This document shows positions 1 through 64,000 of a stretch of 64,000 nucleotides of DNA, piece by piece. A program made the translations under genes and the position numbers. Under the pieces are notes generated by a model, which worked only from the letters and a program-made list of their open reading frames with translations, did not search any database and had not been told where the DNA came from. How positions within the stretch are numbered: position 1 is the first letter of the stretch; each line of letters starts with the position of its first letter. The DNA comes from Eledone cirrhosa (lineage: Eukaryota): NCBI GenBank assembly GCA_964016885.1, contig OZ024740.1, forward strand, positions 249,364,001 through 249,428,000, given 5' to 3'.

Positions 1-2076
1 TTGCGTCACTTCTTAGACCTAATCAATTTCTATAGGCGTTTCGTTCCTCATTGTGCTAATTTGTTATCTTCCCTTACTGACATATTGAAAAATCGTCGTA
101 TGAAGAATGAGGATATTTCCTTGACACAAGGACAGCTTCAAGACTTCCAGACTGCCAAGACAGCACTTGCTAGTTCATCTTTGCTAGCCCACCCGGTACC
201 AGAGGCCAAGCTTTCGCTTTGTGTTGATGCATCTGATACCGCTGTGGGAGCAATTTTACAGCAGTTCAACGCTGGAAACCAACAACCTTTGGCATTTTTC
301 GCAAGGAAGCTGAAACCAGCAGAAACGCGTTACAGCACTTTTGGGCGGTAATTATTAGCCATATATCTGTCGGTGAAACATTTATCTCATATTCTTGAGG
401 GGAGAAATTTTACAGTTTTAACCGACCACAAACCTCTGACCTTCGCTTTGAGGGCTAAAGCCGACAGATATTCGCCCAGAGAGACAAGGCACCTGGATTA
501 CGTTTCGCAATTTACAAATGATATCCAGCACATTGCTGGCTCGCATAACATAGCTGCAGACACATTGTCACGTTTGCCAATCAGCTCCATCTCGTCATCC
601 CAGGAGATCGACTTAGGTCGTTTAGCTGCAGACCAACCTGCACTCCAATCGTTGGATACTCTTTCTGCCGAATTTGCGACTTGCATCTTCAAATATCTGC
701 CCTTGTCGACTACCGACAGGCAGATTCTATGTGATGTATCTACGGATTCACCACGACCACTTGTTCCTGAGACTCACCGTCGAATTGTGTTCCTTGCTTT
801 GCACAACATTTCTCACCCAGGAATTTCTGCCACAATAAAGCTTATAACGGCTAGATTTTCTGGCCCAATATGAGGCGAGAAATTACTGTCTGGTGCCGTT
901 CCTGCACACAGTGTCAGAGATCTAAAATCCACAGACACACCCGGACTCAGCTTGGTACTTTCAGTACTCCTGATGCTCGGTTTCAGCACATACACATTGA
1001 TATCGTTGGACCTTGGCCATTCAGCAGTGGATATTCGTACCTCTTGACCTGTATCGATCGTGTTTCGCGATGGCCTGGAGCCATCCCCTTACAAGATATA
1101 ACTGCTGAGACTGTAGCGCGTGCCCTGTATCAGGGTGGATTACCCGCTTTGGGGTACCAACTACAATCACCACAGACCGTGGTAGACAATTTGAATCTCA
1201 TCTTTTCTCTGAGCTCACAAAGATCATTGGCGCTCAACGGATTCGGGCCACAGCTTATCATCCTGCTTCAAACGGAATGGTGGAACGATTCCACCGCCAA
1301 TTAAAGGCCGCTTTCGCGCCTATCCAGACTCTCAACGTTGGAGCGGGTACCTTCCTATTGTGTTGTTAGGAATTCGGTCATCAATAAAGGAGGACCTTGG
1401 GTTCTCCCCGGCCGAATTACTGTATGGTGCTCCTCTAGCGTTGCCTGGGAAAATGCTTGCCCCTGTTGATCTTGCTTTCCAGGACCCTGTTTCCTACGTA
1501 TCTCGTTTGCACTCCTATTTTCAAGACTTACCGCCCATGAATACTAGGAAACAAACTATTAAAGCTGCAGTCCCGAGGGATATTGCCTCGTGGACACATG
1601 TATTCGTCAGAAACGATGCGGTTACTCCACCCCTCACACAACCATACTCTGGACCCTACCGTGTGTTAGCACGTACTGACAAACATTTCACTGTAGACAT
1701 TAAGGGGTCCAGAGAGACAATTTCGGTGGATAGACTAAAAAGGGCATACAATGACGCTCATACACCCGAGCCACAACTACCCCAATCTTTCTCTCTTGTG
1801 CATACACCCGCTCCTTCTGCCCCACCTTCACCTACATACAAGACCACGACCCGTTCCGGTCGAAGAGTTCACTGGCCCAAAAAACTCTGTTTTCATGTGA
1901 ACTGGCCACTGGAGCCTCTTTTTTGTTTTTCTCTTTATTGTATTACCATGTACCTTTCGTTACCATTTCATGCCTGTACCTTCTCGTTACCAGTTCATGC
2001 CTGTGCTGGGAGCCCGCGCTTGTGGGTTCGCTACAGTTACCTTCGGGCTTTTCGCCTAGTGTCTGGAGGAGGGTAC
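1..2076 (+). mobile_element. Ty3/Gypsy LTR retrotransposon, internal pol region (RT connection, RNase H, integrase), decayed; 5' part lies outside the window
   Basis: ORF fragments carry RNase H motifs (VDASDTAVGAILQQ, LAFFARKL..AETRYSTFGR, LTDHKPL, NIAADTLSR), an integrase HHCC (H..SHPG, CRSCTQCQ) and core (IHIDIVGP, FSPAELLYG), and GPY/F (YSGPYRV); stops and frameshifts; polypurine tract GGAGGAGGG(TAC) at 2065-2076. Confidence 0.93.
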
Positions 2077-2462
2077 TGTAGCGGCCCCTTACGGCTGTGA
2101 CTCAGCACGTATAGGAGTTGCGTCCCTTTACGACGGTCGTAACTCAGCAAGTATAGGAGTCACGTCCCTTTGCGACGGACGCGACTCCCATTGGCAGATT
2201 CATGTACTAAATGGAGTTGCGTCCCCCTGGGGACTATATAAATTAGGACAATCAAGGCATAAACCTCTCTCGCATCCTGAATTTTGAAGGGACAACAAGA
2301 ACACCTGAGACCTTGTCAAGAGATGACTCCTGTCTCACTTCCTTCACCAACAAGAAGAAGAATACCGGCAGCCTAAAGAAATACTTGAACACCTCCAAGA
2401 GAAGATTTCTGTTCTTCTCTACACACTCCAGTCTGGGAGTTGTGACCAACTGAACATCTACA
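2077..2462 (+). repeat. 3' LTR of the Gypsy element
   Basis: Starts TGTAG directly after the PPT and ends CTACA (5-bp terminal inverted repeat, TG...CA); TATA-like CTATATAAA near 2234; about three imperfect ~46-bp tandem units at ~2085-2190. Confidence 0.8.
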
Positions 2463-2611
2463 CATGTGGTAACAAATTATTTATATTAATTTATTTGACT
2501 TCTGTGAAGTAAAACCTTGTCACAACACTCACCTGCATTTATTGTCATTCTTGATAATATATATACACTGATACTAATATCCTAAAAGAGCAAGAAATGA
2601 TCCAATTATTT

Positions 2612-5202
2612 ATGGATGTGTCTTCGGACTCTACCGAAGACAACGAACAAGTTACGGACGTTGATTTCTCATCTGACAGTGCTCCGTCGGTTCCTAAGAA
2701 GCGTAATGTTATGGCATGATTTGACTTCGGAGATGATCTTCTACCCCCATGTTTCAGACACCTACGAATCAGTGAGAGGATAATAAAGCCGGAAGTATAC
2801 GAAACTATCGATGAACTGAAATCCATAACTCATATGTCTGAAAATCAGGCTAATGCCGCGATAGTTGTTGTTGGAAATAAATTGTTTGACAGAAAATGGA
2901 AGTTACATAACGAAATCGACGTGATCGATCTCGATACTTTACCTCATAAACGTAATATTTGAGAGAGCGGAAAAAGTATTGAAATGATGGCACTGGACTG
3001 CATAGTTAAGGAAATCATGTCTTTAGATACCAACAGCGTGATTACCTATCACGACGACGGGTCCAAAAAACAAGGTGTTGGATCTTTCAGTGTACAGGGC
3101 ATGACAGTTGGTGGAATGTACAGAGCGCTTCCTACGTTACCGATAGCGTCTGAATCGCGACAGAACTTGGCTTGGCTGTTTTGTCCATACTAGAAGCTGC
3201 AAGTGAGGTACCCGTCAAATTGCTCTTCGAAAAAATTGATTTTGTGATAACTGATCAGACATCACACAATTTCGAGGTTGAGGCGATCCTAGCTGAAAAA
3301 CTAGAGACTGAACACGTTCCAGACCACCTTTTCTGTAATGTTCATCCTTCCCTCATGTTCAACAGGGTTTTGACGAAGCTATTGAAAACGAAATTGGTAG
3401 AGACAACATCTTCTCGAGTTTTCTAGTGAATGCAACTACTAATGCCTCAAGTATCACAGAGCAAGCCCTCGACTGTATAACAAAATTGATATGCCATGAT
3501 TTCGACCACAAAAATTGGAACAAGGCGAATGACTTTGACTCATTTATACATCCACGCAAAAACAAGTCCGTTTCATTGAAATATGAACGGTTCAATCGGC
3601 TTACCATAACTTGTGCAGTTACGCTATATCACCTAGACGATGTAGCCGCATACGTTCAGAAATTCAAGCATGTAACTAACCAGTTGGCGTGCATAGTGCG
3701 CTGTTTTATGAATATGGACATCTTCCGGGTGTGGTGTTGTTCTGCAGTGGAGCTATCATCGGATTGCATTTGGTAGAGCCATTCTTATCACTCACGACTG
3801 CACAAGCGACGGACTATCCCAAACTGGCGATAACATTCAATAAGATCTACGACGATTTGATACATATTGATCCCAGCAAATTATTATCTACCGACCTACC
3901 AGCTTTGAGTTTCGTATCAGAAGAACGTTTCAGACAGATCCGATATGATGACGAAATGTGCGATGCGATAAATGCAGCGACCTGCGAGTTGAGAGATGAT
4001 GTACTGAAAGTCATAAAGGTGCTCTTACCGAAGTTGGATGATGGCTTCCAGAAGCAAAAGGGCGACATATTCGGATTTGGAGAAGCTGGCGATTCTACAG
4101 ACGCCTGATCAAAGATGGACACTGCCAAACTTGAAAAAGCGCCTATTCACAACCTCGATTCAGAAAGAGGTGTGGGCTTTATTAATTACGAATTGACTCG
4201 CCGAGGCGCCAAACAATTGGCCGCCGCTTCTTCATCTCAAGTAAAGATGAAGGCTAAAGACCTGATCGAAAATGAGTCGGCGTCTTTCGTCAAATACAGG
4301 AAGTTGGTTAGAAAAGGCGGCCAAATACCTGAAATTATGAAAGCATGGACTGTAAGACAGGAGGAGTTGACACGCGAAGGCCTCGCAACCAAGGAAAATG
4401 CCAATATCGCCACCGACAAGCGACGAAACAGTGACCTTGATTATCTAAAATCTGTAGGTGGTCCTTTCATTAAAAAGGAGGAGATAGATACATATATGGA
4501 GAGCGATACAGCTTCGGAAACAGATAAAATAGAAAGGTTGTATTTAGAAATTAGATATGCAAGGGACACTTCGCTATCGATACCAAAAACCAGCGACATT
4601 TTCAAACTGAAAAGGAATTATCGGAAACTAGATGTGGATACTTACGTGCGAAATCTGAGGGTTTATCTGGAGAAAGTCAGCTGCAAAACGAATGCTACTG
4701 TTCAGGACTTTAAAGATGCTTTAGATCACTTGTTGAACAATTATAATTTAAAATAAACCAATGATAATGTACCAATGAATCATGCATAATAATTTTTTCA
4801 AGCCATAGACTAGAGTTAAGCTCATTTTGTCTTCGGAAATGCGTTTAAAATATGCCATCCATGAAAAATGATATATTAGTCAATATAGTTGGTTCAATAA
4901 CAGTTTCCCATATCCGGTTCCTGGATTTCCGGCATATTGGATGGTCGTAATGCAAAAACAATACCATAAATGAGTTTATCGACCCCCAAAACCCCCCTTG
5001 TGACGAAAAATATCGAGTATAGGTGCAATAATAGCGGACTTTTCCTTCTTTTCGACCATCCTCAACTTCGTATGTACAGGAGGGTTCCGGCCCTCGGAAA
5101 ATTTTTTAGTATGATTTCAGTGAATGGTATGGGTCACTACATATTTTAAATGGGGCCCGGAAATTGAGTCTGCAGATTTGTAAATTACCCCCCCCCCCCC
5201 TA
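2612..5202 (+). mobile_element. Decayed DDE cut-and-paste transposon, hAT-like (hATm/hATx-type); transposase pseudogene ~2612-4756, putative right end CCCCTA at 5202
   Basis: Joined frames give ITYHDDGS (D1), FVITDQTSHN (D2), LFCNVH (CxxH) and HNLDSERGVG (E); the terminus reads TAGGG on the minus strand, as in hATm-type ends. Subfamily assignment is inference. Confidence 0.6.
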
Positions 5203-5363
5203 TTTATATAGTTTAGTGATTGTAACGTCCAGTTACAGTAGGTTCACCAAAGTGAGCACTTGATGTGTAGTTTTCAATCGTGAAACATGCATCACCTCAA
5301 TAAATGGAATGAAGATCTAACACCTTGTCCTTTTTATTATTATTATTATTATTATTATTAATT

Positions 5364-5547
5364 GGTCGATTTTCAGTATCGGTAGAGGGTCGGACGCCAT
5401 GCTTTGATACATAGAGTTACGGCCCTTGCCATTCTGAGTTCAAATCCCGCCGAAGTTAACTTTGCCCTTCATCCTTACGGGGTCGATAAAATAAAGTACC
5501 AGTAATGTACTGGGTAATTGCTGGCCTTGTGCCAAAAGTAGAAACAA
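5364..5547 (+). mobile_element. SINE family 1 copy (tRNA-like head, ATT tail)
   Basis: B-box-like GAGTTCAAATCCC, body GGGGTCGATAAAATAAAGTACCAG, tail GCTGGCCTTGTGCC..GAAACAATTATT; homologous copies at 17768, 47007 and 61028-61460. Confidence 0.85.
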
Positions 5548-5560
5548 TTATTATTATTAT

Positions 5561-8070
5561 CGGGCACATGATACTTGATCCCGGGCAGATGTGTGTGACT
5601 TTTCAGCAGCACTTTGCTTAGCTATTCGGGAGCAATGGCGGGCTGCATCGCTGAATGGACTTCAGTGCCTACCTCGACGGACTGCCACGGCTCTCGGCCA
5701 CTGAGGCGGAGTGTTGCGAAAGGCCGATAACAGCTGCTGAAGTACGGGAAGCAATGACTAGCTGCACAGTGGGTAAATCGCCTGGTTTGGATGGTCTGCC
5801 CTACGAATTTTACATACATATGCCAGACTTGTTCGAAGACCTCTTGGCAGACGTCTACTGCAACTGGCAGCAGGACGGGAAAATTCTCAGCTCTGTGAGC
5901 CGAGGAGCGGTGGCGCTGCTGAGAAAGGATCCGAACAAGGGGGATAACATAGAAAATTTCAGGCCCATAACTCTGCTAAACACAGACTTCAAGATTTTGG
6001 CTAAGGTGCTAGCAAAGAGGTTGGCACTTGTCGTTGGTGGTTTGGTGGGAGAGGCGCAAACATGCGCCATTCCAGACAGATCCATCCATGACAATCTCCA
6101 CCTCATGCGATACATCGTAGAGAGGGTAGCTAGGGAACCTGGCATGGGTGGGTCTTTGATCAATTTAGATCAGTCAAAAGCTTTCGATAGGGTCGACCGT
6201 CATTATCTGGCAGCAGTCCTAAGAGCAGCTGGCTTTGGGCCCGTCTTCAGGGACTGGATTGCTGCCATGCACAGCGACATCTGCTCTGTGGTGAGAGTGA
6301 ACGGTCACCTTTCGGAACCGTTCAACATCATGCGCTCGATCTGCCAGGGATGTCCTCTCTCGTCCTTGTACGTATTGACTCTCGAGCCATTACTGCACAA
6401 ACTGGAGACGTTGAGGGGGATCCCACGTGAACTAGGATGCGGAAGAACAGTGTCAGCTTATGCAGATGACATCACCGTAGTGGTGTCGAACACCAAACAC
6501 ATCGAGGCGATCGGCACCACACTAAGAGAATACGAGGTAGTGACAGGAGCAATGATCAACCAGGAAAAATCAGTAGGCCTGCAACTCGGCATCTGGAGAG
6601 GCAGGTCCATGCCGTCCAACAGCATTGCCAGGCGCTGGACGGACGGACCAGTTAAATTGCTAGGGGTCTGGTTCGGTCTGGACCTCCAGACGAACAAAAA
6701 CTGGGAGGAGGTCACGAGTAAGGTGTTTTCTCTCACCCAGAAATGGGCCGAGAGGAAGCTATCCCTGAAAGGTCGAGTGGAGGTGATGAATGCATACATC
6801 GCGTCCGTCATCTACTACCGTCTGACCGTCGTGCCTTGTCCTAAGCCTCGCCTGACTGGACTGGAGCGGAGTGTTTGCTCTTTGCTTTTTGTGGAAGGGA
6901 TGTGCTTCAATGGTCAGGCGGTCCATCTGCTGTCATCATCCGCTACGCGGAGGGCTGGGCATGCCGTGGTTGATGATACGCAGACATGCGATCAGGCTAC
7001 GGCATCTCCACCTCTTCCTCGACGGTGATCAGGTGTGGTCGCCCTTTGCTAGACACATTTTCCCCAGCTTGTCTCCTCGGTGGAGCTACAATCCTGGGTC
7101 AAGCGAAGACCGAGAGGAAACGTTTGGAGACTAGAATGTCTTCAGGCGCTTATAGCCCTCGACCAGTCGAGCAATACAATTGCTGGAAACTCCACCTTCG
7201 CTTTCTATAGAGGATTAGTGGAAGGAAAGAGCAACAACGTCCTTGGGGAGACTGTAGGCATCGACGAAAACCAACTAGCCAATCTCTTCAGGAGAACTTT
7301 CGGGCCAGGGCCCATGGATAACTTCCAGAAATCCCTAACCTGGCAGTGCTACCGAGGAGCCTTGCCAGTTAGGGATAAATTCTACAGGCATGGAAGTGCC
7401 ATTAGCCGACTCTGTCCGAGATGCGCACAGGGCGATGAAACCGTCCTGTACGCACTCGTCCAGTGTCCGAACATTGCTGATTTGTGGGTTTATGCTGAAC
7501 ACCTGCTTTCATGTGTAGAACGCTGAGTCCATCGTGAAGATTACCCCGCCGCCTTCCTTTAGCCGAGAATGACAGGCAGTATTTATCTGCCTGGGGGCCA
7601 TGGTAAAAGAGATTGTATGGTGAACATGTCTGAAAGGGTTGAAGACCGGTACTTTCCTCTTCGGTGACGCCCTCATTAACTTTTTCAGGTTTCACCTGAA
7701 GAGGAAAATCAGGGTGGAAAGGGAAGTGCTGACTTCCAGCCAGTTTGTTGAAAGGTGGGTGAGAGAGGCAAGAATGGCCCTGTGAATGGGTCTACCCTGA
7801 GCATGTGCCTGTGGCACTGAAGGAGGAAAACTGGAAGAGGGCATTTGCCCTAGCGGTCAGGGAAACCGTGGCTTTTCTTGTGGGCTTTCTCCATGAGCAA
7901 CACTCGGAGATCCCCCCCCCCCCCCCCCCCCCCCTATTGGGAATTTTTCATTGTTTCCTTTTGTCACACTCTGTTTTTGTTTTTTTTACACACAGAAATG
8001 CCCATTTGTATTGTCCTGTGTTGTCCTTAATGTTATACTTTGTGTCAACCCTTGTGGTCAATAAAGAAAG

Positions 8071-8071
<1 letters not shown>
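5561..8071 (+). mobile_element. Tx1/L1-clade non-LTR retrotransposon copy A, 5'-truncated (RT plus C-terminal zinc knuckle)
   Basis: KSPGLDGLPYEFY, FRPITLLNTDFKILAKVLAKRL, DQSKAFDRV, QGCPLS, AYADD, LSLKGR, CPRC; 3' UTR with AATAAA then (ATT)n. Confidence 0.9.
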
Positions 8072-8118
<47 letters not shown>

Positions 8119-9924
8119 AGTTGCATTTATCTTGCTTTATGTTCATACGAGTTATCACCAAGTCACAACCAGTGACCTCAAGAGACAACAAGGTCTGCCA
8201 TGTTCAAGAAAGAACATACATACTCATACATGCATCTTTAGGTGTTTAGACTTGTGATGTACTTATATTGACAGAATCTTCCTTAGTATATGGGCAGTTC
8301 CCATTAGTACTATCTTTCGTATTTCTCCTATATGCGGGTTTGCGATAAGTAATCATTAGACCCCTTAGGTATCATTCCTAGAGCGCCTACAACCACTGGT
8401 ATTGTTTTAGTTCTCAATTTCCACATTTTTCCAATTTCTATCTCCAGGTCCTTATACTTGCTCAATTTTTCAAATGTTTTTATAGATACATTCTTGTCTA
8501 TTGGAACAGACATATCAATTGGCAGGCATACCCTCTTTTTAAAGTCCTTCAGTATTATATCAGGTCTATTTGCATCTATTTTTCGGTCTGTTTGGATGCT
8601 AAAGTTCCACAAGATTGAGATGTGATCTTTTTCAAGTATGGGAGGTGGTTGATGCTCCCACCAATTCTTTTGATGGGGCAGGTCAAAATGCTTACACATT
8701 ATCCAATGTATGTATTGTGCAGCTCTGTCATGCCTGTTTAGGTATTCGGTTGGAGCTATAGGACTGCACATTGAAATTATATGATCAATGATCTCTGGTT
8801 GTTTTTTACATACACGGCATAATGGGCTGCATCCATTTTTTATTATGTTGGCTTGGTAATTTTTTGTTGGCAGACACTGATCTTGTGCGGATATAATCAG
8901 TCCTTCAGTCTCCGATTTCAGTCCAAAGGATGCGAACCACTGATGGGTTAAAGTTTTGTCAACATCAGGATTGTTAGCTTTTTCTGGGTATTTTCCATAC
9001 AGAGGCTTTTCTTGCCATTTCTTAGCCAGTTTCTGTAGCAGTTCTTTCTTTGCAGTTACTTTTACCTGCTTTGCTTTTTCTGTGTTTTCCATTTCAGCAG
9101 CAAATGGGACTTCTGAAATGTGTAGTCCATTACTGTATCTTTGTGCATCTTTTGTAATGGAGTATGATCTTTTGATGCTTTCGTGTTTCAAAACGAGTTT
9201 GATCATCCAATCATGTGATTCCCTTAGATATGTAGATAATCCAATTGTTGCAGTTTTCAGATGCAATATCTAACTGGATTAACCCACGTCCTCCTTCTTT
9301 CCTAGGGAGATATATTCTATCTATATCTGTCTTAGGGTGATGCATTCTGTGCATGGTTAAGAATTTTCGAATTTTTGTATCGAGCCTACGGATCTCTGTG
9401 CTTGACCAGTTGATGACATTGTAACTGTAGGTTACTACTGGTATGGCATCGATCCTATTCCTTGCATTCAATTCCATTCTTAAGATTGCTCTTACTCTGC
9501 GGTAACATTCCTTCCTTATCCTTTCCCTCATTGTCGACTGCTTGATTCCGTCTCCTTCACAAACACCTAGATATTTGTAAGTTTCCGCTTGATCAAGTTC
9601 TCTTATCACATTCCCCCGATCAAGATTAATGTCTGAACTTTTCATCAGCTTTCCTCTGGTGAACGTTGCTTTGGCGCATTTGTCTAGTCCAAACTCCATT
9701 TTAATGTCATCACTGAACTGCTCCACAGTGGATAATAGCCCTTGCAATTGTTCATCATTTTTTGCAAATAGTTTCAGGTCATCCATGTAGAACAAGTGAT
9801 TAATGGTTTGTCATAGACTTTATATCCATATTTTGTTTCATTGAGCATTTTACTTCATGGTATAAGCGCGATGCAGAATAAAAGCGGTGATAAAGAGTCA
9901 CCCTGAAAAATTCCACAATTAATA

Positions 9925-9928
<4 letters not shown>
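8119..9928 (-). mobile_element. R4/Dong-clade non-LTR retrotransposon copy A, 5'-truncated (RT, CCHC, restriction-like endonuclease)
   Basis: GIFQGD, FYMDDLKLFA, RKEGGRGL, AQDQ, CRVC..HIISMC, RHD, RPDIIL..ID..VP, K..KYKDL, PVVVGALG; flanked by (TAA)n. Confidence 0.9.
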
Positions 9929-9962
<34 letters not shown>

Positions 9963-9968
9963 GTTATT

Positions 9969-12900
9969 ACTCTTTGAGTCTCAGTCATTGATGTTAGTTA
10001 ACTGGAAAGTTTGTTGAGATGAATATCAAGCCACTACCTGCAGCCTCAGATATTCAGGACGTATCGGAGGGTTCTTGCTGTTCCCAGCAAGCATGCCTTT
10101 TGAAGCATTCCAAAAAGCGTGAAGGGGCCAATTTTCTTTAACCATCCCTGGAAACTTTTTGAGATAGTCCCTAGTGCGCCTATGACAATCGGGATCACTT
10201 TGACTTCATGGCAGTTCCAAATCCTTTTTACCTCCCACTTTAAATCCTGGTATCGGTTAATTTTCTCCCTCTCCTTCTCTTGCACTCTCATGTCGAATGG
10301 GCAGGCCACATCCATAATCAGGCACGATCTTTTTTCTTTGTCCAAAACCACCAGGTCAGGTCTATTGTGGTCCAGTTTCTTGTCCGTCTGTATCCTAAAA
10401 TCCCACAGCACCTTCACCTGATCGTTTTCTATCACCGACTCTGGCTTATGCTCATACCACTTCTCAGAATGTGGTAAATTGTTTACTTTGCACAGGTGCC
10501 AGTGGATCACCCTGCCCATCACATCATGTCTCCAGCCCTTATAGTGGGTCTCAGCTAGGTGTTTACACTCGGATACAATGTGAGCCACAGTCTCCTCTCT
10601 CTCTCCACAGATCCTGCACAGTGGGCTAGCCTCCTCCTTGTAGATATGGTGTTTCAACCACTTCGTTTTGAGGGCATGCTCTTGCGCAGCCATTAGCATT
10701 CCTTCTGTAGCCTTTTTAAGGTCTTCTCTTTTCAACCAGTTCCATGTCTGTGGATCTCTGAATTCAGTTTTCTCAAAGAAGGTACTATGAAGGGATTTTT
10801 CCTGAAGGCTGCTCTTTCTCCTTGTTGTTATTTCCTCCTTGGACATCCCCTGGTCTATTGTCCTCTCCTTCAGTACAGTTCTGAGCATTGGCTCCTTACT
10901 ATCAGTCATGTATTTGTGTAGGTTGTTTTTCTCCATCTGAACACATTCCTCTATGCTGATAAAACCTCTTCCACCTTCAGATCTCCTTAAGTAGAGTCTA
11001 TCGACATCACTCCTTTTGTGGAACATGTTGTAGATAGTCAATAGCTTCCTAGTCTTCCTATCCATTTCTTTTTGTTCAGCAACATTCCATCTCAGAATTC
11101 CTGCACTGTACCTAATAACAGACACAGCTCGGGAATTTACTGCACTTATGGCATTCCTACTGTTCAGATGTGACTTTAATATGCTCCTTACTCTCCGAAT
11201 GTATTCAGTTTTTATCAATTCCTTCATTTTTTTGTTCTTGATGTCATCAGCCTCCAGAACACCCAAATACTTGTATCCCTCCTCAGTGTCAATTTCCTTT
11301 ATCATCTCACCTGTTGGTACCTGGATTCCGTTACTTCTGCTCAATTTACTCCTCTTCATCACAAGGACTCCACACTTACTAATACCAAATTGCATACATA
11401 TATCATTGCTGAAATTACGGACAGTGTCAACGAGCACATCCAACTCCTTCTCACTCTTCCCGAAGAGCTTAAGATCGTCCATGAAGAGGGGGTGATTGAT
11501 GGTAAGCTCTCCCTTTCCCAACTTGTATCCTGCTTTCACTTTTCGCAGTATAATGGTCAGAGGCATCAGGGCAAGGACAAACAACAGAGGGGATAGACTA
11601 TCTCCCTGGAAGATACCTCTCTTGATCTTCACGCCTCCCAATGTTAACTCTGTTTCCCAGGACTTCATACTTTTGCCCAACAACTGTCTGATGTTATCTG
11701 CCACTCTGAAGATCTCTAGGCTTTTGGTGATCCAAGAATGAGGCACCATGTCAAATGCCTTTTTGTAGTCTATCCATCCCATGGCAAGACCAGTGTGTCT
11801 CCTCTTGCAATTCCTCATTACCATCTTATCAATAAGTAACTGGTCCTTTGTACCACGGGACTTCTTTCGGCATCCTTTCTGTTCGTCCGGTAACAAGTTG
11901 TTTGTGTGGAGGTGATGGTAGATTTCCTCAGACATAATGCTTGTCAACAGTTTCCACATTACGGACAGACATGTGATAGGTCTATAGTTGGTAACATCAT
12001 TACCCTTGATTCGGTCTTTATCAGAACTGTGGTACCTTTTGTCAACCACTCTGGTACCTCACCTGACATCAAGCAGTCATTAAACATGGTTGTCAGTTTT
12101 GGGTGGAGGGATGTTATATTTTTAATCCAATACCCCTGCACACCATCTGGGCCTGGTGATTTCCAGTTGGTTAGTTTTTTGGCCTGCTCCTTAAGAGTTT
12201 CAACTGTGATACTAAAATCAGTTTGTTGGTGTGCCTGTTCACTAATCTCCTTCTGTACTGTCTCAATCCACACTGCCTGGTCATTATGTTTAACATCCTG
12301 CTCCCATATTCCTCTCCAGAATGTTTTCGTTTGTTCCGCCTCAGGGATCAAGTCGTTGCCTCTTTCTTTCCCTTCAAGCTGTCCAAACAGCATCTTCTGG
12401 TTGTTGTCAAACATGCGGTTCTGTCTATACTGACTGACTCTGCTCTCATATCGCCTAATTTTTGCACTCTTTGCTACAATGCGTTGCTTCAGTTCCTCTA
12501 TGATAATATTTAGCTTTTTCCTCCTAGTTTTGTACTTTATTTCCAGTCTATATTTAGTGTCTATGTTTTTTAGTGTCCCATTCAGTAGGGACTCAAGCTT
12601 TCCAATGTCATTTCTCATTTCCCTGATTTGACCACTCAGTCGTTTCTTCCACCAAGGCTCTGATCTTTCTTGTCTGTTGTTTCCTCTCGCTTTTATACCA
12701 AGTAATTTCCTCACCGTATTTGCTGTTGCTTTGAGGATATTGTTGCACTGGTGAAGGCTCCTCGCCTCAAGGTATGGGATGACTTTGTTTACCTTAGCTG
12801 TTGTTTCTTTTAACTTTTTCCTGTCTACAAATCTTAGGTTCATAGGTTTCCCAATATCATTGTTCAATTCATCTACCACTAAGTTTAGGATATCAACCAA

Positions 12901-13795
12901 ATCTTGTCCTAGCCCGTCAGCATTCATCTCCTCAATGGCCGTATCTCTGTTCCAGGTATTATTTATTTCAGCATTCAGATCATTGTCTGCTTCGGATGCT
13001 TCCTCCGTTCTCTCACCTCTCCACCTTCATCTCCCACTGGCTCGTTTGCCTGGCATACTCCACTCTCCATTTCCAAGCTAATCTCTCTGTTCAGTTCCTC
13101 CAGTTCCAGCTCGCTTATCCACCCATTAGTTCTTATTACCTGAGCCTGCCCGGCCAATTTTTGTTCATCTAATTTAAATAGACCCATCTCGTTCCAGATG
13201 CTATGCATCCGTTTCCTATAGCCTTTCTCCTTGGGGTTACTCTTCAGGTAACATTGCATAACAGTTCTATTCAATTCTTTCGTCCAGTTGGTTCTGGTCC
13301 CTTCCTTCTTCTTCTTTCTCCGACACCAGCAGCATTTGGTTGACAGCCAGGTCCCTGCTGCTGAGCCAGGGAGCACCTGCTGGGTGAGAGTCTGTCACAT
13401 GACATTCCAGTCTCCACTTCACCGTTATTCGAACTGTTTAGGTTCGACATTTAAACACTCTTATTGAGGATTGGTGAATGTATGGTTACATAACCACCGG
13501 TGATTTCGTCACTTCCGGTGATTTTTGTGTAGCACTATCACGCTGTAGATGAACATAAATAAACAAACAAACGAACAGGCAGAAAAAAAAAAGAAACAAA
13601 AAAAAATAAGCATAAGTTTCATTGTAATGCAATGTTTGAATGTCTGACTTAGATTTTCCCCTCCCTTCTCTGTCCGTCTGTTTGTTTTTCTTTTCTTTTC
13701 CTTTCATTTTTCTTTTCTTTACGTTTTTTGTTGTTGCTGTGCTGCTTTGATTTTGATTTTTGGTTTTTTGATTTTGATTTTGACCGGGTCATCAG
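9969..13795 (-). mobile_element. R4/Dong-clade non-LTR retrotransposon copy B, near full length with frameshifts
   Basis: N-terminal WTKELN..MQCY..GYRKRM..W domain, [53 protein letters not shown] endonuclease; ORFs 12975-13376, 11959-12927 and 10046-12049. The 5' boundary is approximate. Confidence 0.92.
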
Positions 13796-13816
13796 ATTAT
13801 TATTATTATTATTATT

Positions 13817-16800
13817 GGTGGTCTTGGATGTCAGCACTAGCGAAGGTGGTGCCTTTAGACTGCTGGCCGTCTACGCCCCTACAGGGGCCGGACGACCTGA
13901 CTTCTTTAGGCGCTTGGAGACCTTTCTGGGTACGTCTCGCCCTTTACTGTTAGTGGGGGACTGGAATGGCATCTTAGACGCACGCTGGGATTGTGTGGGA
14001 GTAGCCGATAGGAACGGGGGGTGCAAAAGCCTCAAGCACCTACTCAGCCAGTTCCAACTGTCTGACAGGTATCGACTAGATTTCCCCAATGTGCCAGTAT
14101 GGACATGGACCAACCGAATGGGGTCATCTAGATCGTATATAGACAGGATCTTCATTAGGAAAATAGATAGAAATAGTGTGGGCTGTCCACTTTTTAAAAC
14201 GGTCGCCTATTCATATCACAAATTTGTGATCTGTACGGTCGACCTAAATAAAACGCGTAGGTTAGGACCAGGTTACTGGAAGCTGAACATGTCATTTCCG
14301 GCACGTAAGGCTTACAGGGACCGAGTCAACAAGTTAGTTAAGCAAAAGTTGACAGGGGGGATCATCAACAACAGATGGTGGGGGGCTCTCAAAAGAGAGA
14401 TTAGAGTAACTTCGATAGAGTTCAGCAAAGAACTAGCGTTAGAGAAAAATAGAAAGGAGGGGGAGGTGGTAGATAAGTTAGACGAGGCTATTTGTAGTGG
14501 CATCGCAACTGACGTGCTAGCGGCGAGAATGGCATTAGACCATTTCTTCAATGCCAAACACGAAGGTTGCATTGTCAGAGCTAAGGCGCGTGCGCTGAGA
14601 AACGAGGGAACTAAAGCTGTTCGATGGGCCCGCGTGGCGGAGGCGCAGCGTGGTAATAAAACCACAATTCGGTCTTTGGCGGACTGAGACGGACACGAGA
14701 TAAGCGATTCCAAGCGGATGTGTGAGGCCTTTCGCCAGCACTTTGCTCGGTTGTTCAGGGAGAGTGGCGTGTCAGAGAGAGTAGCGGATTTCAGTCCCTA
14801 CCTTGACGGCTTGCCGCGCATCTCGACGGTCGACGCTGAGTGCTGCGAAAGGCCGATTACTTCAGCCGAAATTCAGGACGCCCTTGTCGGCTGCATGAGG
14901 CGCAAGTCACCCGGTTTGGATGGCCTGCCCTACGAGCTTTACGTAAATATGCCAGACTTGTTCTCCGAACTCCTCGAAGCACTCTACTGCAACTGGCAGC
15001 AGAATGGGAGTATTCCCAGTTCTGTGAGCAGGGGAGTGGTGACGCTGATAAGTAAAGACGAGAACAAGAGGGATACATTAGACAACTTCAGGCCCATAAC
15101 TCTGCTCAACACAGAGTTTAAGATTTTGGCCAAGGTGTTAGCAAAGAGATTGGCGCTTGTCGTCGAGGATTTGGTTGGGGAGGCGCAAACTTGCGCAATC
15201 CCAGCCAGGTCCATACACGACAATCTCCACCTCATGCGATACATCATAGAGAGGGTAGGGTGTAAACCTGGCTTCGGTGGGGCACTGATCAATTTAGATC
15301 AATCGAAAGCATTCGATAGGGTCGACACTCGGTATCTGGAGTTTGTCCTCAAAGCAGCTGGCTTCGGCCGTCTTTAGAAGCTGGATCGTTGCAATGCACA
15401 GCGGCACACGCTCGGTGGTCAAGGTTAATGGCCACCTCTCGAAACCATTTCGGCTCTCCCGATCGGTCCATCAAGGGTGCCCTCTCTCTTCCCTTCTGTA
15501 CGTATTGACTCTCGAGCCTTTACTGTGGAAGCTGGAGCTGTTGCAGGGCATCCCGCTCGAACCGGGACGTGGAAAGGCGGTGTCGGCTTATGCGGACGAC
15601 ATCACCGTGATGGTGTCGAACACCTCAGAAATCGAGGTGGTCAGCACCTTATTGAAGGAATATGAAAGGTTGACAGGAGCCAAACTTAACCCGGAAAAAT
15701 CGGTGGGCTTGCAGCTCGGAACCTGGAGAGGCAAGCCCATGCCGTCCAACAGCGTCGGGCGGACCGGTAAAGTTGCTCGGGGTTTGGTTCGGACCAGACC
15801 TCCAGGTGGAAAAGAATTGGGACGAGTAGCCAGTCTCACCCAAAAATGGGCTGGGAGGAAGCTATCACTGAAAGGTCGCGCGGAGGTGGCGAATGCGTAC
15901 ATCGCGTCCGTCATCTACTACCGCCTAACCGTCGTGCCTTGCCCTCGTCCGCGCCTCGTCAAGTTGGAACGGCTCCTCTTCAAATTCTTGTGGAGGGAAC
16001 AAGTTCCGTTGGTGAGGCGGTCCATCTGCTGCCAGCACCCTCTACGCGGAGGGCTGGGCATGCCGTTGAGGCTGCGACATCTCCAGATATTCTGCCTCAA
16101 TGGTGAACAGGTGTGGTCGCTGTTTATCAGACGGGCCTTTCCGCAGCTCATTTCTTTGACTGAGCTGCAGTCCTGGGTCAAGAAGAGACCGAGACTGGGT
16201 GACTGGCACCTGGAATGTTGCCAGGCACTCACTGCTCTCTACCAAGCGGGCAATGCGATCAGTGGAACTTCCACTCTCGAGTTCTATAGAGGATTAGTGG
16301 TGGGCAAGTGCGATGACGCACTCGGAGAAGCTTTGGGCCTCGACGAAGTCGAACTGACCAGTCTGTACCGGAGGACTTTTGAGCCGGGGACGATTGAAAT
16401 TTTCCAGAAATTCCTCGCTTGGCAGTGCTACCGGGGGGCACTGCCGGTTCGGGATAAACTCTACAGGCACGGAAGTGCTGTCAGACGGACCTGCCCAAGA
16501 AACCGTTCTGCACGCACTTGTCCAATGTCCGTGCATTACTGACTTGTGGAGTTATGTCGAACAGCTACTGTCGCGTGTGGAACGAATCCGGCTATCGGCC
16601 GAGTCCATACTGAAGATCGAGCCGACACCTTCCTTAGGTCAGGAAGAGCAGGAAATTTTCCTCTGTCTGGTGGCAGTTGCGAAAGAGATTATATGGTGGA
16701 CCAGGTTGAAAGGACTAAAGACAGACACTTTTCTCTTCGGCCAATCCCTCATCAACTTCTTCAAGTTTCACCTGGAAAGGAGGGTGAGGGTGGAGAGAGA

Positions 16801-17167
16801 AGTGCTGCCCCCCAGTACAATTGCTAAAAGGTGGGTGAATGTGGCGAGAATGGCTCGTGTGAATGGGCCTACTCTGACCATGCACCTATAGGCTGGCTAA
16901 CTTGAGGAGAGGGGTGCTCTCCTGGGTGCCCTAGAAGCACAGGGTGGTTCAGGATTGGTGGGGTACCCGAATCACCCCAGGGTCGTCCACCCCCTATCGG
17001 GGAATTTATTTTGTTATATTTATGCATAGTTTATTTTATATTTTTATATTTTCATTGTTAAATTAGTCTTGCCATTGTGCACTTTTACTCGACCTTATTG
17101 TAAACCCCCACTGTCCCTGTCTTTATATTGTCCCCTACATGTCGGCCCTTGTGGCTAATAAATGAAA

Positions 17168-17169
<2 letters not shown>
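13817..17169 (+). mobile_element. Tx1/L1-clade non-LTR retrotransposon copy B (partial APE endonuclease, RT, zinc knuckle), 5'-truncated
   Basis: AVYAPT, VGDWN, WTW..SRSYIDRIF, GPGYWKLN, KSPGLDGLP, QGCPLS, AYADD; paralogous to 5561-8071; AATAAA then (ATT)n tail. Confidence 0.9.
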
Positions 17170-17201
<32 letters not shown>

Positions 17202-17202
<1 letters not shown>

Positions 17203-17391
17203 TGAGTCTCAGTCATTGATGTTAGTTAACTGGAAAGTTTGTTGAGATGAATATCAAGCCACTACCTGCAGCCTCAGATATTCAGGACGTATCGGAGGGT
17301 TCTTGCTGTTCCCAGCAAGCATGCCTTTTGAAGCGTTCCAAAAAGCGTGAAGGGGCCAATTTTCTTTAACCATCCCTGGAAACTTTTTGAG
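17202..17391 (-). mobile_element. 190-bp 3'-terminal fragment of Dong copy B family
   Basis: Matches ~9974-10163 with one mismatch seen by eye; (ATT)n on both sides. Confidence 0.92.
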
Positions 17392-17432
<41 letters not shown>

Positions 17433-17435
<3 letters not shown>

Positions 17436-18682
17436 CTGGGTTACTGCCGTTCTTATTCAGATTAGTAAACAATAAATATGAAGATATATTTATTTCTCAT
17501 AATTATTTCAAAATAGCTATATTTTCTTTTTTAAATATCAAAATTGTAATGATAATAGAATTTAGAAATGAAAATCTGTCAATTTTGAAGCACCTCAGGG
17601 TAAACAATATTCATTGTAATTTTTTGTTGGGTCCAAATGAATAAATTGTTGCTGCTTCCAGCTCGTGAGCAACCAACATAGAGTTGACCATGGGAGAAAC
17701 ATGTAGTAGAAAGATCAAGTCCAACTACCTTGAGGGATTGACCCTGAGATTTGTTAATTGAAATAATTGTTTCTATTTTAGGCACAAGGCCAGCAATTAC
17801 CCAGTACATTACTGGTAATTTCTTTTTATCGACCCCGTAAGGATCGAAGGCAAAGTTAACCCCGGCGGGATTTGAACTCAGATAATAAAGGGACGTAACT
17901 CTATGCTTCAAAGCATGGTGTCCGACTCTCTACCAATACTGCCAATCCACTGCCCTTTTGTTAATTGAAATAATAAAAGTTAGTTTGACTGGAAACTAAA
18001 ACCTCTTAAATTCAACCTCACATACACTCACACACATATACTTGTCAGTCATCACATATGTGTATGTATGTGTAGATGTATGTGTGTATTTAATTCTCTG
18101 TCTATCTGATTAAATATTTATGTGAAGATGTATGTGTATGTAACTTACTAAGGCCTAATGAATGTTATGAATGCGCAAACACACACACACTCACACACAT
18201 ACACACTCATATACAAAATGTGACACCATCGTCGTCGTCACATACACTCACACACTCACACTTGTCAGTCATCACATATGTAGATGTGTGCGTGTGTTTA
18301 ATTCTCTGTGTATCTGATTAAATATTTACATGAAGATGTATGTGTATGTAACTTACTAAGGCCTAACATATGTAAGGAACACGCAAACACATACACATAC
18401 ACACTCACAGACACATACACACTCACATACACATACACACTCATATATAAAATTTGATGTCGTTGTCGCCATGTTATAAAATGTCCATTTGCTTATAGTC
18501 TGTAGTAGATTATTTTAGATAAAATGTTATATTGTTTTAATCCAAATGAAAATAAAAATTACATGTTAATTCCGGGGTCTACTACTATTACCTTGTAAAA
18601 TTTGATTTGATTTGGTCGAGCCGTTTGAGAATGCATAAGGAAAAGACAGACAGACAGAGAGACAAAGAATTTTATATATAGA
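17433..18682 (-). mobile_element. Internally deleted Helitron retaining the C-terminal PIF1 helicase motifs
   Basis: After removing the SINE the frame reads EFKRF*FPVKLTFIISINKSQGQSLKVVGLDL..CFSHGQLYVGCSR; 5' end TCTATATATAAA at 18682; 3' end CCAGT (CTAG variant); internal ~230-bp duplication at ~18017-18470. Confidence 0.8.
17768..17956 (-). mobile_element. SINE family 1 inserted in the Helitron helicase, 18-bp TSD
   Basis: TTTGTTAATTGAAATAAT at 17750-17767 and 17957-17974. Confidence 0.9.
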
Positions 18683-19954
18683 GAGATATATATACATATT
18701 TATGAATCAAAGTTTTAGGTTGTTGTGGTAGAGGATGATAAATACAACAAATATCAATAATTCTGGTTGAATATATTACTTTACTTCATTCCAGCACAAA
18801 GGAAAAAAATATGATTACTTCGAACTGTAGATATAAAGTTTGATTGTAGTATTCACAAATGAATATAATGTTCAAAAAGGCTTGCGTTGTGCTGGAGTCT
18901 CCTTGTATAATATGCGATGTCAGATTAAAAAGTGACAAGTTGTAGTCAGACAGTATGTAGTAAGAGGTAGTAGTAAGCTCGCAGTTGTGAAGAGGCAGAT
19001 GACTCAGTGAGTTAGGATCACAGGACAGCCTATTTATAATGACAGCTAGATATTTTTGATAGATGGCCCCAGAATATATTCTCCTTCATACCACTGGTGC
19101 TGTAAATCCTAGCCTCAGGAGAATTTAACTATTGTCTTCTCTGTGAGGTCGCAAGTCACTTCTTGGTGGCCATGTCAGTATATATATATATATTTATATA
19201 AATATATATTGTGTATATATATATATATACAGTACATATGTGTGTGTGTGTGTTTATACAAATATATATATATATATCATCTCATCATCATCATCATTGC
19301 GACCACAGCCAAACATTCCTGACAGTCTCTCCACAATTCCCAACTGCACTTACTACTGATAGTTGATAGATGAAGTTTTGAATAGGTGTTCTGTGTCTGC
19401 AATGACTTGATTCCCACAATAGTACCTTCTATATAATTTATTGCTTACTTCACCAGCAATGTCCTGCAAATCATAACCCCTTTTGAGCAATTGTAGTTGT
19501 TATCTTAGGCAAGTTTTTGTATAACTTTCATTTGTAATACATTGATACCAGTTTGTTTTGTACAACCCTAAGCATTTTCGTGTATACACCATTTAGTTTC
19601 TTCTCAATTGCTTGTGTCAGATCCATACGACACTAACTCAACAGATGTTCTGAAGACTGATATTTTGATTTTTCATTCATATCCTTTCATTGCAGCCTAT
19701 CTCCGAATCAATAACACCAATTTTGCGAGCTATCGCCAAATAAAATATTTTTTCCATTTTCTGTTTGTGGTTGTTGTAATTCCTTTTATTGATTAACTAA
19801 TTATGCAATCTGCACCCAATGATGTCGCCAGGACTTTACGTAACCAGGCCATTGAAATATGTTTAGTGTTTTTTGCAACAATAAAACTTTAAAGGGATAT
19901 CACCAGTCCGGCTTCATGTTGTTTTAATCAAATTAATGTATATATATATCTTCT

Positions 19955-20860
19955 TCATCATCACTGTTTAACGTCTATTTTTCTGTGCTGGCATGGGTTA
20001 GAGAGGTCGCTGACGTCAGCTGGACATGCCATACCTTGCTCAGACAGAACTGTATTTTGCCTGGGATTTTTACAGCTGGGTGCCCTTCTTAACACCAACC
20101 ACGTTTACAGTGTAGAAAAGGATCGCACCGTTATGATGAGAGACAGGCCAGTTGGATGCGCCGTACCCTGCTAACATTGGAACCATAGTTAGGGATCTGG
20201 GTAGTCTCATCATAAGGGAGGTCTGGTCAGTTGGTCGCACGATGCCTGCCCATAGTGGGGCTGGGTTTGGGCTGGGTTTTTACGGCTGCTGGATGTTCTA
20301 CCGTCAACCACTTTTACAGTGTGTAACTGGATGGTGCGGTTATGAGACAGGTTTGGCCAGATGGCTGCACCATACCTTGCTCAAAACAGAGCTATGCGTT
20401 GGCTGGGTTTTTACAACTGCTAGATGCCTTTCCTAACACCTACCAGGTTACAGCATGGAACTGAGCGGCACCGTTATGAGAAAGGTCTGCCCAGTTGGCT
20501 ACACCATGCCTTGCTTATAGTGGGGCTGTGTTACTGGGTGGTAATGACAGGTCTGGTCAAATGGCTGCGCTGTACCTTGCATATATCAGGACACTGCTCA
20601 CAACAGAACCATAATTCAGCTGCTAAATGCCTTTCCTACTGCCAATCACATTTACAGTGTGGAATTGGGTTGTCCTGTTACGAGACAGGTCTGGCTAAAT
20701 AGCCACACCATGCCTTGCTCATAGCAGGGCCATGTTTGGGCTGAAATTTTATGGCTGCTGGATGCCCTTTCTTCTGCCAACCACATTCATAGTGTGGGAC
20801 TGGGTGGCACCTTTATGAGGAGGGTCTGGCCAGTTGGCCACGCCGTACCCTGCTCAGCCT
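19955..20860 (-). repeat. Degenerate tandem array (~8 units, ~70-135 bp) built from an RTE-type 3' UTR
   Basis: Recurrent GGTCTGGCCAGTTGGCTGCACCATACCTTGCTC-like core and GCTGGATGCCCTTCC..CCAACC..TTTACAGTG; begins at a CATCATCA..TTTAACGTC RTE-style tail. Confidence 0.65.
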
Positions 20861-20875
20861 ATGGACTTCACTTAA

Positions 20876-21945
20876 TATGAGGGATGGCTGAAAAGTTCAG
20901 GGGCTGACTATGAAGGAGTGATGCTAGAGTTATGAAATATTGCATGCATTAATTTCAACTTTTCTTATGGTAAACTGACATCTGACTTTAAAAAAAAAAC
21001 TTTATAAGTAACTAGTCGTAATTTCTCTTGAAAATGGACAAACTTTGGCATCATAGTGTTATCAAATAACTACAGAAAAAAAGTTTAGCCCCCAAGAACA
21101 TTCATGCTGATATGGTTGCTATATTAGGGAATGCTGCTCCAGCTTTATCAAGAGTGGAAAAGAGGGCAGCTGAGATTTAGGGGAAGATGACCCAAGATTT
21201 GGTTGTCCTACAACTGCCACCACCAAACATTAACTGTGTTCACCACATGGTGATGTATGACAGGCAATTAACTATAAATCAAATAGCCAATGCTATTAGT
21301 ATATCTCATAAGAGAGTTGAAAATATTCTGCACAAAGAAATTGACATAATGAAGTTTTCTGATACCTGATCACATCATAGGAAACATTGTTTGAAGCAGA
21401 TCCAGCTGGTTTCCTTGAACATTTCCTAACCCAGGATGAGTGTTGGGTTCATCACTTTGAACCAGAGACAAAGAGACAACCATGCAATGGAAACACCCCT
21501 CCTCCCCTACTCCAAAGAAAGCTAAGGTTGTTTCATCTGCAGAGAAGGTTATGGCCTCAGTTTGGCGGGATGCAAAAGGCATTGTATTTATTGACTATCA
21601 TCAAAAGGGCCACAACATCAATGGAAAGAACTATACCAACCTGCTGCGGTAGTTACGAAAGGCTATCAAGACCAAAAACCCATGAAAACTGATGAAAGGG
21701 GTCTTGTTTCATCAAGACAATGCTCCAGCACACAAGACCTTGGTTTCACTAACTATTGTATGTGACTGTCGCTTTGAACTGGTTGATCACCCTCCTTATT
21801 TTTCTAATTTAACCCCATCTGACTTTCATCCATTCCTAAACATGAAAAAACACTTGGCTAGAAACCAGTATCATAGTGATGATGGCATCATATCTGCTGT
21901 TGATGACTTTTTTTACCAACAGGATGAAAGCTTCTTCAGCACTGG
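20876..21945 (+). mobile_element. Mariner (Tc1/mariner, DD34D-type) transposon, decayed and 3'-truncated
   Basis: TA-TGAGGG left end; TQDECWVHHFEPETKRQ, LFHQDNAPAH, HPPYFSNLTPSDFH. Confidence 0.88.
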
Positions 21946-24383
21946 GCAGGCCTCTGCAGTGTGGCACTGGGCATGCTCAAGCACGTCTGCAAATCAATAA
22001 TCAGCTGGAACCCAGTGAGTGATCGTTTGCTGTCCGCCCATCTTCTCCACCAGCATGGGAAGATGACTATCATTGTTGCCTATTCCCCCACAGACACCAC
22101 AGAGGATACTGTCAAGACCAACTTCTACAACCAGCTTCAACAGGTCTTGGACAAATCCCACCCCATGAAATCATGATCATCCTGACAGATGCCATCGCTA
22201 CCATCTCTTCTTCCACCAGGCTCTCTCCAACTGACCCATTGCAGACTCAGTCCATTGGCACAACCTTCACTGACCCATCCACCAATGACAGCGGTGATCA
22301 CCTGCTGCTCCTCTGCTATTATAACAGTATGTGTATTGCTGACACCTGGTTCCCTCACAAACTCATCCATCAGTAAATCTGGTACAGTCTGGATGGTTAC
22401 ACCCAGAAGGCAATTGACCACATCATCATCTGTTGCTGGAGGTCGTTTGTCACAAACTGCTGGGTCTACTGAGGAGCTCAGCTTGGTAATACTGATCATT
22501 AGTTGTTGGTTGCAACACTGAGGCAGAGGTTGCAAACGGACCCTAATACCAAGTACCAGCCCCACCCTGACTCATTTTGTCTCCTTGATCCCAACATCAC
22601 CTCTATATTTGCATGCTCCATTGCCAATCGCTTCAAGGAGATCTTTGAATCAAGAGTCAGCCAGTCTGCATGCGACAACCTGGTAAACTCAAGACCTTTT
22701 CCCAAATGGCCCCGGATTTCACTGCATATGCTGGAGACAATTAACTGTCCCCACAAAACTCGCCTGTGCAGCAACATAAATGAGTACCAGCAGCTCAACC
22801 GGATAAGCAACAAGGCCATCACAAATGACCGGGAGAAGTTTTGGGTGGAAGAAGCCAAACGCCTGGAGACAGCAGCAAGGAACAACCTTATTTCAATACA
22901 CTCAGCAAAGCACGTGTCAGTACCCGGATCAAGATAGCCCTGGTAAAGGCTACCAATGGCAATGTCATTACCACTGAAACCACCTGCCTCAAATGCTGGA
23001 AGGAATACTTCAGCCTTCTTCTGTATCACCCATCCATCTCAATTGATCCCTGCCGCAATCCACCATGACAGACATGGCTGCAAACTTGATCCTGTCACTC
23101 CTGCCCTGAAGAATTTCAAAAATCACAAAGGTGAGCAGAGATAACATGATCAGTGGCCCACCCATATCATCAATCATGTATAGGTGTCAGAGCAGCTCCC
23201 AAATGACTGGACGAGGCATTATCCTCCCCTTCTGGAAATGGAATGGCGACAAACTCGTCTGCAGCAACCACAGGAGCATCACCCTTCTTTCTATTCCAAG
23301 CATGGTCTTCACTAAGATCCTCCTCAACCATGCTCTTCCAGCCATCAGAAGTGGATGTTGCCCACAACAAACCAGATTCATGCCTAATCGATCCACTGCT
23401 GAACATATTTCTGCACTCCGCCTCATTGTCAAAAGATCTTGAGAGTTCCATTGAGATCCTTGTCTCCATATCACCTCTGTTGACCTCAAGATGGTTTTCG
23501 ACACAGTCTACCATGCATCCCTCTGGAAAATTCTCAAGCTTGTCAGCATGCCTCCCAAGATTAACACCCTGTTCCAACAGCTCTATAGCAGTGCCAAGAG
23601 CTGCATGTGGGTGAACGGGAAGGACTACGACTGGTTCCCCATCAACATTGGGGTCAGACAGGGCTGTGTGGCTGCCCTCGATCTCTTGAATTGTGTCATT
23701 CACAATCTGATGACCAGACCAGTGAGTGAGTTTCTGGCGTTACCTTCAGGAATTAACACCTAACTGACCTGGAGTAAGCAGATGACACCACCCTATTAAG
23801 CAACTGAATCAATTGGCATGGAGCACACTGACCATATACGGGGAGGAATCCGCAAAGCCTGGCCTTCAGGTTAGCTGGGCGAAGACAAAGCTGATGGATG
23901 CCAGCAATGCCTGGATCCACCTTCACTTCATATTGGCCCCGATGCTGTGGAGTTTGTCAGCTCCTTCATTTACCTGAGCTCTACTGTCACCAGTAATAGA
24001 GACCTGACCCCAGAGATCAACTGCAGATGTGGCGTAGCTGCTGGGGTTATGTACTCCCTATAGAAGCCCTTTTGGTGCCATTGCTCAGTCTCCCAGAAGA
24101 TGATGCTTTGTATTTACAATGTATTGCTCCTCTCCATTCTCCTTTATGGAGCAGAAACATGGCCCCTCACAAAGACCCTGGCAAAGAGGATTGACAGCTT
24201 CGATACCAGAGTCCTGAGTACCATCAAAAACATCAGATGGCACCACCACATTTCCAACAAAGTGTTGCATGCACACACACATCAGTCCACAGCTTCCTGC
24301 CTCATAGCTATCTGTCACATGTGCTTCTGGGATCACTAGCTTAGGATCACCCTGGCCTCATTGAGCAAGAGAAGAAGAAGAAT
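21946..24383 (+). mobile_element. RTE-clade LINE, GAA-tailed family, copy A (decayed APE and RT)
   Basis: IIVAYSPT, ADTWF, CSNHRSITLLSIP, GVRQGCV, E*ADD, YGAETWPLT; tail GAGAAGAAGAAGAA. Confidence 0.85.
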
Positions 24384-24394
24384 ATATATATATA

Positions 24395-27300
24395 CAGATT
24401 ACATCTTCTTAGAGAACTACAAGAGAAGTTCCTAGCCAAGAATAAACCACTATATTTAGCTTTTGTTGATCAAGAAAATACCTTTGACAGAGTGAGAGTA
24501 GGAAGTGAGTTTAGTGAAAAATTCAAGGTGCATGTAGTAGTTCATCTGAGTTCGGTTCTCAGCCCACTGGTGTTCATTATAGTTCTCCAGGCCATAACAG
24601 AGGAGTTTAAGACTAGTTGTCTATGGGATCTTCTCTATGCAGATGATCTGGTCCTTATAGCTGAAACCATAACAGAACTAGAGAATAAATTCTGACTATG
24701 GAAAAAGAATTTGGAATCAAAAGGACTGTGAGTAAAACTAAAGTGTTAGTAAGTAGGAAGTGGCCTTGCTCAATATGTAGAAAAGGAATAGGCATAAACT
24801 TGGGTACACAAGAGATGTAGTAGGATAACAGGCAGACTAACAAGAAGAGAAGATTTTGTAAGAAGGTGTATAGGGCTAATCAACGGGAAGAGCATCATTG
24901 ATATAAATCTTTTTCCATGGAAGTGGTTGATAGCTTCTGCTATCTATGTAATGTGAAAGCTACTGCACTTACCACAATTCTGTTAGTTCACTCAGCGAAC
25001 TCGCCTCATCCACGTGGGTATATCCGTTCGTCGGTTGCAGCTCCCGGTCACACGTCCGTTCGTCAAGGGTCACAGTCCCGAAAGAGGGCACACAGGGTAT
25101 GCATCTTGCATCACTTCCTCTTCCACCTCCGGTCGATCGTCCCCAGCTTCCGGTCACCTCCTCCACACCACCACACTATCCCCACACGCCCCCCTGATCT
25201 CAAGGATCAATCTCCCCCTCACATTGCTGTATGTCATAATCTGTCGTCCAGCCAGGCGGTCGGCAATCTCGCTGCGATCTCCGTAATGTTGGGGCAGTGC
25301 TTTGGATTTCCTCTTCCTTGGAGTCCATCGACACAACGACTCTACGGACATCCAGGACATGACGTGGCACTCCGTCCACGGACAAGTTATTCTGGGAATT
25401 TACGGCCGTTACCGTTCCCTTTCCCCATTGAGATGTGCAACGTGCGTCTGGGGGCTTAACCCAGACTTCTTCACTCACCTGTACGAATGCGTTCTCTCTC
25501 TCTCTCCACTGGCCATTGTGGTACAGTGCACGGGTGCCACCACTCGTATCTGTATATTGCTCTGTGTGGCACCGATTCCTCAGCCTGTCCCACCCGAGGG
25601 GACATGTTGTACCAAAACACTACTTCCATTGGTGAGATGTGCCCCTGCTCCGCTATTGCTTTGATTGTGTGGTGGTATCGCTCCACGATTCCATTTCCGC
25701 TCGGTCTGTATGCTGCTCTGAAATAGCGGTCCACCTTCCACCCATCAAGCATCTCCCTCAGCGCCTCCGAGCAGAACGCTGTGCTGTTGTCCATCAGCAG
25801 TTCATCCACAGGGCCCCGCTCCAAGAATATCTCTCTCAACGTCCGTGTGATTTTCTCCGCAGTTCCCGTCTTCATTTCCCTCCATATCGCCATCCGTCCC
25901 AGACCACAGTCAACCATCGAGAGGTATGTTCCCTGTCGGTAGTGTGTTACGTCCACCGCCAATCACTTCCAGTCGCGATCCACCGATAGACTGACATCGG
26001 ACGCAGCCTCTGACCACTCTCTGGACACTGTATCTGCTAACGTCGGAGTCGATTCTCCTGGCTAGGAACAGGGTCCTATCCACTCCCATGTGGTGCATGT
26101 CATGCAACCCTTTAAGCTCCGACCCGCTCAGCCGACACACAGCAGCTATCCACTAGGATGTCGTCGATGTAGGAATTGGTAACCCTCTTCATCTTGTTGG
26201 CCTTTTCCAGAATATGGTCTTGAGGACCGAAGCCATGATCTTCGGTGCAGAGTTCACCCCAAGCCGAGCCTGGTCAGGCAATATGTCCAGCCCTTACACC
26301 TGACCAGCTGATACTGCCACAGCTTCTCCTCCACGTGTAGCTGTAGATATGCCGACTTTAAATCGACGATTGTGGAAGCCCTCCCCCCCCGTCATACGTC
26401 TCCACTCACGCAGGGTTTCCCCGCAGACATCCGTGACCTCCCCACCCGTGTGGCACGACACGTGCTCATTCAGCTCCCGAAAGTCCAATACCGGTCTCAC
26501 CTTGTTCTTCGTGGGTTGCGCCACCACCATTAACAGCAGCACCCCACACTTCACCTCCTCCTTCCAGGGAAGCAGTATGCCCTCCTCGATCCATCTCTTT
26601 ACCTCTTGCTCAAACTCACTCCTAGTGTCTCCTTTCAATGTGTGCTGATAGCAGCCCACTTTGTTCTTCAGTGTTGGTGGTTCTCCCTTCCAGTACCACT
26701 CAACAACCCATCATTACCCGTCGAACATGGCCTTGAAGTCCTTATCCTGCACAGTGTAAGCAGCATATTTTTTCCTCATGGGCCTTCTCGTTCTCCTGTC
26801 GCATACTCACAGCACATACCGGTGTGGCGCTGCCTAACATCATGCCGCCATCGTTCACTGTGACGCCTCCTAAATAGCCAATCGCGTCCATGCCCATAAC
26901 TACGCCGATTCCATCCACCACGCAGTCGACCACAATGGCCGAAAGCCTTATTTTCTTTCCCCGTACCACCATCACCACCTCGCTACGACCTCGACATTCA
27001 ATCTTCCTACCGTTGACTGCCTTTACGCTACTCTTCCCTCTCCACTTCTGCATCACCCCTGTGGTCACTAGTGTCGTCGTACAGCCCGTGTCCACGAGGG
27101 CTCGTAATAGTTTTCCCCTCACAAAACTTTCACCACGGGCAGCGCCTCTACTCGCGAGGAGTAGCTACTGGTGCAGTAGCCCCCCCTGGACCATTTACCT
27201 GGTCGCAACTGGTAGCGATGTGGCCTGGCCGCTTACACCGGTAGCAAATTATGTCCAGCCTTGACTCTCTACAGTCTCTTGCCATGTACGCGCCCTGGCA

Positions 27301-28670
27301 CCTAAAACAACCACCTCTAAACGTTCACGAGCGACTGCGCACCATGTTTGTCTCCCTTTCGCCATTTCACTGTCGGCTGCCCCGGGCCTCCGTCGGTGCT
27401 ATTGCCGCAACACTCTTCTTGGCATTCTCTGCTATGATGCGGGCTTGCTCTACCAGTGCACGCATCTCCATTTCCTTGTAGCCAGGTATTTGCTGTAGTT
27501 TCATCCGGAAATCCGTTTATGAACGCCAACCGCACCACATGTTCGCATTCCACCTGAAACCCAGCCAGCATGGCCAGTCGCCTTATCTCCGCTGCAAAAA
27601 TATCCACACGCTCACTGTTCCACCTAATCCTTGCCAGCTTAACAAACGCAGAAAGCGGTCCTTCCGCGAACGCTTCCATCATACGCCGCTCAATTTTTTG
27701 CGCGTCCCTCTAGTTGAGGTCGTCCATTTGTAGGTACAACGTTAGCGTGTCGCCCTCGAGATAGAGTGCGATGAGGCCCACTACATCGTCTATCTGTTGT
27801 AGCCCAGCGACCAGCCAAACTTTTCGCATCCAGGCGACAATGTTACCCTCACTGGTAAAAGCTCTAATTACTTCTCCGCTCATCCGTAATCTCGTCGCCA
27901 TCTCCTTAGTCCTGCGGTAAGTAACAAACAACAGAATCCTCTCTGTTTTCCATTAGCTTTGTCTTAAAAAAAAAATTCTTCTTTTTTTTCTTTTTTCAAT
28001 TTGAAAGCTACTGCACTTACTGCAATTCTGTTAGTTCACTCAGCGAACTTGCCTCATCCACGTGGATATATCCGTTCGTCAGTTGCAGCTCCCGGTCACA
28101 TGTCGTTTCGTCAAGGGTCACAGTCCCGAAAGAGGGCACACAGGGTACGCATCTCGCGTCACTTCCTCTTCCGCCTCCAGTTGATCATCCCCAGCTTCTG
28201 GTCACCTCCTCCACACCACCACACTATCCCCACAATCTAGATGGCCTAATTAGCAGCAGAAGAAAGGTGCTCCGAGAGAATAATAGCTAGAATAGGGATA
28301 AGATGGAAGAAGTTTAGAGAGCTACTTCCACTGTTGACAACAAAGGTTTTTCCCTATGTAGAAAAGGATAGCTGTATGATGCCTGTGTGTAAAGTGCAAT
28401 GCTGCATAGTAATAAAATATAGGCAATGATAGCAAAGGACAGGTGTAGGCTGGAGAGAAATGAAGCAAAAATGGTTCACTTGCAGAGCTTTGATGAGAGA
28501 GAAACTGGGTTTAGGAGGAATCTGAGGTGGTGTGCAAGAAAGAAGACTGGATTGGTATGGGCATGTGATGTGCATGAATGATGATCTCTGGATGAAGAAG
28601 TGTCAGGAAATCCCAGTAGAAGAAAGCTGGAGTAGACTCACAGAGGGGACGACGAAGGAATGCGGCAGTT
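24395..28670 (+). mobile_element. RTE-clade LINE (PHD-insert family) fragment, split by an LTR element
   Basis: LQEKFLAKNKPLYLAFVD, LLYADDL, then DSFCYL before 24947, continuing DGLISSR..WKKFRELLPLLTTK after 28234. Confidence 0.8.
24947..28234 (-). mobile_element. Compact Ty3/Gypsy-like LTR element with both LTRs (24947-25186, ~27996-28234) and 5-bp TSD ATCTA
   Basis: Paired ~240-bp LTRs; TSD at 24942-24946 and 28235-28239; PPT AGGGGGGCG; gag, protease (ALVDTGCTT), RT (RPVLDFRELN), integrase (H..HHMG, C..CQS, AVDVTHY, GNGIVERYH). Confidence 0.9.
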
Positions 28671-28767
28671 AGAGATGCTGTGCTGAGAAGGGCCCATCCA
28701 ACCCATGCATATATCATCATCATTTAACGTCTATTTTCCCTGCTAGCAAGGGGTATATATATATATA

Positions 28768-29395
28768 TTCAAGCAATTGATGTTAAAACCCGAAAAATCC
28801 TAAACAACACCGGAAACTTCCACATCAACAGTGACATAGACTGCTTCTACTTGAAACATAAGCAGGGAGGCAGAGGCCTAACATCAGTCCAGACAGCACT
28901 TGAGTGCTGCATCATATCCCTCTAACAACATCTACAAACCTCCAAGCATAGGAGCCCTTCTATTGAGCAAGTCTATCTGGCATGAGATAGATAAGATCAT
29001 GAGAGTTGGGAAGGAACTTCTTGAAACATACTCCCTGTGTGATAATCAAACTGTCATATCCAGGGAAATTGCTCAGCAATACCACAGTGAATCCATGTAT
29101 GAGAAACTGCATGCTTATCAGCAAAAAATCATGCATGGATATGTATGTTGCCACGAAGCTCCAGAGCGAGAGCAAAGTAGTCTACCCTGGACCAACAACT
29201 GGTTGGCTTTCAGTTTGAAGGATACACTTTTGCAATCCAAGAACAGGAAATCAATGCAAAATATCTGATTCACAAAAGAGATAGAGTTGCAGGCAAAAAC
29301 ACCTAGATGTGACAAGTGCAGACTCTGCAGAATTAACACCAAAGATGTCTCCTATGTCATAAGCAACTGTCCAAAGATGTCATCACAATACTAGT
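28768..29395 (+). mobile_element. R4/Dong-like fragment (RT thumb to zinc knuckle)
   Basis: Manual translation: IDVKTRKIL..FHINSDID..GGRGL, EGYTFAIQEQEI, CRLC..VISNCPKM. Confidence 0.7.
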
Positions 29396-29399
29396 TTAA

Positions 29400-30500
29400 G
29401 TAGGAGTCCCATGAAAAATGTATAGAAATGATCAGCGACAGTGATGTGGAATTCCATGGGATTGATACCAGTGAGCTGGGACTCCTATTTAAACTCATAT
29501 ATAATAAGGAATACCTAGACACACCTAATCTCAGCAACCTCTACCCCACAAGGCTAGAAAGAGGCAGACCACACACCATTACCTCAATGGCAAAGAAGAC
29601 CCACACAGAAAGATGGAGCCGGTGGACCAGAGCCATATGGACCCCCGAAAACCATGTTGAATTAAAGACAATGGTCACATACGAGGGGGGGGGGGGCAGT
29701 ATAAAACTAGCCCTTAAGGAACATATGTTCAAATTTAATGGCAAAACATGTGCCCAAGAGGAAGAAGCAGCCATTGGCATTAGCATTGCAGGTGACATAG
29801 CTAATCTCTTTATGATATGGTGGGACAGAAAACTTAAAGAACAACTAGACGACAGTTTTATAACCCTAACTGTGAACTCCTGCTATGTGGATGACATAAA
29901 TATTGTAGTAAAAACACCCCCACAGGAGAACAGTCAGGAGATAAAAATTATATCCACACACAGAAAAGATTCAATGCTCAGGCAAATCACAGAGGTGACA
30001 AATATAAACGAATCTCAACCAAAATTAAACAGAAAACATGAGTGGAATAGCAACATCACAACTAGTAATTAAGGAAAAAATGAAGACATACAGATACACA
30101 CAAAAAACCAAACTAATAAAACAGACCAGACACACACAGATAGAACAAACAACCAACTAGTAACAAGTAAATAAACACATAAATAAATAAAAACACACAC
30201 CCGGATGTAACGCATGCGCAAACTAAGCACACAACACACAAAAACAAGATGGTGTAGGACAGAACAAAGGAAGGACACTCAAAATAAAAACCTAGTCACT
30301 GAGAGGTCACAGAATGTGTGACGAAAGAGCTTTGACAATATATAAACAATATTCCGGTTATCTAACCAACCAACCGGAAATTTATAATAAATTGAAGTGA
30401 AAACCAACAGGTGCATGTGTTTTTACTGGCAACATGTTCTTCCCAAAGTATAACAATATCTCTTTCAACACACGTTTTCAGATAAGAAATCTCGTAGAAC
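29400..30500 (+). mobile_element. Penelope-like element fragment (RT plus terminal-repeat region)
   Basis: ORF 29428-30072 has FKFNGK..Q..AIG..IANLFM..W..YVDDI; downstream region is homologous to 53090-53420 plus 57070-57245 and contains a hammerhead-like motif. Confidence 0.75.
30295..30336 (+). ncRNA. Degenerate minimal hammerhead ribozyme (Penelope type)
   Basis: GTCA-CTGA(-)GA-G-GTCACA gaatg TGTGAC-GAAA-GAGC-TT-TGAC; N7 missing; homolog at 53305-53346 has CTGATGA but AAAA in place of GAAA. Confidence 0.6.
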
Positions 30501-30574
30501 AAATTCGAAAACGAATTATATATATATATAGTCAAATATATAGATTGAAAAATTAGTTTTTAAATCATTTAAAA

Positions 30575-30696
30575 TTCTTTACGCGTTTCAAGAGAGTTGT
30601 ACATCTAATTATTCGAAAATGTTAGGTAAAAAATTCGTATAATCAATATCTATACATAATAAGGTATATTTTTGTACTTCTCCATCAACAGAAGAA
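30575..30696 (-). ncRNA. Degenerate hammerhead with long stem II
   Basis: Minus strand TTCTT-CTGTTGA-..GAGAAGTACA...TGTACAACTCTC..-GAAACGCGTA-AAGAA; core A6 mutated. Confidence 0.5.
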
Positions 30697-31279
30697 GAAA
30701 AACGTATTAAATCGAAGCATTTAATTCGTACCTTAGTATGGCGAGAGCGTAAAATATGAAAACTAACAGTCTTTTTTCTCACAACGGTATTTTTTCTAGG
30801 GTTAAAAAAAGAAAAAAAAAATTGAATTCAAAAGCCAAGAAAAAAATATATATATATATATGTTTTACTTGTAATTAAAGGGAAATAATTCATGAAAATT
30901 ATATATTTTGTAGAATTATATTAAAATAAAATTTGAAATAAACAGCATTTACCTACTTATAAATAGATGTGTATATAGCGACACATTTGCATACACACAG
31001 ATATACCTATACTTATATCGGCTCACTGACACACCTGAATACGTACATATACATACAGATATATACACATATACCTGCGTCAGTTGTTAGCTGCTGAGAC
31101 ACTGCATCCTTTAAAACCCTCATGCTTCCCGAAATTCGCCAAAACTTCACCTGATGTCCCCCTTCCATACACATGTGTATATCATGACTCATGCACTGTT
31201 CATTTTCCTGACGTTTGTACATTACCCTATGTACTATACATACACTTTTGATGAGTTGTAGTGCACCTGAGCACTGTAC

Positions 31280-32170
31280 ACATTATTTTCATTATTATTA
31301 TTATTATTATTATTATATATTCATAGACATATACATGTGCATATATATATATATACACACATACACGCACACACTTATATACCTATATACTTACAGCTCC
31401 ATATATACATATATATATATATGTGTGTGTGTGTGTATGTATGTATATATAAACACCCACATACATACTTATATATACATATAAATATATGCACATACAT
31501 ACTTACATGCATACACATATATCTAGAATTGTATGTTCCCAGACATATAGATATATACATTATAAAAACACCCACTTGAATGTGCATACAGAATTTCACC
31601 TTGATATCAACAGTTTTATGATTAAATCTGAGAGTACTCCAAACACACATAAACAGACAGTTATATACTTGCACAGAGATATAATCACCTATACATGATA
31701 GTATACAAGGTACCCACATAGTATACAAGTATATACCCACATCTATACCTGATAGTATACAACTGCCACTTGTAATAAGAATTAGGTCTGAAGAAAGATA
31801 AATTTCTTAAGAAGAAAGAGTTGGAAGGGCAGACATAAATACAGGGCATATATGCATAAAAATATTCATATCATAAATACACATACCAATAATCCTGGAA
31901 TTGCATATTCCAGCCAAATATGTTGATATAGAGAATCCTCTTTCATAAAGATATCAAAGTTTATCAACATAGAGAGAAACTGTTATATACATAAGTACAC
32001 ATGTACATATTCATATATCTGGAACAAAATACACACACACACACATATAAATCTATACATTCATGTAAATACTTACGCATACACATACATTCCCTTAAAT
32101 ATAGATATACATGCACACCCTAAGATATACACATATGTATGCATCCCTAGTTATAAACACACACATCAAT
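31280..32170. repeat. Low-complexity (TA)/(CA)/(ATT) microsatellite field
   Basis: Read directly. Confidence 0.85.
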
Positions 32171-32259
32171 ATATTTATGAAAAAAGGGGAACTAGAGGAA
32201 ACACTAGGTGGGATTGTATACCTTATTACAGAATGAATAAGAGAGGCAATGAGGACAAT

Positions 32260-32720
32260 TAATTACTCATTCCTATTATTTAAAGGATTTCAGGTCATCA
32301 TTGTGATAAATATGTCTCTGATAAACATAACAGACAAGATGCTTTATTGCCATTATAGGGAATAGATTAGTCCAATATTTCCCATTGGAGTTTATAGCTA
32401 GTTTTAGGCTCAATTAGAGTAGTTATATACCTTGCTAAGGAAGTAGTATACTTAAGCTTATTGTTTTTATACAAGTGTAAATGGTAATTATACCGAGGTT
32501 TAAATGGATTTGCTGTGGCCGCAATATATGAACTAGTTGAGTGTGTTCTTACAGTCCATTTAAAAACTATATTTGTTAGGCAGAAACCATTGAAGGGACT
32601 ATTAGTTGGAACTCTACAGTTACAGTCCTGATGAGAAAAATAAGTAGAATTTTTGGAAGGATTTGAGAAATATTACTTATATTAGTGGAATTGGTATTAA
32701 GCAGATTATGTTGAAATGTA
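32260..32720 (-). mobile_element. Penelope-like GIY-YIG endonuclease remnant
   Basis: Manual translation: CNCRVPTNSPFNGFCLTNIVFKWTV..SYIAATANPFKPRYNYH..TTSLARYI..WEIL..CLLCLSE..LNNRNE. Confidence 0.7.
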
Positions 32721-32849
32721 TTAATGTTGTTCTCTTCAAATCAATATAATATATAAACACATTGAACTAATTATGAAAACATGGCAATTATATACTATCA
32801 TATATAAATCTCTACTTACCTTTAAGCCTTGTATATTTAGTTTTACCTA

Positions 32850-35755
32850 AGAGACTAGATGGAGCGGAATGTCAGCTAGATTTCTTGTAGGCAAAAAACG
32901 ATATGCTACAAATTTTTCTGGGTGGGAAATGACAATGCGTTGAGTGGAGTAGGGATTTTGATGGCAGAAAAATGGGTAAACAAAGTTATTGCTGTAAATA
33001 GAATAAATGACAGAATAATTAAAATTAGACATGTACAAAATAGAATAGCCATGGCAATTATATCTGGATTTGCACCTCAATCTGGACTGCCAGTCATACT
33101 AAAAGACAGGTTTTATGAGTCCCTAATGCACATAACTTCCCAAATAAATGACAGCGACCTCATACTCATTGCAGGTGACTTTAATGGGCATGTTTGGCAA
33201 CACTGCTAGTGCTATGAGGGGATCCACTGGGGTTACGGGTTCAGCACTGGAAACGAAGGGTTCAGACTCTTGGAATTCTGTGATGTAAATTATTTATTTA
33301 TGTGTAACATGAACTTCAAAAAATGAGACAACCATTTAATTACCTATAGATCTAGTGGACATACCAGCCAAATAGATTTCATTCTTACCAGAAGACAAGA
33401 CAGTGACGGTTAGGAACACAAATCCCTCCCTATTGAAGAATGCACCTCCCAACATGACTTAGTAGTTAATGACCTTATAGTCAGGGCTAGAAGAACCCAG
33501 CAACAGAAGACAACCTGGAGGAGAATATGGAAGTTAAAATACCCATCAACCAGTAACAAATTTAGAAATATGTTGATTGATGCCTTCAACAGTAAGGAAG
33601 AGTAAATAGAGTAAAAGAACAGTGGGAGTTCCTGAAAGGTAACCTACTGAAGGCAACAGATATAATCTGTGGCTGGAGTAGGTCCCTAGGGAGACAGAGT
33701 GGGACTTGGTGGTGGAATAGTAAGGTTGACGATACAATTAAGACCAAAAGACAGGCTTGGAAAGATTGGCTAAATTGGGGTAGCAGAGAAAGAAGTCTAC
33801 CAGAAGGCTAGGAGAGAAGCTACATGACAAATATACCCTGCAAGAAGGGAAACAGAAAACAAAAAATTTAAGCATGTTTTGCAGCGTGAGGATCAAAGGC
33901 ATGAGGTGTTCAAGATCGCAAGATAGAGTGTCAGGGAAAATTGTGATATCAGTGGGCAGAAGTGTGTCCGAAATTATTTTGGCAAACTTGTCCTCACTGA
34001 TGCTGAAAAGAAGGTAGCATGGAAGTGCCACTATGAAAGATTACTGAATGAGGAGAATGCAGAGGAAAAAAAATAATTTGCCCCATGTCAACCCAACAGA
34101 GGGATCAGCAATACAAGTCAGCATTAGTATAGTAAGTAAAGCAATCAAGGACATGAAGACAGGCAGGGCAGCTGGACCCTCAGGGATAGTTGCTGAGATG
34201 CTGAAAGCATCAGGTATGGTGGGCCACACCATAGTCTCCCGCATTGTAAACCAAGTTTTACAAAATAGTGTCATACCCAATGACTGGTGTAGTAGTATCA
34301 TTGTAAACTGCTACAAGAGCAGAGGTGATGCTCTAGATAGAGAAAACTATAGAAGCATTAAGTTGGTTGACCAGGTGATGAAGGTCACTGAAAGAGTCAT
34401 AGCTCAGCTGATTAGAGAACAAGTTAACCTAGATGAAATGCAGTTTGGATTTGTACCAGGTAAGAGTACCACTTCCTTGTAATGCAACTGTAGGAGAAGT
34501 ACCTAGCTAAAGGTAAAACCCCTCTACTTGGCTTTTATGGACCCGGAGAAAGCTTTTGACAGTCTCCCATTCCATAGGAGTAGATGAGTGGCTTCTGAGG
34601 CCAGTACAAACCATGTATAGAGGAACAGTCAGTAAAGTCAGAATTAACAATGACTATGGCAAAGAATTTAGCGTGCAGGTTGGTGTCCATCAGGGCTCAG
34701 TTCTTAGCCCTCTCCTGTTTATTATCATCCTGCAGGCAATAACAGAGAACTTTAAAACTAGCTGCCCATGGGAAGTCCGGTATGCAGAAGACCTAACTCT
34801 TATAGCTGAATTAGAGATGAAATTCCAAACCTGGAAACATGGCCTAGAATCAGAAGGTCTTAAAGTCAACTTGTCAAAGACTAAAGTTCTAGTATGTAGA
34901 AAGGAAAACAGGGCCCACATCTCCTCAGGGAAATGGCTTTGCTCAGTGTGCAGAAAAGGAGTAGGAAGAAATTCCATCCTATGTCCCAAATGCAAACTAT
35001 GGGTACATGAGAGATGTAGTGGGATCTCAAGCAGGCTAACAAAGAACATAGATTTTATATGTGTCCAGTGCACAGGGACAGTAAGTAGCAAGAGCTCTCA
35101 GAATAGAAACTCCTTCAAATGCCCAGAGGACTCTGTAGAAATAGTAGATAGTTTCTGTTACCTGGGTGACCGAATTAGCTGATGAGGAGGGTGTTCTGAA
35201 AGCACAGAAACCAAAGTGGAGAAACTTCAGGGAGTTACTACTGCTGCTAACTACAAAAGCTGAGGACCTGCGAAGATTGGAAAGAAATGAAGCCTCCATA
35301 CTTCGATAGATGTGCAAAAGTAATATACATGAATGACAAAGCATAAATGAACTGCAAGAGAAATTAGGCATAAGGGGGATCAGATTGAGTCAGCAGGAGA
35401 GGAAATTGCATTGGTATGGACATGTAATGCATATGAAGAATGACAGCTATACGAAAAGGTGCAAAGCACTCAAAGTAAACGAAATCTATGGACTGGGCAG
35501 GCTTGGGAAGACTGTAAAGAGGTCGTTTTGGTGATAAAAAGTGTCCAGTCCACATTGTAAAGTGGCCGTGTAGGAGTCACACTAAAAAACACCCAGCCCA
35601 CATTGCATACACAGTAAATGTGGTTAGTGTTAGGAAGGGCATCTAGTCGTAGAAACCAAACCAAAATCAGTTCTGTGTGAGCAAAACATGGTCTTCCGAT
35701 CTGGATGTCTTACAATGGGACAGACGTTAAACGATGATGATGATGGATGATGATG
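32850..35755 (+). mobile_element. RTE-clade LINE (PHD-insert family), APE plus RT, decayed, (GAT)n tail
   Basis: GVGILMAEKW, GFAPQSG, AGDFNGHV, AAGPSGIVAEML, MQFGFVPG, GVHQGSVLSPLLF, Cys/His insert, DSFCYLG; ends GACGTTAAACGATGATGATG. Confidence 0.88.
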
Positions 35756-35777
35756 TATATATATATATAATTCAAGT

Positions 35778-38700
35778 CTTCTTGTCATCTCCACAAGAGT
35801 GTCAGTTACACATCTTGGCTAGATGTGGTTCTACCACAGCTGAACACATTGCTGTCCTTTCTCATTTTCACACTGCATAGTTTGTATCTGTTCCAAGGGG
35901 CAGTGTCTCACTCACCTTTAGCTCCATTGTTGTTACTAATGGGAGGTTGTTAAGTTTTTCTTCCCAGCAAGTGACTCTTTCACAACTTATGCTTGAAGTT
36001 TCAAGGGGCGTGATACTCCTTAGGAAACTTTTCCTGGATTTAAGGCGTCTTTTGGCTGGCACATGGCTGAAGAGAGGATGTTTTGATCTGTAGTCTGCTG
36101 TTGATGCTCTTTCATGCTTGCTGCACTTTGTCGTATCTCTGGTGGGGCTATGCCTGCCAGGATATACAGACAGTCTGTAGGTGTAGATTTCAGGCAGTCT
36201 GTGATGAGGAAGCAGCTAGAATTGAGGGTGGGATTTATCTTCTGGACATGGACAGCTCGCTCCCATACTAGGCATGCATACTCAGCAGCTGAGTAACAGA
36301 GAGCCAGTGCAGTTGACTTCAGAGTCTGTGGGTTTGCACCCCAGGTTGTGCCAGTAAGCTTGTGGATGATGTTCCTCACATTCACTTAGCTCTTGATCTT
36401 CTCAATGTGGATCTTAAAAGAGAGATCCCTGTCCAGGGTTACACCTAGATAGACTGGGTTCTCAGTGTTAAGCAGGCGTTCCTGACCAGTTGACCTTCAA
36501 TTGGCACTTGGTTTCACGGTTTCGCAGGTGGAAGGCACACACCTGCATCTTGGATGGATTTGCACACTGGTGGTTCTCTTCATAATAAGGTGTTAGTTCT
36601 TCCAGAGCATTGGAGAGTCTATCTTCCACAACTTTGAAATCAGTGTCTTGTGCACCTATGCCAAGATTGTCTGCATAGATGAAGCAGCAGATGTTTGCAC
36701 TTTTTTGTTGGTTGTTGGTGTAGATGTTGAAGAGAAGTGGTGCAAGTGCACTTTCCTGTGGGAAGCCATTCTTGAGTCTTCACCATCTGCTTTTCTTCCC
36801 TCCTAGCTCAACAAAGAAGTGCCTGTTTTCGAGCGTGCTTTCAATCAACTTCATCAGACAGGTGTCTCTTGTGGTCTTGCTAAGGAGACATCTGTCGTTA
36901 ATTGTATCATGGGCAGATGAGAGGTTGACAAACACCACACCGGTTACCATACCTTCCTCATAGCTGTCCTCGATGTACCGGGCAAGGTTGAATAATTGGC
37001 TTGTTGTCAACTTGCCAGGGTGGAAGCCTGCTTGTTCAGGGATGAGGTGTTCAACCTCAAAGGGGCCAATTTTGTTGAGGATCAGGCGTTCAAAGAGCTT
37101 GTAGGTGTGACTCGAAAGTGAGATCGGTCTTAAGTTCTTAGGAGCAGATGGATCTTTCCCTGATTTCAGCAGTGCTATAATGGGAGCAGATGTTGGTGAA
37201 CTTGTATGTTGTTAAGCGCTCATTGTAGAGCTGTAGAAGCCACATCTTTGCCTTGTGATTGAAGTGCTTGATCTGTTTAGTTGCGACATTATCAAGTCCA
37301 ATTGCCTTTCCTGGTTTGAGGGTAGAGATTCCTGCTTCCAGCTCTTCTATGATAAATGGTCTTGTAAAAGCAGGGTCTGCAGTGTATTTCTTGCGGTTTA
37401 GTTTGATATCTTCCCTCTCTTTCCATTCTCTAGCAATTGGTTGGCAGTGACTTTTGGGTGCTGAGGGGCTACTTTAGGATCACCATGTAGCTTGTGAATA
37501 AGTGTCCATGCTTTCTTGCTGTTTTTTCACATGTCCATAAACTCAATAAGATCATTCCAGGTCTTGCTTCATTCTTAGGCAATGCTTTCCATCACCTTCT
37601 TGTCTTGGGCAGTTGTTTCTTCTGAGAAAGGGTCTGCTTCAAACATGCTGATATAGTTGGCATAGAGTCCTGTACATTGCTTGGAAAGACCAGGTATATA
37701 TTCAACTCGTGGGATATGTTTCCGAGCAGTTTTCAGCACTAGGTTAGCAAATAGGTTGTAGTTATTGCTTGTTGGTATTAAATATTTGATCTTCGCTTTC
37801 AGCTCGGTGAAACCTTTCCAGTCTGCTTTCTTGTAGTTGAAATGCCTTTTAAAAGGCAGGATGGTTGAGACTATAGCTGCATTGATTAGGATCCCAAATG
37901 GATGGTATTGGCTTGATGGAATAGGATCCAGCACAGTCTTTTTACACAGTCCAGTGATGTTGCTTGTGACCATGGTAAGATCTGGGTCATAGCCACATTT
38001 CCAACAAGCACTGAAAAACAAGTGTGGTAGCTTGGGGGTCATGGATAAGACTCAGTTGGTTAGTATCCATCCAGTCCTCTACTGCTTCTCCATCCTTGTT
38101 CATTTCAGGGTAGCCCACTGGGTAGTGTGGCTATTGAAGTCACCGATAATGATCTGTAGTTTCCTGGGTACTTTGGGGATTGGCTAGGAAAACATAAAGT
38201 CTACAGGTGGTGTATTATAGACAGATGTTATTACTACACTGCTTAGCTCAACAGATAAGACTTTGATGTCATGGACATTTGACATGCCCGTTTCTTCTAT
38301 AGCTTAGCTTGTTTTTACAAACATAGCACTGCTGTACTGTACTGCTGTACTGTTTTTAGAAACATAGCACTGCTGTACTGCAGATAGGGTCGCTCAACGG
38401 CCAGGAACATTCCAGGTATGATGGGAGGGTCGTTTTCACTCCCTCTGTGCATCTCTTCCAAGCAGAGAACGCCACAGTATTGATTGCTGCTTAGGTCAGC
38501 TAAGATGTTTTGTTTTGCAGAGGAGAGCACTTCAATATTCACAGATATGACTCTCAATGCCGGTCTTGAGGAAGTCCCTCCTTTCTGACATCGATCTCTG
38601 TCTCTATCTCCAGGCATGGTGTTTTTTCTTGGTATTCCATAGTTTTGTGGTTTGTAACATCCAGCGTCAATTTTGGGTGTTTATAACTTATAACTGTTGC

Positions 38701-38803
38701 TTATGATGGTGATAGGATTAGCAGTATCTTGTCGATATAGTTGATCTTGTCAATCTTATTGAAACTCCCAGGACCACGGCGTGGATGCTCCTATCTTGAC
38801 CCC
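35778..38803 (-). mobile_element. Ingi/Vingi-like LINE (APE plus RT, no RNase H seen), 5' end intact, 12-bp TSD
   Basis: ISVNIE..LCLEE, GYDPDL, FNYKKADWKGF, GVVFVNLSSAHDT, LTGTTWGANPQTLKSTALALCYSAAEY; TSD TATAATTCAAGT at 35766-35777 and 38804-38815. Confidence 0.8.
38711..38803 (-). ncRNA. HDV-like self-cleaving ribozyme (slightly decayed) at the LINE 5' end
   Basis: Minus strand GGGGTC(P1) AA GATAGGA(P2) GCA(P3) TCCACGC(L3) CGT(P3') GGTCCT(P1') GG(P1.1) G AGTTTC...GATACT(P4) GCTAA(J4/2) TCCTATC(P2'). Confidence 0.75.
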
Positions 38804-38805
38804 TA

Positions 38806-39551
38806 TAATTCAAGTTAAAATATATATGTAGAGAGAAAATATTTGCTTTGTATATGTGTACAAAATACTATGTGTTTATCAAACAATATGACTCTTTCTC
38901 TACAAATATTTTTTTAACTTGAATTATTGATGCTGGGAACCAAGGTCTATTGAGCTTTTTTATTGAGAAACATGATCATCATATTAAATATGTATTGATA
39001 CATTAATAGAGCATCTAACTACTCCAAATTTATTAATTTGTTGAGTTGCTTCAACTGAGACTGGTACTTCTGAGCTCTTTCTATCAGATATGACGTCCAA
39101 TCCTGTTTATATCTTCCCTGGCCGTTAAACCTTTTTGACACTATGTAGAGTAGAGATTTAAACAAACTCTCTGCTCTTGACAAATATAAAGGTATTTTAG
39201 ACAGTGTGGGATGTATATAAAGAAAATTCCTCTGATGATTAGATCCTTGTCTTCTGTCGCTTTACTAAAATTGATTACGTAGATCGATTGTTCACTTTGT
39301 TTTTTTTTAAACTATGAAACAACATTGTAAGAAAGATAATACTTTTTCCATCTTAAAGTATGTGTATTTTCCTGAATATTATTTTCTTTGTATATGTGTA
39401 CAAAATACTATGTGTTTATCAAACGATATATGACTCTTTCTCCCTTTACACATATATTTTAACTTGAATTATTGATGCTCTGAACCAAGGTCCATTGAGT
39501 TTATTTATTGAGAAACATGGTCATCATATATATTAAATATGTATTGATACA
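38806..39551. repeat. Unclassified element with ~155-bp direct repeats and short inverted repeats
   Basis: ~38846-39002 resembles ~39386-39551; AATTCAAGTTAAAA (38807) is inverted against TTTTAACTTGAATT (~38913 and ~39457). Confidence 0.6.
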
Positions 39552-42500
39552 GTCATAAAAAATGCACGTCCACACACAGTTTATGGACGAAGAGTGGCCG
39601 AAAGACCACCTGCACTTCTGATGTGATGTCACTGGTGTCTCGCTTCTGGTAAGACCTCCCCTGCACTTCCAGCACCCTAACCCTATCATATTACTCGATG
39701 TCAAAGTCCGTCTTCCACTTGAGTGAGTGATGTTCCTGTTGTGATCTCTGCACTTTCATTCTCCTCTTCTCCAAAGTCCATCAAATTAATAACTCTGTAA
39801 AGCATCCAAGATGTGATGCAGCATTCTATTCACAGACACATTGTTTCAGGAATTTACAGCCATTACCGTTCTCTTTTCCCATTGAGATGCGTTACACACA
39901 TTTGGGGGCTTGACCCAGACTTCTTTACCCCCGTGTATGAACGCGTTCTCTCTCTCTTCTATAGGTCATTGTAATAATGTGTATAGATGTCGCCATTCAT
40001 ATCTATATATTGCCCTATGTGGTACCGACTCCTTGGCCTGTCCCATCTGAAGTGACATGTTGAACACCACCTCCTGCCATGGCCTTGATCGTGCAATGGT
40101 GTCTCTCCCTGATCCTATTTCCACTCAGCCTGTACGCCGCTCAAGCATCTTCTTCAGCACCTCTCAGCAAAATTCCATGTTGTTATTCATCAACGGTTCA
40201 TCTCACTTGAAGAATATTTTTTTCAGTGTCCATGCGATTTCCTCTACAGTCCCCATCTTCATCCACCTCCATATTGCCATCCGCCCCAGTCAGAGATAAA
40301 TATCCCCTCTCAGTAATGTGTCACATCCACTGCCAATTGATTTCAGTTGTGCTTCAGTGAGTTGTTACCCGTCTCATGCATGCCTGAGGTGGGGTCGATA
40401 GATTGACATCTGTTGCAACTCCCAACCACTTTCTGGTAATGTTGGAATCAACTTTCCTGGCTAGGAACAGGGTCCTATCCTCTCCCACATGATGTATGAT
40501 ATGCAACTTCCCCAACTCCGAGTCACACAGCCAACACACTGCAGCTTTCCCTTTTATGCATCCTCTGGCATTTCCAGCCAGACTTTCTTCACCCTGGTTA
40601 AGGTCTTCTCCCTATTTTTCTCTGAGGACACAAAGATCACACTCAACTTCAGGTCGAACTCAGCAGTTAGCTCCCCCAGAGTTCCCAGGCAGCACTTTAT
40701 TAGCATTTCTGCTGTCTCTCTTGTTCGCACCTTCCTCTCACTGGTACGCACTGATCTCATCCAGTGGTCGAATAGTACGAGTCTCTATGGTGAGCAAATT
40801 CACTCTCTTCAGCACAGTGTCCAATTCGGCCATGTTCTTGTCTACCAAGATATTGGCGATGTAGGAATTGGTGGCCCTTTCCACCTTGTCCACCTTACCC
40901 AGAATGGCCTTGAGAACTGTTGCCATGATCTTTGGTGTCAAATTCAATCTAAACTCCAGCGTGGTCAAGCAGTATGTCTGGCTGTTATACCTGACCAGTT
41001 GATACTTCCACAGTTTCTCAGCTATGTGTAGCTGTAGATATACCGATTTTAAGTCGACAATCGCAGAGGCCGTCATAATTTGTCTCCACTCTTGCAAGGT
41101 TCCCCCACAGACATCTGTGACCTCACCACCTGTGTGGCATGACACGCATTCTTTCAGTTCCTGAAAGTCCAGTACTGACCTGACCTTGTTCTTCGTTGGT
41201 TGTACTTCCACTGCTGATCATCGAATGCAGGCATGAAATCCTTGTCTTTTATGGTATGAACAGCACATTTTTCTCCATGGATCTCCCTGTTCCTCTGTAG
41301 CTCACTCACGGTGCATGGTGTTCTCGCGCTACCAGCATTACCCCGTCCTCACTGTAACACCTCCTAAGCAGCCAATCGCATCCATGCCCATTACCACATC
41401 AATTCTATCCACCACGTGGTCAATCACGGTTGCCTGCAGCCTTATTTTCATTCCTCGTACTGCCATCTCCACCTCACTGCTACTTCTGCATCTAATCCCC
41501 CTGCTGTTGTGCCCTTACACTACTCATCCTGCTCCACTTTTTAGCCAACTCCAGGGTCACTAATGTCATTGTGCAGCCCGTGTCCACAAGTGCTTGTGAC
41601 AGTCCCCCCTACCATCAGAATTTCTACTATGGGCAGCGACTGCAAGTGCACCTCTACTCGTTTCCAAGGGTAGCTTCTGGGGAAGTAACTCCCCTTTGAT
41701 AATTTTCCTGATTGCAATTGTTAGCAATGTGACCTGCCTGCTCATATCCGTAGCAAATTATTTCAGGCTTCAGCTCCCTGTAGTTCCTTGCCATGTGTGG
41801 ACCCTGACACATGAAGCACTGGCCTCTGAACGGCCACAGCCAAGCATTCCTGGGGGTTCTTCTCCCCTTGTCATTCATCGATCATTGTCGACTGCTATGG
41901 GTTTCTGTCACTGCTAACACTGCAACATTCCGTTCAATGCCACATGTCACTAGGCGACCCTCTGTGATTAGCTCACTCATGGACATTTTGTTGTTGTCTG
42001 GCAACTGTTGGAACCCCACCAAAATTTTGTTGGGGAAACCGTTCACGACCATCATCCGCACAACCCTTTCAAGATTCTCTCCTGTGAATTCGGGTTGTGT
42101 AGCCAACCTCTGGATTTCGGCCGTGAACATGTCCACCTGCTCTCCCATCCACCTCACTTTGTCTAGCTCGGTAAAAGCAACATAAGATCCTTCAGTGAAT
42201 GCTTCCTTGAGACACTGCTCTATCTTCTCTGCTTTCAAATGGTCTGCCTGGTCCATTTCAAAGTATAATACTAATCTGTTGCCATATAGAACAATTCCTG
42301 AGATGTAGAATATGTCTAGTTGATAAATATTTAGTTCCTCTTTACAGGAAAATACGAGGAATATGGAAGAGCTACTCCATAGTACGTCTTATCATCTTGC
42401 TATCCAAGAGAGTTCTCTCTCTGGTGAACCAGGTTTTATAAGGAGGAGGCAACAATGTATTCATACGCGATCTAATACAATTGGTTTGTTTAACCAAATC

Positions 42501-42865
42501 ACATATGAAACATTGTTGTTGCCAGGTATGAAGTAGTCCCCCTTGCCGCTGAAAACTTTGATTGCATCCTTATGCTAACTATTCTTATTTTTGTTGCTAT
42601 ATTGTCTGCAGAAATTAAATTTAAAAAATGGTGCCGAAATAGCTTGTTGTAAGAAACAAAAAAACTAACTTTGTCTCTTCACATGTGTCTGAACTGAATC
42701 TCCCTGTGCAGATTTTCACCTGTTTCATGTTTGGCCAAAGAACATAGTAAGCCGCACACACTCATAAACAGCAGTCATAAAAACACATGTCTGCACACAA
42801 TATAGATAAAGAGACTGGCCACACTTCTGACGTGACGTTACTGGTGCCTCACTTCCAGCATCCAA
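39550..42865 (-). mobile_element. Older relative of the 24947-28234 Gypsy family, with degenerate LTR remnants
   Basis: Gag (EAFTEG, CFMCQGPH), protease ALVDTGCT, QPTKNKVRSVLDF..CHTGGEVTDVCG, integrase remnants; CAGTCATAAAAA..CACTTCTGA(T/C)GTGA(T/C)GT(C/T)ACTGGTG at ~39550-39680 and ~42772-42860. Confidence 0.8.
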
Positions 42866-43052
42866 TAGCCTGAATTATCCCATAATTCCCTTAAGAACCC
42901 GTCATGTTATTACATCTTTATCCCTTTTGTGAAAATTGTATATGAACCTGTATGCTTTTTAATATATAGATAATGTATGTGTGTGGTTATGTGTGTACAG
43001 TATATATACTAGAAATGTTTACCAAGAATAGTAGATTTTATCAGAAAATTAC

Positions 43053-43176
43053 CTTCTGTTGAAATTCATGGAAAGCCCATCTAGTATATAGAAGTAAAAC
43101 AAACTGTCTACATCTGATGTAAGAATATTCTCCAAGAAAATGTCCAAAGTGAGAAAATACACAGAATTTTTATGCT
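43053..43176 (-). CDS. Candidate isolated internal exon of an unidentified gene
   Basis: ttgtttcag acceptor, AAG|gtaatt donor, 124 nt, open frame (E)HKNSVYFLTLDIFLENILTSDVDSLFYFYILDGLSMNFNR; no homology recognised. Confidence 0.25.
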
Positions 43177-43529
43177 CTGAAACAATTATAAATAATACTA
43201 ATAAATTACAGTTTATATATATTGGCATTAACAAGGGTATCTGGCCATAGAAACAATGTAAAAAATGATGCATATGCGCAAGACATGGTAACCTGATCAG
43301 TCAAGCCTAAGTACATGGCAACCCATCTAACCCATTTAAACATGGAAAATAGTTGTTGAATATGAAATATCTACATAGAATGTAGACACATTCAAAACTG
43401 GTGGACATTATACTGTCTTAGATTTCAGATAAACCAGCATTGGTCTGTGGAATGAAATTTCTTCATTCACTGAAAACTAACACTGAAGCAACATTGATGA
43501 CTATGCATCAACCTCTGGGTTGAAAACAG

Positions 43530-43592
<63 letters not shown>

Positions 43593-43637
43593 TTCCAAGA
43601 TAATAATAAATGGAAAATATATTTATAAAACCATATT

Positions 43638-43702
43638 TATTTTATTATATATATTTCAAGGGCGACCAAGCAAAGCTTGGTGCGCTTTCATCAGATAAAA
43701 TA
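43638..43702 (-). ncRNA. Complete type I minimal hammerhead ribozyme with palindromic stem III
   Basis: TATTTTAT-CTGATGA-AAGCGCACCAAGC ttt GCTTGGTCGCCCTT-GAAA-TATATA-TA-ATAAAATA: 8-bp stem I, intact core, bulged stem II, UA cleavage site. Confidence 0.8.
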
Positions 43703-44624
43703 CAAAATTTGTTTTATAAATAATCACATACCCATGGAAATCACACCTTAACGGTCCGAAAATTCGCTGAATAGTGGAAACTTATTATGGGTAATTCAAA
43801 GTTATGTGTGAATATGCAAATGAATGTATGAAAAATTAAAAAAAACAACCGTTTATTTAAATTACGCTAGGGGAGGATGAGGAAAAAGAGAGCGGAAAAA
43901 TTACTGTTATGATATATATAGAGAAATAGAAAGAAGAGAGAAATTTAACAGAGGATTAACTCATATAACGTAAATAAGTCTTAAGTTTATATTAAAGTTA
44001 CGTATATTTAGAAATTATTTTGTTGTTAGAATTCTAATATAATACAATATAATATTAAGTTTTATAGGTATAAAGAAAAAATAGATATATAGAAAAAATA
44101 GATATATAGAAAAAATAAATATATATAAAATATAAGAATATATATTGAAAAATAAATTGAGAATGAATAGATATAAGTAGAAAATAGATAGAAAAATATA
44201 GATAGAAGAATAGATATATGAATAGAGGAATGGATATATGAGTGGATATATGGGTATATTCTGTTATAGATAATTGTTTTAATAAGTTATGAGGGATACT
44301 GGTTTATATTTATATTTAGTGTAAGTAATTAAATTAACTGAGTTAATATGAATATTTATGTTTTTAATATTTTAAATTGGGAAGATAGTGAGAATCCCAA
44401 TTTTGTTTATTTATTAGTTAGTATGAGACCGTTTTGACGAAGATGTGTTTTGAAAGATATATTTAGCCAGAATTAGTTATTGGTTATATTAAAAAATATT
44501 TAAAAATATTAAAAAATATTAAAAATATTAAAATATTTAAAAATATAAACGCATACACATATGGTGTATATATATATATACATATTTACACACATGGTCT
44601 ATATATACATATTTGTATACACAT

Positions 44625-46930
44625 ATCATCATCACCTCCGTCTTATGTTCATTTTCCATGCTAGCATGGGTTAGACGGGTTGTCCTGTTGTGGGCACTCC
44701 TAGGTCAGGTGACCATATCTTGCTCATACTGGTCTGGTTCTGGCTTAGTTTCTCTAGCTGGATGCCTTCCTAACATCAACCTCAATTTACAGTGAGTAGA
44801 GGATGCTTTTTATTGTGATGCCTACATGACCACTTTACAGTGTGGGCTGGGTGCTTTTTGCCATGTTACCATCATGACCACTTTACAGCGTGGGCTAGGG
44901 GGCTTCACTGGAGGCATTTACATTGGCCTGTCCTCCTGGGGGTGTATGGGAGGGTGGGTTGGGGCATACTGTATATATGCTTCGGCTTGTGCTCATGGGA
45001 AATCGGGCCTTCTGTATTATCGCCAGAGATCCCAGTCATGTGTGATCGCCTTTGAGCGCTCTGCACTTTTTTATGCTCATCACATGTCCATACCAACACA
45101 ATCTTCTCTCCTGCACACAGCATTTGATTCCTCTGATACTTAGTTTCTCTCTCAGTTCATTTATGCTTTGCTGTTCATGTATATTACTATTACACATCCA
45201 TTGGAGCATGCAAGCTTCATTTCTTTCCAATCTACGCAAGACTTCTGCACACAGCACCCTGGTCTCACTACCATGCAACATAGCTGTTCATATACATGTA
45301 TCATACAGTCTGCCTTTCATTTTGAAGGAGAAGCCTTTTGTAGCCAGCAGTGGTAGTAGCTTCCTGAACTTCCTCTATCCCGTTCTTACTCTGGCTACTG
45401 TACTTTCAGAACACCCACCACCACTGCTAATTCAGTCACCCAGATAGCAGAAGCTGTCTTCTGTTTCTACAGAGCCCTCCGAGAATTTGTTAGCGCTTGT
45501 TTCCTGCGGTTGTTCCGCTACTTAATGTCCCGGTACAACAGCTACATGTAAAGCCTACATTCTTAGCTAAACTTCCTGAGATCCCACTACATCTCTTGTG
45601 TACCCACATTTTGCATATGGGGCAGAGGATGGAGTTTCTACCTACACCTTTCCTCCATACTGAGCAAGGCCATTTTCCTTAGGAGATCTGGGTTCTGTTT
45701 TCTTTTCTACTTACTAGTCTTTGTCAGGTTGACTTTAAGACACCTTCTTTCTAGCCCCTGTTTCCATGTTTGGAATTTCTTTTCTAGTTCCACCATATAT
45801 TTAGCTATGAGCATAAGATCATCCATGTACAGAAGTTCCCATGGGCAGCCGGTCTTAAACTCCTCCGTTATAGCCTGAAAAATGATAATAAACAAGAGTG
45901 GGCAAAGAACAGAGCCCTGGTGGACGCCAAATTGTACGCTAAATTCCTTGCTATAGTCATTGTTAATCTTGACTTTGCTGACTGCTCCTCTATACATGGT
46001 TTGTACAGCCTTCACAAGCCTCTCATCTACTCCTAGTTTTCTAAGAGCTCACCAAATTATGTCATGGGGCACTCTTTCAAAAGCTTTCTCCAGATCAAAA
46101 AATGCTAGGTAGAGAGGCATATTTTTAGCTAGGTACTTTTCCTGTAACTGTCTCACAAGGAAGAGGGCATCAGTGGTGTTTTTGTCTGGCACAAGTCCAA
46201 ACTGCATCTCATCTAGATTTACCCTGTCCCTAATCAACTGTACTATGACTCTTTCTGTTACTTTCATTACCTGGTCCATCAGCTTTATACCTCTATAGTT
46301 ACCTCTATGAATTTTTTATCCTCCGCTTCCCTTCTAGCAAAGTATACTTGTTGCCTTGCTTCCATCCTGGTCTCTATGTAATGTACCCTGCTCCCCCCAT
46401 TCTTCCATTGCCCCAACCACAGATCTTGTCTGCCGCTTTTAGTAGGTTATTTTTTAGGAACTCCCAATGGTCTTCTACATTGAATGTCGCTATCTGTTCT
46501 TCTTTACTGTCATAGGCGTCAAGTAAAATATCTCTTAATTTGTTACTGGCTGAGGGATCTTTCAGCTTCCAGATCTTTCTTCTCCAGGTTGCCTTTTGTT
46601 TCAAAGTTTGTCTAGCTCTGACAATGAGGTTGCTGACTACTAGGTTGTGTTGGGAGGTGCATTCTTCGTGTTTACAAGCATCCATATATCTCGTCTTCTG
46701 GTAAAAATAAAATCTATCTGGCTAGTAGGCTCCCCAGATCTATAGGTGATCAGGTGGTTGTTGGGTTTTTTGAAGTTTGTGTTACATATCGACAGGTCAT
46801 TGGCGTCACAGAATTCTAGAAGCCTGTAAAATTCTTCGTTTCTTACACCAAACCCGTAGCTTCCGTGGACTCTGTAGAAGCCATCACTAAGTTTCCGTTA
46901 AAGTCCCCAGCAATGAGTGTGCATTAGGGA
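44625..46930 (-). mobile_element. RTE-clade LINE (PHD-insert family), internally deleted copy
   Basis: EMQFGLVP, QLQEKYLAK, DLEKAFERVP, GVHQGSVL, LLYMDD, MLHGSET; homologous to 32850-35755. Confidence 0.87.
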
Positions 46931-47006
46931 CTTGTAAAACATATCCTATACACACACATACACACACACACACATATATTTATATATATAAAGAATAATA
47001 ATAATA

Positions 47007-47194
47007 ATTGTTTCTACTTTAGGCACAAGGCCAGCAATTACCCAGTGCATTACTGGTACTTTATTTTATCGACCCCGTAAGGATGAAAGGCAAAGTCAAC
47101 CTCGGCGGGATTTGAACTCAGATCGTAAAGGGACGTAACTATGCTGGAAAGCATGGTGTCCGACCCTCTACCGATACTGCCAATCCACCGCCCT
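47007..47194 (-). mobile_element. SINE family 1 copy within (AAT)n
   Basis: Homologous to 5364-5547; (AAT)n on both sides. Confidence 0.88.
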
Positions 47195-47321
47195 TATAAT
47201 AATAATAATAATAATAATAACAAACAAGTGTCTATGTCCTACGCATGTAACATGAATATTTAAGTATGGTACTTACTTCTATTTTTATCTGTGAAATGCA
47301 AAACCTCTATTATATAATAAA

Positions 47322-48624
47322 CTAGCAGTGGTACCCGGCGTTGCATGGGATAAGGTATTTTGGGATGCGGGCCGCCAACAGACCTAATCGTGGAAAAACT
47401 GCATGCCTGGACAATATGTAAAAGAAAATAAACCAAATACTCTGATGGCTGGATAATCTTTAAGATTTTCCTCAATGAAGCAGGAAAAATGCAGGTTTTC
47501 AGCTAATGCGGGCCCTAGGGCATCAAGAAAATGAATTTTTTTAATGTGCATAATATACTTTGAAATTTCGGGAAAATCGGCTAGTGTAACGCCTAAAAAA
47601 AGCTCTAAAGAGCTGAAAAAATGAAGTTTTTCACCTAATACGGGCCCTAGACCATAAAAAGTTGGATTTTCTTTGCTCACAGTATGAAGAAGAGACTGAC
47701 TAATACATAGTTACAATTTCAAGGAAATCGGTCTGACGTAACGCCTCAAAATACCCCTAAAAAGCTGAAAAAACCCCGCAATTTTTCACCTAAAAACGTT
47801 TAATTTTTTATGTGCATTACACTCCCTGAGTAACTTTTGTTCTCGTAAAGGCACGTAAGTAAGCAACACTGTGAAAACTGAAGCTATTATAGCGATGTTT
47901 TTCTTTACTGGCTTTAATTTTTAGTGTTGTGTGAAATAAAATAACCTGCAAGCCTGATTTTTTAATTGCAGCAGGATCGACTTTATTTCACTCCCTTCAC
48001 TAAAAGTTGTATTTTCTTTGCTCACAGTATGAAGAAGAGACTGACTAATACATAGCTACCGGCTTTCATTTTTAGTGTTGTGTGAAATATATAACCGCCT
48101 TAGCTTCGCTTAGTATTGCCACAACCACGGCTGGCAAAGAAGTAAGGGTCTGGTGGTACATAAGTAAGCAACACTGTGGCTTAAAACGTGAGTTGTGTGT
48201 ACTTACCAACTGTTTGGAGAATAAGTGTGAGATTTGTCTTGAGCAAGGGTGGCAGAATAACTGGAGGAAGCAGACAGCCAGACATACAGACAGATATTAT
48301 AAGGGCGCGTTCTGGGCGGAGAGGGAATTGTGGGAAGTAACGTAATGCAGACAGCCAGACATACAGACAGATATTATAAGGGTACAACGTTATATGTATG
48401 TATCTATCTAAAAAGAGAAAGACTAAGAATTATAGGGATCGCTAAATCGCCTAATGCGGTCCCTAGGGCATTGAAAATTTGAAATTTGTTTTGTTCAGAA
48501 TACTCCCTGAAACATAAGTATTACATGTGTAAAGTTTGAAAACAGACGGTTGGGTGCTTCTCGAGTTTTAGGGATTCAAACTCACACACACACAGACAGA
48601 CATCCTCAGTTTTATATATATAGA
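47322..48624 (-). mobile_element. Non-autonomous Helitron (composite)
   Basis: Minus-strand 3' end CCCATGCAACGCCGGG..CTAG(T); 5' end TCTATATATATAAA; homologous to 62685-63232. Confidence 0.8.
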
Positions 48625-48908
48625 TAAAATATTCTAAGTATGGCAATTATTTTTCTCAAACATTTTCCCCTTAATTTCACATTTGAAAAACTGCATCTCA
48701 CAATGTATACGTATCATTAAACACCTCGCATAAATCATCATTCTCCTACTCTGAACACAGTAAAATAATTGCATATTCATTGTACTCTTGATGATGATCT
48801 TCACTTTGTAAACTGTTAAAGTATACTTTTAGTATAATATACTTGTCTTCTGGCAATGTAAACCTGATTATTTTGGTATTTCTATAAATTAATTTGTAAC
48901 TTTTTCTG

Positions 48909-49252
48909 CATCATCATCATTTCATTTCATTTTACGTCCGCTTTCCCTGCTTGCAAGGGTGGGACGGGAACTGATTCTGGCTTGATTTCTACAGCTGGAT
49001 GCCCTTCCTAACACCAACCTCATTTACAGTGAGTGCTTGGTGCTTTTTTGCCGTGGCACCTCCATGACCACTTTGCAGTGGAATGATATGGACCCCAGTC
49101 CCTATCATCTCATTTCTACAGCTGAGTAAACTGGAGCATTGTGAAATAAAGTGTCTTGCTCAAGGAAACAACACATCACCCAGTCCGAGAATTGAACTCA
49201 CAACCTTTCGATTGCAAGGCCAATGCTCTAACCACTAAGCCATGTGCCTCCA
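48909..49252 (-). mobile_element. SINE family 2: tRNA head, CORE-like domain, RTE-derived 3' tail
   Basis: TGGCTTAGTGG (A box), GAGTTCAATTC (B box), TCCTTGAGCAAGACACTT, tail GGCATCCAGCTGTAGAAA..GGACGTAAAATG..(GAT)n; second copy at 59044-59282. Confidence 0.85.
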
Positions 49253-49815
49253 TATATGTATATTGATATGTATATTGATATTGTCGCCAATTCCATCATT
49301 AATTCACTGATTTATTGATCTGTATATAAGCAAATATTCTATGTTAATAAAACTCTGGTGATACCGATTTTGAGCCTATTTCTGATGATTGAAGTATGAA
49401 ATCTCATAATGAAACCTTAGATAAAAACTCTTTCTTCTTAAGAAAATTCTAAGATTCCTGATTTTATAGTCTCATGTCTTCGGGATGAATCTCTATCGGT
49501 TGAAACATGTATTAGTTTGACAACATATCAACTCTTTATTATTCTTTATATATCAGCTGTGCATGTAACCTACTACATTGAGCTTTAAACCTTCTGGTTA
49601 AGTATATTCCCAATAATAGCAACACTTATTATTATTAAAGCTATATTATAGGCCAGTATGGAAATGAATGTAGAATGGTGATGATATGTGTACAGATATA
49701 TTTTTATGATACTCAGGTGTGTGTATATGAATGTGCGTATATTTACGTATAAATAATATATATTGTATATATAGATATGTGCGTGGGTGTATGTATATGT
49801 GCATATGTATACATT

Positions 49816-52180
49816 CTGCTCCTCTGCTATTATAACAGTATGTGTATTACTGACACCTGGTTCCCTCACAAACTCATCCATCAGTAAATCTGGTACAGTC
49901 TGGATGGTTACACCCAGAAGGCAATTGACCACATCATCATCTGTTGCTGGAGGTCGTTTGTCACAAACTGCTGGGTCTTCTGAGGAGCTCAGCTTGGTAA
50001 TACTGATCATTAGTTGTTGGTTGCAACACTGAGGCAGAGGTTGCAAACGGACCCTAATACCAAGTACCAGCCCCACCGTGACTCATTTTGTCTCCCTGAT
50101 CCCAACATCACCTCGCCAATTTCTTCAGTGTCCTGGCTAAGGACGTGACCGACAACTGGGAGATCTTTAAATGAAGAGTCAACCTGTATGCATATGATGT
50201 TTTGGTAAACTCAAGACTTCTTCCTCAATGGCCCTGGATTTCACAGCGGACACTGGAAATATTTAACTGTTGCTGCAAGGCTTGCCTGTGCGGTGACATG
50301 AATGAGTACCACCAGATCAACTAGATATGCAACAAGGCTATCATAGGGTAAAGTTTGGGGCAGAAGAAGCCAAGCACCTGGAGACAGTGGCAAGGAACAA
50401 CTTCAGCCAGGTATTCAACACTCCACAGAGCCCATGCCGGTCCCCGGATCAAGACAACTCTGGTGAAGGCTACCAATGGCAACATCACCACTGAAACCAA
50501 CTGCCTGAATGCTGTAAGGAGCACTTCAACCTTCTTCTGTATCACCCACCAGTCCCAATCAACCTCTGCCTAACCACAACCACAGACACAGCTGCAGCCA
50601 ACAACTCCTGCAGACTCGATCCTGTCACTCCCGATGAAGTCAGAGCCACCCTGAAGAAGCTCAAAAACCACAAAGTCCTTTGAATCTGCACTTTCACCGT
50701 GGAGAAGTTGAAGGTGGGCGGAGATGACGTGATCAGTAGCTCACCCGTATCATCAACCATTTATAGGTGTCAGAGCAACTCCCAAATGACTGGATCCGAG
50801 GCATTATCCTCCCCTTGTGGAAACGGAATGGTGACAAACTCGTCTGCAGCAACCACAGGAGCATCGTACTTCTCTCCATCCTAGGCAAAGTTTTCACCAA
50901 GATCCATCAGAAGAGGGTGTTGCCCACAACAAACTGGATTCATGCCTAATCGATCCACCGCCGACCACATTTCTGCCTTCCGCCTCATTATCAAAAGATC
51001 TCGGGAGTTCCATAGAGATCACTGCCTCTACGTTGCCTTTGTCGACCTGAAGGCGGCTTTCGACACGGTTGACCACGCATCCCTCTGGAAAATTCTCAAG
51101 CTTGTCAGCATGCCTCCCAAGATTAACACCCTGTTCCAACAGCTCTATAGCAGTGCCGAGAGCTGCGTGCGGGTGAACGGGAAGGACTACGACTGGTTCC
51201 CCATCAACATTGGGGTCAGACAGGGCTGTGTGGCTGCCCTCGATCTCTTGAATTGTGTCATTCACAATCTGATGACCAGACCAGTGAGTGAGTTTCTGGC
51301 GTTACCTTCAGGAATTAACATCTAACTCACCTGGAGTAAGCAGATGACACCACCCTATTAAGCAACTGAATCAATTGGCATGGAGACACACTGGCCATAT
51401 ACGGGGAGGAATCCGCAAAGCCTGGCCTTCAGGCTAGCTGGGCGAAGATAAAGCTGATGGATGCCGGCAATGGCCTGGATCCTCCTCTGCTTCATATTGG
51501 CCATAGAGTTAGTCAGCTCCTTCATTTACCTGGGATCGACTGTCACCAGCAATAGAGACCTGACCCCAGAGATCAACTGCAGATGTGGCCTGGTTGCCGG
51601 GGTCATGTACTCCCTATAGAAGCCCTTTTGGTGCCATTACTCAGTCTCCTAGAAGATGATGCTCTGTATTTACAATGTATTGCTCCTCTCCATTCTCCTT
51701 TATGGAGCAGAAACATGACCCCTCACAAAGACCCTGGCAAAATGGATCAACTGCTTCAATAGCAGAGCCCTGACTACCATCAAAAACATCAGATGGCACC
51801 ACCACATTTCCAACAAAGTGTTGAGTGCGCACACGCATCAATCAACAGCTTCCCACCTCATAGCTATCTGCCACATGGGCTGGTACGAACATGTCCTCCG
51901 CTTTCCAATAGATCATCCTACCTGGGCCTTACTCTTGTTCGATGCAGTGGTTGCAGGCTAGAAGAGGCCCCATGACATGTCCCTGCACCAGATGGCAGGA
52001 TATCATCAGGAAAGATCACCGGAGACACGACGACATCTTGGAGGATGCAGAGGAGTTGGCACGGGACCGCCAGTGATGGCGGGTGCTGGTGGACCTGGTT
52101 GGCTCTACACATTATGATGCTTTGGGATTACTGGTTTAGGATGACCTCGTCCTCATCAAGCAAGAGAAAGAAGAAGAATA
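49816..52180 (+). mobile_element. RTE-clade LINE, GAA-tailed family, copy B
   Basis: Colinear with 22304-24383; LYVAFVDLKAAFDTV, GVRQGCV; tail GAGAAAGAAGAAGAA. Confidence 0.87.
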
Positions 52181-52765
52181 TAAATATAATTTCCTATTTA
52201 TTAATAGAATTATAAAAAATAACTATAAATTTTTTTTGAATAGAGAGAAAATTGAAAGTAAATCATAATTTCTTGATTGTTGTTATTGCTAATGATATTA
52301 ATAATGACAATGATTTTTTCATAGCAAATATATAGCACAATCATCATTATGATTATCATCATCAAAAATATTATCACCAAGATCATCTTCCTCCTCCTCC
52401 TCATCATCATCATCACCATTGTTGTTTAACATCCAATCTCCCTGTCAGCCAGTGTTGGATGGGTGATCAGCAGACTTGTTGGTACTCAAAGTGGAGATAT
52501 GGACTCATGGTGGGCTGAGAGCCTGCGTATTGTTTATGTTCCTGTACCCTACCAAGTGCTCAGATGCGCTGGCAGCTCGCATTTCGTTTACCTAATCTTG
52601 AGCTTTACCAAGTGCATTTTATCATGTATCAACACTGAGGAGGTTGTCATGTCCTTGACACAGCTGAAGAGATTTTTTATGACTGGACGCTTTTCTTGTC
52701 ATCATACTGGGTGCATTTATTGTGTAGATTACCAACACTAGCAGGGTTAGTTGAAAAGTCCTCCC

Positions 52766-52841
52766 GATTAAAGTTTAAGCAAAGAATCGCTGCTTTCACC
52801 GTTAACAGTGAAAGCAGCGATTCTTTGCTTAAACTTTAATC
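52766..52841. repeat. 76-bp near-perfect palindrome
   Basis: GATTAAAG...TTTCACC-GTTAAC-AGTGAAA...CTTTAATC, one mismatch; a single arm recurs at ~63244-63283. Confidence 0.95.
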
Positions 52842-53440
52842 TGTTCTTATAATAAATATTTGCTCTACAGGTTTTTATATATATGTATATATATATAATC
52901 CTTATCGAGCCCTCTTCGGATTTTAGTCTTCACATTTATTATTACTATATATATATATATAAATATATATATACTTAAGTAAAAGTTAAGTGGAAATATC
53001 CAAGAGTAAGAGCACTTAGTCCATAGGATGAGTTTAGTATAAATTATTTATATATATATATAATTATTTATATATATATGATTATTATACACAAGTACAA
53101 TAACAACAAACACATGAACACACACTAGTGAACAAAGATAGAATACAAAAACAAAAACACATACACTCAAACACGAACACACACACCAAACATTAAACAC
53201 ACACGCAAACGCATGCGCAGAGACAGAGACAAGAATAAATAAATAAATAAATAAATAAATAAAATAAAAATGGCATAGACTTTACAATACGGAAACATAA
53301 TAGTACCACTGATGATATCACAGATGTGTGACAAAAGAACTTTGATAGACTATATATATATATATTTATATCTCTATTTTTAACCATTGGTCAATCAATA
53401 ATAAACATTGATTGCCAAATAAATTAACGAATGGATATAT

Positions 53441-53925
53441 GTAAACTCTCTTGCCTGTCACGACATACAAACATTTCAGATGGATGTATAGCTACTAGCT
53501 GCAGATTTGACAGCTATTAATCCTATTTAAGACTATTCAACAGAATTCATAATATAATCGGCTTGTCTCCCCACAGCCCTGGTGGACAGAATGGAGAAGG
53601 CGTTTCCCTGGAGGACGGCAAGAGAGACGCGCTGGAAAAGCCACTCCAACTCGCGGAGCTCACACCTGCGGCTGGCCAGCTCAGCGCCTATGGTAGTGAG
53701 TAGAGAGGTAGCCCTAGGGCCGAGGACACCAGAAGTCTCCACTGCCAAGGGTACAACCGCAAACCTGTCGGAGTTTGGCCCCCTCAGTCCGACGTGCAGC
53801 AGAACCTGGGTTAGTTGCAGACTGCACCAGGTTGCGGCTACAGAAAGTGTCGGTGCAAGTGGCATCCCAGACGGGGGGGGGGCACCACGGAACAGAAAGA
53901 TGGTTATGCCAAACCAAACCGACCA
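53441..53925 (-). mobile_element. CRE-clade element 3' segment (restriction-like endonuclease and 3' UTR)
   Basis: GITIF..VWDATCTDT..GSAA..PLAVETSGVLG..WLFQRVSLAVLQGNA. Confidence 0.85.
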
Positions 53926-56900
53926 CCAATTCACTGCCAAATAATTTGAATTGGATTAGACAGAGAGAAAGAAAAAAAAAATAGAGAATATATTTATTTG
54001 CCGTTGTGCTGCCAAATGATGCCGAAAGCCACTGACCTGCATCTTTGGTCAAGAAGGCGACAGCAACAGGACAATAACAACAACCCCACATCTTCGGTAA
54101 AAGAAAGCACTCGAGCCTCAGCATACAGCCTGGCAGCCCGAATTGGTAGCAATTTCATCTACCACCACCATTAACAAGAGGAAGGCAATGACAGCAACAG
54201 TGACATTAACAACAATAACACGTTTTCAGGATTGAATGACTCACCTCCAGCCACAAGGTCCTATGATAAACTGCTAACATGCTCGCATGCGTGCATGCTG
54301 AACCCTTTTTTTTTGTACATTCATCCATTCATTCATTTGCTAACATTCTACCTTCTTGTGTGTCCCCATCCATGCACCTCCTTCTTTTCTCTCTTGTCTT
54401 CTGACACCTCCATATCTGATGTAGGTGAGCTATGAGGCCCTGTTACCAGCACTTTGCCTTCCACCCACACACGCCAGCCACTCACCCCTGATACCAAGTG
54501 GTGCTCCACGCTCCATCCTCCATCCCCACCAGTCGACATCTGCAGCAATTGCAGCACCACGAACAGATGGAAGAGGGGCCGGAACTGTTTGGGATGTGGT
54601 TGCTTCCACCATCTCACCTGTGTTGGCTTGACGCGTCAAGCTTCCAGTGCCCTCGCAGTATGGAGATGCAGAAACTGTCTCTTCCCCTCGTCTGCCCAGC
54701 AATGGCCGTCTGGCACTCCACCAGATGAGACACCGAGCTTGCCTGATGCCCAAGCCTCGTTGGTCAACATCACTTGGCTCAGGCGGCTCCGGAAGATCCC
54801 ACTCAGGATCCCGAGAGCGGCCTGGGTGTCAGTAGCCGATGCCCTTGCTTCCTCGATTGAGAGCGCTCTGGACTCCAATCGAGCCAGCTACTGGGAGCGA
54901 CTATTTTATTTCGCCCCACTTACCCTCGGTCTCCCCAGCTCTGGCGCTGACCGAGGCGGCTAGTTGACAGCAGCCTCCGTCAAGGCCAATGTTTCGTCCT
55001 TTGGGCAAGTGCCCATTCCAAGCGTGCCTAGGGATGCCACACACCCCACCCTCGGGTACTGCCAATCCTTCACTACTGAGGCCAGCGCCAAGCATTTGCG
55101 TGACCGTGTAAATGCCAAATTAATCATGTCTGATGTCTCGGCCACAGTCAGAGTGGTTGCCTCAGAGGACACTGTCCTCCAACTCATTGAGGAGATCCTG
55201 GCTACCCTGCGACTCAAGCATCCCGAGCCACCTGCTGATCTCAGACCCATTCCCCCACCCGATCCCCACTTGCTCCTTGTGGCTTCCAACACAAACATCA
55301 TGTCCGCCATCAACTCCTTACCAGCTAGCAGCAGCGGAGGTGCTGATGGTCTCCAACCAGGCCACCTCAAGAAGTTGCTATCCCTCCTCTCCGCTGAGGC
55401 CGGGTGCCGCCTTCTGAGTGCAATTGTGGCACTCACCAATAGGCTCATCCATGGCGCTCTGGACCCTCACACCTGAGGCCTCTTTTTTTTTTGGTTAGCC
55501 TCACCGCTCTCAGGAAGAAAGAGGCTGGCTGCCAAGGTGGTCTGCAGGTCCATAACACCTGAACTGGATGAAGAGTTCAGTCCAGTGCAACTGGGTGTCA
55601 GCATGTCCGGTGGCTGTGAGGGGGCTGCACATGCAACCAAGCAGTTCTTCAACAGCTGCCCACTGGAACCGGCATCCAGGGACTCCAGGCATCCAGGGAC
55701 TCCAGGCACCTCATTGTCAAGCTTGACATGAGGAATGCATTTAAGTGCTTACGCCAGGATGATCTGCTCGAGGCCTGCCTCAGCCGAGCCCCCTCTGCCT
55801 ACATGTCGTATGGAGCCCCGAGCATGCTCCTTGCTGCTGATACGGTCATACCTTCGGCCACTGAGGTCCAACAGGGTGACCCTTTGGGGCCCCTCCTGGT
55901 ATTGACTACATCGCCCGGAGTATCATGGCCCCTCTCAACATTTGGTAACTGGATGATGCTACGTTGGGCGGGCCCGTAGAGACTGTCTACCATGACCTAC
56001 AATCGGTGGTTCCTGCCCTGGCGGGAATCAGCCTCCAGGTCAACTCGGCCAAGTTGAAGGTGGTGAATGTCAGCCACGATGCTGAGAGCTTTGCAGCCTC
56101 CGTCTCGGACATGCGGTCCATTCTCCACCAGGTACAGGTGACCCCCAAAGAGGATGTCCTCATCCTCAGGTACCGATCCACCCACTGGCCATCCGCTCCA
56201 CCATCAGGTCCAGGCTTCAACAACTCCAGACCCTCACGAGCCGACTAGGCTTGATCAACGGCCACCCAGCTCTCTTCCTGTTGAGGAACTGCTTCGCCAT
56301 ACCGAACCTCCTCTATACCCTTTGCAACACACCGTGCTACAGCCACACATCTCTCCTCGCTGACCTTGATACTTGTATCTGAGCAGCAGCCGAGGAGATA
56401 TGCAACGTCTGGTTTGACAACATTGGATGGCAACAGGCCACTTTACCTGTCAGATATGGTGGCATTGGCCTCTGGTCCCCGATCTCACTGGCTTTGCCGG
56501 CGTTTCTTTCATTGGTAACCTCATGCCGCGTCCTCATCAGCAGGGTTCTTCAAAACTCAATAGAACCCTCTGTGTTCAGAGAACGTAAGGCTGCCTGTGA
56601 GATGTGGGACCGGCTGCCTGTGAGATGTGGGATCTCTCCTTCTTCTCCCTCTGCTGACGCCAAGTCCCCCAAAGCACTTGAGATGCCATCCAGTGCAGCC
56701 TGGCCTCAGACGGGTTCACGCGCCAGCTCGACCAGCACCGCCTTGCCTGTTTTCGTGCAGCCTCCAAACCCAAACCCCATAGTGGTGCCTGGTTCCATGC
56801 CCTGCCCTCCTTCTCCACTGGCATTCAGCTAGACAATAATAGCTTGCACATCGGCGTTTCCTTGAGGCTTAGCCTCTGGATCTGCGAGCCACACCAATGT

Positions 56901-57068
56901 TGCTGCAGATCCACTGTGGACTCTTTCGGCCTTCACCCGCTTTCCTGTCGCCACAGTGCCGGCTGCCTTCCATACCATGCTGCCCTCAATGAGGTCATTA
57001 AGCATGTCTTGGATGCTGCAGGCTTCCCTTCCCAGCTCGAGCCGGTGGGGCTGGACCGAGGGGACAGC
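53926..57068 (+). mobile_element. CRE-clade element 5' segment (PHD finger, RT, zinc knuckle), inverted relative to its 3' segment
   Basis: CSNC..CLGC..HLTC..WRCRNC; GGADGLQPGHL; QLGV..GCEGAAHA; DMRNAF; QQGDPLGPLL; QATLPVRYGGIGL; C.C..D.FGLHPLSC..H..LN; ends EPVGLDRGDS. The 5' boundary is uncertain. Confidence 0.85.
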
Positions 57069-57258
57069 AATAAATTAACTATGGAGATATAAAAGATACA
57101 GAAGCGAAAACCAACCCAAACCCAACAGTGTGTTCTGTTATCATTTCTGGCAATCATCATCATCAATATTATAACAATATGACCCTCCCCAAGTATAACA
57201 ATATTTGTTTCGACACACGATTTCATATCAAAAACCTTGCAAAACATATATAATTATT

Positions 57259-57291
<33 letters not shown>

Positions 57292-57295
57292 ATAT

Positions 57296-57431
57296 ATATG
57301 AAAAGAGTCAGGACCCCGATGGCTGAGCTCCGGCCGTTTCAACAGCTAGATCCGAACTCTAATTAAAGAGTTTGGATCTAGCTATCGAAACGGCCGGAGC
57401 TCAGCCATCGGGGTCCTGACTCTTTTCATAT
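57296..57431. repeat. Inverted repeat, ~65-bp arms and 6-nt loop
   Basis: ATATGAAAAGAGTCAGGACCCC...AACTCT aattaa AGAGTT...GGGGTCCTGACTCTTTTCATAT; three mismatches seen. Confidence 0.95.
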
Positions 57432-57539
57432 TACCCACTCTACTACCCCAAGTATCGAGTTCTCTGGTGGGTTATGGTCCACCTGGTATTTTACCACACC
57501 CTTTCTGATATATATATATATACAAAATATTAAAACAAT

Positions 57540-60190
57540 CAAATCTTAGTTTAATACATTTAATTGCTGAGAATTGTTTTTTCCAGACGGATGTCTGGAA
57601 CCATCGGAGCATAGAGAATGTTTAAACAGGTAATTAAAATCCTTGTCTTCAGAACATTTAGATAGATACAATACTATTGCCAGTGTCAGTGACATCATAT
57701 AGAAAATCAGGAGTTACAAAAGGGTGTTATGCTACAGAAAACACAGTATAAGGAGCAATGGTGAAAAGTGAATATATATATAATAATAGAACACTGGAGG
57801 GTTATATCCGTAGTAGTAGAACACTCAGTCCATGGGACGAGTTTGGTAGCAGTAGTTCCACAACAGTTAGTTCACCATACTGGGAACAAATGTTTCACCT
57901 TATGCAGATCGTCAGTTCGGTCTGAATGAAGTTGTATGGAAAAGGATAAACAACTGTACAAATATGCATGCGCAGAAACAGTCACTTCTCCTGGGCGAGG
58001 TAAACCCACAATAGATCGATGTAAGGGAGATAACTGTGGATGTCATATCCGGAATAGATTATTCAAGTTATTCAAAATATTATGGATTGTTGTAATTATA
58101 TAATAGGTGTTTCCAGACATGTGGACAATGTGAAAAAAGTTCATTCCTTGAATTTAGGCAATTGTTATTACGTAAACTTCTCAGGATATTGATCCTTTTC
58201 TTTAATGCACAGCCCACAAGACGGATTTTCCCTTGCTTATGGCTTGGATTTAGTAATAGCTTTCCATTGGATGGAGTTGTCTGTGCCTGAGTCCTTGAGG
58301 GACCATAACATGGCTCATGAGTTGAGTGAGAAGAGTGCAGAGAGCCAGATAGTTTATCTATTGGTACGATTTCTTTTCCTATTGCTGTTGGTGTTAGCAG
58401 GGGAGTAAGTAATTGGTTGCGAGAAGCTGCTGTTAGCTAATGCTGTGTTGTAGTAGGGGGCTGCTCTGTCAAAGGTAGCTTTATTAGAGGAGAGGCTAGA
58501 GATTCCACTATTGATATTATTCATGAAGTTTCCAAAAACTGTAGGAGGGTGGCATGAGTCCTTGTGTATGTAATTAAGTTTTTCATTTAGTTTATGGAAG
58601 GGTCTGAAGGTCTGTATGCAAAGGTCTAAATTTATGTCTAAGTTATTTATGCTAGTGAGGTTGGTCCTAACTCATTAAAAGTAGTAATTAAATCTTTTTT
58701 AAAAATAGTAATTAAATCTTTTTTAAACTGGTCCAAGTCATGACCACTTTTATGGCTTGATAGGGTCAGACCATCGTTGTGGTTTAATCCCATGTGGAAG
58801 TCCGGGAATCTAGTACGTAACATATCTAAAATAAATAAGCCAACCAAGTTGCATACGTCAGCACTGTCAAACGATCCCATGGAGACGTTGAATAGTTATG
58901 AAGTGGTTGAGTCCTTTGTCCAGGCTACTCCATTGTTGAAGAGGAGTGTTTTCCAGCAGTGTGCGATGATCTCCCTGTCTAATCATGGACAGCAGTGTAA
59001 GTGGTAGCAAAGTCCAACGCTTTGTTCAACAGGGTCACTGAGATCATCATCAAAATCATCATTTTACGTCCGCTTTTCCCTGCTTGCACCTCCACGACCA
59101 CTTTGCAGTGGAATGATAGGGACCCCAGTCCCTAACATCTCATTTCTACAGCTGAGTAAACTGGAGCAATGTGAAATAAAGTGCCTTGCTCAAGGAAACA
59201 ACACGTCACCCGGTCTGAGAATTGAACTCACTACCTTTCGATTGCAAGGCCAATGCTCTAACCACTAAGCCATGTGCCTCCATTAAAAATCCATAATGTT
59301 GAATTGAGTGAACTTCACTTTTTTGGAGCTGAAATAGTTAAACCACTTAATGATGGAGTCACTGTTCTCCCACTGGGACAGGTTGGACTTAGTCCTAATG
59401 GTCTTAACTATACCCCTAAGTATAGCCTTACTGACTAGCCCCATCTCTGTGCATGCCAGGTTCAGTAGTCTACACGTGGGGTTAGAAGCAAAGTCTACCT
59501 TGTGATCCTTAAAGGTGAGAAATGCCTCAAGCTTAGCTAAGCATTGGAATTTCTTATCTACCTTAAGGGTAGCAGCAACGTGTTTGGCTTCTGTATTGAT
59601 GTTGTGGTAGGCCATAGGGTTAGCCTTCTTATATTTAGAGGTTATGGCGTTACTTGCCAAGTGGCACTGTTATTGACTTTGTAAATGTTATTGGTTTTAT
59701 CAGAAAGAATGAAAGTGCTAGTGGAAGACTTAAGTTTTTTAATGTCATTTCTAAGTTTGTTTTGGAAGGTGCTAGAGTGTTTGCGAAAGGAAATGTTAGC
59801 GACTAAGTCAAGAAGGTCCGCTTCGAAAAGAGCCAGTTCAATTACCTTAGGAGGGTAGGCTCTCTATTTCAGGTTGACGGTGTTACTGGTGCCTGTAATT
59901 TTACCATCAAAAGTTAAGGGTTTGACGACATCTTCCGCTTTCTGTAGGAGAAGCTTTGAATAAACATAGTTGGAGGGAGTGGGAATAATCCAATTCGAAC
60001 AAATCCATTTCAACGTTGGTGAGCTACAAAGTTGTGTAAGACACGAGGATATAGAGAGCACTCACAGAGTAGGAAGCCAAACTTCCACGTGGTGAGAAGA
60101 ATTTGCTGACCGGTGCTGGAGACGTGTATAATAGTAGAACACGGGAGGGTTATATCCGTAATAGTAGAGGACGCAGTCTGTGGAACTACT
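57540..60190 (-). mobile_element. Penelope-like element (RT and endonuclease remnants) with direct terminal repeats
   Basis: KDHKVDFASNPTCRLLN, MGSFDSADVCNLVGLFIL..HNDGL; repeat TAGAACAC(T/G)GGAGGGTTATATCCGTA at ~57787 and ~60135. Confidence 0.8.
59044..59282 (-). mobile_element. SINE family 2 copy (internally deleted) inserted in the Penelope RT
   Basis: Highly similar to 48909-49252. Confidence 0.88.
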
Positions 60191-61027
60191 TCTATATATT
60201 ATAGGTGCAGTTTATTAGTTCATCAATTATTGTTTCATCATAGTATAGTATGTTGTAGGTTTTATAATTGCATGAAAAAGAGCCAAGCATATAATACACT
60301 TGCATTTTGTGCATACATGTAGCATAAAACCGCTCAATATTTAAGCTTATATTGATGAATATAACAGTAATGTGTCAGTTTATCTAAGTAAAGGTATTTT
60401 GCATAAAATTGTAAGGAAATATTTCGTGAATTATTATGACTCCCTCTCTGCATAATTGTTATAACTTATCAATTGACCATTCAATTTTTGTGTTGTTATT
60501 TCACATACCATCTTGTTTATTCATATTAATGTTCACTTGTCCTACATATATACATTTTCCTACTTTAGTACTGAATTTCCAAGGCAACATTATTATTTCA
60601 CAAACCTACACTGCCACTATACTTTATTGATTCTAAAAGGTTGAACATCAAAGTTGACCTGAGTGGAAGTTGGACTCAGATTACAGAAATCCTAAATAAA
60701 TATCTAAGGTCTTTTACCTTATGTTATAACTCTGCCAATTCTTCATCCTATCCTGAATATTAACTAGTTACATATTATTCTTAATAAATCAATTTGAAGT
60801 CTCAATGATGCAGTACATTCATTTAACCTTTGTATCAGTTTTCGATAGGCTTGTTATATCATTACAGATACCATTTCTCTTTTCTACCTTATTTAGAAAA
60901 ATATTGTATTGAAACTTCTGCCTCTATCTTTCCCTTTTCAAACTAGAAAACAGCATAAGTGTTGTTGTTAACACTCTTCCGCCCAATGATATTAAAGTTC
61001 ATATCAAATTATTGCCTTATAGTTAAT

Positions 61028-61460
61028 AATTGTTTCAACTTTTGGCACAAGGCCAGCAATTACTCAGTGCATTACTGGTACTTTATTTTATCGACCCCGT
61101 AAGGGTCGATAAAATAAAGTATAAAATAAAATATAGTTAATAATTGTTTCTATTTTTGGCACAAGGCCAGCAATTACCCAGTACATTACTGATACTTTAT
61201 TTTATCGACCCCGTAAGGATGAAAGGCAAAGTTAACCTCAACGGGATTTGAACTCAGATCATAAAGGGACGTAACTCTATGCTTCAAAGCACTCTCTCTA
61301 CCGATACTGCCAATCCATATAGTTAATAATGATTTCTTATATAGGCACAAGGCCAGCAATTTTGGGGGAGGGGAAAGCCAATTAAATCGATCCCAGTGCG
61401 TGACTGGTACTTTATTTTATCGACCCCGTAAGGATGAAAGGCAAAATTAAAGGGGCGTAA
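61028..61460 (-). mobile_element. Three tandem SINE family 1 units
   Basis: Units start at ~61028, ~61142 and ~61328, each preceded by TATAGTTAATAAT; the first ends in a fold-back. Confidence 0.85.
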
Positions 61461-61623
61461 CTAATACACAATTTGTATTCTTATGGTGTAGAACATGAAA
61501 AAGAGTTTTTATTCTCAGCTACTTTGATAGCTAAATAAAATTGTGGTCTGGTTTCTAATGTACTTATCTGATATCCACACTTGTTATCTGTTTTCTTTCA
61601 GTACTGTGGCTTAGAGTTTAGAG

Positions 61624-61905
61624 CAGTCATGGGCAACCTGCGGCCCACAAAGCTTTTTGAATGGCTCACCTAAGTGAAATCTTTCTGATTTTTTTACCCA
61701 AACTTTTCAGTGGTAATTTATCTTTCTATCATTTTTACGATGAAGGAAAACAATGTGTACGAATTCTGAAGAAACAATTCAAAACAACTTGAGTTACCAC
61801 CCTTTTTTTTAATGTAGGCATGAATGAAAATTAGCGCTTGCGGCCTGCCTGATGAATAGCCATATCTCACGCCGCCCGCTTTTCGAAAAAGGTTGCCCAT
61901 GCCAT
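61624..61905. mobile_element. hAT-type MITE
   Basis: TIRs CATGGGCAACCT / AGGTTGCCCATG with GCGGCC subterminal motifs; TSD not confirmed. Confidence 0.65.
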
Positions 61906-62286
61906 TTCCACTATCAACTTATACATACCTGTTTTGTATATGGGATTTTTTTCATGTATAAAATTGGTAGTGGGGAGGCAGATTATCCCTTCAGAATGTC
62001 TTGCTGTCATCTTTGTCTTAACTTTAGTTTTTGTTCCCTCTCAACATGTTTTCTTGGGGCTCTGCAAGAGTCAGCAGCAACACACACAAAAAAAAATGAG
62101 TCCAATTATATTATAGTTTCGGTGTTTCACATGGAACCCCATAGATATAACACAGAGAAGCATACAATCCAAGTGAAAACAAAAGACAACATATAATCTA
62201 ATAAGAAGGTTAAAGAAAAGAAGAAGAAAAAACTGAAATGAAACAGAAAGTTGAATGGAAAAGGTAGAAAAGAATCATTGAAATAA

Positions 62287-62393
62287 TTATTCTATAAAGT
62301 GTCCTGTCTCATTTAGAAATTGTCTTCTATGCTGGCCAGCTAAAATCTTCCCTTGCTGAATTGCATCAAGTTCATTTGTTAATCGTACCTTTC
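62287..62393 (-). CDS. Candidate terminal coding exon of an unidentified host gene
   Basis: ttttttacag acceptor, then (x)KVRLTNELDAIQQGKILAGQHRRQFLNETGHFIE*; non-repetitive; no homology recognised. Confidence 0.35.
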
Positions 62394-62684
62394 CTGTAAA
62401 AAATTACTGGTTTCAACAAGCACTTTTTGGCTAAAACCACTAACAATAGCAAATATGTTTGTTTTGAGCGAAGGAGTGAAAACCTCTATGCGGTTACTTG
62501 ACCTGTTGGAAATAGCAGCCAAACTTCTTTCAGGTCACATACCTTCTTGAATTAGGAAAGGACTCTTTGGTTGGTTGCTTTAAGCCTCAGTTTAATGACA
62601 ATCCAGAACTAAAAGGGGTGAGTTCCAAAATGAAATATATATCAGGATTGAGTGATCGAAGTTTCAATCCAACATTTTATTTGT

Positions 62685-63232
62685 AACAGTGGTACCCGGC
62701 GTTGCACGGGATAAGGTATTTTGGAACGTGGGCCGCCAACAGATCTAATCATGGAAAAACTACATGCCTAGACAATATGTAAAGAAAATAAACCGAATAC
62801 TATGTGCATAATATGCCTTCAAATATCGGGAAAATCGGCTAGATGTAACGCCTCAAAAAAGCTGTAAAAAGCTGAAAAAATGAAGTTTTTCACCTAATGA
62901 GGGCCCTAGGCCATAAAAAAGTTGGATTTTCTTTGCTCACGGTATGAAGAAGAGACTGACTAATACATAGTTACAATGTCAAGGAAATCGGTCTGACGTA
63001 ACGCCTCAAAAAACCCCTACAAAGCTGAAAAAAACACAGTTTTTCACCTAATGCGGGCCCTAGGGGATAAAAAAGTTGAATTTTTTTAATGTGCATAACA
63101 CTCCCTGAAACATAATACACATGTAAAGTTTGAAAAAAATCAGTTGGGTACTTCTCGGGTTTCACACACACACACACACATACATACATACATACATCCT
63201 TACTCAGTTTTACATATATATACATATATAGA
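62685..63232 (-). mobile_element. Non-autonomous Helitron copy
   Basis: CAGTGGTACCCGGCGTTGCACGGG hairpin end; colinear with 47322-48624; TC 5' end. Confidence 0.8.
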
Positions 63233-63235
63233 TTA

Positions 63236-63662
63236 AAATAACAGATTAAAGTTTAAGCAAAGAATCGTTGCTTTCACCCTTAACGGGATCTTCTGAAACA
63301 AAAAACATCAATCTGTGAACGCAGAAGTAAATATTTCGAAAAACGTTGCAACCGAAGGAAAACAAGAAGACGATACTTTGGTTTGTGAAGATGTTCCCTG
63401 GCAGTGAAAGGATAATGGCGAACATAATACGTCATCAATGTTCGTCAGAATGTCGTAATGCAGACAGCCAGGCATACAGACAGATAGATATTATAAGGGC
63501 GTGGCGGAGATGGATAACCGGCGCCTAACACCCCTTTAACAACAGAAAATTGAAAAAATAAAGCGGCAGTTAATATTTTTAGACCGCAAGGAATATATAA
63601 ATGCAAGTTTGAAGTCAATCGGAATAGAAATGTGGATTTGTATAGACTTTGCAAAGATGAGG

Positions 63663-63693
<31 letters not shown>

Positions 63694-63716
63694 ACAACAG
63701 TTTTATATATATAGAT
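63236..63716 (-). mobile_element. Second Helitron-like non-autonomous element, in tandem
   Basis: Ends (CA)n..AGTTTTATATATATAGA; shares CGTAATGCAGACAGCCAG..ATATTATAAGGG with ~48341-48382. Confidence 0.6.
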
Positions 63717-64000
63717 TACATGTAACACGTGTTTCTTGAATGCATTATATTTATTTCTCATCCACTGTTTTTGCTACATCTCAAAATTCTTTCTTCAATT
63801 TCAGCTTCATCTCTTCAATTCTGTAACATCTCACGGCTTTAATTTTGCACTTTAAAATCTTTTACCGAACTTACTGTTTTGAATGTTTACACACACACAA
63901 CATCCATCTCAACATTTCTTCGTTTGGTACATCCCAAAATTCCTATAACGAAAAGAGAGTCAAATGCCTACTTATACCTTTTAATAATTACAGGTTGAAA

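What the first reader, a model, noticed from the sequence alone, without database searches (positions are those of the whole stretch)
5336..17431. 12-kb stack of six retro-insertions at (ATT)n, with clade-specific orientation
Seen: SINE(+), Tx1(+), Dong(-), Dong(-), Tx1(+), Dong fragment(-), each separated only by ATT tracts and none inserted inside another's body. APE-type Tx1 and the SINE run one way; RLE-type Dong always runs the other. Known: Dong elements target (TAA)n and some Tx1 families target microsatellites. Inferred: two unrelated endonuclease systems share one target on opposite strands, and each insertion regenerates the target, giving a self-extending array.
Basis: partly seen in the sequence, partly recalled or inferred. 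Interest (0 to 1): 0.7.

Follow-up and report, generated by a model that had tools for sequence, protein, structure and literature searches.

The report
Opposite-facing retrotransposons stacked in ATT repeats
In this likely octopus-type genome, two unrelated kinds of jumping gene sit in the same short ATT repeats facing opposite ways and pile into chains like this 12-kb one, likely because each enters the repeat from its own strand and leaves repeat on both sides for the next arrival.

Summary
The stack is real: SINE(+), L1/Tx1-type LINE A(+), Dong-type A(-), Dong-type B(-), Tx1-type B(+) and a Dong-B fragment(-), joined by seven ATT tracts. It is one example of a genome-wide rule. Of 117 scorable 5' junctions at other copies, 69 abut an ATT/AAT tract, all 69 in the family's own polarity (Tx1 reads ATT, Dong reads AAT); background is about 0.2% per polarity. 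78 of 80 recognised downstream neighbours keep the polarity. Divergence fits younger copies landing in tracts beside older ones.

Refinements: there are four LINE families. The left tract is the tail of a seventh repeat. The SINE targets a short ATT motif (8 of 48 copies in tracts), enters LINE bodies elsewhere, and shares a covarying 3' hairpin with the Tx1 families. CTT/AAG is a minor second target. Long-read support and an empty allele were not obtained.

Dong-on-TAA and microsatellite-targeting Tx1 are known, as is opposite-strand sharing (TRAS1/SART1). An ATT-targeting Tx1 sharing tracts with an RLE element was not found in eight literature searches. This scan reported the same system at other loci of this genome. 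Verdict: new variant of a known kind.

The parts
5274..5333 (+). End of an older, separate repeat whose terminus carries (TTA)n; probable origin of the founding tract
   Evidence: 9 of 11 other matches of this end are followed by 3 or more ATT units; often in inverted pairs
5334..5360 (.). (ATT)9 tract 1
5361..5546 (+). SINE (tRNA-like head by recalled box motifs only); 3' hairpin shared with the Tx1 families; 3.8% private substitutions
5547..5560 (.). (ATT)4 tract 2: SINE tail and 5' flank of Tx1-A
5561..8071 (+). Tx1-type LINE family A, 5'-truncated before RT; RT and zf-RVT, frameshifted; 3.3% private substitutions
8072..8117 (.). (ATT)15 tract 3: tail-to-tail junction of Tx1-A and Dong-A
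8118..9926 (-). Dong/R4-type LINE family A, truncated in RT; C-terminal CCHC and RLE motifs; 1.3% private substitutions
9927..9969 (.). Tract 4, including the TAATAAC variant that belongs to the Dong-B 3' end
   Evidence: 20 of 31 Dong-B copies carry the same 17-nt end with this variant
9970..13794 (-). Dong/R4-type LINE family B, whole ORF region in three frames, truncated in the 5' UTR; RT and RLE; 1.9% private substitutions
13796..13816 (.). (ATT)7 tract 5: head-to-head junction of Dong-B and Tx1-B
13817..17169 (+). Tx1-type LINE family B, truncated inside APE; APE half, RT and C-terminal region, broken by a stop and frameshifts; 1.0% private substitutions
17170..17202 (.). (ATT)11 tract 6
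17203..17391 (-). 189-bp 3' fragment of Dong-B; no private substitutions, likely the youngest insertion
17392..17432 (.). (ATT)13 tract 7, right end of the array

Best explanation
Two L1/Tx1-type (APE) and two Dong/R4-type (restriction-like endonuclease) LINE families sit in the same ATT/AAT repeat in fixed, opposite polarity, likely because each primes reverse transcription from its own strand of the repeat and leaves repeat on both sides, so that chains like this one likely grow by serial insertion. Shown: the anatomy, genome-wide tract preference, strict polarity, stacking, and SINE target duplications that start at ATT. Inferred: Tx1 nicks the AAT-reading strand and pairs an AUU-ended RNA; Dong nicks the TTA-reading strand and pairs a UAA-ended RNA; each insertion splits the tract and adds tail units. 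Also inferred: the SINE borrows the Tx1 machinery through a shared 3' hairpin but accepts a single short ATT motif. Inferred order here: an older repeat's TTA tail, then SINE and Tx1-A, Dong-B, Dong-A between them, Tx1-B, and last the Dong-B fragment beside the Tx1-B tail.
For: 5' junctions at 117 of 138 examined non-self copies (21 excluded): 69 tract-flanked, all in family polarity; background 0.16% ATT and 0.23% AAT at 20,000 random positions. Five of six Tx1-B copies reaching the 5' start, examined, start right after (ATT)n. Neighbours within 120 bp: downstream 78 concordant, 2 discordant, 56 none of 136; upstream 71 concordant, 4 discordant, 42 none of 117. Three of those four upstream cases are inverted Tx1 pieces and one is a SINE inside a Dong body. 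One of 40 position-picked 10-kb loci holds a Dong/Tx1/Dong stack (L209). Dong-B tail variant shared by 20 of 31 copies. L147 has a CTT 5' flank and an ATT tail. SINE: 43 of 48 copies are followed by ATT; 31 have a duplication of 8 bp or more, 21 starting exactly at ATT. Hairpin loop CTTGT with covarying stems: SINE TGGC/GCCA, Tx1-A AACC/GGTT, Tx1-B GGCC/GGCT; a 3-bp stem at 160 of 252 end-like sites versus 49 of 487 background sites. Private substitutions 3.8, 3.3, 1.9, 1.3, 1.0 and 0%.
Against: 43 of 117 junctions had no tract by the strict rule, and Tx1-A reaches only 5 of 22. Eight Tx1/Dong 5'-to-5' junctions have no tract (L007, L029, L069, L086, L111, L158, L164, L176), so deletion or non-tract insertion also occurs. 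One Dong-A copy (L162) has a CTT tract in the wrong polarity, with a short AAT run at the junction. Copies were chosen by closeness to the window's 3' ends and are few next to 487-2629 candidates per family. Plain alignment of SINE and Tx1 ends is weak (Tx1-B 6 of 2000 shuffles but matched by 2 of 389 internal windows; Tx1-A 92 of 2000). The minimum-energy fold of the SINE end prefers another hairpin. Tx1-A and SINE ages may be inflated by subfamily mixture. There are no enzyme data.
Confidence: 0.8

Rival explanations
1. Polarity comes only from RNA-tail/primer pairing. The nucleases cut AT-rich DNA loosely or on both strands, and only nicks whose 3' end pairs with the element's AUU or UAA tail are productive.
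For: The SINE needs only a short ATT motif (8 of 48 in tracts). CTT/AAG tracts are also used. Pairing of element RNA with the target is proposed for SART1 (PMC7265360, passages). Sequence data cannot separate this from strand-specific cutting.
Against: Endonuclease swaps move target specificity between TRAS1 and SART1 (PMC7265360, passages). A sister Tx1 family with the same 3' end sits in (TATC)n at both the 3' ends shown and the one 5' flank seen (L217), which fits a target switch but does not show which part changed.
Confidence: 0.12
2. Passive accumulation: elements insert broadly, tracts are only their own tails, and stacks survive because insertions into repeats are harmless.
For: Tracts beside elements are often another element's tail. 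Passive accumulation is proposed for fly Waldo-A/B near CA repeats (PMC3812793, passage).
Against: Neutral survival gives no 69:0 polarity at 5' flanks, nor 23-78% tract-flanked junctions against about 0.4% background for both polarities together. Young copies show it most strongly.
Confidence: 0.04
3. Assembly artefact: unrelated loci were joined through overlapping ATT tracts.
For: No read or contig spanning the locus was found. Joins through a tract would also preserve its strand.
Against: Tracts are only 12-50 bp. Truncated 5' ends abut tracts at dozens of loci on many contigs. The ages of the six copies form a sensible insertion order. The contig is 443 Mb long.
Confidence: 0.04

Closest known systems
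Dong (Bombyx mori), DongAg, DongBg (snail): R4 lineage, TAA-targeted (PMC3812793 and PMC3774820, passages)
   Same: RT plus C-terminal CCHC/RLE, (TAA)n tail, and (TAA)n at the 5' flank in 41 of 58 scored copies.
   Different: Two coexisting families share tracts with an APE element facing the other way; occasional AAG target. No named Dong sequence was available for a tree.
Microsatellite-specific Tx1 families: Kibi (TC)n, Koshi (TTC)n, crocodilian (TTCC)n/(TTTC)n (PMC4494074, passages)
   Same: L1-group APE-RT element with a microsatellite target. The minor CTT target is the Koshi repeat unit.
   Different: The main target is (ATT)n, not among the targets in the passages read. It has an ATT tail instead of poly(A), and the target is shared with an RLE element.
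TRAS1Bm and SART1Bm in (TTAGG)n telomeric repeats (PMC7265360, passages)
   Same: Two families insert into one simple repeat in opposite directions.
   Different: Those are telomeric and both of APE type (R1 clade; recalled, with the APE class of R1 from PMC4640811). Here APE and RLE elements share a dispersed microsatellite that they themselves extend.
SINEU with Tx1-Mar (PMC4494074) and stringent SINE/L1 pairs with a shared 3' stem-loop in maize and sorghum (PMC3747384); passages
   Same: A SINE likely mobilised by an L1-group element, with shared target and a covarying 3' hairpin.
   Different: SINEU has a snRNA head and poly(A) tail. Here the shared part is a hairpin of about 13 nt plus an ATT tail, and the SINE's target is looser than the LINE's.

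Membership tests
Dong (R4 clade) | RT followed by CCHC finger and PD-(D/E)xK restriction-like endonuclease | tested here: met
   RT by Pfam; motifs in both families; best PDB hits are R2 proteins, with a weak RLE alignment (12 bits)
Dong (R4 clade) | Insertion in (TAA)n | tested here: met
   Dong-A 20 of 31 and Dong-B 21 of 27 5' flanks; tails in 35 of 35 and 31 of 31
Dong (R4 clade) | RT phylogeny with named R4/Dong elements | not testable with these tools
   The 120 homologues listed carried no R4/Dong name; the Atlas gave only RVT_1 clusters. The name rests on architecture and target.
Dong (R4 clade) | HDV-like ribozyme at the 5' end (PMC3774820) | tested here: inconclusive
   No HDV-like Rfam match in 5 loci with long Dong copies; a plain fold was uninformative
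Tx1 clade (L1 group) | Two ORFs; ORF2 with APE, RT and C-terminal zinc finger, closest to L1 among solved structures | tested here: met
   Full-length Tx1-B is about 5.9 kb with ORF1 bearing a CCHC knuckle; best PDB hit is L1 ORF2p, E 1.7e-46, versus R2 at 4e-18; Pfam
Tx1 clade (L1 group) | Target-sequence preference | tested here: met
   Tx1-B 23 of 37 ATT plus 2 CTT; Tx1-A 5 of 22
Tx1 clade (L1 group) | RT phylogeny with Tx1L, Kibi, Koshi, Keno rather than other L1-group lineages | not testable with these tools
   No named Tx1 reference among 120 listed homologues or Atlas hits; 'Tx1' is a likely label, not a tested one
tRNA-derived SINE of a named superfamily (octopus OR1/CORE, MetaSINE) | tRNA-like head and the superfamily's central domain | tested here: inconclusive
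   No tRNA call and no Rfam tRNA match; box A/B resemblance is recalled; no reference sequence in the passages of PMC4824008 read
SINE mobilised by the Tx1-type LINEs | Shared 3' terminal structure and insertion signature | tested here: inconclusive
   Covarying hairpin and ATT-starting duplications support it; primary similarity is weak; CR1, L2 and RTE families of this genome were not compared

The most novel reading that the evidence does not exclude
An APE-type and an RLE-type retrotransposon lineage have converged on one trinucleotide duplex and split it by strand. With a Tx1-mobilised SINE and other TTA-tailed repeats seeding new sites, they form a self-propagating target niche that builds polarised multi-kilobase arrays across a 3-Gb cephalopod genome. 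Sister Tx1 families with the same 3' hairpin but other repeats (TATC, CTT) would offer a natural series for how an L1-type endonuclease changes target.
Probability: 0.5. Interest if true: 0.65.

Novelty: new variant of a known kind. Interest (0 to 1): 0.5.

Why it matters
It suggests a concrete cause for transposon hotspots in octopod genomes, where Dong-R4 and L1-Tx1 are among the recently active LINEs (PMC13282606, Table 1; that paper offers no target mechanism in the parts read). It shows two unrelated endonuclease classes using one target with opposite polarity, and it names a candidate partner for a very abundant SINE. Related families with different repeats make target-specificity evolution of L1-type endonucleases directly testable. 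Each ingredient has a precedent, so this extends known biology rather than overturning it.

Tried and rejected
Read support: the run search found holders of at most half the words of a left-flank stretch that is itself repeated. Two layings gave short contigs, skipped the tracts, and showed no piece bridging a locus-specific junction and no credible empty allele; the listed joints are SINE-to-SINE cross-matches. This is no evidence either way.

Empty site from paralogues: the left and right flanks belong to different repeats and do not join in other copies, so the array did not split one element.

Naming by homology: protein searches and the Atlas gave no clade names; one hit is labelled Argonauta hians (60% identity), which supports an octopod host. 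Rfam gave only chance matches. ARAGORN found nothing. Xiong and Eickbush 1993 is not held.

The idea that the SINE is microsatellite-specific was rejected (8 of 48). The idea that the Dong fragment is an exact duplicate of the neighbouring Dong-B end was rejected (one mismatch, and no private change).
Full report
Observation. The window lies on a 443-Mb contig of a 3.0-Gb assembly. An Argonauta hians protein is the best named homologue of the Tx1-type ORF2, so the host is likely an octopod. Only four more ATT/AAT tracts of 4 or more units occur in the rest of the 64 kb. The plus-strand LINEs are two families, 72% identical. A full-length relative of the second is about 5.9 kb, with an ORF1 carrying a CCHC knuckle and an APE-RT ORF2 whose best solved relative is human L1 ORF2p. 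The minus-strand LINEs are also two families with RT and C-terminal CCHC/RLE motifs; for Dong-B the best solved relatives are R2 proteins. The four long copies have interrupted reading frames. 'Tx1' and 'Dong' rest on architecture and target, because no named reference was available for a tree.

Genome-wide test. A 3' tail has fixed polarity by construction, so the informative flank is the 5' one. I searched the genome with each family's 3' end (1779, 553, 487 and 2629 candidates, 40 scored each). I examined 138 non-self copies (Tx1-B 39 of 39 listed, Dong-B 31 of 39, Dong-A 35 of 39, Tx1-A 33 of 40), extending long ones. Twenty-one were dropped before counting: 2 beyond the locus, 16 limited by the reference, 2 duplicates, 1 internal duplication. 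Of 117 junctions, 69 had 9 bp or more of ATT/AAT repeat within 15 bp: Tx1-B 23 of 37 and Tx1-A 5 of 22 read ATT, Dong-A 20 of 31 and Dong-B 21 of 27 read AAT, none the reverse (p 3e-21). Background from 40 position-picked 10-kb loci is 0.16% and 0.23%. Five junctions had CTT/AAG tracts, four in family polarity and one (L162) not; 43 had none. Manual follow-up of dropped and negative cases found AAT at L150, L151, L156, L169, L174 and L178, CTT at L144, and no tract at L167 and L171. It also found eight tract-less Tx1/Dong 5'-to-5' junctions.

Stacking. Within 120 bp downstream of 136 copies, 78 had a recognised neighbour in the expected polarity, 2 in the opposite, and 56 none. Upstream of 117 copies the counts were 71, 4 and 42. 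Three of the four upstream exceptions are inverted Tx1 pieces and one is a SINE inside a Dong body. In both downstream exceptions the neighbour lies beyond a change of repeat to AAT. One of 40 unbiased loci held a Dong/Tx1/Dong stack (L209). The window's array is therefore a typical product of a general rule.

Regeneration of the target. The Dong-B 3' end carries a TAATAAC variant in 20 of 31 copies with the same 17-nt end, so the first tail units travel with the element. L147 has a CTT 5' flank but an ATT tail. Private substitutions against other copies are SINE 3.8%, Tx1-A 3.3%, Dong-B 1.9%, Dong-A 1.3%, Tx1-B 1.0%, fragment 0%. Dong-A thus sits between two older copies, and the fragment sits beside the tail of the next youngest, as serial insertion predicts; subfamily mixture may inflate the two oldest values.

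The SINE. In unbiased sequence, 43 of 48 copies with an intact 3' end are followed by ATT. Thirty-one have a duplication of 8 bp or more (some low-complexity), 21 of them starting exactly at ATT, but only 8 have a tract at the 5' side. By the standard target-primed model (established knowledge), a duplication starting at ATT places the first nick on the AAT-reading strand. SINE, Tx1-A and Tx1-B ends share the loop CTTGT closed by different, pairing stems: 160 of 252 end-like sites have a 3-bp stem against 49 of 487 background sites. Against this reading, primary similarity is marginal, the SINE's minimum-energy fold prefers another hairpin, and other LINE clades were not compared. Tx1 is the likely, unproven, partner.

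Mechanism. Best reading (0.8): each clade primes from its own strand of the repeat through endonuclease preference plus tail pairing, and leaves repeat on both sides. The main rival (0.12) is that tail pairing alone sets polarity; sequence cannot separate the two. Passive accumulation and misassembly are unlikely, though read support for this locus was not obtained.

Literature. TAA targeting by Dong, including a snail element, and TC/TTC targeting by Kibi and Koshi are stated in PMC3812793 and PMC4494074 (passages). PMC3774820 (passages) places Dong in the R4 lineage, and PMC4640811 (passages) lists R4 as RLE-type. Opposite insertion into one repeat is known for TRAS1/SART1 (PMC7265360, passages). 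Dong-R4 and L1-Tx1 are recently active in Octopus vulgaris (PMC13282606, first third of the text plus passages). PMC4824008 and PMC3747384 were read as passages. Eight searches returned no report of an ATT-targeting Tx1 or of Tx1/Dong co-occupation. Kojima and Fujiwara 2004, Xiong and Eickbush 1993, Repbase, Figure 3 and the supplements of PMC4494074, and the supplement of PMC13282606 were not seen and could already list such a family.

Earlier notes. Eight notes of this scan describe the same system elsewhere in this genome. My flank counts were made before reading them. The SINE-end similarity was tested, and the hairpin test followed a lead in one of the notes.

Verdict. Real, general, and a new variant of known site-specific retrotransposition; interest 0.5.

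Noticed in passing
L217:2297-2869 and 4278-10000: Another Tx1-type family (72-81% identical to Tx1-B) with nearly the same 3' end but (TATC)n tails, stacked head to tail; suggests sister families with different microsatellite targets.
   Followed up: partly
L174, L178, L152, L167 versus L171 (Dong-A 5' UTR): Four long Dong-A copies carry a 3' fragment of the SINE of about 45 bp inserted at an ATTATT site of the 5' UTR; L171 lacks it. The fragment appears to have been copied along by Dong.
   Followed up: partly
L150, L151, L167, L174, L178: Dong-A and Dong-B, unalignable at the nucleotide level in their coding parts, share a similar 5' UTR start, often directly after (AAT)n. No ribozyme match.
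   Followed up: partly
L009, L016, L144, L147, L189 (Tx1); L161, L168 (Dong-A): CTT/AAG tracts serve as a minor second target with the same opposite polarity.
   Followed up: partly
L013, L095, L126, L191: Inverted pieces at Tx1 5' ends, as expected from L1-type twin priming (label recalled).
   Followed up: no
window 5201-5333; L242-L255: The repeat that ends at the first tract occurs elsewhere in inverted pairs with TTA ends; Penelope-like by recalled resemblance only.
   Followed up: partly
window 17438-18600: High-copy repeat (1168 candidates). Most other copies shown carry a further terminal stretch of about 25 bp, Helitron-like by recall, that this copy lacks; a SINE is inserted at about 17762-17950.
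   Followed up: partly
window 352-2100: Broken LTR-retroelement remnant with RNase H and integrase domains; observed only.
   Followed up: no
window 2584-4947: Repeat with unannotated ORFs (no Pfam match) that is matched closely by contigs of three runs labelled as different organisms.
   Followed up: no
L063 and L064: Near-identical stacks 12 Mb apart on one contig: segmental duplication or uncollapsed haplotype.
   Followed up: no
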